Part shown: positions 1 to 64,000 of the stretch, piece by piece | Numbering within the stretch: position 1 is the first letter of the stretch | Layout: the number at the start of each line of letters is the position of its first letter | Assembly (NCBI GenBank): GCA_965649765.1 | Contig: OZ287750.1 | Coordinates: 30,132,001 to 30,196,000, forward strand | Reading direction: 5' to 3' | Length of the DNA stretch: 64,000 nt | Source: Bispira polyomma | Lineage: Eukaryota | The notes under the pieces: model-generated | Databases searched by the model: none | Told to the model about the DNA's origin: nothing | The model's input: only the letters and a program-made list of their open reading frames with translations | Translations under genes and position numbers: made by a program

Positions 1-469
1 TTCATATAGCTAATGTCATTCTATAAAGTATCATGCAATCATTTCATGATACTCCATGCTTTTATTTCAGTAGAAGTCCCCACATAGTTATAGAACTTGC
101 CAAAGGTAAACGTTAAATCCATTGAATTTTTTAGGTTGGTTCGTATTTCAATGTGCAAGTGCTGCATGTATTTGGCACTTGTATCAACCCTAGGACTAAA
201 TATCCGGAGATTTTTTAGATCCAGAAGTACATTGATCAGTATTAAAATATGTTTCAAATGTTAGATTTCATAAAAAAAATAATAACAGCAGAAATTAAAG
301 TAAAAAAAAAAGAGTACAAAATAAACTCAGCTAGAAATGAAATTTTTAAAACCTAAAAAGACATAACAATTAATATTATACAATAATTACAGAATCAGAA
401 AAATTCAGGGAAAGCAATTTCTGGTTTTGTAAAGTTTTGACACATTATTTTACATGAAATGTTTTCCAG

Positions 470-588
470 GCTGATTCAATAGATGATACGGTTCAGCAAT
501 GCTGTCAACGAATAGAAGATATGAAGTTAGATGGAATCACAGACCAACAGAGGAATGATTATAAAAAGAGAAAACTCATCAATGAAGT
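470..588 (+). CDS. FARSA: Phenylalanyl-tRNA synthetase alpha subunit, internal exon (119 bp)
   Basis: ttccag|GCT...GAAGT|gtatgt; translates ADSIDDTVQQCCQRIEDMKLDGITDQQRNDYKKRKLINEV, which aligns with the human FARSA segment VDSMEDEVQ...LRKRKLLAEV; phase continues into the next exon. Confidence 0.85.
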
Positions 589-999
589 GTATGTGTTTGA
601 ATGAAAATATGGTTAAAGTTTTATCTGGACTTTTAATTAAAAAAAATCCTCTTAACTGTTTCTAGAATCTCCCTAATTGCATGCAGCCTATTACAGGACG
701 TGGGAATTGCCAAACAAAACAAACGTGTTTCTACTCAAAGAAATCACAAGTAAAAGTTATAAATCTTTAAATATGTAGCATGACAGGTTATATTTTCTGA
801 ACATAATGTATCTGTTTATATAATTTGAAGCTTTTCCAGCATTTTATGTACATTGTATTGAAACACCGCCAGCAATATGTAGTTTCGGTCGGCCAGTATT
901 CTTGATATCAGGATACCTGAAGTACTGACCCACCCTCTATTCATAATAGATAGTTTTCTAAGTAAAGTAAAATATTTAGTCAGATTTGACTTATTTTCC

Positions 1000-1225
1000 C
1001 TCAACACAAAAACAAGCCCCCTCAGACTATCAGATCACAGGATACAATCAATGGTTTCAGAAGCCATCTCAAAAGTTACCTTTTTCAGACTAGCCTACCT
1101 CCCCTCACCCTTCCCTGGTGGATGCTTTTTGGTAATGACTTTTTGCTTGCCCCTGGACCTTACCTTTTCGGATATTAGAAGATGTTCTCATCGATTTAAC
1201 TCTATAAATGCTTCAATTATTAAAA
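1000..1225 (+). mobile_element. L2/CR1-group LINE 3' end fragment
   Basis: Reads NGFRSHLKSYLF and (after a frameshift) RLAYLP, like the GFRKKLKTYLFNLAYPP C-terminus of the LINE at 45717, followed by a 3' UTR ending tctataaatgcttcaattatta. Confidence 0.6.
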
Positions 1226-1274
1226 CATAGACCTTAGAGTTGATAGTTGGATAACTGTGGACCTGTTTTTGTAG

Positions 1275-1367
1275 GAAAGTCACGAGTTATGTGGTATCTA
1301 AAGGACCTAAATTCACCCTGAGTGTGTCCAAACCAGCAACTGAACTGACAGCTGAGATGATACAAAG
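1275..1367 (+). CDS. FARSA: FARSA internal exon (93 bp)
   Basis: ttgtag|G...CAAAG|gtttgt; KVTSYVVSKGPKFTLSVSKPATELTAEMIQS, cf. human [28 protein letters not shown]; phase 2-2. Confidence 0.92.
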
Positions 1368-1894
1368 GTTTGTTTCACTTATTCTTGTTACAAGCCCATC
1401 ATTTGCTGCTTTTAGATAGTTGTTTCATGCCACATTTCCACATTGATGACAAGTATGGCGATCACCGCTATGAAGTGTTTAAAACCATTTGCTGAAAATA
1501 TGAATATTTTACCTTCATATGCATATCATACTTGTTCAAAACATTGGGATATATGATATTTTTTACGATATATGAAGTAAAGATAGCACTATTATATACA
1601 AATTTATGGTATGAGTTTTAAAGGTTTCGAGATGGCATTGTTAAAAGTTATATAGCTTATGTATACCTTTACCAGAAGAATGGGATATGAAATGAACCAG
1701 ATTTTTTTGTTCGATTTTTACCTCCCAAAAAGCGGTTTTGATTTTTGCAAGCGATTACACGACTAGTAAATATGGAATGTCATTCATAATGTGTCCATAC
1801 ATATCACAATCAAAAATGTATTGTCATATAGAGTGCATCACAAATTTGTTGAGACTGAAGATCTTTAGGTTTTGGGGGGCAAAGTAAGATGGGA

Positions 1895-2340
1895 CAAAGA
1901 ATCAAGATGGTCTGAGACCCTATCAGTAACCCAGACATCAGGTGACAGTTTGAACTTGGAGTAAAATAATTTGTAGCCAGAAGGCGTTATTCCCAAAAGA
2001 TGAGGTGTCCTTGCTGCTTAGCGTTGTCAGAGACTTGCAGGCCACATCAAGGTCATAAGTTTTAATTAGATCAATGGTACCTCATTGCACATTGATCTGG
2101 AATTGAAAGCACCAATTTTGAGTTTGGTTGAGAGAGGACCAGGGTGGATGTTGACATCACCACAAATAGCAGGAAGCAATAGAATCCATGGATTTTCAAC
2201 ATGAGTGTTTGGGACAATGATGTAGATGAATTTTAAAACATAAAAAGACAGTGGTTACTGTATTGATGTTGTCATAAGATGGTAGGAAGAATCTTCATAT
2301 TTCATTTTGGATAGGATAAATTATAAACTTTGTGAATGAG
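1895..2340 (-). mobile_element. Degenerate L2/CR1-group LINE endonuclease fragment
   Basis: Minus strand shows APE-type motifs in the expected order: AICGDVNIH, TIDLI, VSDH; reading frame broken. Confidence 0.6.
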
Positions 2341-2463
2341 TAAAACTCCCTATTATTTTTATGCCGCATTTATCTGTCTCTGGCGTACTGTCATATAGTT
2401 CACAGACTGTCCATAAGTTATATGGTGACTATTTATTAATGGTGTGTGTTCTTTCTGTTTCAG

Positions 2464-2592
2464 TGGATCATGGAAGGAGAAATCTTTCAAGGCCTACAAC
2501 TTCTCGGCCATGGGAGTTCAGCCACAGAGCGGACATTTACATCCATTACTCAAAGTGCGCACTCAGTTTAGGCAGATCTTCTTGGAGATGGG
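2464..2592 (+). CDS. FARSA: FARSA internal exon (129 bp)
   Basis: tttcag|T...ATGGG|gtaacc; [43 protein letters not shown] contains the diagnostic [21 protein letters not shown]. Confidence 0.97.
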
Positions 2593-3245
2593 GTAACCTT
2601 GTCTTCTCTTATATCATTTTTTTTTTTTTTTTTTTTTGGTGCAGAAATCATGCCTGTGTAAAAAGTAAAAAAAAAAATATTAATGATTAAAGTACATGTA
2701 TGTACGGAAGACATTGTTTCATCAGTAATATCTTACCAAGTTCCATGCTTTCCCCAACAGGTTAACACATAAGGGGCCTCGTTGGTAACACACCCACCTT
2801 CCACCGTGACAGTCGTGGGTTTAAGTCTCCACTTTGGTGTCTATTTGGAAAAGTCGGCAGTAAACTGCTTTAGACCAGTTGTTTGCAAAGCCAAAAACTT
2901 GGCCAACTAGTCAACTACCCTGTTCGAGCTCTTCCACCAGTGAACTGCTTGTCATATGACACAAGATGTATTGAAATGGGCATAAAAACTGAACCAAAGT
3001 TTTCCTTAGAACAGCCTATCTTGTATGTAGCAATACATCAGAGCTTATATTATCCAAAAACCTTGGGATAGGTACATTTTTTTCTCTTGGATAACAGAAT
3101 GGGCAGAATTATATAAAGCAGTAGAATAATATATATTTGCGAGAGTCAAAATGAGTTCCTAAAATTAAATATTCAGATAAAAGAGTTTCTATTGTAGTTA
3201 CAGTACACATGTGGTATTGGTTGATTATATTGTCCTGTATTCCAG

Positions 3246-3361
3246 CTTTGCAGAGATGCCCACCAATAATTATGTGGAAAGCTCTTTCTGGAACTTTGAC
3301 ACGCTGTTTGTACCACAAAAACACCCCGCCAGGGATGCTCAGGACACCTTCTTTGTGTCAG
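3246..3361 (+). CDS. FARSA: FARSA internal exon (116 bp)
   Basis: ttccag|C...TCAG|gtcagt; [38 protein letters not shown] contains the PheRS WNFDxLFxPQxHPARDxxDTF motif. Confidence 0.97.
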
Positions 3362-5904
3362 GTCAGTAGTCAACTTAAAGAACATTTTCAATTCGCCACA
3401 TATTTCAAATTTCAAATGATTGTAGAAATAACGCACTCCAATTGTGGTGTTGTGCTGCATTTTACAACGAGTAGCGATATTAGGAGCACGGAGACGATTG
3501 GAGTGCGTTATTTCTATTCTAACAGGACCAATTCCCTATTTTGCAAAAATAAATCTGACCTACTTTTTTTAAACAATATTTTTAAATAATATTTTTAAAC
3601 AATATTTTTAAACAAGTAAGCACTAGGGTGGGTGTCGAAATATAATAGTATAGTATATTTTCTAAGTTCTTTATAAATTCTCCGGTGGATTCTGTAATTT
3701 ATTATTCAACAGCAATGTTAAGGAGAAGTAATCGCCTACCTTGTTATGCGGATATAACACATGCCGGGGAACCAATCAGAATTGCCGACAATGTCGTGTC
3801 GTGTTAGAATAATTATTTAATTAGCTAGATGCACGGCCTTGTGAGAGATGGAAGGGGGGATATGACCTTGCGATTACACATCCTAGTAGCAGAAGACAAC
3901 TCGCATGTTTTCACGTTTTCTACACACATTTTTGTAAACATTTGAAGTTAAAACCCTTATAACCCTGAATTTTGTCCATTTGCACGAGTATCGGAAAACT
4001 GTAATTGTAAATATAACACTTAACATGAGAAAATCATATCAGAATATTTGTTTTCTTTGGGGCCCAAGGTTTTCATCCTAAGCTTACCAAAAACTACGGC
4101 TTAATGACGCCCCTAATCCCTTCAATACTCTGTGTATTAATATTATAGATAATACAGGTTCTGCTTTTCTAGGTGATACTTGGAATTCTATGTTGTGTGC
4201 AATGATATTGTATCTGAAAGATTTACACGAATAACACTCTGTACAGCATGGTACAGAAAGTAAATTCTGTAAAAAAAAATGTACCCGTTGACCTATCTCA
4301 TGATCATCTGACCAATGAAAAGGTCAGTCACATTTTGCCAAAAAACAAACAAACTCTAAGTAGATTATACATATAGTAAGTAGGGGTGGGCCCTTTTGGG
4401 AAATTGGTTCATTATAGAAAATTAAAGGTGGTGGGGTGTGTGTTAGAAAGCGTGGGCTATACTGAGTTTCCTGTAAATAATAAATGTTAGTTTGAATGTT
4501 GCAATTAACTGCACAGAAAAGCGTAGTCCTATGTTATAAAGAAACAATAGCAATAAAATGTTATTACCTCCTAAAGAAGCAAATTAATAACTTTTAGCTT
4601 AATTGACAAAGAAAGAAAGATAAAAATGAAAGTGCACTCGACATGCAAGTCTCCTCTGACATTAAAAGGTCAAATAAAATTAAAAGAGGTAACCAAAACT
4701 ACAGGGCTGATGCTTTTTTTAGTTCCTCAGAGGGGGTTCTTCAGTTTCCCAGAAACAATGAGCCTTCTGTCTAAGTGTGAGCAGTAAATAAAGGCATTTT
4801 TTATAGTGGTAGTGTATGGCTGTTACATGGAGATATAATTATACCCACACAGAAAGAATAATATGCCCTATTAATCCTTTCACAACTGACACAGAAGTTT
4901 TCCCATGTACTGAAGGAAATTACCTCCAGATACAAACCAAGCCAGTCAATAAGAACCCAACCACAGGACAAATGCTTTAGTTTTTCATAATGACCACATA
5001 TATATTTTTCCTTCAACATAGAATTAGCCAGTACTATTAGCATGTTCTGTAAATACCAGTAATAGGGTTATCGACTGCTTGCTTACAGGCATCGTACCTG
5101 CTAATAGGATGTGGTACTATTAACTGCTAGGTGATACATATTTTTGCTTGAAAGGGGTGATTGAGTAAGATGTATACCCTTTATAGAATTATATGGATAC
5201 GGTTAAGCAGAAAGCCACTCAGTGGAGCGCATATGTCTGAAAACAAATTTGTGGATCTACACTTCTAACCAAGATTGGCTCCAAATTTAGTTGATTCTTG
5301 GTCCATGCCCAACTCCTCCACTAAATTTTATGTTAATTGGTTTAGTAGTTTTTGTGTAATCCTGGTTACAAAGGGACAAACACTGAGAACAACCGACTAA
5401 TGAAAAAATAGCCACCTTGTCAGAAATAACAATCCAACCTATATATGTATTGTGAGTTATTTCATCAGGATTGAAATTTAAACTGTCAGCTTTTCACAGC
5501 AGTACTGGTTTAGAATTGCAGCAAAAAATCTAATTAATATATTAATTAGTACAAATTCCTTCAACAGAGCATTGAATGTGGCTAGTTGGTGTGAAACTGC
5601 ATCAGTAGGTATCATTGTTGGTCATAATGAATTTTATGTGGTAAATAGACTGGGTTTTATATGTTTGACTATATTTGTGTCACATTGTGTACGTTTCATT
5701 GATATTACAAAAAATCTCTTACTCAGCTTAGTAGAGTATAAGATTTGAACTTTAGGCTGTATTATACTTCTAGGGCTGTTGGTTTGCTTTGTCTTTATTT
5801 CAGTTAAGGCGTGTCTATGAAATGTAGACAATATCAGTTTTTGTTAATTTTTTTCAATATCAGATGGCCTTACAATTTTAAATGAGTATTCCATGAGAAG
5901 GGCA

Positions 5905-7800
5905 TTTATTTGTATTCACCCCCGCATTTTGCCTTGAATATCTTTGTTTTTACAAATTCTATCAAAATAATTTTTGGCAGGTATTTTTAAATTACTAACA
6001 TTTTACATTTTTACCTATGACCTTTAATAAGATTTGGCATATGCATTATATATACGATAATATCCAGACACCAGTAGATTTGCCGATCAATCGGGCAAAA
6101 ATGACCGATTGACAGGTGATTGATTATGTGGTTTTGATGAAAATCAAATGTGTATATATCTGCTTTATTATTGCTTCTAGAGCTTTTGAATGTATTAGGA
6201 GGGGATAGGAAACTATGGCTTTGGAGTAAAATAAGCCGATCAAATTTTCCCCCCAACCTACCCTTACGGTCAAACTTAGGTAATAAAAGTGCCTTATCTC
6301 TCCTTTATTATTGTTTCTGGAGCTTTGCAATATATTGAAAGGGTATAGGAAACCATGGCTTTGCATTCTAATTAGCCGCTCAAATTTCCCCCTGAACCCT
6401 GTTCAAAGTTAAACTGAAAATGTATCTCCTTTATTGTACCATTCCCTCTCCTGGGAAAACTTTTACAGCTAGGCTCCTGAAATTTACAGGAAATGTTCTT
6501 TATTACAAAACATTGCCTGGGAGTAATTTTGGCCTCATTTCGACGAACAAGATGGCCGCCACAGGCGTTTCTTTGAAAATAATGAGGCTTTTAACTGTGT
6601 CAGTTTCTCATTTGTAGAAGGTTGAATCTCTATATGGGTGATATGTTTATTGGATATATATGTCCTTTATAAGCATGCAGACATTTGACCTTGAATCTCC
6701 TCATTCAAGGTCATCGACAGAGTGCCAAAGTACCCCAAGTGACCGATTTTGACCAAAGTTTCCCTAGTGCCTATATCTCGCTTAATATTGGTCCTAGAGG
6801 TTTGGGATCATAAACAAACCTATAGGATATCATGAACTGGGAATCTTTTTATGTGGTCCGATTTGACCTTGGGCCCCTCGTTCAAAGTCAAATGCAGATG
6901 GCCAAACTTCAAAGTGCCTATATCGCTTAATATTAGTCCTACAGTTTTGAGATCTGAAACCAACCTATTGGAAATCATAAGCAGAGAATCTTTTGATGTG
7001 CTCACATTTGACCTTGATCCTCTCCTTCAAGGTCAAACAGGGATGGCCAAACCTAAAACTGCCTATATCTCACTTATTTTTTGGTCAAACAGGTTTTGGA
7101 TGTGAAACCAACCTATAGGAAATCATTGGCTGGGAGGTCAAATTGGGATGGTCAAACTTTAAAGTGCCTATATCTTGCTTATTATTGGTCCGACAGGTTT
7201 AGAGTGCCAAACCAATCTATTGACAATCATGGGCTGGTAAACTTTCGTGTACTTAGATTTGACCTTGGGCCCCTCGTTCAAGGTCAAATGCAGATGGCCA
7301 AACTTGAAAGTGCCTATATCTCGCTTATTATTGGTCCTACAAGTTTCAAATGTGAAACCAACCTGTACAAAATCGAGGCCTGGGAATCTTTTGATGTGGT
7401 GCAATTTGACCTTTGGCCCCTCGTTCAAGGTCAGGTTTGGTCAAACTTAAAAGTGCCTATATCTCGCTTATTTTTGGTCGTACAGGTTTGGGATGTGAAA
7501 CCAACCTATAGGAAATCATGGGCTGCTAATCTTTTGCTGTGGTCAGATTTGACCTTGGATCCCTTGTGCAAGGTCAAACGGGTAGGCCAAACTTTAAAGT
7601 GCCTATCTCACACTTATTGGTCCCACATGTTTGCAATGTGAAACCCACTTGTGCGATATAAGGCTTTAGCATAAATCCCCTATAGGAAGTCATAGGCTCC
7701 TAGCTTGGGTGCTAGCTAGGATGCTTGCTACCTAAAGTGCTTTGTCTTTCTGGTGGATACAAATATGCATCGGTTCTCCGATGCACTAGGTCAAGTTTTT
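5905..7800 (+). mobile_element. Helentron-associated-like (HINE/DINE-type) non-autonomous element with internal ~146-bp satellite array
   Basis: T-rich ends; subterminal inverted match ATTTGTATTCACC (5908-5920) / GGTGGATACAAAT (7752-7764); 3' hairpin TGCATCGG-ttct-CCGATGCA (7766-7785); internal tandem units. Confidence 0.65.
6760..7650 (+). repeat. Tandem array, ~146-bp unit, about 6 units
   Basis: Anchor (G/C)TGCCTAT recurs at 6767, 6914, 7059, 7164, 7310, 7453, 7599; units contain the inverted motif TTTGACCTTG...CAAGGTCAAA. Confidence 0.9.
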
Positions 7801-9868
7801 GCTTCTTTTCTTCTTAAAGTCTTTATCATAGTTCCAAGACATTTGGCATGTACGTTGCATATGCAAATACCTAGATGTCTGTTAATTTTCAATCGGATGA
7901 TAATTGACCAATTCAATTTTGAATATATGAAACATTCGTATTTCGTTCCTCCTATGTGTACTCTTATCTCATCAACTAATTGACTTTTTCTTGGTATAAT
8001 TTATTCATCTACTTTTCAATTTTCTGTATGATGATGTAAATGTTTCTGAGCTACACGTGCAGTACTTAATGAATAATGAGTTCTGAAATTAAGGACTTGG
8101 CTAAATATCTATTCAATATTATTCCCTAAAAACACTCCAGAGAAAACACAGTCCTAATTATGAATGACTGGTTGTGTTTATCGATTCTACTCATTTTGCT
8201 TTTTAATCCCAGCCTATGAAAGGCAAGATAAGATTTTAATCTGAACTATATTTAAAGGAAAATAACGGTCTGGCTGTCAGACAGTTTTCTTGGAAATGTT
8301 GGTGCTGATGCATCTACAAACCAAACTCCTCGATTGAATTTAAACAGTTTACTTTGTCCTTTGACATGAAAACAGAATTCAAATTTATGCTCATCCCCGT
8401 ATAGTTGGGTGTTGACTATTTTTGTCATAATTTTTACTTTGAAAAATGGGATTTGCATTCAAAGTGAAAGATCACATACATGCACTTATTTGGTGAAATA
8501 AAATATTAACAATGTAATATATATAAATAATATGTAGGTTTGAGTGATCAGAGTTGTATGCAGTACCTGAAAAGTATGTTGTCAATGATTTGCTTGCATG
8601 GGTACAACATAATTATTATAAATTGTTTGTTTAATGACCAAACCAAAGGCCATTAACTTGCAAATATGATTAAACCCACCAGTCGAGAAAAAAACTCGGG
8701 AATGCTAATGCATTATTAGAACTTTAATGAAAAATGTGGCTAGTGTAAAGAATCTTATTGACGTAAGTCTAAATTGCTTTCACCCCTCACTCTTTAATTG
8801 AGTGTGAAACTCATTTAAGTAAACTCGTTATGAACCCTAATTGTCGATGTTATGAGTGGGGCTGCGACTGCTTTTAAAAGTCTGTGTAAAAAAACCCCCC
8901 TACATAACAGCAATTGCCTAAATCCACTACATCCACGGAATCTACACAAAACTTTTCTTCAGTGTCTTTTAACTACATGACATTGTATAACTTTATCAAA
9001 ATGCATGTATGATATCTGTGCTGTTTGCACTAATCTATTCAATTCCTTTTAATAACACTATCTTTAAATGGGTGAAGTCACATGTGTTGTAGTACTGGTA
9101 TAAATGACAGCAGTTTAATAAAGCATGAAATAAAGAAGAACATTTCTGCGTTACGTGGAGATTTGGGGAGATATTTTGGTTCTATAGAGAGAGAGAAAAA
9201 AAGACTCCTAAAAAGTCTACTTACAGAGTTTTCAAGGCCTCTCTCTCCCTGTGTAATACCCCTCCAATATCCTTTTAAACCCAGCCAGATTGTCTAAGCA
9301 TCATCTCACAAATCTTTCATTCTTAGTTCTTATCCCACACTAAAAATGTGAATTGCTTTAAAAAAGGGGACTTTGTTGAGGATTCCAATGGACTACTATT
9401 AAAAGGGGTGGTTTTAAAAGAGGGGTTTCTGATATTTGTTTCAGTTAGTACATTTACACATAATGGGACAGATCATAGGTGAGAGTTTTAAAACGGCTTT
9501 AAAAACAAGAAATAAAAAGGAATCCCTGAATTAATACAGGTAAACATTCTTGTAAGTAGTATACAGAAGAAGGGACCGCAGTCACAGGTACTTCTTTTAA
9601 CATATGTACACTGAAACTCTGTTAAGTCAAATCTGAAGAGACCATAAAACTACTCTAATCTAGTTGTCAACAGAAAAGTCCAAACATTCCCCCAAATCAA
9701 AAACCACCCAAACAAATCTTCTTGTAAAAATTACCTATTAAAACATCTTCAATTAAATGAATCAATGTTATGCACCCAAGAAGTCTGCATAAAAGTTTAA
9801 GACAAAATACTAAGTTTCTCTATTGGTGCGATGCCATGCTCCCACACAGAATTTGTTTGGTTCTCTTA

Positions 9869-10924
9869 GTTTTTACGTCAGTTGCCATGTGTCTGCCTTC
9901 GGCAGACAATGGCAACTGATGTTATACCATGGATAGCTTGACTCCCTAGCGATAGCATAGTTACCGGATGTCCGCAGGGTAATGTCCGCTTGTGGCCGTA
10001 GCTGAGGTCTGACTTTTGGTATATGTGTGCATATATATGTGTAGATGGTCCAAAATTTTTTTTGAGCTGAAATATGTATTTGTTGCAGAGATATAAAGTG
10101 TTTAAGGATGTTAAGAAATCAGATTTGAGTTTGCAAATGATTGACAGCCACAGACTGTTCTTTGTGTCTTATGGTGGGGGCAGCCCTTACAGTAGGAGTG
10201 TGCCAATGGTAGTGTTTCTTCCAGGCAAGCCTGTGTGTGTTGCTAGTTGTTATTCTCTTTGATGTTTTTCTCTTAAATTGGTTTTTTCTTCTTTTTCTTT
10301 GTCTAAGTGTGTGTGTAAGCAGCTAGTGTGTGTTGTTCATTTGTTTTTCTTTGGCAAAATATATAACAAAATATTTTTTGATATGGAGGGAATAAATAAT
10401 TTTGTAGGGGTGGGGGAGGGGGTGTCATAAAAAATTCTTTTATCTTTTTTGGGGGTAATAAAATATTTTTTTTTATAAATTTTTTTTTAATCATAAAAAA
10501 AATCTTATATCTTTTTTTGGTACTCTTTTGTAGGGTCATAAAAAACATTTTGTATCTTTTTTTGGTGTCATAATTTTTTATACATAAATATATTTTTTTT
10601 ATGGTCATAAAAAAAATTCTTGTAGCTTTTTTGGGGGTCATAATATTTTTTTATATATTTTTGGGGGTCATAAAAAAAAATTTATTTTTTTTTAGGGTCA
10701 TAAAATTTTTTTTATCTTTTTTGGGTCATAAAATTTTTTTGTTTTTTAATTTTTTTAAGGTCATAAAAAAAAATTCTTGTATCTTTTTGGGGTCATAAAA
10801 TTTTTTATATATTTTTGGGGGGTCATAAAAAAAATTTGTATCTTTTTTTGGGGTCAGAAATTAATTCTTTTTATATATATTTTTGGGGTCATAAAAAAAT
10901 TTGTATCTTTTTTGGGGGTCATAA

Positions 10925-10982
<58 letters not shown>

Positions 10983-11635
10983 TTTTGGGGGTCATAAAAA
11001 AAAAATTTTAATTCTTTTTTAGGGTCATAAAAAAAAAATTTGCATCTTTTTGGGTCATAAAATTTTTTTGTTTTTTAATTTTTTTAAGGTCATAAAAAAA
11101 AATTCTTGTATCTTTTTGGGGTCATAAAATTTTTTATATATTTTTGGGGGGTCATAAAAAAAATTTGTATCTTTTTTTGGGGTCAAAAATTAATTCTTTT
11201 TATATATATTTTTGGGGTCATAAAAAATGTTTTTGTATATTTTTTGTTTTTTTTTTTAAATTTTTTTTATGGTCATAAAATTTTTTTGGGGGTCATACAT
11301 TTTTTTTTTGTATTTTTTGGGGGGTCATAAAATTGTGTGGTGGGTGTGTGTGAAGAGAGGGATTGTCGGCAGCTACAAAGGTTCTGGCTTTGAATTTCTG
11401 CAGGGATTGGTGTAACTACACTTGTCTTTTGTTTTATATCCTTTTGTATCTTCTGTTCATTCTCAGATCATAATACCTTGCTAACGCCTTTACCACACTC
11501 TTGAACTACTTTTCATTACACATCTTCAAACAAATGAAACAACACATCACACCACTACCCATTAACAGTTCAAACACACTGTCAGCACATCTGACGCTGT
11601 GGCCCCCCCGGGCCACTCCATTCGGTTCTTGTTTT
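9869..11635 (+). mobile_element. Helentron-associated-like non-autonomous element with internal low-complexity array
   Basis: 5' T-run then hairpin ACGTCAGTTGCCAT..TGTCTGCC-ttc-GGCAGACA-ATGGCAACTGATGT; 3' subterminal CATCTGACG plus hairpin GTGGCCC-cccc-GGGCCAC (11599-11616) then cttgtttt. Confidence 0.6.
10420..11330 (+). repeat. Degenerate ~30-bp minisatellite (GGTCATAAAAA...TTTTT) with a 329-bp higher-order duplication and a (TA)n tract at 10930-10974
   Basis: Repeated ggtcataaaaa motif; identical ORF starts at 10777 and 11106 are 329 bp apart. Confidence 0.9.
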
Positions 11636-12604
11636 ATACATTGTAACCCTGTTAAGTAGAATCTGAAAGGACCATAACATTTTGTTCTACTAACAGTAAA
11701 TATTACTGAAAAGGATAAATTTTAATTAGCAATGGGACCTTAAACTAACCCCTACTTAACAAGAAATTCCACTTGCCAGAATTCTACTTAAAGGGGTGTG
11801 ACTGTATTGATCAAAAGTCTTCAATTCAGCCTTCAAAAAGAAATATCTATAACAATATTTATAATATTATTGTGATTGCCTCTGTGATGGTTATATAAAA
11901 TTTGCCATTACTTATTATTGACAAATTATCTTTCAATTGCAGCCAGGAACCCAAAAATGTTTGTGGTCAGAATTTAAGCATTTTTTTTAGTACACATTAA
12001 CATAGTCATGCATAAAATTTTTGACATTATGTTAAATTTGTGTGTTTTATATTTGAAAGCCACTATGACTGTACATGTATGTGTTCTACACTTCATTGTA
12101 TACACTAGATGTTGCCCTGTGCTACAAGCACGGTTTTGATGGCGGGTGGGGGGGGGGGGAGCTGACACACAAGATAAAGATGGCGATTTTTTTACCAAGG
12201 AAAATATACATATTTGTAAACAAGAACTCTGACTTCAGTAAATAATGTGACTTGTTTGTGCAGCCCAAGTTTGTCATCATTTAATACTAAAAATAGTGAC
12301 TTACCACACCCACTTACCACGCCCACAACTTCTTTAACTGCGTATTAATATTATAGTTCATTTTTATCAAGGCAACGCCTGATATGGTTTTAAATAAATA
12401 AAAAGTGTCGTATAAAATAATATGTAAAGAGGTTCATGGATTGTTTGGAAGGAATCGACCCATCTTAACTGAGTGGGGTGTCAAATGACTATTTGTAGGG
12501 AGTGCCAAGTGGGCGATAGTATATAGTGCCCATATCAACGTTAGTGTATTGCACAATGTGCGCCTATGTCTTTTGTTAAAAGACAACTCTTGTTTTGCAT
12601 TCAG

Positions 12605-12689
12605 ATCCGGCCAATGCCACCCAGTTCCCTAAAGAGTACCTGGAGAAGGTGAAGGCAGTCCATTCTGAGGGGGGATATGGATCACAGGG
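12605..12689 (+). CDS. FARSA: FARSA internal exon (85 bp)
   Basis: attcag|AT...CAGGG|gtaaga; [29 protein letters not shown], cf. human DYVQRVKRTHSQGGYGSQG; phase 1-2. Confidence 0.96.
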
Positions 12690-15600
12690 GTAAGAGAAGT
12701 CGGAAGTCTGGCTCAGTCTCCACAAAACTACAGTTATAGAACTTCAATTATCCAAAATTCTATTATCCGAATATTTGACTTTATCTCTAATTCATACTGA
12801 AATGATACTTCTATTTCATGAACCTTTTAGTTTTTTCATCCAACCAAATTTTTGCTCTCATAACATCTGGGGATAATCAAGGTTTTACAGTGTTATCTGA
12901 TCTTACCAAAAAACTTTACCGTGTCGTGTTGTGTAGTGTAGTGGAGTGTCGTGCCAGAATATACACCAGGGGGTGTAGGGTGTGCAACGTCTTAGCCTGA
13001 TTTCACCCAAAGGTTTTGGTGTCTTGGATGCTATTTTTCAAATTATGACCCCCCCCCCCCCCCTGTCAGCTGCTTGGTCAAGGCGGGGGATATAGAATTC
13101 TGCGGCGTCCCTTCGTACATAACATTTGTCTGATTATCATAAGCCAACCTGTTTGACATATGGTTGTCATATTTGTTATAGGACTAGTAATAGTAAAACT
13201 AGATAGCCTCTAATCACTGCAATGCTGATTCTTTTCAAAAATTGTCTGTGGTCATTTTACAGCCTAAGAACTTGAGCTAGAATCGTATAGTTTGATGTGG
13301 AGGTTGCTTTAGCAAACAGAAAAACGATTGAATGTTGAATTCACACTATTCAATTTTCAAGCCAATTTTCAATCCACTAGGCTAAGACAAGCCAATTTTT
13401 TTTAAATTTTGAATTTTCGCAATTTCTTAAAAATGGCGAAAATCCCGGCAACGGTAAGAGATATAGCAATTTTGAATCAATTTTTAGATTGTCTACACTT
13501 TGATGGCCGTCTGTAATTCTCACAATTGTCATAAAATATCTCCGAAACGGTAACATATAGAGTGATGTAGAGCCAATGTTCGACTCGCTAGGGTAATACA
13601 CTTTCTAGGGTAATACACATTCTCACAAATCCTTTAACCTCCTCCACATTTCCAATTTGGAGGATTATTGCATTCTTTGATTGTGTCATTGTTTCAGAAA
13701 CTTTAAAAAGAAAGTTAGATTGACCCACCAGAACCACTGATGTTGATTTTGTGTCGCAAGCATATTAAGATGCACACTGACTCAAAGTCATCACTGTGAA
13801 TTTATTGAGCAAAAAGCATTTAGGTGCTAATGATGAAGCAATTAAAATACACGTAGCACAATTGTAAATGTCTTGTCTTTCCTAGTAACTACTAACTACC
13901 AACGGAGGAGAAAAGCACACATTCTGTTTTTTACTTCCGTACTTCAAATTCAGCCAGAAGTGTTTTTTTTTTGTGTCTTTCCGATGACGGGGACTGCTTT
14001 AAAGTAATTTAATTGGCTCTTGATGGAGATTTACTTATTAGCTCCTCTTACGAAAAAGAGTACCGAGTTATCCTTTTACCAGGGGTCCAAAGTGGCGTTT
14101 TTTTTTTGTCAACGCCCAAATGTCAAGCCTTAAAACTAGTAAAGCTGGATTTACCACAAAGGGACATAGTGGTCAAAGTGTGCTCTTGTCCTTTATTAAA
14201 GAGGCCATGTATCAATGGCGTCATAGTGTGAAAGGTGAAGAGTTAGACAAAGGTAGTTTTAAGACAGATGAATTATGTACAGCAGTCGAATGCCCCATCC
14301 TTCCTCCTGAGATAACACAAGGCAAGGCTGACTTAAAGCCTGTTTGTGAATCTTCTTCTTTTATCAATTTTTTTCCCCCTTTTTTACCATTGTAAATTTT
14401 TAATCTTTAATTGTTTTGATGCTTGATAAGAATCTTAAGTAGTTAATGGAAAAAAGAAGTTTAATGCATTAAGTAAATTATTCCAGAGTGAAAAAGTTGT
14501 ACAGCCTTATTAATATTATTTGATTTTGAATCTTTTAGACCTCTTAAGTGTGGGTTTAGTTTTTTTTTTTTTGATGGATTTTTTTTGTGGATGTTACAAG
14601 AAATAATGCTCTTAATTGGTATTTAAAAACAAAGTGGGGTTTAAGCCGTTTAAAATTTAATGGAGGATTTGATTTTTTGTAGACGTAAATGGAATTCTAA
14701 TTTAGTCAGGTTTTGTGATGTTTTTTTTTACTGCAGCATTGTTTTTCTTCCCCCTAAAATTTAAACAAAAAGGTTTAAATTAAATTTTGTAAGGCATGAA
14801 ATATTAATCAACGTTTGTTGTTGATAAGATTTTGAATTAGTTTTTTTTTTTTTGCGTTAAAAAACTGACGCTAGTTTACTTTGGGTCAGGATCATTGTTT
14901 TCGTGATAATGAGTTTTTGAGTACACTAAGTCCACTTCTCCACAAGTACCATTTTTGCTGTACCATGTTATGATTGCGATTTGTTTCCACTTTATAAGTC
15001 ATATGCACCTGTCTCTATACACACAAAACCACTGTACTATTTGCGATAAAAGTGATGTTGTGAGAATATTAATTCCATATTAATATGCTGAAATTGTATA
15101 TCTGTATTTCAAATTGCACTTGTAGAGACAGAAACCACAAGTTTTTATCGCAAATGGTACGATCGTACATCACCAGAGTAGAGACGTAAACTAAAGCTGT
15201 TATATATAGTACATCAAAAAGCATTTACTTACTTCTGCGCTACGTCGGTCACATTTTTGCATCACAGTTGCCACTTGGAATTCTGGGAATAAGGTTAACC
15301 AAAGTAGTTCCAAAGGTATAATTTTGTTACTATCTGTTTCACCTGGAATCTAAGTTAAATATGTTAGAACAGTAAAAGGTAGATTATTTATTTAAAAGAA
15401 AAAAAATTAACAGCTTAACGCCTCCTTTGTTTTGAATTGCGTGGATGTGTACACCTGGGAGGTAGACACTAGTGAGTCTACGAGAGATAGTTTACTGTTT
15501 ACTAAAGTGTTTCTGCTAGAATGGAACTTACTTTTGCTAGAAAAGAAGATTCTCAAAGCACTATATAATCGTAGAATTCAAAGGGATTTTCTTTTTGCAT

Positions 15601-16313
15601 TGAAATCTTATGAATGATAATGCCATTATTACACTTTGTGTTAATGAATTTACTTCCTTACTTCTCTTCAATTGGCTTGATGTTTCTTTAACTATCCATT
15701 GCTATAAGCCAATCATTTGATTGTTTCCTATATGATAAAGCATTTGGTTCTTGAAATTTATAAGTATATAACAGAAGTACAGGTATCTCTGTATCAGAGC
15801 TGCAACGAGTAGTTAGTTTTGTACCCTAGTACTATTAACAAGTACTCTTTTTAGTGTAGAAAAATAGAAGAATGACTCAATTAAGATCAATTTTATAAGA
15901 AAATATTTTTAAAACTGCTGATATCAAACAAGGAAAGACTACTCTTTTTCGCCTATTTTGAACTACGAGCAGTTCATTACTTTATTTGTTAACAAGTACT
16001 CGAGTACTCTTTTGTAACCCTACACTGTATTAAATGCAGTTTGGATTTGATATAAAAAAAACTGCAGTGAATTGTGTTTAAATCTCCCTGAAACTCTGTC
16101 TATTTTTAGAGAATAATGTAATAATCCAAACGTTTGTTCAAACAGACTTCTTTGTTGGCTCTCTGTTCCGTGTTTGAGCTCCATATGAACATATATTCAA
16201 GTGATTGCTTTACAGTTGCTGTAAATGTACTCCTGAGTGGGGGCAGACCATAATAGTAATAGCCCTATGTCTGGGATAAACATTTTACTACACCGATTAC
16301 TACAATTACACTA

Positions 16314-16530
16314 AGGGATCTAAAATTCGCCACTGTATCCGAAATTTGCCACCCCCTAAAATTCAAGCCAAATTAATAAAAAACTAGGCAAAAAATCACT
16401 TGAATTTAGGTAAGCAAAGGAAAATAATCACAAATTCCCAATTGCAGCAAATATTACCCCACAAATCGACCAAAAACCCAACAATGTCTAGGTGGTTAAT
16501 TTAAGATACAGTGGCAAATTTTAGATTTCA
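16314..16530. mobile_element. MITE with ~26-bp TIRs (partial relative at ~17340-17435)
   Basis: atctaaaattcgccactgtatc ... gatacagtggcaaattttagat. Confidence 0.7.
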
Positions 16531-17565
16531 TACCCTCTACATGCTTTTTACATTGCAAGTGTCATTCAGGTTATTGTTATCGTCAAACCAAGAGTGCGAT
16601 GCTTTTGCAGTTTAAGCAAGCAATATCAAAAGTTCGAAACACGGTCTAGCCTAGGAGTAGGGCATCAAAAGTCCAAAGAATTTTTTGTTCAAAATATTTT
16701 AATGTAATAAATATCTGCATGTGAGGAGATTCTACGTTATCTATATGTCTAAAAATTCAAAGAAAAAATATGACAATAGGAAAGATATTGTTTAGTAACT
16801 TTAACTGAAGCCTGTCGAACTAGCTGTAAATACCCCATGTCAGCACGGTTAACAGGGTTAAAGAAAAAGCTTTATCAATAAGCAGTTTAAACCCCTGCAA
16901 GATTGTAAAGGAATATCAGCGCACAAATTATTGTAACTCAACTTTATAGTGACAGGAAAAACTGGAAAAAAATTGGTTAGTTTCCGTACAATAATTGTCT
17001 AAAGAGTCTCTCTGTACTGTTTTAAGTCTGCTAGGAATGAATTGTTTAGTAGTGGATTGATAACAACCTATAACTGGTGACCTCTATGTAGTTCGCATTA
17101 TGCCCTTTCTGAACCCCCCTTTGAAAATATCATTGGGTCTGGTACAAGATGAAATATAGAGTAGAACTTGTTTCATTCCAAGAACAATTATTCTGATTAT
17201 TTATCCATTTGTTTATTTGTTATTTATTCATTCATTCAATTACTTATTCAATATTTTATATAGACAGTTGAACCCTTTTAAGTCGAACCTCAAGTGTCCA
17301 GAATAAATACCTCTAGTTAAGCAGGAATTTGCCTTACTTACCCTTAAATTCCAGTTATTTTTCCCCAGCTTTTATCAATTTACCTTAAATTTTAGGGGTA
17401 GTGAATTGCAGATACAGTGGTAAATTTTAGAATTCTTACTCTAACTGGAAAACCTGTTTAACCAGTTATTCTTTAAAACCAGTTGAATTCTGATTATATT
17501 CAGAAATTTTACATCAATTTACCCAACAGTTCTAATATTAAAGTTAAATTTTATACTTTGAAGCC

Positions 17566-17812
17566 GGGGGCCGCGGTGGCCTCGCATTGCGCTTCACAAT
17601 CACCGGTCTCTCACCTCTGGGTGGCGTGAGTTCGAATCCCATCGATGCCTATGTGGGAAAGGTGGTAGTTCCTTACTGTGGGCCGCTGGTTTCTTTGCAG
17701 AACCTCGACCGACTGTATGCAGTGTTTCCTCCAGCGTTTCCAACTACCCGTCCCAATATAACCTACTAAAAGGTACTAGAGTGGACGTTAAATATCTAAA
17801 TTCAAATTCAAA
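17566..17812 (+). mobile_element. tRNA-derived SINE family A, copy 1 (A box partly deleted)
   Basis: Highly similar to the copies at 28074 and 39385; B box GAGTTCGAATCC; imperfect TSD tatactttgaagcc/tatactttagagcc. Confidence 0.9.
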
Positions 17813-18188
17813 TATACTTTAGAGCCATTAACTGACATGCTGCTGCAGAGTTTTGTACTTTTGTTATTCTACCAATTATTATTGTATAAACGCAACATAG
17901 TAAAGGATCTATAAACACTGTTTTTCATTTTTCTAATAACAAGTTATCGGTTCGATATACAAACCAACCACTGGTTGATGAAAAAGCCAAACTAATCCCG
18001 GCCAGCTCCACTATATTTTGGGATGACTAGTGGTGTATTGGGAGTAAAGGCTATCATACTTTTTAGAATATATATTGTAGTAGCCCACATGGATGGAATA
18101 TTTATCAAAGTTATGTCAATTACATATCCTGTTCTCACACTGATTGAATACATATACATGTAGCAATTTAATATAATTTCTCAGGTTA

Positions 18189-18409
18189 CTGCCTCACTAG
18201 ATATTTTCGTTGAGTAGATATTTTCTTCATTGCTATTTTAAATGCCTTCAAATTGAATAAACTACTATGTTTTGGAATTACATATATTCCTATAGATTGG
18301 CCTGTTTTCTAACAGTTAATATAATTTCTACATTTTTGCACTGGTTAAAGGTATCTTTATTTTGCCGATGATGAAAATATCTACTTGACAAAAATATCTA
18401 GCGAGGCAG
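18189..18409. mobile_element. MITE with ~35-bp TIRs and TA TSD
   Basis: ta|ctgcctcactagatatttt ... aaaatatctagcgaggcag|ta. Confidence 0.8.
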
Positions 18410-19044
18410 TACAGTATTTTAAAAACCTTTCTCTCTGTTGATATTTATGTACTAAATCGGCAGTATTTGTCTGCTACAAACTGGGTGATCATGTAGACAT
18501 TGATAAAATAATTTTACTCTAATGTATAACCGAACTCTTGTAAAATTTGTCACATGACTAAAAAAAGAAACAACGGTTGCAAAATAAGTTTTTATACTGC
18601 GATAGTATACAGCAGTCCTGGTATTTCTATGTTAATTGTTAATGTGTGAACATGTCGGTAGCCGAAACTGACCTTTTGTTCTCTTTTGGCTAATTTGAAA
18701 GCAAAATTTGTTGGAAGATAGTATATAGGGCAGTGTTGCATACAGTGTATTGGTTTAATGTATAAAACATTTTGGTGTTAAAAATTACAGAATTGCTCGC
18801 CTCAATACCAAAATTATAACATTCCGTGAATATTTTTTTGGGGGGATGATAAGCATGTATTTTGTTCATCTAAAAGTCAAGAAGCCAGTATTTCCAGGCT
18901 TCAACTCTATAATTAACCAGAAATTCACTGTTTTACTGGTCACTGGTGTTACAGTGATAACATACTGATGGAATATATATAAAGCGCTATAAAAATGTTA
19001 TATAATAATAACTCATGACTGCATGACATTTAAGTACATGTACT

Positions 19045-19442
19045 ATGGAACCCCTGTAAGGACATATACAGATTTTTGTTTACATGCTTGATCTTAGTAA
19101 TTAACAAGGTAATCTTATTCTCACAAGTTGATGATCTTCCACAAGATAAACTCATTATGATGAGACCATTAAGTCATTATCATGAAATAATTAAATTGTT
19201 CTAATGAGATAAATTATTTTTTAACTTTTTATGACAGGATGATCAAGATAATCTCATTATAGTGTTATAATGAGGATCATTATAACAAGATGATATTTGT
19301 TATAATGAGATGAAAAAGTCGTTATAACAAGATAACTACTGTAAGTCATGAGAACGACATGATCATGTTATAATGAGATTCATCTCATTGTCAGTAGATA
19401 ATGGTTGTAAGAACATCTGTATGTCTTTAGAGTGGCTCTGTA
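19045..19442. mobile_element. MITE-like element with internal ttataatgagat short repeats
   Basis: Imperfect TIR aggacatatacagat / atctgtatgtcttt with TA flanks. Confidence 0.55.
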
Positions 19443-20525
19443 AGATACACCCGTGTACATGTCATGGTAGAAAGTTCAATCTGGTAGAATTTGAAATTGA
19501 ACCTATACATGTAGTGATGGGGACCAGTTAACCCTTGTGTACCAATCGATATCTAACCTAATTGAAACGATTTGTAACCTAATTGAAACGATATCCAACC
19601 ATTTGAAATGGTGGATGTCTTTTTGAAGGAATATTTATTTCAAATACCATTTTTGGAATTCAAACATAATGATCAACTTATTGATTTGACATCATAGTTG
19701 CTTGTGTTGAGTTCATTGTTAAAATTATATTTGCGATAAGTTATAAGGCGGGCGTTAATTGGTACACCCACCACTATATATTGAAAAAGGCTGATCACAG
19801 TTGCACTACCAGTGTTTATTAAGGGAACATTTGGTATGTGTAAAATATTAAATTAAGATTCAAATACATATACATGGAAAGGGGAATTGCATAGAAACAA
19901 GATTTAATAGGTTGATCCACTTTTATTCTGAACACATTTACCCAGTCACTACCTGTCCCCAATAAGTAGAAGGTATTAAACTTTTAAATTTGGTTGTTAT
20001 GTCAACAGGAAGTGTTTTTTTCCCTGTGTTATGTGGACACAAAGGAAATGAATAATAATTGGCTAATTAATCATAATATCTCTGAAAACAAAAATGAAAT
20101 AAATCAAAGATAACTGCAATGGATTCTTTTTAGATTAGTATAAATTAGTTCCAAAATGACAAGATTACAATCTTGATTTGTAGAATAAGGTCAAGGCCAC
20201 CAGGAATCAATCCATTATCAACTTTAATGTGTAAGTGAACTTGATAGAGATATATATATGTTTTAGTTTCTTTAAAAATTGTCAAAACTGACTTTTAGGT
20301 TTATGCCATAGTGGTTACACATTAGTTTATTAGTAAATTATCACATGTTATCACATTCCAATTCTCTATATGTTGAATTGGTAAGGCATCGGCTCATTGT
20401 TTTCCTTTAACTTAACAGAAACCATGGTTTTCAAAATGGCAACTGCTGCAGCTATCTTGTTTTGTATATGGAACTGACTCTATATTTTTTTAGTCAACCA
20501 GTCATGATTATATTTTATCCTTCTA

Positions 20526-20874
20526 AGCCTACGCTTCCTTTCAGCATGTTTTTATCGGCCGACGTCGGCCAACGTCGGTCGATTTTTTTTCCCTCATGAT
20601 ACAATACTACCAAGTGCTACCTTTCAGCATATTTGCATCAGATCTGATCTGACGTCAATCGACTTCTGTTGGGCCAACAGTTTTTAGCTGTCAGGGAGGG
20701 AGAAAATCGGGAGGACTGTCTGATTTTTGAACAAAATCGAAAAAAAAATAAAAATTTTACATTAAAATATTTACTATATATCTGCTGAAAGGAAGCGCTA
20801 CATCGGTTGACGTTGGATCAGCTCGGACACACAAATCAGCCGATGTCGGAATGTGCTGAAAGGAGGCGTAGGCT
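20526..20874. mobile_element. MITE with ~21-bp TIRs and internal TIR-like repeats (degenerate relative at ~52250-52435)
   Basis: agcctacgcttcctttcagca ... tgctgaaaggaggcgtaggct. Confidence 0.8.
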
Positions 20875-21321
20875 ACCTTCTACATAATCATCTACCAATA
20901 ACCTGTACAGAATTTCAATCGTACTTTGTACAAGTTATTATAACTAATACAACAAAGCCGTACCAGTTATAACTTTTACAAAATCCTGACTCATTCACAA
21001 CACATATATATACTACCAACAGAGGAGACTATTCTTTGCATAAAAAAAGCTTCTTTAGAAAAACCCCCTAGCTCAACTTCCAACATAATGGACAAAGTGA
21101 TTGTGGTATATAAAGACAAAGTAACTAGATTATTGTCCCAGTCTGACTAAGCTTCTATTTCCATTCATCAGACTGCTGCCAATAGGCAACAGCAAGGAAC
21201 AGTCCCCATACAGTCAATTGTCACAGTGTTTTAAAAATAATATGCATGACTTTCTGGTTGATTTGTTGTGTAAGATATTTTGCTTGCTTAACAGCATCTG
21301 TTTCCTAGTTTGTTTATAGAG

Positions 21322-21545
21322 TGACTAGTGGTTAGACAAGTAATAGAAGCGTCTGTTTCACAATTACTTGCCTCTTACCAATGTTGCTTCGAATCCTGTT
21401 CGTTTGTTTATGTGAGAAAGCTTGTCAGGTACTTGTCATAGGTCGGCAGTGGTTTCCAGTGCTTCAGCACCGGTTTCTGCCACCTTTTAATCTGGCTGTC
21501 GTGATATCACCTTAGCTGTTAAAAGCAATGAAAACCCCAACTAAA
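21322..21545 (+). mobile_element. Old tRNA-derived SINE copy (related copy at ~36283-36480)
   Basis: ctagtggttag and ttcgaatcc boxes; 3' part accttagctgttaaaag resembles acccaagctgttgaaag at ~36440. Confidence 0.6.
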
Positions 21546-23202
21546 CTATTATTATTAATGAGTGAGTCTAGGAAGACTAGTCTCACTCATTGATGGGATT
21601 GTGCAGATTTGGTGTTGTGACAGCATTTTCATGAAATTGGCCCGAAAATTTTACTCCATACTTACCAGGTATCTTTTTTTAATTCTGGGGATAATGCAGT
21701 CAATTCGTTTTCTTAATAAAAAACTATAATAACTGTTTTAAAAAACATAAAAAATCTAGGTTGCTCTGACATGAGTTTGACCTATATAGCCACATATATC
21801 ACTTTCTAGCCTTTCCTTGTCTTCACACACACTGTACACCTTCTTTCACACACAAAGAATTATTTGTGGAAGAGAACAAGTGTGCAGTGTGTGTGTAAAG
21901 TGGGGTAGGGGATGGGGAGGGGTGTCAGTGTGGCTGTGCTGTGTTTGAGAATGACAAGTGTGTGTATGTATGTGAGATACTGAGTTGGTATTTATTACTG
22001 TGGAGGGTGTATGTTGGGCTAAGTGTGTTGATAAGTAATATTGTCCTGCTTGAGTTAATTTTAATCTGAAGCATGTTAATAAAGTCTATTGGTATGATAC
22101 TATCAAATAAGGGTGATTTCAGTATAAGAATAATCTTAGTGTCACTCTTGGAAATATTTAGAACCAGTGTTTAAAGTTAATTTACAGTGAAACTTTCAGG
22201 AATAAATTGGTATTTCAGCTCTACTTCACTTTCTAGCCTTAAAAATGGCCCGTATTTATAAAAACGGCCTATATATGCGAAAAATTAGTAACAATCTATC
22301 TCAGAATCATATATTCTATTAAGTGCATGCTACATGTATGCATTTTCAAAACACTTAATATAAGAGTTTATTTTAGTAAATTATACAGTTACAAATGATC
22401 TTCACGAGAATTGTTTACATTTTGGAAGTGACCACAGCGCCTCTAGCGAGTTCTATGAAACAATAAAGTTCTAGAGTCCATGTTTACAAAATAATTCGAA
22501 ACAACGAGAAAATGGAAATCTCAGCTCGATTCCAGAAGACTGCTGTGTCCCCATATTGTAGCACTTACCTGCGGCAAGATCGTTTAACATTATTACTGAC
22601 AACATACAGCCGACAACGAGGGAACCCGCTTTAATTCCAAGTATAATGCAGTCGTTGAGTTGAACAAACTCTAATAAGGGTGCTAAAGTGGTGACCTCGT
22701 TTGACATGGATTTGGCCTACATTTTACCGCATTTGTCTTTGCAACCATGTTGTCGTATTTGCGTATAAATGGAGAAAGCCTGGCTTCGCCCACTTCCAGG
22801 TCTTACAATATTAATCTGGCTTCAAAATCTTACTTGTATTTAAGCTTGAATATCTCAGCCGTTTCTTTCGGATTTTGATGCCAAAAAAAGCTCACGAATC
22901 ACAATAAAATGAGCTTTCTCATCTTATTTTGATGCAAATTGCCTAAAGACTCATTAGGTTGACAGGTCGACATAATTACTGTTAGTGAACGAATACGTGA
23001 CCGATTTATCGGTCACTGATTGCTTGTTATTATTATTAGCATTGAAGTGTTTATATATAGTGCCTTATTGATATTTCATCCTCTAAGGCGCTCATTCTCT
23101 GAAAGAGATAGTCCTACAACATAGCCATTTAGTACATCATCAGTAGGCAATGGCTTGTTCACATCTTGCCCAAGGATGTTATCCAGCCACTGAACCTTTC
23201 AA

Positions 23203-24097
23203 GGGTTTAGTGACGTAAACACATAAAACGATCTCCGATAACCACGTTATGTGTGCTCAAGCTTCTCAGAAACTACACAACTTTTTCTTTGTGGCCTTAA
23301 ACCCGTTTTATAGATAACGTATTTACATTTTTATCAGTATAAATAATAAATAATTACTTAAATTTTAATTATATACCAATTCATATATTTTAAGTATCAT
23401 TTTAATAGATATCTTCACGTTTATCAGTATAAATAATAAAGAATTACTTAAATTTTAATTATATACCAATTCATATATTTTAAGTATCATTTTAATAGAT
23501 ATCTTCACTAACGTGACACAATTCATATACCAAGAAGGGATCAATACTGAAGTATTGTATATAAATAGAAAAAGAAAGACATCAGCATTATTTTGAATGA
23601 ATTTGTTTTTCAAGAAAAGCACAAAAACGGGACAATTTTAAAATAACTTTAAAGTTACACTCTTCTAAATGGAAAGATACTTTGTATTCTTCGTTTATAT
23701 AACATAAGGAGACATATTTAAAAGTGTAATTCATTGAAACCAATATACACGTTTTTTAAAGTTGTGTAGCCTACATAATATCTTTATATATGCTGGATCA
23801 ATACTCATATTATGTCACAATAGAAGAGTCTCTCTGTAAGAAATGTTTACAAATATGACGTTCCACCATAGGTTTTAAATTGTGTGACGTCACAATACAG
23901 GAATCATTGTGTGGGTGTTTTTATAGTTTTATAGCATAGTATTAACCCTTTCAATAGTTTGGACACATGAAAATGATTAAAAACCATACTGAAGTGTACT
24001 TTACAGTCCTCATAGTTGTTATACAGACTAGAAATGACTCTCGTAAACATAGCATGCTTTATCCCGAGCCGGTTTATGTGTTTACGTTACTAAAGCC
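23203..24097. mobile_element. Kolobok-like MITE (RR...YY ends, TTAA-type target), copy 1, with internal ~89-bp tandem duplication
   Basis: TIR gggtttagtgacgtaaacacata / tatgtgtttacgttactaaagcc; flanks tcaa and ttaa; long similarity to 56898-57774. Confidence 0.85.
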
Positions 24098-26329
24098 TTA
24101 AGTGGCTTTAGCTGGAGTCGAACTGTGAACCTTCTGATCACCAGACCAACTTTCCAACCACTAGGCAACGGGAGACCGACGCCCGTTGCCAAACAACTTT
24201 TTTCGCTAACTAGGCTGATAGGATCGACCTGTCCGCATGCAGGTGCTTTGTGTGTGTAAAATATAGAAAGTGGGCATCAGCTACATGGAAACATTATTAG
24301 CCTTTAGTTCTTCAAACTAAGTGTTAAAATGACTTCAGCAGAGGGATATCCTTGTATCTATGTATACCATTTGTGCATATGTGCTGAAAAAAATATCCTT
24401 TTAGAAGTACATCCCGAATCTCACACCGATCTGCCCTAGGCTGAATGTCCTGATAATGTCTAGTAAAACCTCTATTATCTGAACATGTTGGGTGAGTAAG
24501 ATTTTGAATTTAGAAATTTGGTGCTAGACCAAAACTGTTAAACATTTTGTTGGCATAGTTACATTTGAACATTAAAATCGGTGTTATTATCATTAACAGT
24601 ATATAGGTCATGCCTTAAATATTCAGACAAAGTCAGGTGACACATCTGTGTTATAGGTGCAAGTCTTTTGTCTAGGAATGCCAAGAAACTTCAACTCCAA
24701 GGCCTTGGAAGACCAACAGCTCTACTGTAAAAAGAAGGACATTTGGAGAACCGAATTATGAGATTAAGGATGTAAACACTATACTTTAGGATAAATACGG
24801 CGACTAACTACATCATATAATATACTGATAATAAAGTAGGCTAACAAGATGCACCAAGAAAGGGGATTTTAGAGTACTCTTAATGTGTACCTGGTAAATA
24901 GTTATGAATTCAAATTATAGTTCAGTTTGAGTTAGTTGTGGTTGTTTAAGAAAAGGTCAGAAGAAAACAGGCCCCACTTCAGTACCATTGGAAATGTCAC
25001 AGCTTCCCAGCTGAACACCAATTTCAAGCCTTCAATCAGTGGAAGACCTCCACATTTTAACACTTTGATTCCTGCAGAGCCGGAGTAAGTGTATTCTTAG
25101 GCAACTTGTTGGCCGATTAAGAAGCCATATATATGCATAAACTAATGCATTATCATAAAGCAGCAAATTACCTCCCTTCCTCTGGGGAATCTTCAAGGAG
25201 AACATTCTTAGATAGAAACCCCCTGGAAAAGGAAGAAGTACCCTAATTTTTCTTGGATGTTTGAAAGGGGGTAACAAACCCACACTTTGTTTACCATATA
25301 CATTGTTGTATTGTTTCAGAATTACTTTCTATAAATAATTAAATTTAACAAAAAAGAATGTTTAACCTTGAAACATTTATGAGTATATTAGAGGTGGACA
25401 TAAAATAGCTGTTAGACTATTATTAATATCAGTCCTAGAAAAAACCCAACTTGAGTATAATGCGAAGACAGTGGAAGTCTTTGCCTTTAAAATATTAAAC
25501 TCTTCATTTTTGGTCTAAGCTGGCCATTACCTGGGGTTAAGGTGTTGTAAAGCATGGTTAGCGGGAACATTTGTTTTGTAGCTTCATCTAATGATACTAC
25601 ATGATGAGACGACTTATAATAGTGGTAAAAGTGCTTTGAGAAACCACAGTGTTTCAAACTTTTACTGTCGGAATCCTTTGATTTCTGTGACTTGTCCGTC
25701 AAGGCCAAAAAGTTTACTGCAAGGGAGTTTTCACAACCCCAATTCTGATATTATTATTCTTGCTTACAAATTAGACTGCTCAATGGACACATACAATAAA
25801 ACCTATATTATCTGAACTTCCATTATCCAAGTATTTGATTTTAATAACTAATTTCCTAAATTTATATTTTCCTATTGTTTGTAGACTCAAAGACCTTTTC
25901 TATCTTATAGAACTTCCATTATCCAAACAAAATATTGCTCTCCCAACATGTTTGGATAATAGAGGTGCTACTGCATTAGAGTTGTGGACATCATATTAAG
26001 TAATTGCTTTCAATTTTATATTGGATCAGTAGGCAATGGTGTGTTCAAATCTGGCCTAAAGTTGTTATCCCCCAAGTGACCATTATTGTGTTACAAGGAG
26101 TCAAAATGAGCTAATTGTAATCACCAAACCAACTCTCCAGATGGGAGTTGAACCAGGGACCTTCTGATTACCAAACCAACTCCCTGACTACTAGGGCATG
26201 GGAGACCACAAAATATATATAATTTATAGAATGAACTATTATTTTGTTATATATTTATATATGTTTATTATATTAACATGGATTAAATACAAATTATTAG
26301 TTCAAGTACTTTGTGTTTTGTTGTTGTAG

Positions 26330-26429
26330 TTATGGTTATGACTGGAAGATCGAAGAAGGTTCTAAGAATGTGATGCGAACCCATACGACAGCAGTCAGTG
26401 CTAGAATGTTGTACAAGTTAGCTCAACAG
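26330..26429 (+). CDS. FARSA: FARSA internal exon (100 bp); last FARSA exon found in the window
   Basis: ttgtag|T...CAACAG|gtatgt; [33 protein letters not shown] contains the conserved RTHTT motif; ends in phase 0. Confidence 0.97.
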
Positions 26430-28073
26430 GTATGTCACCCTATGCCAAACAGAATCAAATCATATGAGAGCATTCTGGGTAAACTAATGTGTAGGATTTG
26501 TATTCAAAATAAACATTTAGAATCTGACTGCTAATCTCCAAACTTTGATTTTATAGATCATTCCTTACGACCTGGCCATGTTTTTCGAACTATCCTTTGG
26601 TTAAGTGATTCTGATTTTACACTTTAAAGGATAGCTGGCATAGCCTAGCATCAACAATGACTGTTAGTATTATCAATATAATACTGTACAATAAATATAA
26701 TACTGTACAATACAAGAGTATTTAGTATTTGCCATGTATTATGCTATGTACAAACTTTTGTAAGGGAGCTACAAATACTCACTTGTTAGAAACGTTTTTT
26801 GAAACATTTCCGAGACTTATTGCCCAATAGCCTGACTAACCGTCACAAAGAATATCTGTGGTAGATTGTAGCAGTCATTTGTGTAAATGATACCTACAAG
26901 ATAAGAGTGAAATATTTGGTATGTAATATGCTATATAAAAAATACAACAATTGATTAAATCTTTGAAACCTCAACAAAATGAAAAATTCACACAAAATTT
27001 TTTGAAGTATTTTTTCAACTAAACTTTATTATAAAGTGGCAAATGACACAAACTTTGACATTAAGGTGAGTTTATTAGTAACAATTGTTTGAATATGTTG
27101 CAAAGTTAAGACGGTTTGTAACTTTGTATCTATAATTTTGTGGTTGTGTACTTTTTTTAACTCACTTTTATAAATAATGGTTGGTGGGGTAAATAGTGTC
27201 TTCCAGTTTAGATTGGAATGTGTTTGAGATGATCGGAATTTTTGTTTTTAGAGTTGTAGATGTGCAGTTGCAATGTTTTTGTATTGCATGTTCATATAGC
27301 GTAGGAATATTTTTATTTCTAATCTAATTTACTTAATTTCGTAATAGTGCTTACTCTCCGTACTAGCGGATTCTAAGGCGCAACAATCAAAATCATTGTT
27401 TAGCAGTCATGTTGTAGTAGACAGAATAAAAAGTACTGTTACCAGAGAGGGAGTCTGTGATGGTAGGACTGTGTCAGATGGGATAAACTTTTTGATACAG
27501 ATAGGTTAAACAAATTGTAACAATATTTTTCCACTTTTAATAAAAGATTTTTTGATTACTCGTCAATTATTACCTCAGTGTAGCAGTAAATCAGGTATGG
27601 TGATAAGAAAGCTTCTCTCCAGCAGCATCTATACAACTTGTCAGGGCTTACTTGATTTTACAAACTGTTAGATGTCTATTTTAGATTTTTAGTCTAAGTA
27701 TTACTCTGATTATAGTGAAGATGCAACAGACATTGGTTGTAACTTAAAATTCAGATAAAACAAAATGCATAAATTCATCAAAAATAATGCAGTTTTTTAA
27801 CTTTTTTGTACATTAGTTAACTTTAGCATCCTTTTAATTGATTGGAATGTAGATTGGACACAGTCGCACATTTCAGGCCCTAGTGAATATTTTTAGTTAC
27901 TAACTTACAAAATATCATTAAGCTTTCTATCATGAGGATTGTGCATTTTACATAAAATAAAAAAGTAACCTTTTCAGTAGAAATTAAATACTAAGAAAAA
28001 ACCCAGACTGAGTGTCATTTATTTTTGATGGAGTTGTCTAAGACAGCTGACTTAGAAGTCTAAGGCTGAAAAG

Positions 28074-28330
28074 GGGGGCCGCGGTATCCTAGCGGTTAGC
28101 ACGCATTGCGCTTCACAATCACTGGTTTCTCACCTCTGGGCGGCGTGAGTTCGACTCCTGTCGATGCCTATGTGGAAAAGGTGGTAGTTCCTTACTGGAG
28201 GCCGCTGGTTTCAGTGCAGAACCTTGATCAACTATATGCAGTGTTTCCTCCAGCGTTTCCAACTACCCGTCCCAATATAACCTCAACAGGTACTAGAGTG
28301 GACCTTAAATATCCCAATTAAAGTTCAAAT
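28074..28330 (+). mobile_element. tRNA-derived SINE family A, copy 2
   Basis: A and B boxes; 15-bp TSD tctaagg(c/t)tgaaaag at 28059-28073 and 28331-28345. Confidence 0.92.
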
Positions 28331-29370
28331 TCTAAGGTTGAAAAGCTATGTACGACATGTGTTTACGAACACCATGGTTGGTCATTTTCTTTTGCATATC
28401 AGTGGAAAAGCTATTCCACTTAGATGGTGCTGCAACAGTGAAAGCTTATTGCCTGGTCTTATTTACACAAACCTACATGGCTATTCATGGAGTTGGACTA
28501 ATGAACGTGGTGTAAATGAAAGTGGCTGATCCATCTGTAGATTTCCCTTTGATGTCACATTTTGATATCAACATCTTTAGGTCACGCTTGTGTTACCTTC
28601 TGACACTAACATGTCATGGAGACATCCCTAGCATAGAAGGAATGCACACTTATGATCAACTTAATCGTCACATTTACAGACTTATGGAAACAAACCCAAA
28701 CCTTCTGTCATATACTACAACGTTTACGACACATACTGTCATATTTGTGACGGGGATGGTCACTTTTTACTACAAATCCTTATCAAAACATTTCTGAAAC
28801 ATTTCGAGATTTCTTTTCCAATAGCGTGACTAACCATTGCAAATAAATCTGTGATAGATTTATACCTGCCATTTGTGTAAATGAGACCTAGTACGTATCA
28901 GGAACCTACGTTTTTACTAAGGCAGGAAAGAATGGTAGAAAAAACTGTTTCTTATATGCAACAAATCTTGGTTGTTTGGCAGTTGTTGAAGTTTCTATTT
29001 AAAGTTTCAAGATATAGTATTTAATACTGTATATTAAGGCCCAGTGGAGCCTTTTATGGAAAAAATACAGTTGAGCCTCTATTATCCGGTAACTATTATC
29101 CGAAAATATGTTTTTATGAACTTATTTCCACTGTCCCAAAGTTATGTTTTCCTATTGTTTTGTACACAGATGCATTGAACTTTCTATAATCCAAACACAA
29201 TCTTGCTCTCCCCACTTGTTAAGGTTCTACTGTTCTACAATTCTGGTAAAATTGTTCTGCATCATTTGAGGCCTTTTTAAGTTTGTTCTGTCAAATGGGA
29301 TTACATTGTGACATAGGTCAACATATATATATGTACCCAATGATCTGAAAGTATCAACAAGGCAAACTCA

Positions 29371-29910
29371 TTTCTTTTTTTTTTTTATATTTTTATTTCT
29401 TTTTGTTGTATTAAAAAATAAGAAAATATTACAAATATACAGTAGGCACATCTTAATAAATGCAATAAATTTTTTACAACAGTTTATACTACGATGCTGG
29501 TTACCAAATCACAAAAGATTTTTTTTTTTTGTTTATAATGCTCACTTTCTCACTGGTCATCTTATGCAGAAGTTCAGCGAAAAACAACAACAATGTTTTA
29601 CACTATTAGGTTTTTCCCATACTTCCCATTTCTTGTCAAATTTTTGTTCTGTTTGATTTACTTTCGACAAAAGTTTTTGTTCTAAAAATATATTTTTAAA
29701 TTTTGTCTGAAGGAAATATATGTTCAATTGAAATTTCCTCTTTGAGCACCAAAATATGTAATACCTTGATACTAGTAGCAAAAAATTCAGTGGCCAGAAA
29801 TTTAAGTCCATTTCTTCATACCCTAAAATTTTTCCAGCATGGCTTAGCTCTATTTTAAGAGCCAACTTATTCCAGATCCAATCTAATATATTTTGCCACA
29901 ATTTGTCAAC
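29371..29910 (-). mobile_element. 5'-truncated L1/Tx1-type LINE 3' end
   Basis: ORF 29557-29901 (WQNILDWI...ILGY...NFLLLVSRYYIFWC...KFDKKW) resembles the C-terminus of L1/Tx1 ORF2; followed by a 3' UTR and A-rich tail (T-runs at 29371-29404 on +). Confidence 0.75.
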
Positions 29911-31794
29911 ACAAACTCATTTCTTACTTTACACTGCGCATATGAAAACTGAGCATCACACAGTAATTGCCGGACTGTGCTCAAATGATATGAATGTACC
30001 CAATAATATATATATATATATATACATTTATATATACCTTTGAAAAGTTGGAATTTGTTTAAGAATTTGGTGTAAATAATAAATATCACAAATGTCAAGG
30101 ACAGTACTGTGTGCCCTGTAGAGTGTGCCAGAAAAGGTCACACTAACACCAAGACAGTTTACTTAACATGCACTCTTTTAGAAACTACCAAATTACCCCA
30201 TTATGGGGATTAAGAACTAAGACTCGATTTACATTTCATTTGTTCTTTAAGGAGTCAGTTTTACTATGTAGACAATAGTAATTATGTCACAGAATAACAA
30301 GTAACAGTTATGTAGACATATTAAACCCTTCACCACCTATGGAAAGTATTCTACTGTACCAAGGGAGAAAACTTTGACCCACTTCCATGACGTCGCAGAT
30401 TATGTTTTTGCTGCTACTTATTACCTCACAAATTAAAACACATTTTTAATTTTATGTTAAAAGCACTATGCCACATAGATTGTATTCCTGTGTGCTGAGG
30501 GAGCTGTATAATAATATTATATAAGGTCGACTGTTGGCCGACGGACATGGCACTGGTGAATAGAAACGGACAAGGTTATCAAGGGGTATCAAGTTAGTTT
30601 TACCATTTAGACTATAGTAATTATCAGAGAAAATAAACAGCAGATAAGTAGGCATAACAATAAATTTTGACAGAAGTTTGTGGTGAAAAATCTGGATTAA
30701 AAAATTTCAGGGACTATAACTGACACAAGCTTTCATTTCAGGGCTGAGTAACCTCATAAAATCATGCCAAGAGGATGGGTAAAAGCAAATATAAAATAGT
30801 CAAATACAGCAATATTATAGGAATAAAAAAATATAAAGGAGTGTTTTAGGTGCATTTTAAATGATCAATGGAGTGGGTTTCATACATGAAGCCCTAGGGG
30901 CTAATTGCATTAATTTAAATTATTTTATTCCTAGTCTAGAATAATAAAACATTAATTTTTATTAAAAAGTCACCATGATTAGTATTGATTACCTTAAATG
31001 TGTACTACTCAGGCGGTTCCAAGTTTTGGCATCTATCATAGAAACATACATGGAAACTGAGTTTGCGAAAAAAAGCAATAATTTTTAAAATACCCCCAAA
31101 ATGCTAATTATTTATTAATTATAGCTCTAATACTACAGCTAAAAATTCTTAAAAAATATGGTGAGAATCCTTATTTTGTTGCAATTACTGTGCTTTTTGT
31201 TGCATCAAAATCCGTTAAGAAATGTCGGGAGATATTTAATTTGAAATACGGGTACCATATCGCCTTACCACACTTAGATGGAACAGCCATTCCTTATCTA
31301 CCATGTTTTATACAAGTTTAAATATTGCGCAAAAGACGTATTTGCACAGCCTGCTATTTTAGAATCTAGAATACAATTATACACATGGTTTCGTGTTTTT
31401 TTCCTCAATAAATAAATGGCTTAAACTTTCCACAGCTCAGCCTCATTCTCCCTTAAATACAGAGTGTGATATAAAAGACATGAAACATGTCACAAAACAT
31501 ACTGAACTCAAAAGAAGTTGTGTAAAAATAGTAATATGGCCATTGTCTGCAACTTGTGTTTTCCAAACAAAAAATGATAACTGACATTTTAGTTACACAT
31601 TTATTGATACAAAAAGTTACTGGCACTGTTGTATTTCGCAAGGGCAAGTGTAATTGTTAAGGATGTTGTTTTTTTGGGGTTGGGTCTTAGCTAGTTATGA
31701 TGTATACATCAATACGTTGACCTTTTGTGTGGCATGACCATCCGGCCCACTTAGCCTCCTAGCAATAGTTGTGTGTACTATAACTATACATATT

Positions 31795-32480
31795 TTTTTT
31801 TGGGTGCAGTGACCTATCTCTCCAATAGCATAGTGATGAATCCATTGTGTGTGGTAGATTTCTACCTGTTTTTGATCAGAGAGACCTTTTACAAAAATAT
31901 CTCACTATTAATTAGGCAGAGTAAGTAGAGATACAAAGATGGCAGATATTTTCTTGATGATAAGAAAACTTTTAAGTCTATGTTTTTAAAATCAACTGTA
32001 CTAATTGATTTCTAATAGGGTGTGTGAAAGAAAGTTTTCACTCTTGTCACTGTCAACTTTATCACCAGCAGTTTTATCACTATTTTTGCAAGGACTTGCT
32101 TTCGTCACCGCTTTATTTATGCAAGCGGTCACTTTCATCACCCAATGTTTTTGCAGGGGATCTGATTTTGGTCAGCATAATTTTAGTGGGGTCACTTTCC
32201 TTTCCACCTACTTTTGAAGGGGTCATTTTGGTCACCACCCTTTGCAGTGGTCACTTTGGTCATTACAATTAATCATTACATGGTTTTTTTGGGTGTAGTG
32301 ACCCATCTCTCTGATAGCAAGCACAGTGATGAGACCAATGTGTGTAGTAGATTTCTACCTGTTTTTGATCAGCGAGACCTTTACAAAAATATCATTAATT
32401 AAGCAGAGTAGTAAATAGAGATACAAAGATAGCATATATTTTCTTGATAAAAAAACTTTGAAATCTGTGTTTTACAACTC
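31795..32480 (+). repeat. Direct duplication of a ~200-bp segment (31795-32000 and 32285-32480) flanking a short GGTCAC-repeat array
   Basis: gtgacc(t/c)atctctc...gtagatttctacctgtttttgatcag(a/c)gagaccttt occurs twice, ~490 bp apart. Confidence 0.85.
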
Positions 32481-33409
32481 AGCAGTAAATACAGTGGAAC
32501 CTCTATCATCTGAACATGTTGGAAGATTGAAATATGTTGTTTGGATAATGGAAGGTTCAGAAAGCAGAAGAGGAATTTAAGTATGAAATAATAGGAAAAT
32601 GTACAGATGAGAGAGTGAAAATTTGTTGACAAAGTTGAATATTCAGAGAGTAGAACTTTGTATGATAGAGGTTTTGCAGTGCCTTGACTACTTTATTAGC
32701 CCCCTGGGCCTTTGCTCCGGGTAACATATCCTCAAGTTCAATACTAAAGGCCACTTTGCAAGCCAGTAGTAATTTGTAATTAGTAATTATTGGTGCTATA
32801 TTATGACTTTTTTCTGACTGTAACATTTGTGCGGAAGCATTTTAAACTCTAGGAAAAAGGCCAAACCAACTACAGAATACTAACAATTGTAACAGTTACA
32901 ACTATACTTTTTTGTTATATATATATTTTTTTTTTAAAAATATTGTTTTAATGTAAAACTAGCCTTACAATAGTTACAGTAAAGCTACTTTTAAATTAAT
33001 CTTATACCCTAAACTCTCTCCTAATAGCCCATGGGCTTTTAACTTGAACCTAAGGAAGTGTAGGGGATGGGCTCTAAAGAGAATTAGTTTTTTTCCTTCA
33101 AAATTTTAACAGTATTTATAGAAAACTAGGGGTAGGCTCTTATAAAAGCATGGGCTATTATGAGGGAGTTTAGGGTAATAGGTATCCAAATAACACAAGT
33201 TGTGGTTGAGTTTAGGTGTAGTTAAGTGTTTTCCAGCAATTTGTAGGTAAATTTTTTGTAATTATCCAACTGTGTTGTAGTTTGATGTTTGCTTTGTAAT
33301 GTGTAAGACAGACATATGGAACATTGTGATCTTTGTCACATGATAGTGTGGACACTATAAACAGTATCAGTTAGCTGTAGGCCACAGCTAGAACACTGCA
33401 AGTGTTTGA

Positions 33410-33670
33410 ATGTAACTAAAAGGGCACTCATTAGAGTGCATACCTCCTCTGCAAAGGCATCCCAGTGCCAACAAGTGAGAAAAATTCCTTCCACCTAGAT
33501 CCATCACTCCAACATAATGAATATACAGAGGAATCTTCCTTGGCCCATGCCCCATCCCTCCAGAAAAAATCATCTGAATCAGTTCAGTAGGTTTTATGTA
33601 ATTGACTAGAGAAAAACAACTAAACCAATCAACGGACACATGCATTAATATAACCTTTTTGGTAGAAGTA
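33410..33670 (-). mobile_element. Short interspersed non-autonomous repeat (relatives at ~5200-5430, ~49315-49530, and ~56790-57850 split by the Kolobok-like MITE)
   Basis: Shared motifs cactca(t/g)t(a/g)gag(t/c)gcata, tt(c/t)ttggcccatgccc and terminal ataacctt...ttgg..gaggta. Confidence 0.55.
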
Positions 33671-34619
33671 CATATAGATATTTTAAGACAGTTTAAAAAA
33701 AAGGGATTAGAAATTGATGAGATTTATTTTATGTCATTTAACACCCCTCGGTCTAAAAGTCTTTTCAATTTAGTCATGTTTTTTAAATCACCCTTTACTA
33801 TATCTGTCTGTTGTATCACTTTTTATAGACAGATATGACCAGGTAACTTTAATCATTTAATTTAGAATTTGTCTGGGAAATTCATTTGTAATTGTCACTC
33901 TTGTGTATTGTACTACTTGATTAAGGTTTTGGATTTTTATCATTCAGACATTCTATCTGAATTCTCATCAAGCTTCACGTGCTGAGGGTGATGTAATCTT
34001 GTGTTAAAAGCAGCCAACTCTTAGGTTATTTCTCCGTAGATCAAGACCCCGTTTTTCTCCAAAGAAGCTCCGAGGCTCAGACTTAGTCTTGTTGACCACT
34101 TGTATGATAAAAGCCATGCAGATTAGTCCCTCTATATTGCAATAACCTATACTTGTAAGTGTTGATTTTCGAAGAGCTTTAGTACTTAATAAAAGTTAGT
34201 ATGCTATCAGATGTTAGTTAACTTCAGTCCAGCCAGACAATGAGATGATTTGTAAACCTTAGAATTAGGCTTCAATATAAGTTACGTTTAAGACTTTTGG
34301 AGAATATGACCACAGGCTATTCGTAAAGTATGCACATAGTTTCAAACCCAACTGAGTCGTGTGACCAATAAGATATCTAAATAATAATTAAAATGTGAAA
34401 AAATAATAATATTCTGATTGACAATTTAAATCCAGTATTGAAAGCTCTAAAAAAATGAATGTTTTACAAGGATTTTCATGATATCCTTCACCGGACATTA
34501 GCATTTAAGTTTGAGGTTTATTTCTTCAATGCGTCCCTAGATAATATAATTATTGTAATATAATTATCCCAGGCCTTTATTTTGTGGGAGAGTCTGGGGG
34601 GATAGGGGTGTGTGGGTGT

Positions 34620-35480
34620 GTAGGGGAATGTATTCACTCTTGTCACTGTCAACTTCATCACCAGCAGTTTCATCACTCACTTTCGTTACTGCAATTTGTG
34701 CAAGGGATCACTTTCGTCAGCACCATTTTGGTTTGGGTCACTTTGGTCACCACCATTTTGTTAGGGGTCGCTTTGGTCACCACCTCACTTTGGTCACCAC
34801 CATTTTGTTGCGGGTCACTTTGGTCACCACCTAACTTTGGTCACCACCATTTTATTGGGGGGTCACTTTGGTCACCACCTCACTTTGGTCACCATCATTT
34901 TATTGGGGGTCACTTTGGTCACCACTATTTTAGTGGGGGTCACTTTCGTCTCCACCTATTTTTGCAGGGGGTCACTTTGATCACCCATTTTGTTGGGGTT
35001 CCTTTGGTCACCACCATTTTGGTAGGGGTCAATTTGGTCACCACCTCAGTTTGGTCACCACCATTTTATTAAGGGTCACTTTGGTCACCACCTCAGTTTG
35101 GTCACCACCTCGTTATGGTCACCACCATTTTAGTGGAGGCCACTTTGGTCACCACCTCAGTTTGGTCACCACCTCGTTTTGGTCACCACCATTTTAGTGG
35201 AGGTCACTTTGGTCACCACCTCAGTTTGGTCACACCTCACTTTGGTTACCACGTCACTTTGGTCACCACCATTTTGTCGGGGTTACTTTAGTCACCACCA
35301 TTTTGTTGGGGTCACTTTGGTCACCACTATTTTGGTGGGGGTCACTGCGATCACCACCATTTTGGTGGGGGTCACTTTGATCACCACCATTTTAGTGGGG
35401 GTCACTTTCTTCACCACCATTTTTGCAGGCGTCACTTTGGTCACGACCATTTTGGTGGGGTCACTTTCGTCACCATTTAG
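34620..35480 (+). repeat. Minisatellite of 18/30-bp units (GGTCACTTTGGTCACCACCATTTT...), probably the core of a non-autonomous element; shorter relative at 32020-32270
   Basis: Direct reading; both arrays start after the shared leader tcactcttgtcactgtcaactt(c/t)atcaccagcagttt. Confidence 0.9.
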
Positions 35481-37089
35481 ATTTTCTTATGACTTTTAAG
35501 AAAGGCGCTTATGTTTAATAGTTTTTTTTTTCTTTACATGGTGACGAGAATGTTAGTTACAAAATTGCCAGTGGCCCCAAAAAGTGCCATTTCCCTAAAG
35601 GGGAGGACATGTCTGAGTCTGCTAACCTTGGTGTGGGCAATGGCCACAGAGCATGCCATGATTTAGGCCTACCAGGTAATCCTCATACTCATAGGGTTAG
35701 TACACTCATATCATGCTAATGTAATAATTAAATAACTCCCACCCCAGAAAAGCTTTAGTCTACTCTATGTAGATGAAAAAGGTAGATGTTTTTTGTGTGT
35801 TAACCTTTTATCTTTAATTCACTTATTTTCAGTGCAGAATTCAGTTTTGCAGATTTATTTACAGTTTTTAGTATATACACAAAAAGAAGTACAAAAAGAG
35901 AGCCCCCAAAAATTCTGTGTCGGAACATGGAATTGCACCAATAGAGAAACTATTCATTTTCTCTAACATGCAAACTTTCATGCAGACTTCTTGGGTGGAT
36001 ATCATTGATTCATTTAATTAAAAATGTTTTAATAGGTGATTTCTACAAGATGGTTTGGTTGTTTGATTTGGGGGGGGGGGGGGGGGGAGGTTGGGGTTTT
36101 CTGTTGACAACTAGAGTAGGTGAGAAAAATTAAGTTGATTCTCAAGGGACTAAAAGAAATACCTCTACTTAAAGAGAATTTCCACTTAACAGGGGGGTAT
36201 GATGCACCAATCAAGTAAGTTTTAACACTGACCAGTGAAATTGCTTGTTTCATCAGAATTAGAAATTCATTACCCAAATAAGGTGGTCTAGTTGGTCATA
36301 GTGTCTACGTTAAAAATTACCGGCCTCTCACCTCTATGGATCGAATCTCAGAGATATGAGAAAGTTTTTTAGGTAACTTCCCGCTGTTCAGTGTGAAGCA
36401 CTGTTTTTCTCCACAACTAAAACTGGCCATCGCAAAATGACCCAAGCTGTTGAAAGTGACATAAAACACAAATAAATTCAAATGAAAAAATTAAAATTCC
36501 ACTGAAAACCTTTTCATAACTTCAACAGCGAGATAGCACATTAACAAGATAACTGACTCAGAAGAGATTGTAGGAAGAAATGAGATGAGATATAAAATAT
36601 GGTACCAGACAAAGCAAGATTCTTCTTTAAAAGAATATGTAGAGTGGCTGAAGTTTTAACTAAAGAAATATATCCATAAAAACAATAGCATTAACTCTGC
36701 ATTACAAGTATGATATTTATAATAGATGTTATTGTGCCCTTTCTTGACATTTATTAGAATGCACATTTTTTTTGTAAAGTCAGTTGATAAGCCTGTATTT
36801 TTTCAATACTATCGTAAAGTCAAATTTCTCAAATTTGACTCTGACTTAATTATAACTGTTCATTAATAATATAATCATCTAATATAACTTTGTATATTGA
36901 TATTTAACCCATGCTTAAATATAAGTTGCTTCATATAAGACATCTTGGGAATTATTATTAAATATGATTGATTGTTGTACAGATACATTGTCAAGTATTT
37001 CATAACTTAAGTGTATTATTAGTCTATTGTGTCCAAAGTTAAGTTCTTATATCAAACATTTTTCCATATATCTGAATGTTTTTAAAATA

Positions 37090-37252
37090 CAGTTGAACCC
37101 CTTTAAGTCAAACCTCAAGGGACCTCTACTTAAGCAGGATTTCCACTTAACAGGGTAAATTTGAAAGGAAAAGGCCTTCATGGGACTTCAAATTTGTCTC
37201 CACATAACAGGGAAAATGACTTAACAGAGTTCTACTTAACAGGGTTCGACTG
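37090..37252. mobile_element. Tc1/mariner-type MITE family 1 (other copies at 11639-11804 and 38834-39014; partial copies at ~9610, ~17265, ~36130)
   Basis: ta|cagttgaacccctttaagt ... acttaacagggttcgactg|ta; CAGT ends, TA TSD. Confidence 0.85.
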
Positions 37253-37834
37253 TAGTGTATATTAGTCTATATTTGTAACATCATTGTGCACAGGATAATG
37301 GGAACACCAATTCATTGTCATTTCATTATTTTATATACTAGGGACACATAAAGTTAACAATATACAATGGACCACCTGGTTTCAAATGTATGTCAGTTTT
37401 ACTTGTAGGATTTCTTGTCAAATAGTATAATTATTCTTCAGCTACAAATTACTCTTTTAGATCTGTATTTAAATTGTTTTGGTGCCACTTTTATGACAAA
37501 CAAGTATTTCATTAAACCCACACACTCAGCTGTATATCTAGTATTATTATGTAACTCAAAGAGAAAACCAGTGTAATTACAGAACCCATGGCTGAATAGC
37601 CATGCACCATCAAAGGCAATAAAATAGCCAGATGGGTGTCATCCTTTTAGAGTCAATATTTCCATGTACATATTTATAATTGTAAGTAAATGTAATGTGT
37701 TTTTCATATGCAAATTAAAAGTATAAATGTATTAAAACTCTCTGCCAGTGGCTGAGAGAAAATGTAATAAGTAACTATAGGTTACATGATTTGACCTTAC
37801 CTCAGTTTCATTGGATATACATTAAACAATAGGC

Positions 37835-38267
37835 TGTCAGTGACCACAAGGGACTACCGGTATAAAATACCCTTGTGTTAGAGAAAAAGAAGTTAGTTAG
37901 AGAAGAGAACTAGGAGAGAAAAGAACAGGTTAGAGTTAGTCAGTTAGAGAGTTCGAGAACAAGTTAGAGAAGAGAACTAGTTAGAGAAGAGAGCCGGTTA
38001 GAATAGAATAGAGATCAGATTAGAATAGAGAATAGAAAAGAGTTATTGTGTTATGAAATAAAGTGGAAACTGGAATTTACGTGTGTTGAGTAACAAAGTT
38101 GTGGACATCAGAATTAAATTGTATAATAAATTAAAAGTTATTGTGTTTCAAAATAAAGTTATGGAATCAGCAATTATTTGTGTTTTAAATCAATAAGAGC
38201 TACACCCCAGTCATTGAGCTGATCATAAACTCAAAACATACAAAAACAGCTCTTTGATAATACTCTG
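37835..38267 (+). mobile_element. Probable solo-LTR-like element
   Basis: Starts TGTCAG; TATAAAA at 37861; AG-rich repeats; AATAAA motifs; 3' part is the reverse complement of 52469-52690; boundaries uncertain. Confidence 0.5.
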
Positions 38268-39384
38268 GAAACTGGAAGTTAATTACTAATTAAATGAAGC
38301 GTGCTTGTGAGGTTTCTGTAATTAGCTTTGCCTTTGTTTTCAGACAGTATTACGACAGAGGAATCCTTATAGGACATGAACATGCATGGTTTCTACAATT
38401 ACTGTCAAATTAATCTTGACATTTAATTTAGAAGAATAGAAAAACAACATCAAAGGTAAAAGAGCTTAAAGGCCCAATGAACTTGAGAGAAACATGGTAT
38501 TGTTGCAGTTTAAGAGAACTGAAACAAGACACCAACAAGAAATCTATAGGGTTTAATCTTATAATACATATAACATAGAGCTGGGGTTGTCTTAATGATA
38601 GGATAAAGTGTTTAAGGAAATAGTTTGGTTCAATATTTCTTGAAGTCAGCAATTTTTCATGTGGTGATAGTTACGAGGTAGAATTCGATCCCTGATTCAT
38701 GTTATTTATGTGATGCACTCTCTTTTTAAATAGTATTACTTTAAATAGCAAACAAATTGCTAAAGTAAATACCTTTTTGATTAGCACTGTGGTTCAATAG
38801 TTTCTGCATTCTTTAGGGGCCAACTTTGTAATACAGTTGTACCCCTTTAAGTCTAATCTCAAGGGAACCAGGAATAATACCTCTACTTGAGCAGGATTTT
38901 TACTTAACAGGGTAGATTTGAAAGGAAAATGCCTTGAAGTTCATGGGACTATAAATTTGTCACCGCAAAAAAAGAAAATGATTTTACAGAGTTCTACTTA
39001 AAGGGGTTTGACTGTACATATATTGGTCTTTCAAATACTTTAAAATGCAAAAATTTGCTAAAAGTAAATACAGTTTTTAATGGCAATATGGTAAAATATT
39101 TTCTACATTCTTTACGGGTTTTCACTTTTAATGGTAAACATTCTGGCCATTGCATGAAAATATTCAGATATTGTGTACCTTAAGACAATTGGACAATTGT
39201 TTTGCCATAAAGAGTTATCTATATAATTATTAAAATTGATTACTTGTATGAATAGAATGTACAGTAGCACCTCTAATTATCTGAATTTTCAATTTTATGA
39301 CCTCTCTCCTTGAACTGTCCCAAATTGATGTCTTCCTATTTGTTTTATATAGGAATGCATCTATGCTATTCTATAAACCTTCTA

Positions 39385-39641
39385 GGGGCCGTGGTGGCCT
39401 AGTGGTTAGCAAGGATTGCGCTTCACAATCACTAGTCTCTCACCTTTGGGCGGCGTGAGTTCGAATCCCGTCGATGCCTATGTGGGAAAGGTGGTAGTTC
39501 CTTACTGTGGGCCGCTGGTTTCAGTGCAGAACCTTGACCGACTGTATGCAGTGTTTCCTCCAGCGTTTCCAACTACCCGTCCCAATATAACTTACTAAAA
39601 GGTACTAGAGTGGACGTTAAATATCCAAATTCAATTCAAAA
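39385..39641 (+). mobile_element. tRNA-derived SINE family A, copy 3, inserted into a MITE
   Basis: A box TGGCCTAGTGG, B box GAGTTCGAATCC; perfect 17-bp TSD attctataaaccttcta at 39368-39384 and 39642-39658. Confidence 0.95.
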
Positions 39642-40239
39642 ATTCTATAAACCTTCTATTATCCAAACAAAATCTTCGCTCTCTCTTCCAACAAGTTTAG
39701 ATAGTAGAGATTTCACCGTACAGTATCAAACACATGTAAGTGGAACTCTGAGAAATGGAATTACCTGTTTAGTAGAAGTTATTTTGAGGTTCCATTGCTA
39801 TTTTTTAATTAAAATTTATCCCCATTAAGTAGAACTTTTGTTTAAGTAAAACACATTTTTATTGTCTGATCAAATTCGATTTTACAGGGTTCCTCTGTAT
39901 TTCTCTAGAAATCATGGTATTTTAATCTTCAAGACACTGTTTCATTGAGCGTTTGTTTCATATTCTTCCATGAATAATGAAGATGTTGTGTGCTTCAGCA
40001 TGTAGGCCAGATTAATCAGTGGGGGGGTGGGGAGTGTGCACTCCGGGAGGAGGCGATTACGGGGCAAAAGAGGTATTGGGGTGTATTAAGTGAATCCTAG
40101 TAGGTTAGGTGAGTAAATGTGGAGGAAATGAAGACTGGCAAGGGTAACACTGACAAATTGGTCAGTGCACTGTGTGTAATCATAAAGTAGGTAACTCTAA
40201 GTTATAACCCCCCGCCCATCTTGTGTCTCAAGGTCAGTA

Positions 40240-40434
40240 CAGTTGGAACCTCTGTTATCCAAACTTCTATATTGTCCAAAGATTCAATTTTATGAACTCG
40301 ATTTGACTCTCCCAAGTTTATGTTTTCCCTCTTGTTTTGTACAGAAATGACTCTTCTATCTTCTTATGAACTTTCTATTATTAGAACCAAATATTTGTCT
40401 TGCCCAACATGTTTGGATAATAGAAGCTGTACTG
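40240..40434. mobile_element. Tc1/mariner-type MITE family 2 (other copies at ~12731-12892, ~25790-25973, 29068-29232, ~32491-32690, 39262-39718)
   Basis: ta|cagttggaacctctgttatccaaac ... gtttggataatagaagctgtactg|ta; shared internal text between copies. Confidence 0.85.
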
Positions 40435-43400
40435 TATTGACACATATTTTTCTCTCTATTATTTAAAGTGTATGTTCATTACCCAAGCTTATTTTTCTAA
40501 AATAGGTAAAATGAATTTCGGGTAAAAGTTTCCACTTATACACTGGTTGTGTAAAATAAGTAGCAAAGTGATATGTATTTTTTATGTCCGAGAGATAAGA
40601 GATGGTAAGGAGAAGTTTGTCCCCCCGAAGGGACAGTTTGTACCCTGATAGTAGGGAGAAGAACACCTGAGCTACACTTGTATGACGTCACCTCATGCTT
40701 GGATGACTTATCTTGAGGCAATTACAAGCCAATAGTTAGTAGCCATTTGTGTGCCTCTTTATGTGGGCCATTTTGTGTGCGATGTCTTTATGGGAGAGAT
40801 AAGGGCATTTACTAGTCTGATTGATGTACAAGTACAAGGACAAGAACAGTTAAACTTTATAAAATAGAGACCACGATTTTGGAATTGTTGTGAATTTACG
40901 GAAAGATAAGAATCTATGCCCCTGTTTTGTAAAATTAGGGTCACCCAATAAAATAGAATTGTAGTTATCAAAACTGGTGGTGGACAAGAGTTTGTTTTTA
41001 GCATTGCAGTAATAAATAGTAACATATAGTTACTATGTTTAAATATGTAACATATGGTAATGTAATACCATATAATATTTTATGTAACATAAGGTTAGTA
41101 TGTTTAATTTCTTTTTAATTTAAGGCAGCAGGAAAAACATAACCTGAAGTAATTAAGAGAATTTCATGAGGGTTATAAAACAGAATATGAATTTAGAACT
41201 AACATGCAAAAAATGGATTATTTAGGTTCCCATCATTTTGTGTATTGCTACCAACAGCAGCTTCTTCCTAGGGGCAGAAAGAGACATATTAAATGGTTTG
41301 CTGCCAATGTTACAAAATATTTCCGATAACACATGTGCAAGAAGCATCAGAATCCTTTTTTTAAGGTTAAGCTCTAAAATTTAAGAGTATCCTTAATTCT
41401 TAAATGTACCAACAATGCAGACACAGAAGAAAGGTGAGCTGAAATGTAGTATTTAATATTGCATATTAACAAAAACTGAAAGATCAGTAGAAAGAAAAGA
41501 AAATGGTTGGATGCTCGGAACTCCTGTATAGTTAAGTTTAAGGGTGGGGCTCTGCGCGAGTCTATACATGTATATTAAAAGCGTTTTAGTTCTAGAGAGC
41601 AGGTTTGTGGAGATAATGGATGGTTATACCTCATCTGATTACCCAATAATAGGCCTCATAGCTGTAATATTTCAGAAGCTTTCTGCCTTACACATTATTG
41701 TTCTATTCAGGAAGGATTCAACGTCCCTTTTTTTCTTGTCACTCTTTCCTTATACATTGAATTCAAGGGAAAGGCCTATTGTTAATTTTCATACACATAT
41801 GCAACACTTCAGTTGTCAAGGTTGCAGTCCAATGCAATCTTGTTTTGATGTAATATAAGTTATGTAACTAATATGCCCTGTCTATTCTTTTTAACACATT
41901 GGTTATTTATCTGCCCAGTGCCATATCCTTTTTTTAGGGGGACGCGGGGGGTGGGGTGGGGGTGGGGGGTCAACTGTTAAAATGCTTTGACAATAGCACA
42001 CTTGCTGCGATTGTATTTTATGCAAAGCTACATTTTAGTTTTTACCTTAAGGCCATAAAAATGTATGTAATACCTATGATGAACTAGAGGATGTCAATCC
42101 CAGAGAAAAGCTTACAGATTATCTTCAGGTGATTTAAGCATTGAGTGACCTTTCCAGCACGCTATACATGACTGGACGTGCTAGTGACCTGAGAAGTTAT
42201 CTTTACCTTTTTAAAACTTCTGTGCTGACCGAACTTTCATATTTAAATACAAATAACCCAGAGGGCCCAGAATTGACTCCAGGTAGACCATACACAGTGA
42301 TCCTTCACAGAATCTAGCCAGGTCAAAATAAAGGGGGGGGGGGAGGGGGGTATTTTTGGAAGTTACGCAGTTTATCTTGGGGTGGTCATGTTCTGTCTAA
42401 CAATAGTGTTTAACATTTAAAGTTTAGGGAAAGACTTTGACCTTATAATCCTTTCTTTGTCTAGGTTGTATTATCAAAGTTTTGTCCAACAATATTCTGA
42501 TGTGGTAGCAATGATCAGAAATATAGTCTTCGAAATGTAGCAAACTGTGTCTTTTCACTGATTTCCGAGTTTAAGCTGTGACATTTCATCAGTTGCTTGT
42601 TTCCTGTATATCGTAATATAAACTTCTGTGCCTTATAAGAGACCATTCAGACTCATTTTAAATTTGTATCATAATATAGAGTGTTGTTAAACTATAAAAC
42701 ATTTTGGAAATCTCTGCTGCGGAAACAAGTCAAAGCAAATTTTTTAAAGATATTTAGAGATGAGTTATATTTTATATGATCATTGTAGCTGTGAAAAACC
42801 CAGCACATTTACCCTTGTTCCACACAAGGTTGTATATAATATTTAGACTGTACGTGATACTTTAACTCAAGAAAATAAATGTTTGTTTATGTAAGTCAAG
42901 TAATATAAATATTTTGCATCATTGATAGCAATATGGGGATTGAAAAAACACACAACAAATATTGAGTCCTAAAACTAAATTATATTAAGGAATTTTTTTA
43001 GGTTGAAAACATTTTAGTTGTAACAAAGTCTCAGATCTGGTTACAAATGAAAAAAAAAAACACCAAACAAACCTGACCTTTTATCACAAACCGTTACGAT
43101 AGAATGTGGTGGTTTATGTTAGTATTTATCAAAGATCATCTGCTTTTAAGGGGTGACAGTAATTTGTTCCATTAGATCAGGAATTTATGATCTAACCCCC
43201 CAGTATATACCCCTGGCTTGTCCAAGGGGGCAGAAAGATACATCGGTTGGTTCACCATTTCGGATCCTCCTCCACTATTTTGTATCAGTTTTAGGAATGA
43301 ATGGTTTATTGTTTTACGTCCCTTTTTCCAAATTTGTGTTTTTTTTTCTCCCAAAACAGTTTGGCACTGCATCTGTTTTCTTGGATTTGTTAATTTACCT

Positions 43401-43884
43401 TATAATACCATATTAATTCCGATTGTTTCTTGATTGGTTAAAACAATATAACATTCATAACATAAAGCAATTTACAGAACAGTGGCTACATAAATGGGAA
43501 TTGACTTTCAGAGATTGAGCACAGAATCATTTGGAGAATAGGGAGTTGTGGTAATGTTCCCCTTTAAAGGTAATTGTTAAAACACAGCACCCTGTTATTG
43601 TGGGCGTAATGTTCCCATGTTCTTGGTCCACTTGGCATATGACAGAAATCTGTGACAGTTATCTTCTTCTTCTCCTTTGACAGGCTGCCACAGGGCAGTG
43701 GGCTGGTTTTGTTTGTGGAGTATGTTTAATCTCAACTACACGCTGCCCCCCCCCCCCCCCCCCCCCCCCCCCGTTTCTTTTTGTCTTTGTTTTATTGACC
43801 ATTTAGAGTTTCTCAAGGTCAAGTTAGGGAATATTTATAACATACTAAGAGACCAGTGTTTAGTAGTTTGGAAATGGAATATTT

Positions 43885-44555
43885 GGAATAAGTTTGCTAC
43901 CTTAGTAATAGTACCTGGGTATTGAATCAGCATAAATATTGTTTAGAATAAGTTTGCTACCTTTTGAATTAGCATATATATTATTTAGAATAAGTTTGCT
44001 ACCTTTTGAATTAGCATATATATTATTTAGAATAAGTTTGCTACCTTTTGAATTAGCATAAATAATATTTAGAATAAGTTTGCTACCTTTTGAATTAGCA
44101 TAAATATTATTTAGAATAAGTTTGCCACCTTTTGAGTTAATGTCCAGACACACAGAACTGTATCCAGATCTTTTTGAAACAAATAAAACAGTGCAAGCAG
44201 ACACACAGAACATGGATCAGGATCCGGATCCGTGGATAAAATTTACACAGATTTCATATCTATTTTTTGACGGATCCGGATCTCTACTAAAAACCTGCAA
44301 AGTAGCTCAAATTTTCACATATTTAAAAACATAAACACTCTGTGACTATGATTCGGCCAGATTTTCTGTCCTGTGTGAATTGAAGAAAACAGAATCCGTT
44401 TTAAATGATTATACAAATCCGGATCTGGTTCTGTGTGTCTGGACCTTTAGCATAAATAATATTTAGAATAAGTTTGCTACCTTTTGAATTGGCATAAATA
44501 ATATTTAAAATAAGTTTGCTACTTTTGTACCTTTTGAATTAGCATAAATATTATC
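43885..44555. repeat. 42-bp minisatellite (ttagcataaatattatttagaataagtttgctaccttttgaa), interrupted by a MITE
   Basis: Direct reading; 14-aa periodicity in ORF 43902-44213. Confidence 0.95.
44140..44446. mobile_element. PIF/Harbinger-like MITE with TTA TSD
   Basis: tta|atgtccagacacacagaac ... gttctgtgtgtctggacct|tta; internal GGATCC repeats. Confidence 0.85.
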
Positions 44556-45576
44556 TGGGTCATTCTGTTAGAATTTTAACTGGTCTTCACTGGCCTATTA
44601 CAAAGACCCTAGTGTCGATGTTTCTTGTGTTTTTTTCGCTCGACATAGATATTTTGTGTGTATAAAAAAACTCAACGGGTTTGTTATATTTATTTAATGA
44701 AATTTTCTTTTTTTCAATTTCAAAAATAATGAATATTTACAACAGATTATGTGTTATATAAGATCCTGTGATTGTAACCTTTGGAGTACCGTTGGATTTT
44801 TTACCTGAGTATATATCCCTGTTTATGTTTACACGTATCTCAGTTCATGGAATGTATGACATTTCCAACTTTTCCTGTTTACCAGTTATGGGGGCAAACT
44901 TGATTGAGAAGGTAGTTGTCCAGATAATGATGATTACATACATAGTAAAAGTGCAAAATACTTTTAAGATTCTTTGATTCATAGCCACCAACAACTGGAA
45001 ATAAAAGGGAGGTTATGATTGCCCCAATCTTTAGAAAAGTGGTAGAAATCTGAATTCTCTGATTTGATGAAGCATAACTTATCTAGTACCCCCTTTTTTG
45101 TGGATTTTCATTTAATGAGGAAAATAAACAAAAATGGTTTTGATGTATTAGTATAATAAGATCAGCCTCTATTTAACCTGTGTGTTTTTCTTTTCCTATT
45201 TATATACCGGTATATATTAGGAGATAAGTTATAAGGCAGTGGTGGTGTATTTAATTAAATATCCTTGTTTTGACTGTGTTTTATCCTTCCTTGGCCTTTA
45301 AGGGATGATGCTGACAATAAGCATTTCACTCACAGTGCGTGGGCGGGCGGGTGGGTGGGTCTCAGATCATCTGATGATCTCAATACCCTGGGACAGCCAT
45401 AATGACTTCCCTCACATGGTATTTCCAGGTGACTTTTTAACTTCATCTAAAGAATTCCTGCCCTGTGTCATGGTGTTTTGACGACTTAGTCGGAACTAGA
45501 CCTTTTATTATGTTTGCAGGGTTTTTCATTATAGTTAGAGTTATCACAGTTACACAACATCTCGGGTATTTGTAGA

Positions 45577-47665
45577 ATTATTATTATAGATTTTTAACGC
45601 GCTTTATTGATGCTAGGCATCTTCTAAAGCGCAACAGCAGAATCATTAGTCCAATCATTAAGTCCATGGAATTTGCAAAGTCGTAAGGAAGGAAGTGGGA
45701 GCGTGCACGAGGAAAGCTAAGGTGGGTAGGCAAGATTAAAAAGATAGGTTTTAAGCTTTTTCCTAAAACCGATAAGTGTATCAACTGATCTGAGGTCAAC
45801 TGGGAGACTGTTCCATAACCGTGGAGCTGCAGTGGAGAACGCTCTTAAACCTGCCTTTCTGATTGGTCTGACCAAAGTGACAGAGAGTCTGTTGCCTCTC
45901 TTGCGGTTACTGAAGGAAAGAAGGGAGGCAAGGTAGGGTGGCTGTTGAGTGACTACAGCCTTAAAAGTGGTAACGTGAATCTTAAACAAAATTCGAGATT
46001 TAATGGGCAACCAGTGTAATTTTTTGAGGTAAGGAGTGACGTCTGTGCGACAATCCAGGCGAAAAATGACCCTACATAGGTAGTTTTGGATGGACTGGAG
46101 CTTTTTAATGTTTGACTTGTTTGCTTCGTACAAGAGAGAATTGCAGTAGTCGAGGCGGCTACTCACAAGGGCATTTGCCACAGTTATGGCTGTGTCCATG
46201 GACAAGTGGTTTCTGATTCTTTTGATGTCGCGTATGTGGTAATAGCAGGAGCGACAGATGTTGGCAACATGAGTATCGAACGAAAAAGCTGAATCAAAAG
46301 TGACACCCAGGTTTTTAGCATTTTCGGAAGGTAGTATGTCTTTTCCCAGCAGGAAGATGGGAAACAAAGATTTTAGGAGTTCACTGTTTTTCTTGTTTCC
46401 TATGAGGATGAATTCTGTTTTGTCAGGGTTAAGCTTTAGTTTGGAGTAGTTCATCCACGCCTGGACATCAGACAGACAGTCTGCAAGTAGGCCTATGTTA
46501 GTATCTGCGTTTTGTGGATTGAGGGAGAAATAGACTTGAGTGTCGTCTGCATACATGTGGTGTTTTATATTGTGTTTATTGATGACAGTGCTAAGAAGAT
46601 GTGTATAAAGGGTGAAAAGTAGAGGACCAAGGACGGATCCTTGGGGTACTCCATATGGAAGTTTCATGGAAGATGATAGGTGATCATCTAGTTTAATTCT
46701 TTGTGCCCTAAGAGTAAGGTAGGATCTGATCCATTTAAGGACACTGCCATTACTTGAGAGTGTCGCAGAGCAGGACATGATCGATAGTGTCGAATGCAGC
46801 TGAGAGATCCAGAAGGGTGAGGGCCACTGTGTCGTTGCGGTCCAGTGCAAGATTGATATCATTGCTGATTGAAAAAAGGGCACTTTCTGTAGAGTGAAAT
46901 TTTCTATAAGCAGACTGATGGCAATTTTCAATGTTTTGTCTATTAAGGTGGTCAGAAATTTGTTTAGCTACAGCTTTCTCGATGACTTTTGAGACGAAGC
47001 TGAGGTTTGACACCGGTCTGTAGTTTTTGAGCTGGTTTTTATCAAGCCCTTGTTTTTTAATCAAGGGAGTTACGTTTGCCGTGGGAAAAACACCATCCCG
47101 AAGAGAAAAATTTAATATATTTGTTATGGGTGTGACAAGAATGTCAAGACATTGACTCAGTATAACTGCTGGGATGGGATCTAAGTCACAAGATTTAATA
47201 GTAGAGGATTTGATGAGTTTCAGAACTTCAAGCTCTGACAGTGTACTAAAATGAAAAGGTTACAAACCTTATATCCTGGGGCTGGAGGATTGAAGTGATG
47301 TATCGTTGGGAAGGCGTCACGAATGTTGCTGATTTTTTCTATAAAAAATTTTCCAAATTTTTCTGCTAAAAAAGTAAGACAGTGGTTTATGGGGAGAACT
47401 TTCTTTGATGTTCGATGTAGAATTTTGTTTATGGAGGCCCATAACCTTTTGGGATTATCCTGATTTTCGGTGATGATGGAGTCGTAGTGTTGCTTTTTGG
47501 CATCAGTTATTAGCCTGTTGTAATTATTTGTGGCGATACGGTAACGGCTTCTGTCTAAGGAGGATTTTGTGCGTCGCCATTGACGCTCAAGTTGGCGTTT
47601 GTGTCTTTTGGCCTCTGTAATAGCGGCATTGGTCCATTCATGGGTGTTAGTTGGGGGAAGGGTTT
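45577..47665 (-). mobile_element. 5'-truncated, frameshifted L2/CR1-group LINE (reverse transcriptase ORF2)
   Basis: Overlapping ORFs carry RT motifs KNYRPVSNLSFVSKVIEK, LLDLSAAFDTIDH, GVPQGSVLGPLLF, YADD, KLNPDKTE, LHWLP and C-terminal LKTYLFNLAYPP; (TAA)n tail near 45577. Confidence 0.95.
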
Positions 47666-47867
47666 TTGATAGTACATTAACTAGTACATTAACAGTACAT
47701 ATTTGATAGTACATTTTAGTACATTAATTTTTTTTTCATTTGCTAAAGAGTAGATACAAATTGTCGTTGAAAACATGTGATAAATTTCTTGGTCCTTAAT
47801 TTCTTTGAGAAAAAGCTGGGTTATTGAAACAATACTAATGTAGCATTCACACCATCAAGTTCTCAGC

Positions 47868-48600
47868 CACATGCCCAGACCATACCAGATCTAAGCAGAT
47901 CATCACACGTTTATGCAGCATTTTCTCTAGATTACACCAGTCTTGTCCAGATCACACAGGTTTGGACCAGTTTATGCCTGTTTATTCCCTGTTTATGCTT
48001 CGACCATACCTGTTGTCACCAATTCTCTCCAGATGTGACTTTTAGTGCCAACCACTAACATGTCCAAAACTTCCAGCTCTGACACCAGTTCTTGCTGATC
48101 TCTCCAGTTTGTGCCCAGATGTTATGCTGCAATTACACTGTCCAAGTGCTCCCCATGTTTATACCCGTTTACGCCCGACCATTAGAGGTTAGCTGGTCTG
48201 GAGGGATGGAGGAAAATGTTCATTTGCATTTGCATATTTTGCATGCCCCGTTTATGTCCAGTTTTGACCAGATCTCACCAGTTTATGATGAGTTTATGCC
48301 CCGACCAGACCAGATCTAAGCAGTTCATCACAAGTTCATGTAACATTTGCTCCAGATTAAAGCAAATTACACCAGTTCTGGCCAGATTCAAAGCAGTTTA
48401 AGCCCAGTTTACACAAGTTTTGTGCAGTTTAAGCCCTGTTTATGCCCCAATTACACCCCTTGTCTCCAATTCTCTTAAGATATGCTTTCATAGCCGACCA
48501 CCCACACAAGTTTTAAATATGTTTAAAAGTACTGGCTCTGCCTCTCGTTCTTTTCCCAATCTCATCAGCTTATGCCCAGTTTAGGGCCAAATGTCAGACG
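47868..48600 (+). repeat. Degenerate internally repetitive element with a ~425-bp-period direct duplication
   Basis: gacca(t/g)accagatctaagcag recurs at ~47878 and ~48303, with further matching text downstream. Confidence 0.7.
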
Positions 48601-49691
48601 TTTGTCCTTGACCATGCATGTTCTCAGGGGTCAATTCAATTCGAATGGGTCCTGGGAACGTGATGATGTGAAGGCCCATGAGACGTTTACTCCAGACCAT
48701 ACTAGTTGTTAAAAATTGGAAGTAAACGGCTGTAAAGATTGTGAAGGTCTGAACGGTACATAAGAGACAGGATAAATGAAATCACGAGTTCCACAGTTGT
48801 TTGTGATGAAGCTAAGACAGTTTTATACAGAAGATCTAGAGTAAAAAAGGCAATTAAGCTGATGAAGAGTTAGATATTATGTCATAGCTCTATGTTATAT
48901 AGATATATATGGGGGGATGCACCAAATCTTGTTAGAAATTCATTCAATTGTTTAGACTGAAAAGTGATGTAAATCCCAAATAGATTTTCATTATGCCATC
49001 CTTCTGTTAAATCAGTGGTAGAATGGAAAGTGATTTTTTAAGGTTTCATAGCAGTTGTTAAGGTTGAATTATGATAAGGCGTATGTTATGGAAGTCAATG
49101 GCACTTAAGTAATACATGTACATACATGCAGTGTAACCTGTTTCAGTTTGTAAGATCTTTATTCATGCTGCCATTCGTACTGCAGAAAGAGCCTTATTCG
49201 TCCGACCATCTTTGGAGACACAGGATCCTGTCAAATAAATGAAAAGTTCAGATAGATGAGAAGAATATTTCGCCAAGTGTAATTCTTTTGGACAGGTGAA
49301 ACACAGAACTTTTGTTAATTATGCCCACCCGCCAAAGAGGTTAAGTTTTTGCCTGGTTTGTTTGGTTTGTTTGTGCTCATCCATCTATCAAGATTACTTC
49401 AAACTATTGAATCAGTCCCTATTTACATGGAATTTGGTTGAGAGAATGGTCTTGGGTAAGGAAGATTTTATTTTGGCACTGTGGCAACTTGGAAGAGCTT
49501 TAAGCTCTATTGAGTGTCGTTTTAGAAGTTAGAAAGCATCTCTAATTTGTATAACCTATACACAGAAACAATTGGTACAACAAACTTCTTTTTTTTAAAT
49601 TTTTTTTTAAGGTTTATTCCCACTATTAAATATGTTTTCAGACACCCTGTGCAGAGAGAAGGGGTTGCAATCCTCTCACAAGGACTTTATA

Positions 49692-49895
49692 AATAACTGC
49701 ACCTTGCAGGGTGGCTTCATTACATTTAAAAAACATGGAAAATTAATACAAATAACTGCACCTCACAGGGTGACTTAATTACCTTTAAAAACATGGAAAA
49801 TTAATACAAATAACTGCACCTCGCAGGGTGACTTAATTACCTTTAAAAAACATGAAAAATTAATACAAATAACTGCACCTCGCAGGGTGACATAT
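49692..49895 (+). repeat. ~59-bp tandem repeat, about 3.5 copies
   Basis: aaataactgcacctcgcagggtgacttaattacctttaaaaacatggaaaattaatac repeated. Confidence 0.92.
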
Positions 49896-52468
49896 CTTTA
49901 CAAAACACAGCAAATTAATGTGGTAAAACAAAATGTAACCTTAAATCTCAAATCAGAACTTACAAAAATTACATTGTAGGTCATGTATTATTGACACTGA
50001 GAAAGGTGTTACATTTCCTTAAATGTGCTGGTGAGGTCTGCTATGTTCATTTTTTATTGGACACAATAACTAAGGGTATTTTGAGACTCTTTGCTTTGTT
50101 AAGTGTTAATTTGTCTATTATTTGTTGTTTGCTATATTTAAATAGTGGATTTGTAAATAAAATGCTTAAAAAAATTTATGACAGAAGTACCTTTTATTGG
50201 GCCAGATGTCTTAAAATTCAGAACTTGTTGTATTATCTTGAACTTCCCACTTTAGATCTGCCATGATTTTGGTTGGTCTTTGCTGTGACTTTATGTATTG
50301 TGTATATGGATGGATGACTATCAGAAAATATCAACGGGTCTAACTTTATTTACTTCTCTGTCCTAACCTTTACTTGTATCCCTTAGATAAACAAGCTCTT
50401 TCTCCTGTTCTCAGGTTGTTTTGCCTGCTAAAGAGGGTCCATATTTTTTGTACAAAAAAAAAAAAAAAATTTCCATTCTGTTAGGATGACTTTTCTAAGT
50501 TTAGGCATTTATAATCTCCTGTTACATTCTATATTTTTCACTGTAGTGGAAAACAATGACGAATCGGAGAAATCTGTTATCTGAGGTAAGAAAAACCGGC
50601 CTTTAAGTGGCAGAGCTCGACAGATTTGAGACCACAAAGTTTAAAGCTTTCAAGATCTGCTTATGGTATGTTGGTTAAGGGCCATAGATATAGTTATTAT
50701 ATGTAGGATTCAGTTAATGATAATAAGCTTCCTTTTGTATTTGGCATTTCAGTATTTCGTTAACATTTGTAAAACCCAAAATGTATGAAAATATGCTGGG
50801 GGAGATTATTTTACCAATTGCACACATCTTTGCCTTTTCTCATGTGTATTGAAATACTATTTATTGATGGTATTACTTTTCTCTTCTGTTTCTCTTTATA
50901 TGTTTGTCCTGTATATTTCTCATGATCAAAAGCAATTCTGTGTTGAGGTTTTTTTGACTAATTATTACTTTCACAAAAGACTTTTACTAGCAATACAGCA
51001 CTTTACATGTAGTTTAATCTACGTTATAATAGCTATTATAAATATGAATTACTATTAATTTTTTTCATTTCGATAACTTCTGAATCTGTAATGAGAACTA
51101 ACATATAATATTAAACCATAAATTATAACTGTTTCACACTTTTGTGTTCGCTTACCATAATTACACAGGTTTCTTTTACAGTTCATTCTTATTACACAAA
51201 TGAAGAGTTTACAAAAGCGTATTTTATTCCGGATATCTACCATATCTGTGTTGTTGACTTTGTGGAAATTAAGTGTTTGTTCAGACAGTTTTTTTACTTC
51301 TCTTTCACAAAAGTATGTCGACTTGTTTGTAACTTGGATATTCATTCTGACATTTACTTTAATGTATTAATTGGCAGATAAAAAAACTGATACCTGTTTT
51401 TTTGCTCGGGAAACATTTTTTTTGCCCTTGAAAAAATCAATTCTAGTCAACTATTCCAGTAGCAGTGGTTAAAAGGTTCCCTTTTCATTCAGTTTAAAAC
51501 ACTTTATAGAACTTGGAAAAACAAAGCCAATGATGGTGCTGTTTTTTGCAGATTGTAGTTTGTGACCGTAACAATGCAGGGATATTTCAGAAGATTCATA
51601 CCAATCCCTTGTATTGACACAACTTAAAAACTTTGTGACATTGCAAATGTGGAATAGAAGAAGCAAAAACTTGTTAAAATAATTGGTAAAAGATTATTGT
51701 ATGTGGATTCTCTAGTGGATACTTTAAGACATTGAGATGTACTAAACGTTAAGTCCTATTTGTGGTGAACCTTTGCTTGTTACAAGCACAGGAGCGTTTG
51801 TATCAACACAGTTTTTTGTTGACTATTGCTCTGTGTCATCATTGTTCTGTCAACAGCATTAACCTCCAGACTCTGTTTGATCGCCTGTTTTTCTGTTGTC
51901 ATAACCGTATCAATAAGCTGTTAGACATGTGTAATTTGTAGCCTGTTAAACATTAGTGATTGTTTGCAGCTGAAGTGGGACAGACCTTGACGGCAAACGG
52001 CAATCTGCAACTTATAGGTTTTCGCTACCAGGAGCGGAGAATAAATTGCCTTGCATTACCTGCAAACTATTGGCGTTACTCACAAGGAAAGACATACTTC
52101 TAAATCCCTGAAACCAATAAAATTGACATTGGCTGATTGGCTCAGAAAATTGCTTTAATGGATACATCCACTAAGCCTTAATTTAGACTTAATCTTTTAG
52201 CCAATCCGGACATAGGCCGATTTATTAAAATCGGAGCCCAGTCGATGTAGCGCTTCCTTTTATCCGATATGTACTAAATATTCGTTGCTGATATAGTGTG
52301 AGAATTTTTGTTCATTTTTGTTGAAAAATCGGACTGACCTCCTGATTTTTGGATGATGGTGGAACAGGTGATGATGGAACAGATGTCTTGCAACATCTGA
52401 TCTGATCTGACGAAAATCTTCTATAAGGAAGCAGTTCCTTACATATACAGTGACAGAGATATTTGGCC

Positions 52469-53026
52469 TGTGAGAATATTATCAAAGAGCTGTTTTTGTT
52501 GGTTTTCAGTTTATGATCAGCTACTTGACTGGGGTGTAGCTCTTATTGATAGAAAACACAAAAAACTAGTGATTCCACAACTTTATTTGAAAACACAATA
52601 ACTTCTAATTCATAATACAATTAACTTTTGATGTCCACTTTATTGCACAACACACATAACTTCTGGTTTACACTTTATTTTATAACACTGACTAAAATTA
52701 TAGTTCCTTTAAATTATGGACCAAAGTTACTAGCAGAACCCCAACCAGGTTTTCCAATTTATAGACCAGAACTTTATAATATTTTTTTCCACTAAATAGG
52801 AGTGTGAAACCTTGGTTCTCGAACTGCAATACTAGAGCAGTATGAAGCCCCACCAGCTGATAAACTTAAAGGGATGCATCAGATGAGCATCTCTGGAGAA
52901 ACCTAATAATGCCCAAACCCCATTGTAAATACCAGTCAGATGCATGACAATAAAGGACTCCCTATACCATTACAGGTGAGATGGATTATCATCATGATGT
53001 CATGAGTTCTAGTACCTGTTCTGACA
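52469..53026 (-). mobile_element. Probable solo-LTR-like element, related to 37835-38267
   Basis: TGTGAGAA...TTCTGACA short inverted ends (TG..CA); shared gagctacaccccagtca...gctgatcataaact segment; no clean TSD seen. Confidence 0.55.
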
Positions 53027-54799
53027 CTGGTCCACATCATGTGACCTAATCCTACTTACAAGCACTCCTAACTTAGGCTTTGAAATTCTAACTTTAGGAT
53101 AGTAGAATCACACTAGGTTATGATGACTTACCATTTTTTTATGGAAACAATAAGTATAACTACTTAGTAGTATACTAATAGTTTGTAGCCCACTAAGTAA
53201 TTAGTATGGCTTTGAGAAACAGGGGCCACAGTTTCCTATTGTTTTTTTGCCTTTGAAAAATGTAATTTTTTAGGCTTTGGCTTTGGAGTTTTACCATACT
53301 TCTGAGAAATTTTAAAATCATTTGATCATGGTGACACACACATTCTACACGGACAGATGGTCTTGTGTTAAATTTTTTTTGCCTTGATCACATATATAAT
53401 GACTCTGTAGTTATAGTGATTTGTGAAATTTTCTTGTCATTTCTTTTTGAAGCAAAGTTACATCTCAGTGACAGTTGTAAAATAAAACATACCTTTCTTA
53501 GACCGGCAATTACCCTGTCAATTAGCCACAATATCCAGCATTATTTGGTAAGGTTGATACTTTAACCAGGGCCAATTATGATGGTTTCACTGGTATCCAA
53601 AAACAGAAGGCTGACTACTGATACATATTACGAAGTTATTCTCCTCACTGAGTGCAGTTAAGTCTTTCTATTGGTTACCATAATTCTTAAATCACCAATT
53701 TAGAGCTATCCCAGGTGGTGATAACTTAAAATTATAGTATAAATAGAATCCCTGAAACAAATGTATAGAAACGGCTTTAAAGGGTCTTACAAACCGCCGA
53801 CTACACAACACTTACACTACATCACACTGCAGAGGATGACACGCCACTACACAACAGTCATATACACACTAAACATGACGCCACACTACATATCCCATAT
53901 AATGTATATGGATCAATACATCACCAAAGTCATTTGTGCACAAAAAATATAAAAACACCCCCCCACCCCCCTAATGACATCACGTGTAGTGTTGTATGGT
54001 ATATTGCAGTGTCATGTTGTGCTAGGACCAGTCTGAATAATAAATAAATTGTTGTCTTCTTTCTTTCTTTTTACCCCACAGCCTATATGGGCTGCCGGAG
54101 TATTGTTTTCACCCATGTCGTCCGGCTGGCTGGGGGGCGGTCGGGCGGAGGCTGCCAACCTTGTCCAGGTCAGATGTCATCAACCGTAAAGAAGAAGAAG
54201 TTCAAACTTGGTTGGGATGTTCCTTAGGGGGTCCAGTTGTGCAAAGTCATGGTCTGACCTCAGTTTGACCTTGTCCCTGTGACCCTGGACTTGAAAATCT
54301 TGTCCGGGCTGTATCTCGGCAACTGTAAGTGGAACAAGTTCAAACTTGGCAGGGATGTTCCTTAGGGGGTCTAGTTCTGCAATATCTCAGCTATTGTGAG
54401 GCTGGACAAACTTAAAAATCTGTACGCTTTTTCCAGCATATTCAACAACATACCACAAACTTTAGAACCACCATTGACCACATCTACACAAATATACCAT
54501 TAAGGATGTTTTCTACCAGTACATTTGAGACATATTTCTCCTATCACAAAGCCATCTGGATTGCTGTAACTGATTATTAAATCGGTAACCCACTAATACA
54601 TTATAAAGGTTTGTAACTCTTTGCTGAAAAATTAGTGCTCGCACATCCCACTACTGTATTTTTTATTTTTAATACATTGTCTTCACATACATTTTCTCTT
54701 ACTGAAGTGTTTGTTCCTATACCTTTACATAACTTACACTCTGTCTCTTGTACACGATACATTACCAGGTGTACGTTTTCACCTCTTCTGTATTTGCTG

Positions 54800-55516
54800 G
54801 GCCCGTATTCACTAAAGTTCTTTTACTTAGAATAATTCTTATACTTAGAAAATTTTCTATTTTAAAAATTTTGTTATTCTTATTCTTAGAATAAAAATTT
54901 TCTTAACTAAGAATTGTGAAAAGCAATACATAAGAATGACAGGGGCCGTATTCACTAAAGTTTTTATACTTAGAATAAGAATTTTTTTGTGTTCACTAAA
55001 GTTCTTATACTTAGAATAATTCTTATACTTAAAATTATTCTTAGAAAAATACTTATACTTAGAATTTTTGCTTATTCTTATAAAGTTTTCTAAGAATGAG
55101 GTTTGATTCTAAGAATGGTCAAGACCTTACTTAAGTTAAGAAAAAAACATAGCATTCTTTGTGCAAGAAAAGCTAAGAAAATTCTTATTCTAAGTATAAG
55201 AATAAAAAATTCTTAGAATAGAAAATTTTCTAAGTATAAGAATGATTCTTATTCTAAGTATAAGAATGATTCTTATTCTAAGTATAAGAATGATTTTTAT
55301 TCTAAGTTTAAGAATTATTCTTATTCTAAGTATAACAACTTTAGTGCATATGGCCCTATGTCTTTTTCTTTACTTAAGTAAAGTCTTGACCATTCTTAGA
55401 ATTAAAGCTCATTCTTAGAAATTTTTCTAAGAATAAGCAAAAATTCTAAGCATAAGAACTTTAGTGAATACCAAAAATTCTTATTCTAAGTATAAGAACT
55501 TTAGTGAATACAGGCC
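54800..55516. mobile_element. Harbinger-like foldback MITE with CTG TSD, containing a second nested or rearranged copy (54943-55356)
   Basis: ctg|ggcccgtattcactaaagttc ... gaactttagtgaatacaggcc|ctg; internal ttcttatacttagaataa repeats in both orientations. Confidence 0.85.
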
Positions 55517-55649
55517 CTGGTCTCTCTGACCATTCCCCCAAGCTGTGGGGTACGGCTATTTCTGATGCTATTTCTTTTGTAGTTTGGTGTCGTGTAGTCC
55601 GTGGTCTGTAAAGCCCTTAAGTGGCTAAAATTAGCACATCTGTTCTTAA

Positions 55650-56280
55650 TGGCCCAGTCACACCTACACATGTAGGAGCTACGTGTGTGTGACGTTTTCA
55701 AATGTTTTGCAACCTAGTTCAGACGTAGTAAAAAGTAATACAAAAGTGAGGATCCCTGGCGCGTTGTTTCCGAACGTTGCCGAACGGATGATATCGTTCC
55801 AAAAATGTCTCCGCTTGGTCTGCTACCATGATTATTTGAAACTGTTTGAAACAATTGTCTCACAGCTCCCGTTTCTCCACGTTTCTCTGTTTGTCCCAGA
55901 ACGTTACCGAAAATACCATAGATGTATCAGTAAGTAGCTCTTTATAGTAGTAGGTAGCAAGGAAGTCCCAGTAAGTAGTGAGATCATCTCCACTCGTCTT
56001 CTTTAATCAAAAACGTTTCACTATGTAGCAGAAGGCAACAAAACGCACCAGTAAGTAGCAGTATTGTAGATCTACGTAGAAGAAGGTAGTGATATCCTAC
56101 CCAGTAAAGTGTTAGATTTTTGCCCCCGCTTCTTGTGTATAAGTACCAACATCGTCACGAAATGTCACAATCGACTACACCTTGAATATGACGTCACTTT
56201 GACACGTAAGTACCACATTTTCAATTTATATTGCTGTGCTACGTTGGGGGACGACATCACGTGTAAGTGTGACTGGGCTA
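55650..56280. mobile_element. PIF/Harbinger-like MITE with TWA flanks
   Basis: taa|tggcccagtcacacctacac ... gtgtaagtgtgactgggcta|tta. Confidence 0.8.
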
Positions 56281-56897
56281 TTATGGACGATTAGACATTT
56301 GGAGGAAGAAATATAAATTCCTGAATATTTTATTTAGTACATACCTGTTTAAGAACCATTGTATGATGACCATAATTTTATTAATTTTGTGACAATTAGT
56401 AAACATCAACAGTCGTAAAACAGGTCTTATAGTATTAATATTTTGCAGAATAATCTGGTACATGAAAACATGGCATATGGGAATTAACTACAAATCACAT
56501 AAAAGAAAATGATAAGTCCGATTTATCAAGATTCCAGTAGTAACTTCATCTTTTCAATCTACAGACTTGTTAGTACAGGAGTGCAGTGTGGGTGATGTTA
56601 GTTTGTTCTGGGTTATACTTCATGAGACATTTTACAAAGGAAGGCAATCTATTAGGAGAATACTAGAAGTTTGTAGCCCATTAAGTATTCAGTATGGCCT
56701 AAGGAAAAAGAGGCTTGGGAATTTTAGCATATAGCTGACAAATTTCAAATCATTTGATCAAACTCTATTGGGTTTGGGAGTTGCAAAAAGGTGAAAAGTC
56801 ATTTCAGAATATGCTACCTAGACAGATTATTCTTTGGCCCATGCCCTAATTTGTTCCACTAAGTTTCATGCAAATCTGTTCAATAGTTTTTGCTTAA

Positions 56898-57774
56898 GGC
56901 TTTAGTAACGTAAACACAAAAAACGATTGCCGCTAAACCACGTTACGTGTGCTTGAGCTTCTCAGAAATTACACAACTTTTTCTTTGTGGCCTTAAACTC
57001 GATTTATGGATAACATATTTACATTTTCATAAGTAGAAATAATAAAGAATGACCTATATTTTAATTATATATTAATTCATATATTTTACGTATCATTTTA
57101 ATAGGTAACTTGAGACATACAATACATACAGCAGTGTGTCAAATTGTAACTAAAATGGGTAATATTTTCAAAGTACATGCCTCACAAATGTGACACAATT
57201 CATATACCAAGAAGGGATCAATACTGAAGTATTGTACATGACTAGAAAAAGGAAAACAGCAGCATTACTTTGAATGAATTTGTTTTGTATATAAGTACAA
57301 AAACGGGGATAATTTTAGAAAAACATTAAAGTTTCACTCTTCTAAACAGAAAGATGTTTTGTATTCTTCGTTTTTGTAAAATAAGGAAACATATTGGAAA
57401 ATGTAAATCATTCAAAATAATATACACGTTTTTTAAAGTTGTGTAGCATATATATTGTGTTCATATATGCTGGATCAATACTCGAATTGTATCACAATAG
57501 AAAGGCATCTCTGGGAGAATTGTTTACAAATATGACGTTCCACCATAGATTTCAAATTGTGTGACGCCACAATAAAAGATTCGCTATACTACTGTTTTAA
57601 TCATTTTTTAATGAAATATTGAGGTTTTAAATTGTTTCTGCATATAAAAATAGTTAAAACGGTCATTAAAGACATATTTTAAGGCTGCCATAGTGGGTAG
57701 TTGTGGTTAAAATATTTTCGTAAGTGCAGTATAATCTACGAGCCGCGCATTTGTGTGTTTACGTTACTAAAACC
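56898..57774. mobile_element. Kolobok-like MITE, copy 2
   Basis: ttaa|ggctttagtaacgtaaacaca ... tgtgtttacgttactaaaacc|ttaa; TTAA TSD. Confidence 0.9.
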
Positions 57775-58720
57775 TTAATAATGTTGATAAACATTAGCTA
57801 ACCAACAAATATGGATGACAACATAACTTCCTTCAAGTTGGTTGAGGTAATGGGGCAATTAGGTATTATACCAAGCCTTTTTGCAACAAGATATTTACAG
57901 AATGGAGATGATGGATAAATAATAGATTGAAGTGGTTGGTTTGGACTTTAGGGACAAGGGTTTGGGTGGCATGTGTTGAAATTGGCCAATTCCTAGAAAT
58001 ATTAAATATCTCGGACATTTTCGGTCCTGATCAAAAGTCTAAAACTTAAACTCACAATAATGTTAAAAAATATATCCTGCACAATCTTTGTATACAATAA
58101 ACATATCTAAAAAGTAACATCATATTCTCACTGATAGGTCTATTAAATTTAATGGTAACTTGTCTATGTTATTATTCCTATTAATCATTAAAGGAAATCT
58201 ATATTTGTGGCATTTGAGTTTTAGCATAAGTTTAAGATGTTTAATAAAAATGATCTCTGAGCTTTAGAACTATGAGCACAACCCCTGAGTCAACAAGTAC
58301 AGAAAAATTCCCATGTGACACTATAAATAATGGGATCCATAACTACTAGCACTGCATTATCCCTATCTGATCTATCACTGTAGTTCTTATGGAATGTGTT
58401 TTGTGTAATTAATACTGTAACAATATACTACAATCACAATCATTGCTATTGATATCCATTTATATATACCAAAAAGAAGTGTAATGTGTTTCCTCTCCAT
58501 GTTACACCTAACAAACCCGAAAATACAGCTGAAGTTGTCATTCAAAGAAAATGTAATGTAGTAGCATGGTCTGGCTCTTAAAGGCAGTTTGAAGTTTGAC
58601 CTTAGAGTTTTTATTGTTATTCCCCCTTTAACAAGTTGGAATGTTAGTTCCTTTAAATTTAAATCATGACCTTAAATTTGTAAATATGAATTGATGTAAG
58701 AGTATATGAGTTCAGTATTT

Positions 58721-58960
58721 GGTCTCCCGTGGTCTAGTGGTTATGGAGTTGTTCCTGTGATCAGGAGGTCCCCGGTTCATCTCCTGCTAATTGCCACTAG
58801 TTTTATTGGTGGGTTAACATCCCAGAGCAAGATGTTTACATACCTTTGCCTAGTGGCTCATATAACAACTTAAAATGGCGGTCCTTTGTCACTGGGTCGT
58901 AGCCCAAGTGGCAGGCGAAAAATCCTTTCAGATGTAGATAAATGTTCATCCCTTAAAGCC
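58721..58960 (+). mobile_element. tRNA-derived SINE family B (minus-strand relatives at ~26025-26207 and, split by a MITE, ~23140-24176)
   Basis: ggtctcccgtggtctagtgg...gatcaggaggtccccggttca head; reverse-complement heads end gggagacc at 24176 and 26207; shared ttgccta/caagatgt body; 3' boundary approximate. Confidence 0.7.
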
Positions 58961-60060
58961 TCTCTCTCCAATTAGGGGAATGATAGTAACTGATGCTGGT
59001 TGGCTGTTGGCAATCAGAAAAAGGGTTAATTAGCGCTTTAAATACCAGATAAAGGTTATGATAGATACAAATTCATCACTCATAGATTTTCTAATGGATG
59101 TCTTTGTATGACTCAATTTCATGTAGCATGTAAAATCATTAGCCATTGTTAGGGTTTTTTCTAAATTCACTTTTATTATTGCAGTAGACTAACTGTAACA
59201 AAGAGTAAACATATACATGTACATTGAACTTGAGGCACTCTAGTGTCCTTAATGTTTGTATCTAGGCTGCTTATACGGAGATTGCTGTGTTCTCTATCTA
59301 TACTAAGCCATTGTTCTATATCATTCTGTATAGTAATGCATTGTGTGACAAAAGTTACTTTTATCCCAGCTGGGCTGTGGGTGTGGGACATAATAAAAAT
59401 GAGCAGAAGAATATTCAAGGCTTTGCATTAAAGCTTAACATACATATATAATTTTGGCACTTATTATCTTCCAACCACATCTCCTGTAATATAATCAGTG
59501 TTAGTCACACTAAAAAACTATTCAGAAGATGACCTCAGGTAAATCTAGAAATATCACAACAAATAGAACTGTATAGCTTGAAAGAATTTTATATTCAAAG
59601 AATAAAACAGTTTTAACATTTTTTATCCAAGATGAAAGCGAAATAGAGAGTTGATCATTACCAACAACAAGTAGCAAAAACTGGTTGGGTTCTTTTCAAA
59701 ATTGAAGCCAAATCTACTCTACATAAAAATTAGCCTAGTTATCAGAATTATTGATAATTTTTAATGTTTGTGCTTCAATTACACGGAGCTAGAGCTATAG
59801 ATTGGAGTGAATGCCTTTAACAGCCACAATGCACTTGATGTCTGAAAATGCCTGAATTTTTCATATCATCAGTGAATGATGATGCATAATGGGCAGGTGA
59901 GGGTTGATTATTCCTGCCTGGCAAAATGTATGAAACTGAATTACTGCTGTGACAATGCTATTAGTACCACCCCAGGCCTATTTAGTAGATTGATTCAGGG
60001 GAGCATTCATGTTGTAAATGGTGTGTGGGCATTAAAGGTGGAGCTATTTACTAAAATTTC

Positions 60061-60145
60061 AGCCAATCAGGGACTGGCTCCTTCCCCCTAGAAGCAGTGA
60101 TGTCACTGCTGGCGTAAGCAATGGTTGGTGGTGTTGAGTATATAG
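60061..60145 (+). promoter_or_regulatory. Candidate Pol II promoter of the neuropeptide gene (CCAAT box, palindromic CRE-like site, TATA-like box)
   Basis: AGCCAATCAG at 60061-60070; palindrome AGCAGTGA-TG-TCACTGCT at 60093-60110 with core TGATGTCA; TATATAG at 60139-60145, about 440 bp upstream of the ATG. Confidence 0.55.
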
Positions 60146-60585
60146 CTTTAACTTTTTGGTGATGCAGGGAATGAAGGCAAATTGCTACTAGGGAGAACTG
60201 AAAGGTAAACAAGTTACCTACATGCAGCAAAAAAAACAAAAAAACTTGTCAATTGATTTGAACTGTGTTTTAAGAATGTGATTTCATTCCCTTGAAAAAC
60301 GAAAACCCGGTATTTTATTAAGAACCAAAAGTGATTTTATAGACGACATGACTTTGTAGATATTCAGAGCTACTGTGTGAAAGGATTTCTGTCTAGTGTT
60401 TCTGTAATTGCTATAACGGAGGAGAAAATAATTGCAAACAAATTCATTCAATAATAAATGTATATATGTGGTATATATATATATATATATGTAATATTAG
60501 GCCCAACTGTAATTTGAAGGAATTATTGCATTTTTAACCTGTACGTCGGCATAAACTTTCGACTGGACAAGAACATAAAAGGATA

Positions 60586-63141
60586 ATGATGAAACACAGC
60601 ATTTTTTTCCTTATTTTTGGTTCTTGCATTATTTCGAATTTAGCTGTTGCAAAAGTTTGCAACTCTGTTAATTTAAATGATGAGTTTTTTAAGAAAAACA
60701 AGGATGTAGTGGAGTTGTGTCCGTCTGATCAACATAAAAAAGAAACTAAATTTATGTTTAACGGCCTTGTAACTGATAAAGGATGCAATCCGCTTGAGGG
60801 AGCCGAAGTATTTGTGTGGCAGTCAAATCTGGAGACATATCTTCACGAGACAGAATTGTGTTCAGCACGTGTGCATTCCGATAAGAATGGAGTTGTTCGT
60901 ATTCAGTCCATAGTTCCTAAACAAAGAAATACTCTGTCCGACCAAAAGCCAGGTATACGGTTTGAAATTGTGTACAAAGGACATCAGTTTTTCAAGAATT
61001 TTTATTTCTCGGATGAGAAGAATAAAGTTTTGGAAGATAATGTGATTCACGTAGATAAAGATAAAACCCAAGATGGCACCTTGACTTTTCAATACACATT
61101 TTCCCTGCCGAATGGTGACCTCAGCCGCAGAAGGAGAGACATAGACATGGGTGATTCAGGAGCCAGTTGGTTTGATAAGAAATGGAATGACAACGCCATG
61201 AGCTGGTTAAAGAAGAGAAGTACCGATGCCATTTACGATTGGCCTAAGAGAACACAAGCCTGGCAGGAAGCAGATGTGAAGTGGCTGAAGAAAAGGGACT
61301 GGGATCACTCCGCACTACACTGGCTGAAGAAAAGAGATTCAGGAGACAGTAACTACTGGCCAAAGAGGACATGGAATGATCCAGGGATGTCTTGGATGAA
61401 GAAAAGTGACTGGGATAACACTGGAGACTGGTTGAAAAGAGGCTGGGGCAGTGATATGGCTTGGCTGAAGAAAAGAAGTCCTGATAGTAGTGACCTGCAG
61501 GAAGCTATAAGTCATTTGGACAGTTACCTAAAGGATAGCGTTGCTGGTAACCTCCAGAAGAGGATGTGGGGTGATTCAGGCATGCACTGGATTAAGAAAC
61601 GAGACCTGGAAAGTGTGAACTCTAAACTGGTGGAAAAGCGCTCTGTATTAATGGATAATAAAAATAAAGAAGGCGGTGTGGTTAATGCTGCCCCTATTAA
61701 ACCTAAAAATGACATGAAAGAGAAGAAACTTTGGGATGATAGTGGCATGGCTTGGATTAAGCGGGATAATAGTAAAGGGCAGGAAAAGAAAGGCTGGGCT
61801 AATTCAGGTATGTCTTGGCTTAAGAGGGAAGATAGGGATGATAAGGACAAAAAAAGCTGGAGCGATTCTGGTATGTCTTGGATGAAACGGAAGGGTGGGG
61901 ATCCAAAAGATAAAAAGAGTTGGAGCGATTCGGGTATGTCTTGGATAAAACGGGACGATGGGGATGATAAGGACAAAAAAAGCTGGAGCGATTCTGGTAT
62001 GTCTTGGATGAAACGGGAGGGTGGGGATTCAAAGGATAAAAAGAGTTGGAGCGATTCGGGTATGTCTTGGATAAAACGGGACGATGGGGATAATAAGGAC
62101 AAAAAAAGCTGGAGCGATTCTGGTATGTCTTGGATGAAACGGGATGATGGGGATGATAAGGACAAAAAAAGCTGGAGCGATTCGGGTATGTCTTGGATGA
62201 AACGGGAGGGTGGGGATCCAAAAGATAAAAAAAGCTGGAGCGATTCTGGGATGTCTTGGATGAAACGGGATGATGGGGATGATAAGGACAAAAAAAGCTG
62301 GAGCGATTCGGGTATGTCTTGGATAAAACGGGACGAAGGGGATAAGGACAAAAAAAGCTGGAGCGATTCGGGTATGTCTTGGATGAAACGGGATGATGGG
62401 GATGATAAGGACAAAAAAAGCTGGAGCGATTCGGGTATGTCTTGGATGAAACGGGAGGGTGGGGATCCAAAAGATAAAAAAAGCTGGAGCGATTCGGGTA
62501 TGTCTTGGATGAAACGGGATGATGGGGATGATAAGGACAAAAAAAGCTGGAGCGATTCGGGGATGTCTTGGATGAAACGGCAGGGTGGGGATCAAAAAGA
62601 TAAAAAAAGCTGGAGCGATTCAGGTATGTCTTGGATTAAGAGGGGAAATGAGGATGAGAAAAATAAGAAAAGTTGGGGCGATTCAGGTATGGCTTGGATG
62701 AAGAGGGATCCATTAGATAAAGAGAGTTTAACAGATTCAGGAAAATTATCGATAAAAAAAAGAAGTGGGGAAGCTTTTGATACTAATTCGCTGGCTTGGA
62801 TGAAAAAAAATTGGGGTTCAGGTGACATGCGTTGGATAAAACGAAATCAGAACGCCCAGGGTAGGAGGGCATGGGGTAACGAAATGGCTTGGATGAAGAG
62901 AAACAACCCGAGTAAAAAATCATGGGATGATTCAGGGATGTCTTGGATTAAGAAGAGGGAAGAATTTCCGTTCAAAAAGAGCTGGGGCGATGCTGGGATA
63001 TCCTGGATTAAACGGGGTGATGACCCTATGAACCCAGACAAAAAGAGCTGGGGGGATGCTGGGTTTTCGTGGATTAAAAAGGACGATGGGAAGCTTGACC
63101 GCTCCTCGGTAGGAACTTCTTCTGTAACGGACACTAGGTAA
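60586..63141 (+). CDS. Secreted neuropeptide precursor (851 aa): signal peptide + degenerate intradiol dioxygenase-like domain + ~28 non-amidated W-X5/6-W-[M/I/L] peptides (MIP/Wamide-related, WI-peptide type)
   Basis: Single uninterrupted ORF; hydrophobic N-terminus with AVA|K cleavage at about aa 22; aa 55-143 match the intradiol dioxygenase pattern (GxVxDxxCxPLxGAxVxVWQ...Y...SDxNG...SIVP...YFxD); RRRR at aa 181-184; repeated peptides flanked by KK/KR/KKR with acidic spacers. Confidence 0.93.
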   Translation: MMKHSIFFLIFGSCIISNLAVAKVCNSVNLNDEFFKKNKDVVELCPSDQHKKETKFMFNGLVTDKGCNPLEGAEVFVWQSNLETYLHETELCSARVHSDKNGVVRIQSIVPKQRNTLSDQKPGIRFEIVYKGHQFFKNFYFSDEKNKVLEDNVIHVDKDKTQDGTLTFQYTFSLPNGDLSRRRRDIDMGDSGASWFDKKWNDNAMSWLKKRSTDAIYDWPKRTQAWQEADVKWLKKRDWDHSALHWLKKRDSGDSNYWPKRTWNDPGMSWMKKSDWDNTGDWLKRGWGSDMAWLKKRSPDSSDLQEAISHLDSYLKDSVAGNLQKRMWGDSGMHWIKKRDLESVNSKLVEKRSVLMDNKNKEGGVVNAAPIKPKNDMKEKKLWDDSGMAWIKRDNSKGQEKKGWANSGMSWLKREDRDDKDKKSWSDSGMSWMKRKGGDPKDKKSWSDSGMSWIKRDDGDDKDKKSWSDSGMSWMKREGGDSKDKKSWSDSGMSWIKRDDGDNKDKKSWSDSGMSWMKRDDGDDKDKKSWSDSGMSWMKREGGDPKDKKSWSDSGMSWMKRDDGDDKDKKSWSDSGMSWIKRDEGDKDKKSWSDSGMSWMKRDDGDDKDKKSWSDSGMSWMKREGGDPKDKKSWSDSGMSWMKRDDGDDKDKKSWSDSGMSWMKRQGGDQKDKKSWSDSGMSWIKRGNEDEKNKKSWGDSGMAWMKRDPLDKESLTDSGKLSIKKRSGEAFDTNSLAWMKKNWGSGDMRWIKRNQNAQGRRAWGNEMAWMKRNNPSKKSWDDSGMSWIKKREEFPFKKSWGDAGISWIKRGDDPMNPDKKSWGDAGFSWIKKDDGKLDRSSVGTSSVTDTR
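61826..62640 (+). repeat. Coding tandem repeat, 63-bp unit (one 60-bp unit), 13 copies, encoding spacer-KK-SWSDSGMSW[M/I]-KR
   Basis: Near-identical units aaaaaaagctggagcgattc(t/g)ggtatgtcttggatgaaacgg read directly; 9 copies end in WM and 4 in WI. Confidence 0.97.
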
Positions 63142-64000
63142 AATCAAATTATAGTCATGTTTGGACACATAATTCCCCACTTGTTTTATTCTTGAACTAC
63201 AAACCCATAAAAAAGCAATGTGATATTATTGATCCCTTTTTTGGGGGGATGGGGGAAGGGGAAAGGGAGGGATGGGGGTCGGCATTTAATGACAGCTGGT
63301 GTGTATGGCTTTTGCTTGTATATTTTTGTCGTTATGCAAGCAAAAAAGTTTCAGTAACCTGAAAGCTGGGGGGTCAGTGCAGCAATTTCTTAAAACAACT
63401 TTTTCCTATGTGTCAGTTGAACTACTGAGTGTTATTTCTGTATGAAACTCTTAGCAATCGTTTTCCCCTCAACAGCGTTTCTACATTAAAATAGCAAAGT
63501 TAAACCCTCCCAAAATCAAGAAGCCTCGTGTTGGCATCTCATCACTGTCTTCTAAATAAGGGCAATTTCCCATCATATAAACTCCGAGAGTGAGTCTAGG
63601 GCGGAAACTGGACACATTGTAGTGGAATTAGATCAATCAATCACTCAACATCAGCTACTTTAACCGTATAGTAACTCGAATCAATCTGTAATTTGCTTCA
63701 TCAATTTGTAATTTCCCTTCTGAAACTTAATTTGGCCACAGTTGCGTTTCTTTCTCCATCTCACTATTGGGGTTTAACACATGTTTTTGCAAAAATAATG
63801 AGAATATTAAGTCACTCGTTATTTGAAAAAAACTGTGTTTTAGATTTTAATTAAATCTTAAGGAGGTCATTGAACAACTTTTTACATACACGTATAAAGA
63901 ACTGAAAGTTAACAATAACGTAAATATTAAAACAAGAACGATGTGTTATACTTTTATGTGAACCTTGTTTGTTTAAATCTATCTTCTAATACTGTAATTT

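Follow-up and report, generated by a model that had tools for sequence, protein, structure and literature searches.

The locus considered here lies near the end of a stretch of 64,000 nucleotides of the Bispira polyomma genome (the window; assembly GCA_965649765.1, contig OZ287750.1, positions 30,132,001 to 30,196,000). It codes for a long series of short peptides, most of which carry two tryptophans in the spacing of the MIP/allatostatin B peptides and none of which has the glycine needed for amidation. Two questions are raised by this arrangement. The first is whether the gene is a MIP gene that has lost its glycines or a member of a separate family, and the second is what the protein region in front of the peptides represents.

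The precursor and its peptides

The gene is an uninterrupted open reading frame on the forward strand (60586..63141). Two adjacent ATG codons are found at 60586 and 60589, and the stop codon occupies 63139-63141. The protein has 850 residues when counted from the ATG at 60589; the frame as a whole is open from stop to stop between 60538 and 63141. A signal peptide is predicted from hydrophobicity for residues 1-21 (60589..60651, forward strand). It ends in A-V-A, the cleavage site being assigned by eye. These residues form the sole strongly hydrophobic stretch of the protein, with an 11-residue Kyte-Doolittle maximum of 2.86 at residue 5 and no value above 1.6 past residue 25. A domain of about 160 residues follows, and its C-terminal border is formed by RRRR, a furin-type R-X-X-R site (61126..61137, forward strand). 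The coordinates given in the first-pass annotation cover the peptide region that starts behind this site; the 183 residues that precede this region (60589-61137), and with them the domain, are left out.

The peptides were delimited by splitting the reading frame at runs of at least two Lys or Arg residues. This gives 32 segments that contain Trp, all of them between 61138 and 63075. Two tryptophans are found in 28 of them and one in the other four, and the segments are arranged in two blocks on the forward strand. The first block (61138..61593) is diverse and consists mostly of peptides ending in WL, WM or WI, together with single-Trp variants and a few spacers. In the second block (61729..63075), peptides of the form xWxDSGM[S/A]W[M/I] alternate with short acidic spacers. 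A 63-bp tandem array (61802..62702, forward strand; 14.3 copies with 85% matches) runs through it, its unit being one peptide plus one spacer.

The spacing is W-X6-W in 25 of the two-Trp peptides and W-X5-W in three, as the first-pass annotation had described it, and its counts of nine copies of SWSDSGMSWM and four of SWSDSGMSWI were reproduced. The residue after the last tryptophan of these 28 peptides is Met (12), Ile (10) or Leu (6). The earlier statement that no other residue occupies this position is thus accurate for the two-Trp peptides but fails for three of the four single-Trp segments; two of the latter end in WP, as had been reported, and the remaining two in WFD and WM. The decayed unit SLTDSGKLSI is likewise present, inside residues 707-722. 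The amidation glycine is indeed missing, because a tryptophan followed by glycine and a basic residue does not occur anywhere in the reading frame. The reading frame has 28 instances of the pattern W-X5-7-W-[ILM]-basic-basic, the six frames of window positions 1-60500 have none, and shuffling the peptide region 2000 times gave 0.09 on average and three at most. A query with the N-terminal domain found the window locus only in the genome (1.035 Gb, 75 contigs).

Contigs of a related organism (run X4) provide a view of how the gene varies. They differ at 60 positions, 40 of which were listed, and 39 of those listed are coding changes. A glycine after a tryptophan is created by none of these 39 changes. 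Among the listed differences, six are silent and five change the protein in the peptides, compared to ten and ten in the spacers, which gives no clear signal of selection. Within window positions 61882-62895, four of the five amino acid changes in peptides replace the terminal Met by Ile.

Elsewhere the window contains three overlapping frames on the reverse strand (45717-47723) that, by eye, resemble the reverse transcriptase of a LINE retroelement and are broken by frameshifts. Tandem arrays are found at 6766-7645, 10526-11308 and 34703-35475, with repeat units of roughly 143-145, 30-33 and 17/30/47 bases, respectively.

The WI family and a separate MIP-like gene

A proneuropeptide named WI has been described from Platynereis and Capitella, with the motif x-W-x6-7-W-[G/I/L] (Conzelmann et al. 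2013, PMC3890597). The Platynereis precursor gives 'non-amidated W[I/L] peptides' and clusters with MIP, and the only other species in which it was reported is Capitella (PMC3890597). Judged by its sequence, the gene in the window is a WI proneuropeptide, a further copy of this known annelid family. The first-pass annotation had proposed a sister family of MIP/allatostatin B with free-acid peptides; this was right, but the family had already been published as WI (PMC3890597).

The Platynereis precursor (GenBank KF515919) has the same layout as the window gene. A signal peptide, a Cys-bearing N-terminal region and an R-X-X-R site, recognized by eye, are followed by a diverse WL block and then by a repetitive block of xWGDSGM[A/S]WI peptides with acidic spacers, all of them without the amidation glycine. 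Some peptides are nearly identical, for instance SWGDSGMAWI in Platynereis and SWGDSGMAWM in the window. The window gene differs in its length of 850 residues, in having 12 of 28 peptides that end in WM, and in having mostly Ser at position 3.

The Bispira polyomma genome contains, in addition, an amidated MIP-like precursor (L009:358-3168; contig C7, approximately 38002350-38005160, reverse strand), encoded by one open frame of 936 residues from stop to stop. It holds 33 glycine-extended Trp peptides and has no dioxygenase-like domain. Since this separate gene exists, the gene in the window is not a MIP gene with lost glycines. The peptides of the MIP-like precursor are themselves unusual, as 27 of the 33 would end in Phe-amide (WGGQSSRMF, 21 copies) and six in Trp-amide. 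The shift from Trp to Phe is located at the position that is essential for gating of the MIP channel in Platynereis (10.1101/261990).

Homologs of the window gene were sought with the peptide region. After 7986 candidates were scored, five homologs remained (P0010-P0014), two of which come from the annelids Paralvinella (P0010, E 7e-93) and Ridgeia (P0011, E 2e-44). A metagenome scan reduced 438 pattern matches to 11 loci, two of which are full-length (L010 and L011). The eight full-length precursors, including that of the window, contain 163 two-Trp peptides and not a single W-G-basic site, and all homologs that have a name are annelid. Five other metagenome loci (L016-L020) have short frames, split by stops, with units of the form RRWEKSG[M/V/L][S/A]W[M/I]KR; these loci are possibly an intron-split or divergent form of WI.

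Information on the products comes from Platynereis, where the mass spectrometry table has six rows derived from WI (PMC3890597). One of them, NSMSDDSSRDWL, is a WL-ending peptide that carries no amide mark, and another, NVHDYELYNDDD, begins directly after the R-Q-T-R sequence that closes the N-terminal domain. None of the six rows is a two-Trp peptide. Both the dibasic sites and the R-X-X-R motif that follows the domain are thus cleaved in the Platynereis ortholog (PMC3890597). Processing of the same kind, by furin or prohormone convertases together with a carboxypeptidase, is very probable in Bispira polyomma. The predicted signal peptide would direct the precursor into the secretory path, the domain would be freed at RRRR, and prohormone convertases and a carboxypeptidase would cut the array into about 30 free-acid peptides.

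The idea that the repeats form a structural or adhesive Trp-rich protein, rather than neuropeptides, draws on the tandem array of near-identical units and on the low level of WI RNA in whole-body Platynereis stages (0-2.3 RPKM, PMC3890597). It is highly improbable, because dibasic sites bound every unit, processed products including a free-acid WL peptide were found in Platynereis, and the nerve-cord transcriptome of an earthworm contains two WI-like contigs (PMC5688751). An unprocessed structural repeat protein, which the first-pass annotation had named as the outcome that would overturn its proposal, is hence argued against by the Platynereis data. Other surveys gave little on the family. 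Two WI motifs, sought in the accessible supplement of Thiel et al. 2021 (PMC8557429), occur in the Platynereis entry only, and WI peptides have no match in the eLife 2017 supplements.

The first-pass annotation had further suggested a different receptor, or a different pharmacology at the MIP/sex-peptide receptor; the accessible literature contains no data on a receptor for WI peptides. The likeliest candidate belongs to the MIP clade, given that MIP cannot gate the MGIC channel without its C-terminal Trp (10.1101/261990) and that sex peptide, which is not amidated, acts on the MIP receptor through two tryptophans (PMC7270403). By this analogy, a G protein-coupled receptor of the MIP clade is a somewhat favored candidate for the target.

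The N-terminal domain and the iron site

The domain between the signal peptide and RRRR (residues 22-179; 60652..61125, forward strand) appears to be a β-sandwich of the intradiol dioxygenase type that lacks the iron ligands and contains Cys24, Cys44, Cys66 and Cys91. The similarity of the window domain alone is low. It matches the Pfam family PF00775 (Dioxygenase_C) with an E value of 1.2e-4 and 22 bits, below the cut-off of 27.3, and its best E value against the Protein Data Bank (PDB) is 0.14. Dioxygenase_C is nevertheless matched in seven of the eight WI precursors. It is found in four of the five database homologs, and P0011 and P0014 score above the Pfam threshold; the Paralvinella protein P0010 has no match. 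The seven N-terminal domains other than that of P0010 were combined in an alignment (A3), whose members all match Dioxygenase_C at E≤0.1, the best at 7e-9. The profile made from this alignment has 23 matches in the PDB at E≤0.001, all of which are intradiol dioxygenases (best E 1.9e-9), and it matches PcaH with an E value of 2e-9 over about 90 positions. In the ESM Atlas, Dioxygenase_C is present in 29 of the 30 neighbors listed, with a score of 0.94.

Structure prediction agrees with these results. The single-sequence model of the domain is poor (pLDDT 37.5); a model made from a six-sequence alignment (A2) has a pLDDT of 68 and a pTM of 0.67. With the latter, the best Foldseek matches listed are catechol dioxygenases (E 6e-4, TM 0.4-0.5), three of them at E≤0.001. 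The top catechol dioxygenase found by VIA-align has a Z score of 7.0 with an rmsd of 3.9 over 108 aligned residues, although a C2 domain is tied with it at 6.6. The assignment is therefore based on the sequence profile, with which the structure search agrees without being sufficient by itself, and on this profile the domain is a descendant of the intradiol ring-cleavage dioxygenases. An origin from carboxypeptidase-regulatory or transthyretin-like domains was ranked lower, because such domains matched only five of the seven members of the alignment, at best with 4e-5, compared to seven of seven and 7e-9 for Dioxygenase_C. Bacterial contamination or misassembly was rejected as well: the gene is a single reading frame, contigs of three sequencing runs, which may be the assembly's own source, span positions 60000-61864 without a difference, and the fusion is also found in other species.

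The donor of the domain may still be present in animals. The nearest Atlas structure to the Ridgeia domain belongs to a cluster of stand-alone proteins of 212 residues (TM 0.73 over 166 residues), annotated as 'protocatechuate 3,4-dioxygenase beta chain-like'. It has 135 members, 86% of them eukaryotic and mostly molluscan, and such a protein is a possible donor, as far as predicted structures can tell. Bacterial clusters are equally close (TM 0.70-0.75), and the domain may stem either from a gene already present in animals or from a separate transfer. The intradiol dioxygenases described by Njiru et al. 2022 (PMC9167512) are bacterial and fungal and were acquired by mites; the available part of that text mentions neither molluscs nor annelids. 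A stand-alone dioxygenase was not found in the Bispira polyomma genome with PF00775 or PcaH, queries that also missed the domain in the window.

We take the Fe(III) ligands to be Tyr408, Tyr447, His460 and His462, a numbering that fits the Y408 and Y447 mutants in PDB titles. The corresponding columns were read against PcaH from an Azospirillum plasmid for the seven aligned domains. All seven show a gap in place of Tyr447. His462 is kept in none, His460 and Tyr408 are kept in one domain each, and no domain retains more than one of the four ligands. The window domain has Leu, a gap, Gly and Arg at the four positions in the above order, with a Tyr one column off the Tyr408 position. It is thus very likely, from the residues at these positions, that the domain has no catalytic activity. 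The invariant columns comprise three Cys, two Gly and one Asp. A fourth Cys, near the N terminus, is present in most of the domains. The cysteines presumably form disulfides that hold the domain together.

The non-catalytic α chain PcaG, which has no ligands of its own and in which the same Tyr447 loop is absent, is the protein that the WI domain resembles most closely in behavior. PcaG is a natural partner of a catalytic chain, and the stand-alone, mostly molluscan cluster shows that dioxygenase-like proteins exist outside the fusion. Both facts could be taken to mean that the WI domain has kept an enzymatic function, either through a rebuilt metal site or as an α-like partner of an active dioxygenase chain. 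This is very improbable, however, as H-x-H is found at the ligand position in none of the seven domains and no other conserved His or Tyr column replaces it.

The other domains are only 21-23% identical to that of the window, and an R-X-X-R site lies behind the N-terminal region in seven of the eight full-length precursors. The Platynereis precursor has, by eye, matching strand motifs and four cysteines. The domain of P0012 carries insertions. Residues ~25-150 of the Paralvinella protein P0010 hold a shortened version, which keeps two Cys as well as the core residues Asp, Gly and Pro.

Searches with the domain added few relatives. A word search of a large protein collection with the domain alone gave 144 candidates, none of which scored, and phmmer against 1.84 billion representatives gave seven weak matches, of which three were inspected and proved to be repeat proteins that are unrelated. 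Apart from P0013 and P0011, a profile search of longer proteins found only six weak matches, which are multi-domain and have prealbumin-like Pfam sets; it missed P0012 and P0014 and, being insensitive, says nothing about fusions in other phyla.

The peptides themselves are an addition to a family known since 2013, whereas the conserved pseudo-dioxygenase pro-domain is apparently an unreported feature of the whole WI family. No link between WI neuropeptides and a dioxygenase domain was found in the accessible literature, in which two papers name WI neuropeptides. None of PMC3890597, PMC8557429, PMC6425005 and PMC5688751 uses the word 'dioxygenase' in its main text, and 'domain' does not occur in the accessible supplement S8 of PMC3890597, where the N-terminal domain is unannotated. 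The one paper found that pairs 'dioxygenase domain' with 'neuropeptide precursor' concerns TauD. The UniRef name of the Ridgeia protein, 'intradiol ring-cleavage dioxygenase domain-containing protein', is automatic and makes no neuropeptide link. Because of the fused N-terminal domain, WI precursors can hide in databases under such names. A domain that stems from an enzyme, has lost its ligands and is kept in several annelid lineages would be a rare recruitment of a metabolic fold into peptide signaling, and it extends the animal genes derived from intradiol dioxygenases beyond the spider-mite case. Platynereis renders the fusion directly testable.

Possible roles of the freed domain and related systems

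Overall, the locus is probably best explained as a WI precursor in which a dioxygenase-derived domain is cut off at RRRR and 32 Trp peptides are released as free acids, the domain likely serving as a carrier or sorting aid. By analogy, a neurophysin-like piece that packs or carries the peptides is the single likeliest role, and it is put forward tentatively. The retention of the domain in seven of eight precursors, its invariant cysteines and the clean cleavage site favor it. The decay in P0010, the low identity and the MIP precursors, which make similar peptides without such a domain, count against it, and the decay in particular weakens the case for an essential carrier.

The same observations can be read in two further ways, both of them doubtful. 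The freed domain might be an independent secreted product that binds catechols, other aromatic compounds or a receptor, and is co-released with the peptides. The furin-type site sets it apart from the peptides, a Platynereis peptide indicates a cut behind it (PMC3890597), catechols are the ancestral ligands of the fold, and the Tyr447 loop is likewise absent from the non-catalytic PcaG chain. On the other hand, the domains have diverged widely, their pocket has no invariant polar residue beyond the structural Gly, Asp and Cys, and the domain of P0010 has decayed. Alternatively, the domain might be a passive relic. In this case, a secreted dioxygenase-like gene would have lent its signal peptide and first exon to a MIP duplicate, and the domain would be kept only because sufficient folding is needed to pass quality control in the endoplasmic reticulum. 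The purely structural nature of the invariant residues fits a relic, as does the tolerance of insertions in P0012 and of decay in P0010. Nevertheless, the fold and the cysteines are kept in seven of eight precursors and, by eye, in Platynereis, a short acidic spacer suffices in MIP precursors, and one would expect a domain without use to be lost.

The carrier role can be extended to a history of the gene, which is possible but speculative. In annelids, a MIP duplicate would have fused to an intradiol dioxygenase, whose iron site was then destroyed and whose fold was stapled by disulfides. The aromatic pocket would hold the Trp ends of the WI peptides, and the carrier would thus replace amidation as their protection.

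The window gene shares the W-X6-W spacing, the dibasic cleavage sites and the repetitive precursor with the MIP, allatostatin B and Wamide genes; MIPs, however, end in W-G-basic and are amidated, whereas the window gene has no such site. The modeled domain has the same strand order as the intradiol dioxygenases (PcaH/PcaG, catechol 1,2-dioxygenase and the spider-mite DOGs), but it has extra invariant cysteines and is fused to a peptide array. The closest functional parallel would be neurophysin, which is part of the vasopressin and oxytocin precursors. Neurophysin is a folded domain held by disulfides, is cut off at a basic site and binds the peptide. The putative WI carrier would likewise be a disulfide-held folded domain made in the same precursor as its peptides. 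The two folds are unrelated, and neurophysin is located after one peptide, whereas the WI domain precedes about 30. Peptide binding is established for neurophysin and hypothetical for the WI domain.

Follow-up and report, generated by a model that had tools for sequence, protein, structure and literature searches.

Proneuropeptides of the WI type, found in Platynereis and Capitella, were described as an annelid branch of the MIP/Wamide family that gives rise to non-amidated W[I/L] peptides; the precursors in this defining paper were reported without Pfam domains, and their N-terminal domain was not recognised (Conzelmann et al. 2013, PMC3890597). MIP/allatostatin-B (Wamide) precursors have the W-x6-7-W motif in common with WI peptides, but MIP peptides are amidated (W-G-K-R) and the MIP precursor lacks a folded domain.

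Folded domains are rare in neuropeptide precursors, the examples being neurophysin, insulin-like and prokineticin/colipase domains. Neurophysin is C-terminal, highly conserved and not derived from an enzyme, and each domain binds a single peptide. In the vasopressin/oxytocin and NG-peptide precursors it forms a folded, disulfide-bonded domain on the precursor of the neuropeptide itself (PMC8557429). Among the intradiol ring-cleavage dioxygenases, Streptomyces SACTE_2871 is the representative of an extracellular clade whose enzymes have a single domain and, for the most part, a secretion signal (PMC12420386). Microbial-type intradiol genes are also found in animal genomes, as horizontally acquired, secreted enzymes in spider mites (PMC9167512; PDB 5VG2, 6BDJ) and as horizontally acquired genes in tardigrades (PMC5531438).

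Here we report a WI-peptide precursor from the annelid Bispira polyomma in which a domain derived from an intradiol dioxygenase precedes the peptide array. The gene lies in a 64,000-nucleotide stretch of DNA, the whole of which is referred to as the window, and its features are given below with positions in the window.

60586..63141, + strand: coding sequence of the WI-peptide precursor, a single exon of 851 aa, from the ORF reading; ortholog of Platynereis WI (KF515919) and of the precursors P0008-P0014
60586..60651, + strand: signal peptide, aa 1-22, with a hydrophobic core and an A-V-A cleavage motif, judged by eye
60652..61119, + strand: degenerate intradiol ring-cleavage dioxygenase domain, aa 23-178, a beta-sandwich, from profile and fold searches
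60658..60660, + strand: Cys25, aligned with the N-terminal Cys found in bacterial intradiol enzymes that are secreted and single-domain
60718..60720, + strand: Cys45, WI-specific and invariant in the WI-domain alignment
60784..60786, + strand: Cys67, aligned with the cysteine of the bacterial C-x-P motif; invariant
60838..60843, + strand: Tyr85-Leu86, at the first iron-ligand column (Tyr408 type) of the alignment, reached by Leu86 ungapped and by Tyr85 with one gap
60859..60861, + strand: Cys92, WI-specific and invariant, aligned in place of the Leu of bacterial LRG
60916..60960, + strand: former Tyr447/His460/His462 loop, with Arg114, Gly123 and Arg125 and no iron ligands in the alignment
61126..61137, + strand: RRRR furin-type site in the sequence, aa 181-184, directly after the domain
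61138..63078, + strand: peptide array in the sequence, in which KK/KR pairs flank 28 non-amidated W-x6-W[I/L/M] peptides, 4 one-Trp peptides and acidic spacers
61802..62702, + strand: 63-nt tandem repeat from the repeat search, 14.3 copies, encoding a near-identical SWSDSGMSW[M/I] block

The coding sequence is one long ORF of 851 codons that contains no N and no internal stop, and it is free of introns in every genomic copy fetched. Its putative signal peptide is typical by inspection and carries Cys14; in the Platynereis ortholog a signal peptide is predicted at the same place. Multiple x-W-x6-7-W-[I/L] peptides between dibasic sites, the layout by which WI proneuropeptides are defined, are present here in 28 units, and SWSDSGMSW[M/I] accounts for 13 of the peptides between dibasic sites. 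The reverse-strand ORFs across the 63-nt repeat are shadows of the coding repeat.

Judged by its sequence, the 851-aa ORF is an ortholog of the annelid WI-peptide precursor. The main peptide of Platynereis KF515919 is near-identical to that of Bispira, and the N-terminal regions, compared by eye only, are alike and share four cysteines. A search with the peptide region retrieved seven further precursors, including those of Paralvinella, Ridgeia and Urechis (the last already named WI, QUP51987), and a metagenome scan added an eighth complete precursor, L005; two of these ortholog sources are metagenome or run assemblies. With the published WI proneuropeptides of Platynereis, Capitella and Urechis the Bispira precursor shares the putative signal peptide, the Cys-bearing N-terminal region, the R-x-x-R site and a varied block followed by a repeated block of non-amidated W-x6-W[I/L] peptides; nothing essential differs, and it is a new ortholog. 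Identity as an amidated MIP was rejected, there being no Gly before the basic pair and a separate MIP gene on another contig (C7) of this genome, which encodes amidated peptides and no dioxygenase-like domain. W-G-KR amidation sites number zero in all nine precursors scanned, which makes the peptides non-amidated. The preliminary description of this locus, made from the sequence alone, had already proposed a neuropeptide precursor with an RRRR site and a long Trp-rich array, and both points hold; it had also placed the dioxygenase scaffold motifs and Cys 25, 45, 67 and 92 correctly, the motifs lying at aa 60-79, 92-102, 106-111 and 138-143.

The N-terminal domain of ~155 aa is a derivative of intradiol ring-cleavage dioxygenases. 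Searched alone against Pfam PF00775, the window domain reached E 1.1e-4 and 22.2 bits, under the curated cut-off of 27.3 bits, and two WI orthologs passed the Dioxygenase_C cut-off. A profile built from WI domains only had 28 PDB matches at E <1, 27 of them intradiol dioxygenases (best E 2.9e-7), and aligned a small rhizobial enzyme at 96.6% probability; by language-model features (ESM Atlas), 29 of 30 matches were Dioxygenase_C clusters. An AlphaFold model computed from an alignment of eight WI domains, with no enzyme sequence included, had a pLDDT of 79.8 (the single-sequence fold of the domain was poor, pLDDT 41, and was not used). With this model, the top 50 Foldseek matches were all intradiol enzymes, as were the top nine in a wide structural search (Z 11.3 to 8.8, 124-134 residues aligned). 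The profile and fold-search results agree with the dioxygenase scaffold that the preliminary description had read from motifs. Several orthologs also have weak CarboxypepD_reg and Ole e 1 matches, and other transthyretin-like sandwiches match at Z 6.8-8.2, as would be expected if the domain were a generic sandwich of this type (TTR-52, carboxypeptidase regulatory) with a likeness to dioxygenases that goes no further than the fold of their common clan. These alignments, however, cover only about 80-100 residues, two orthologs score over the Dioxygenase_C cut-off, and the Ridgeia domain keeps Q-x-D-x-x-G-x-Y; the generic origin is largely refuted by the structural ranking, and we regard it as exceedingly improbable.

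The best structural match, 4ILV (SACTE_2871, Z 11.3), is tied with 2BOY, a chlorocatechol dioxygenase, so that structure alone leaves the intradiol subfamily unfixed. The closest full-length plasmid matches are small rhizobial enzymes, and the alpha subunit of protocatechuate 3,4-dioxygenase (PcaG) is also among the matches. Most genomic relatives of the rhizobial enzymes carry a twin-Arg leader and two cysteines; in the four rhizobial-type relatives aligned, these cysteines fall on the Cys25 and Cys67 columns, in a sample biased by having been reached via a plasmid match. The secreted single-domain enzymes (Streptomyces SACTE_2871, 4ILV/4ILT; rhizobial WP_207244972) and the WI domain share the fold, the size and an export signal, and both are without the helical dimerisation domain; in addition, the rhizobial-type proteins aligned have their cysteine pair at the columns of Cys25 and Cys67. 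The WI domain differs in that all or three of the four Fe ligands, Arg457 and the EGPF loop are gone, a second cysteine pair has been gained and a peptide array is fused to it.

In the window domain the four Fe(III) ligand columns, which hold two Tyr and two His in the enzymes, are occupied by Leu86, Arg114, Gly123 and Arg125. The earlier reading of PKQR in place of PGxY and of KPGIR in place of RPxHIH is confirmed: the Tyr447 column holds R114, and the two His columns hold G123 and R125. It had further taken the first Tyr (ETY85) as the one remaining ligand; that at most one ligand is left stands, but the number may be zero or one, because ungapped alignments put Tyr85 on the x of GxY and Leu86 on the ligand column, and a one-residue gap is needed to bring Tyr85 there. 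By this alignment, the position of the supposed surviving Tyr is probably shifted by one residue, and the ligand column is held by Leu86. None of the orthologs has more than one of the four ligands, and the survivor differs by lineage, being the first Tyr in Ridgeia and the second His in P0010, L005 and Platynereis, which points to an ancestor that was a real enzyme and to independent decay later. Neither the Arg457-type substrate Arg nor the N-terminal Gly-Pro pocket loop is conserved across the WI domains. The persistence of single ligands in some lineages might suggest that the domain is still a metal-dependent enzyme with rearranged ligands, yet which ligand persists depends on the lineage, one of four is the maximum in any ortholog, and no other invariant His, Tyr, Asp or Glu column lies near the site; we hold this to be very improbable. 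With the ligands lost, an active enzyme was rejected, and the alignment supports the earlier view of a dead domain, which has almost certainly ceased to work as an iron enzyme. PcaG is a precedent for an intradiol fold that serves in a structural role without iron ligands, but it stays in a heterodimer with an active beta subunit, whereas no active partner of the WI domain was found in this genome.

Constraint on the domain has nevertheless persisted. A stretch of 110-220 aa between the signal peptide and the furin-type site is kept in all 10 precursors seen, and the domain is recognisable in eight orthologs and Platynereis, although it is strongly eroded in Paralvinella (hhalign 4.8%) and in Urechis. 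Identity between distant annelids is only ~20%, which together with the erosion in Paralvinella makes the constraint loose. The dN/dS ratios indicate purifying selection on the domain: they are 0.15 and 0.22 in the two closest pairs (overall range 0.12-0.22), compared with 0.33-0.49 in the signal and spacer regions and 0.08 in the peptides, all of them rough values since dS is near saturation. This comparison had been suggested in the preliminary description, and domain ratios of about 0.15-0.2 argue against neutral evolution within the limits set by dS. The best-conserved columns are the cysteines, Gly60, Gly102, Pro69, Pro111, Asp99 and the strand hydrophobics. Cys45 and Cys92 are invariant additions of the WI family, absent from the corresponding columns of the bacterial relatives, and the cysteines would pair as 25-67 and 45-92. 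By contrast, the former substrate pocket shows the lowest conservation of any part of the WI domain in our alignment, the mean pairwise BLOSUM score being -0.37 for 14 ligand and pocket columns versus +1.59 for 43 core columns (p about 1e-4, from eight non-independent sequences). Three orthologs, L005, P0010 and P0012, have a shortened or deleted Tyr447 loop, and loop lengths vary greatly between species. An R-x-x-R site follows the domain in 8 of the 9 orthologs scanned and in Platynereis, and the peptides are flanked by plain dibasic pairs.

As for the source of the domain, all non-WI homologs found were microbial apart from the mite enzyme structures. In Bispira the domain is read in frame with animal peptides, and animal repeats surround the gene on its 104-Mb contig; the same fusion of domain and peptides occurs in Ridgeia, Paralvinella, Urechis and Platynereis; contamination or chimeric assembly was rejected on the grounds that independent genomes and a cDNA carry it. 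In the 1.035-Gb assembly (75 contigs) the WI gene was found once by domain and peptide searches, and no other Dioxygenase_C match or standalone dioxygenase was found by exon-by-exon searches, which can miss split genes. A scan of the genome contigs with the WI-domain alignment gave no match, domain-only searches gave no useful homologs (one returned only large repeat proteins), and standalone animal homologs of the WI domain were not found in searches of low sensitivity. A horizontal origin of the domain is suggested because its homologs, the mite enzymes apart, are microbial only, the reading frame is intronless and no standalone copy was seen; the domain may instead derive from an animal enzyme that was inherited vertically and then lost. 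Like the spider mite and tardigrade intradiol genes, the WI domain is of microbial type in an animal genome, but the mite proteins are active, multi-copy detoxifying enzymes, whereas the dead WI domain is present in one copy, within a signalling precursor.

We favour, at about an even chance, the view that the domain is a structural, disulfide-locked pro-domain for folding, ER exit or sorting, derived from a fused microbial-type dioxygenase. In an ancestral annelid, the gene of a secreted single-domain microbial-type intradiol dioxygenase would have fused in frame to a MIP-like peptide array, with the dioxygenase gene probably supplying the signal peptide. The iron ligands and pocket would then have been lost, the inherited cysteine pair 25/67 kept and the second pair 45/92 gained. 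On this proposal, folding of the domain in the ER would give a beta-sandwich locked by disulfides, which would help a long, acidic, Trp-rich and otherwise unstructured precursor through quality control and through sorting or packing in the secretory pathway; the domain would be cut off at the conserved furin-type R-x-x-R, and convertases of the PC1/PC2 type would free the peptides at dibasic sites. In prohormone processing, furin-type cleavage takes place early, in the trans-Golgi, and dibasic peptide release later, in granules. The furin-type site after the domain, as opposed to the dibasic flanks of the peptides, suggests that the whole domain is removed early and the peptides are released later. 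The pro-domain view has to accommodate the observation that MIP and most repeat-type precursors are secreted without a folded pro-domain, a sorting domain being not generally needed, as well as the loose constraint on a domain that is barely recognisable in Paralvinella and the rough dN/dS ratios. Plausible, though falling somewhat short of an even chance, is the broader scenario in which the gene was born by early-annelid fusion of a horizontally acquired secreted dioxygenase and a MIP-like array, and the dead enzyme now has an essential peptidergic job of its own as a granule-sorting module, a carrier or a co-released signal.

Other roles for the domain appear less likely. The released domain might act in its own right, as a secreted signal or a binding protein with a dedicated receptor or partner, and the fusion would then serve simply to co-express it with the WI peptides. 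In keeping with this, two conserved pairs of cysteines would be apt for a stable protein outside the cell, the conserved furin-type site would free the domain whole, and the domain is under purifying selection; we think this role unlikely, as the alignment shows no conserved residues on the surface or in the pocket, its best-conserved columns are structural and loop lengths are highly variable between species. Conservation restricted to fold-keeping residues, the low identity and the strong erosion in Paralvinella and Urechis would also be expected of a vestigial passenger, in which the enzyme gene donated only its promoter and signal peptide and selection merely avoids misfolding and unpaired cysteines. 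Yet a useless domain could be cleanly deleted, whereas this one is kept in all precursors seen and has gained two new invariant cysteines, and such a passenger seems to us quite improbable. A slightly lower probability still attaches to the carrier advanced in the preliminary description, in which the former catechol pocket would bind the Trp peptides or a small aromatic ligand in the granule in the manner of neurophysin. The ancestry of the fold includes an aromatic-binding site, the peptides are Trp-rich, and domain and peptides come from one chain; the proposal nevertheless finds no support in the alignment, where conservation is lowest at the pocket columns, neither the EGPF loop nor Arg457 has survived, and three orthologs have a reduced or missing Tyr447 loop. 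A carrier of conserved peptides should keep its binding site, and the peptide motif is highly conserved while the pocket is not, which makes a neurophysin-like use of the old pocket unlikely. Neurophysin also combines a highly conserved pocket with a 1:1 stoichiometry, whereas the WI domain is N-terminal, ~20% conserved and accompanied by 11-28 peptides.

Although the WI precursor family has been known since 2013, its dioxygenase-derived pro-domain appears to be undescribed. Full-text searches of papers available without subscription found no paper that joins neuropeptide precursors with intradiol dioxygenases, and the remark in the preliminary description that dioxygenase-like N-termini had been noted for WI/Wamide precursors was not borne out in searchable papers; the sole annotation found is an automatic UniRef label stating that the Ridgeia protein contains an intradiol domain. 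To our knowledge, no other neuropeptide precursor carries a domain derived from a microbial enzyme. Precursors that contain Pfam domains are excluded on purpose by neuropeptide discovery pipelines (PMC6425005), so that fusions of this kind would be systematically missed. If the origin is horizontal, a microbial catabolic enzyme was recruited to nervous or endocrine signalling as a pseudoenzyme and kept across distant annelids, and the fusion offers a route by which the orphan WI gene could have split from MIP. The finding is lineage-restricted and would be surprising to neuropeptide specialists, and the domain function that we propose, a putative one, is directly testable in Platynereis, where the WI transcript is present at a low level.

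The top match of the WI domain in the PDB profile search, for which the query profile was built from WI domains only, was PDB 9YH9, described in its PDB title as a phage-encoded small catechol dioxygenase; because this enzyme is phage-encoded, the small catechol dioxygenase type is mobile. In the Ridgeia ortholog of the WI precursor (P0011), a K-R-x-W-L-K-R stretch resembling a short WI-type peptide was observed at about aa 46-53, within the N-terminal arm of the dioxygenase-like domain, between cysteines 1 and 2.

Elsewhere in the Bispira polyomma genome, a MIP/allatostatin-B gene and runs of W-G-K-R-type codons were located as follows.

Contig C7, 15613500-15619500 (L083:1673-3430), minus strand: MIP/allatostatin-B precursor gene
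Contig C5, 37415567-37416108, plus strand: W-G-K-R-type codon runs
Contig C11, 2261742-2262543, plus strand: W-G-K-R-type codon runs

The MIP/allatostatin-B precursor is encoded by a single long open frame with numerous amidated W-x6-W-G-K-R peptides, and a folded N-terminal domain is absent from it. The runs on C5 and C11 may either belong to RGWamide-like precursors of further amidated neuropeptides or be simple repeats. The WI peptide profile also gave a weak match (E 3.8e-5) on the minus strand of C11 (8387173-8387400; L069), within an open frame of 3475 codons.

The following repetitive features were also recorded in the window.

34700-35475: compound minisatellite, unit 17/30/47 nt
45717-47714, minus strand: LINE-type retroelement fragments
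55000-55510: AT-rich foldback-like element

An overlapping 162-aa ORF at the minisatellite is probably spurious. The foldback-like element has inverted arms of 107 nt that are 90% complementary and enclose 24-nt tandem repeats. Within the LINE-type fragments, a 404-aa ORF contains the reverse transcriptase domain RVT_1 (E 2.6e-18), and a similar fragment lies ~3.9 kb beyond the window end (L084:5870-6199).
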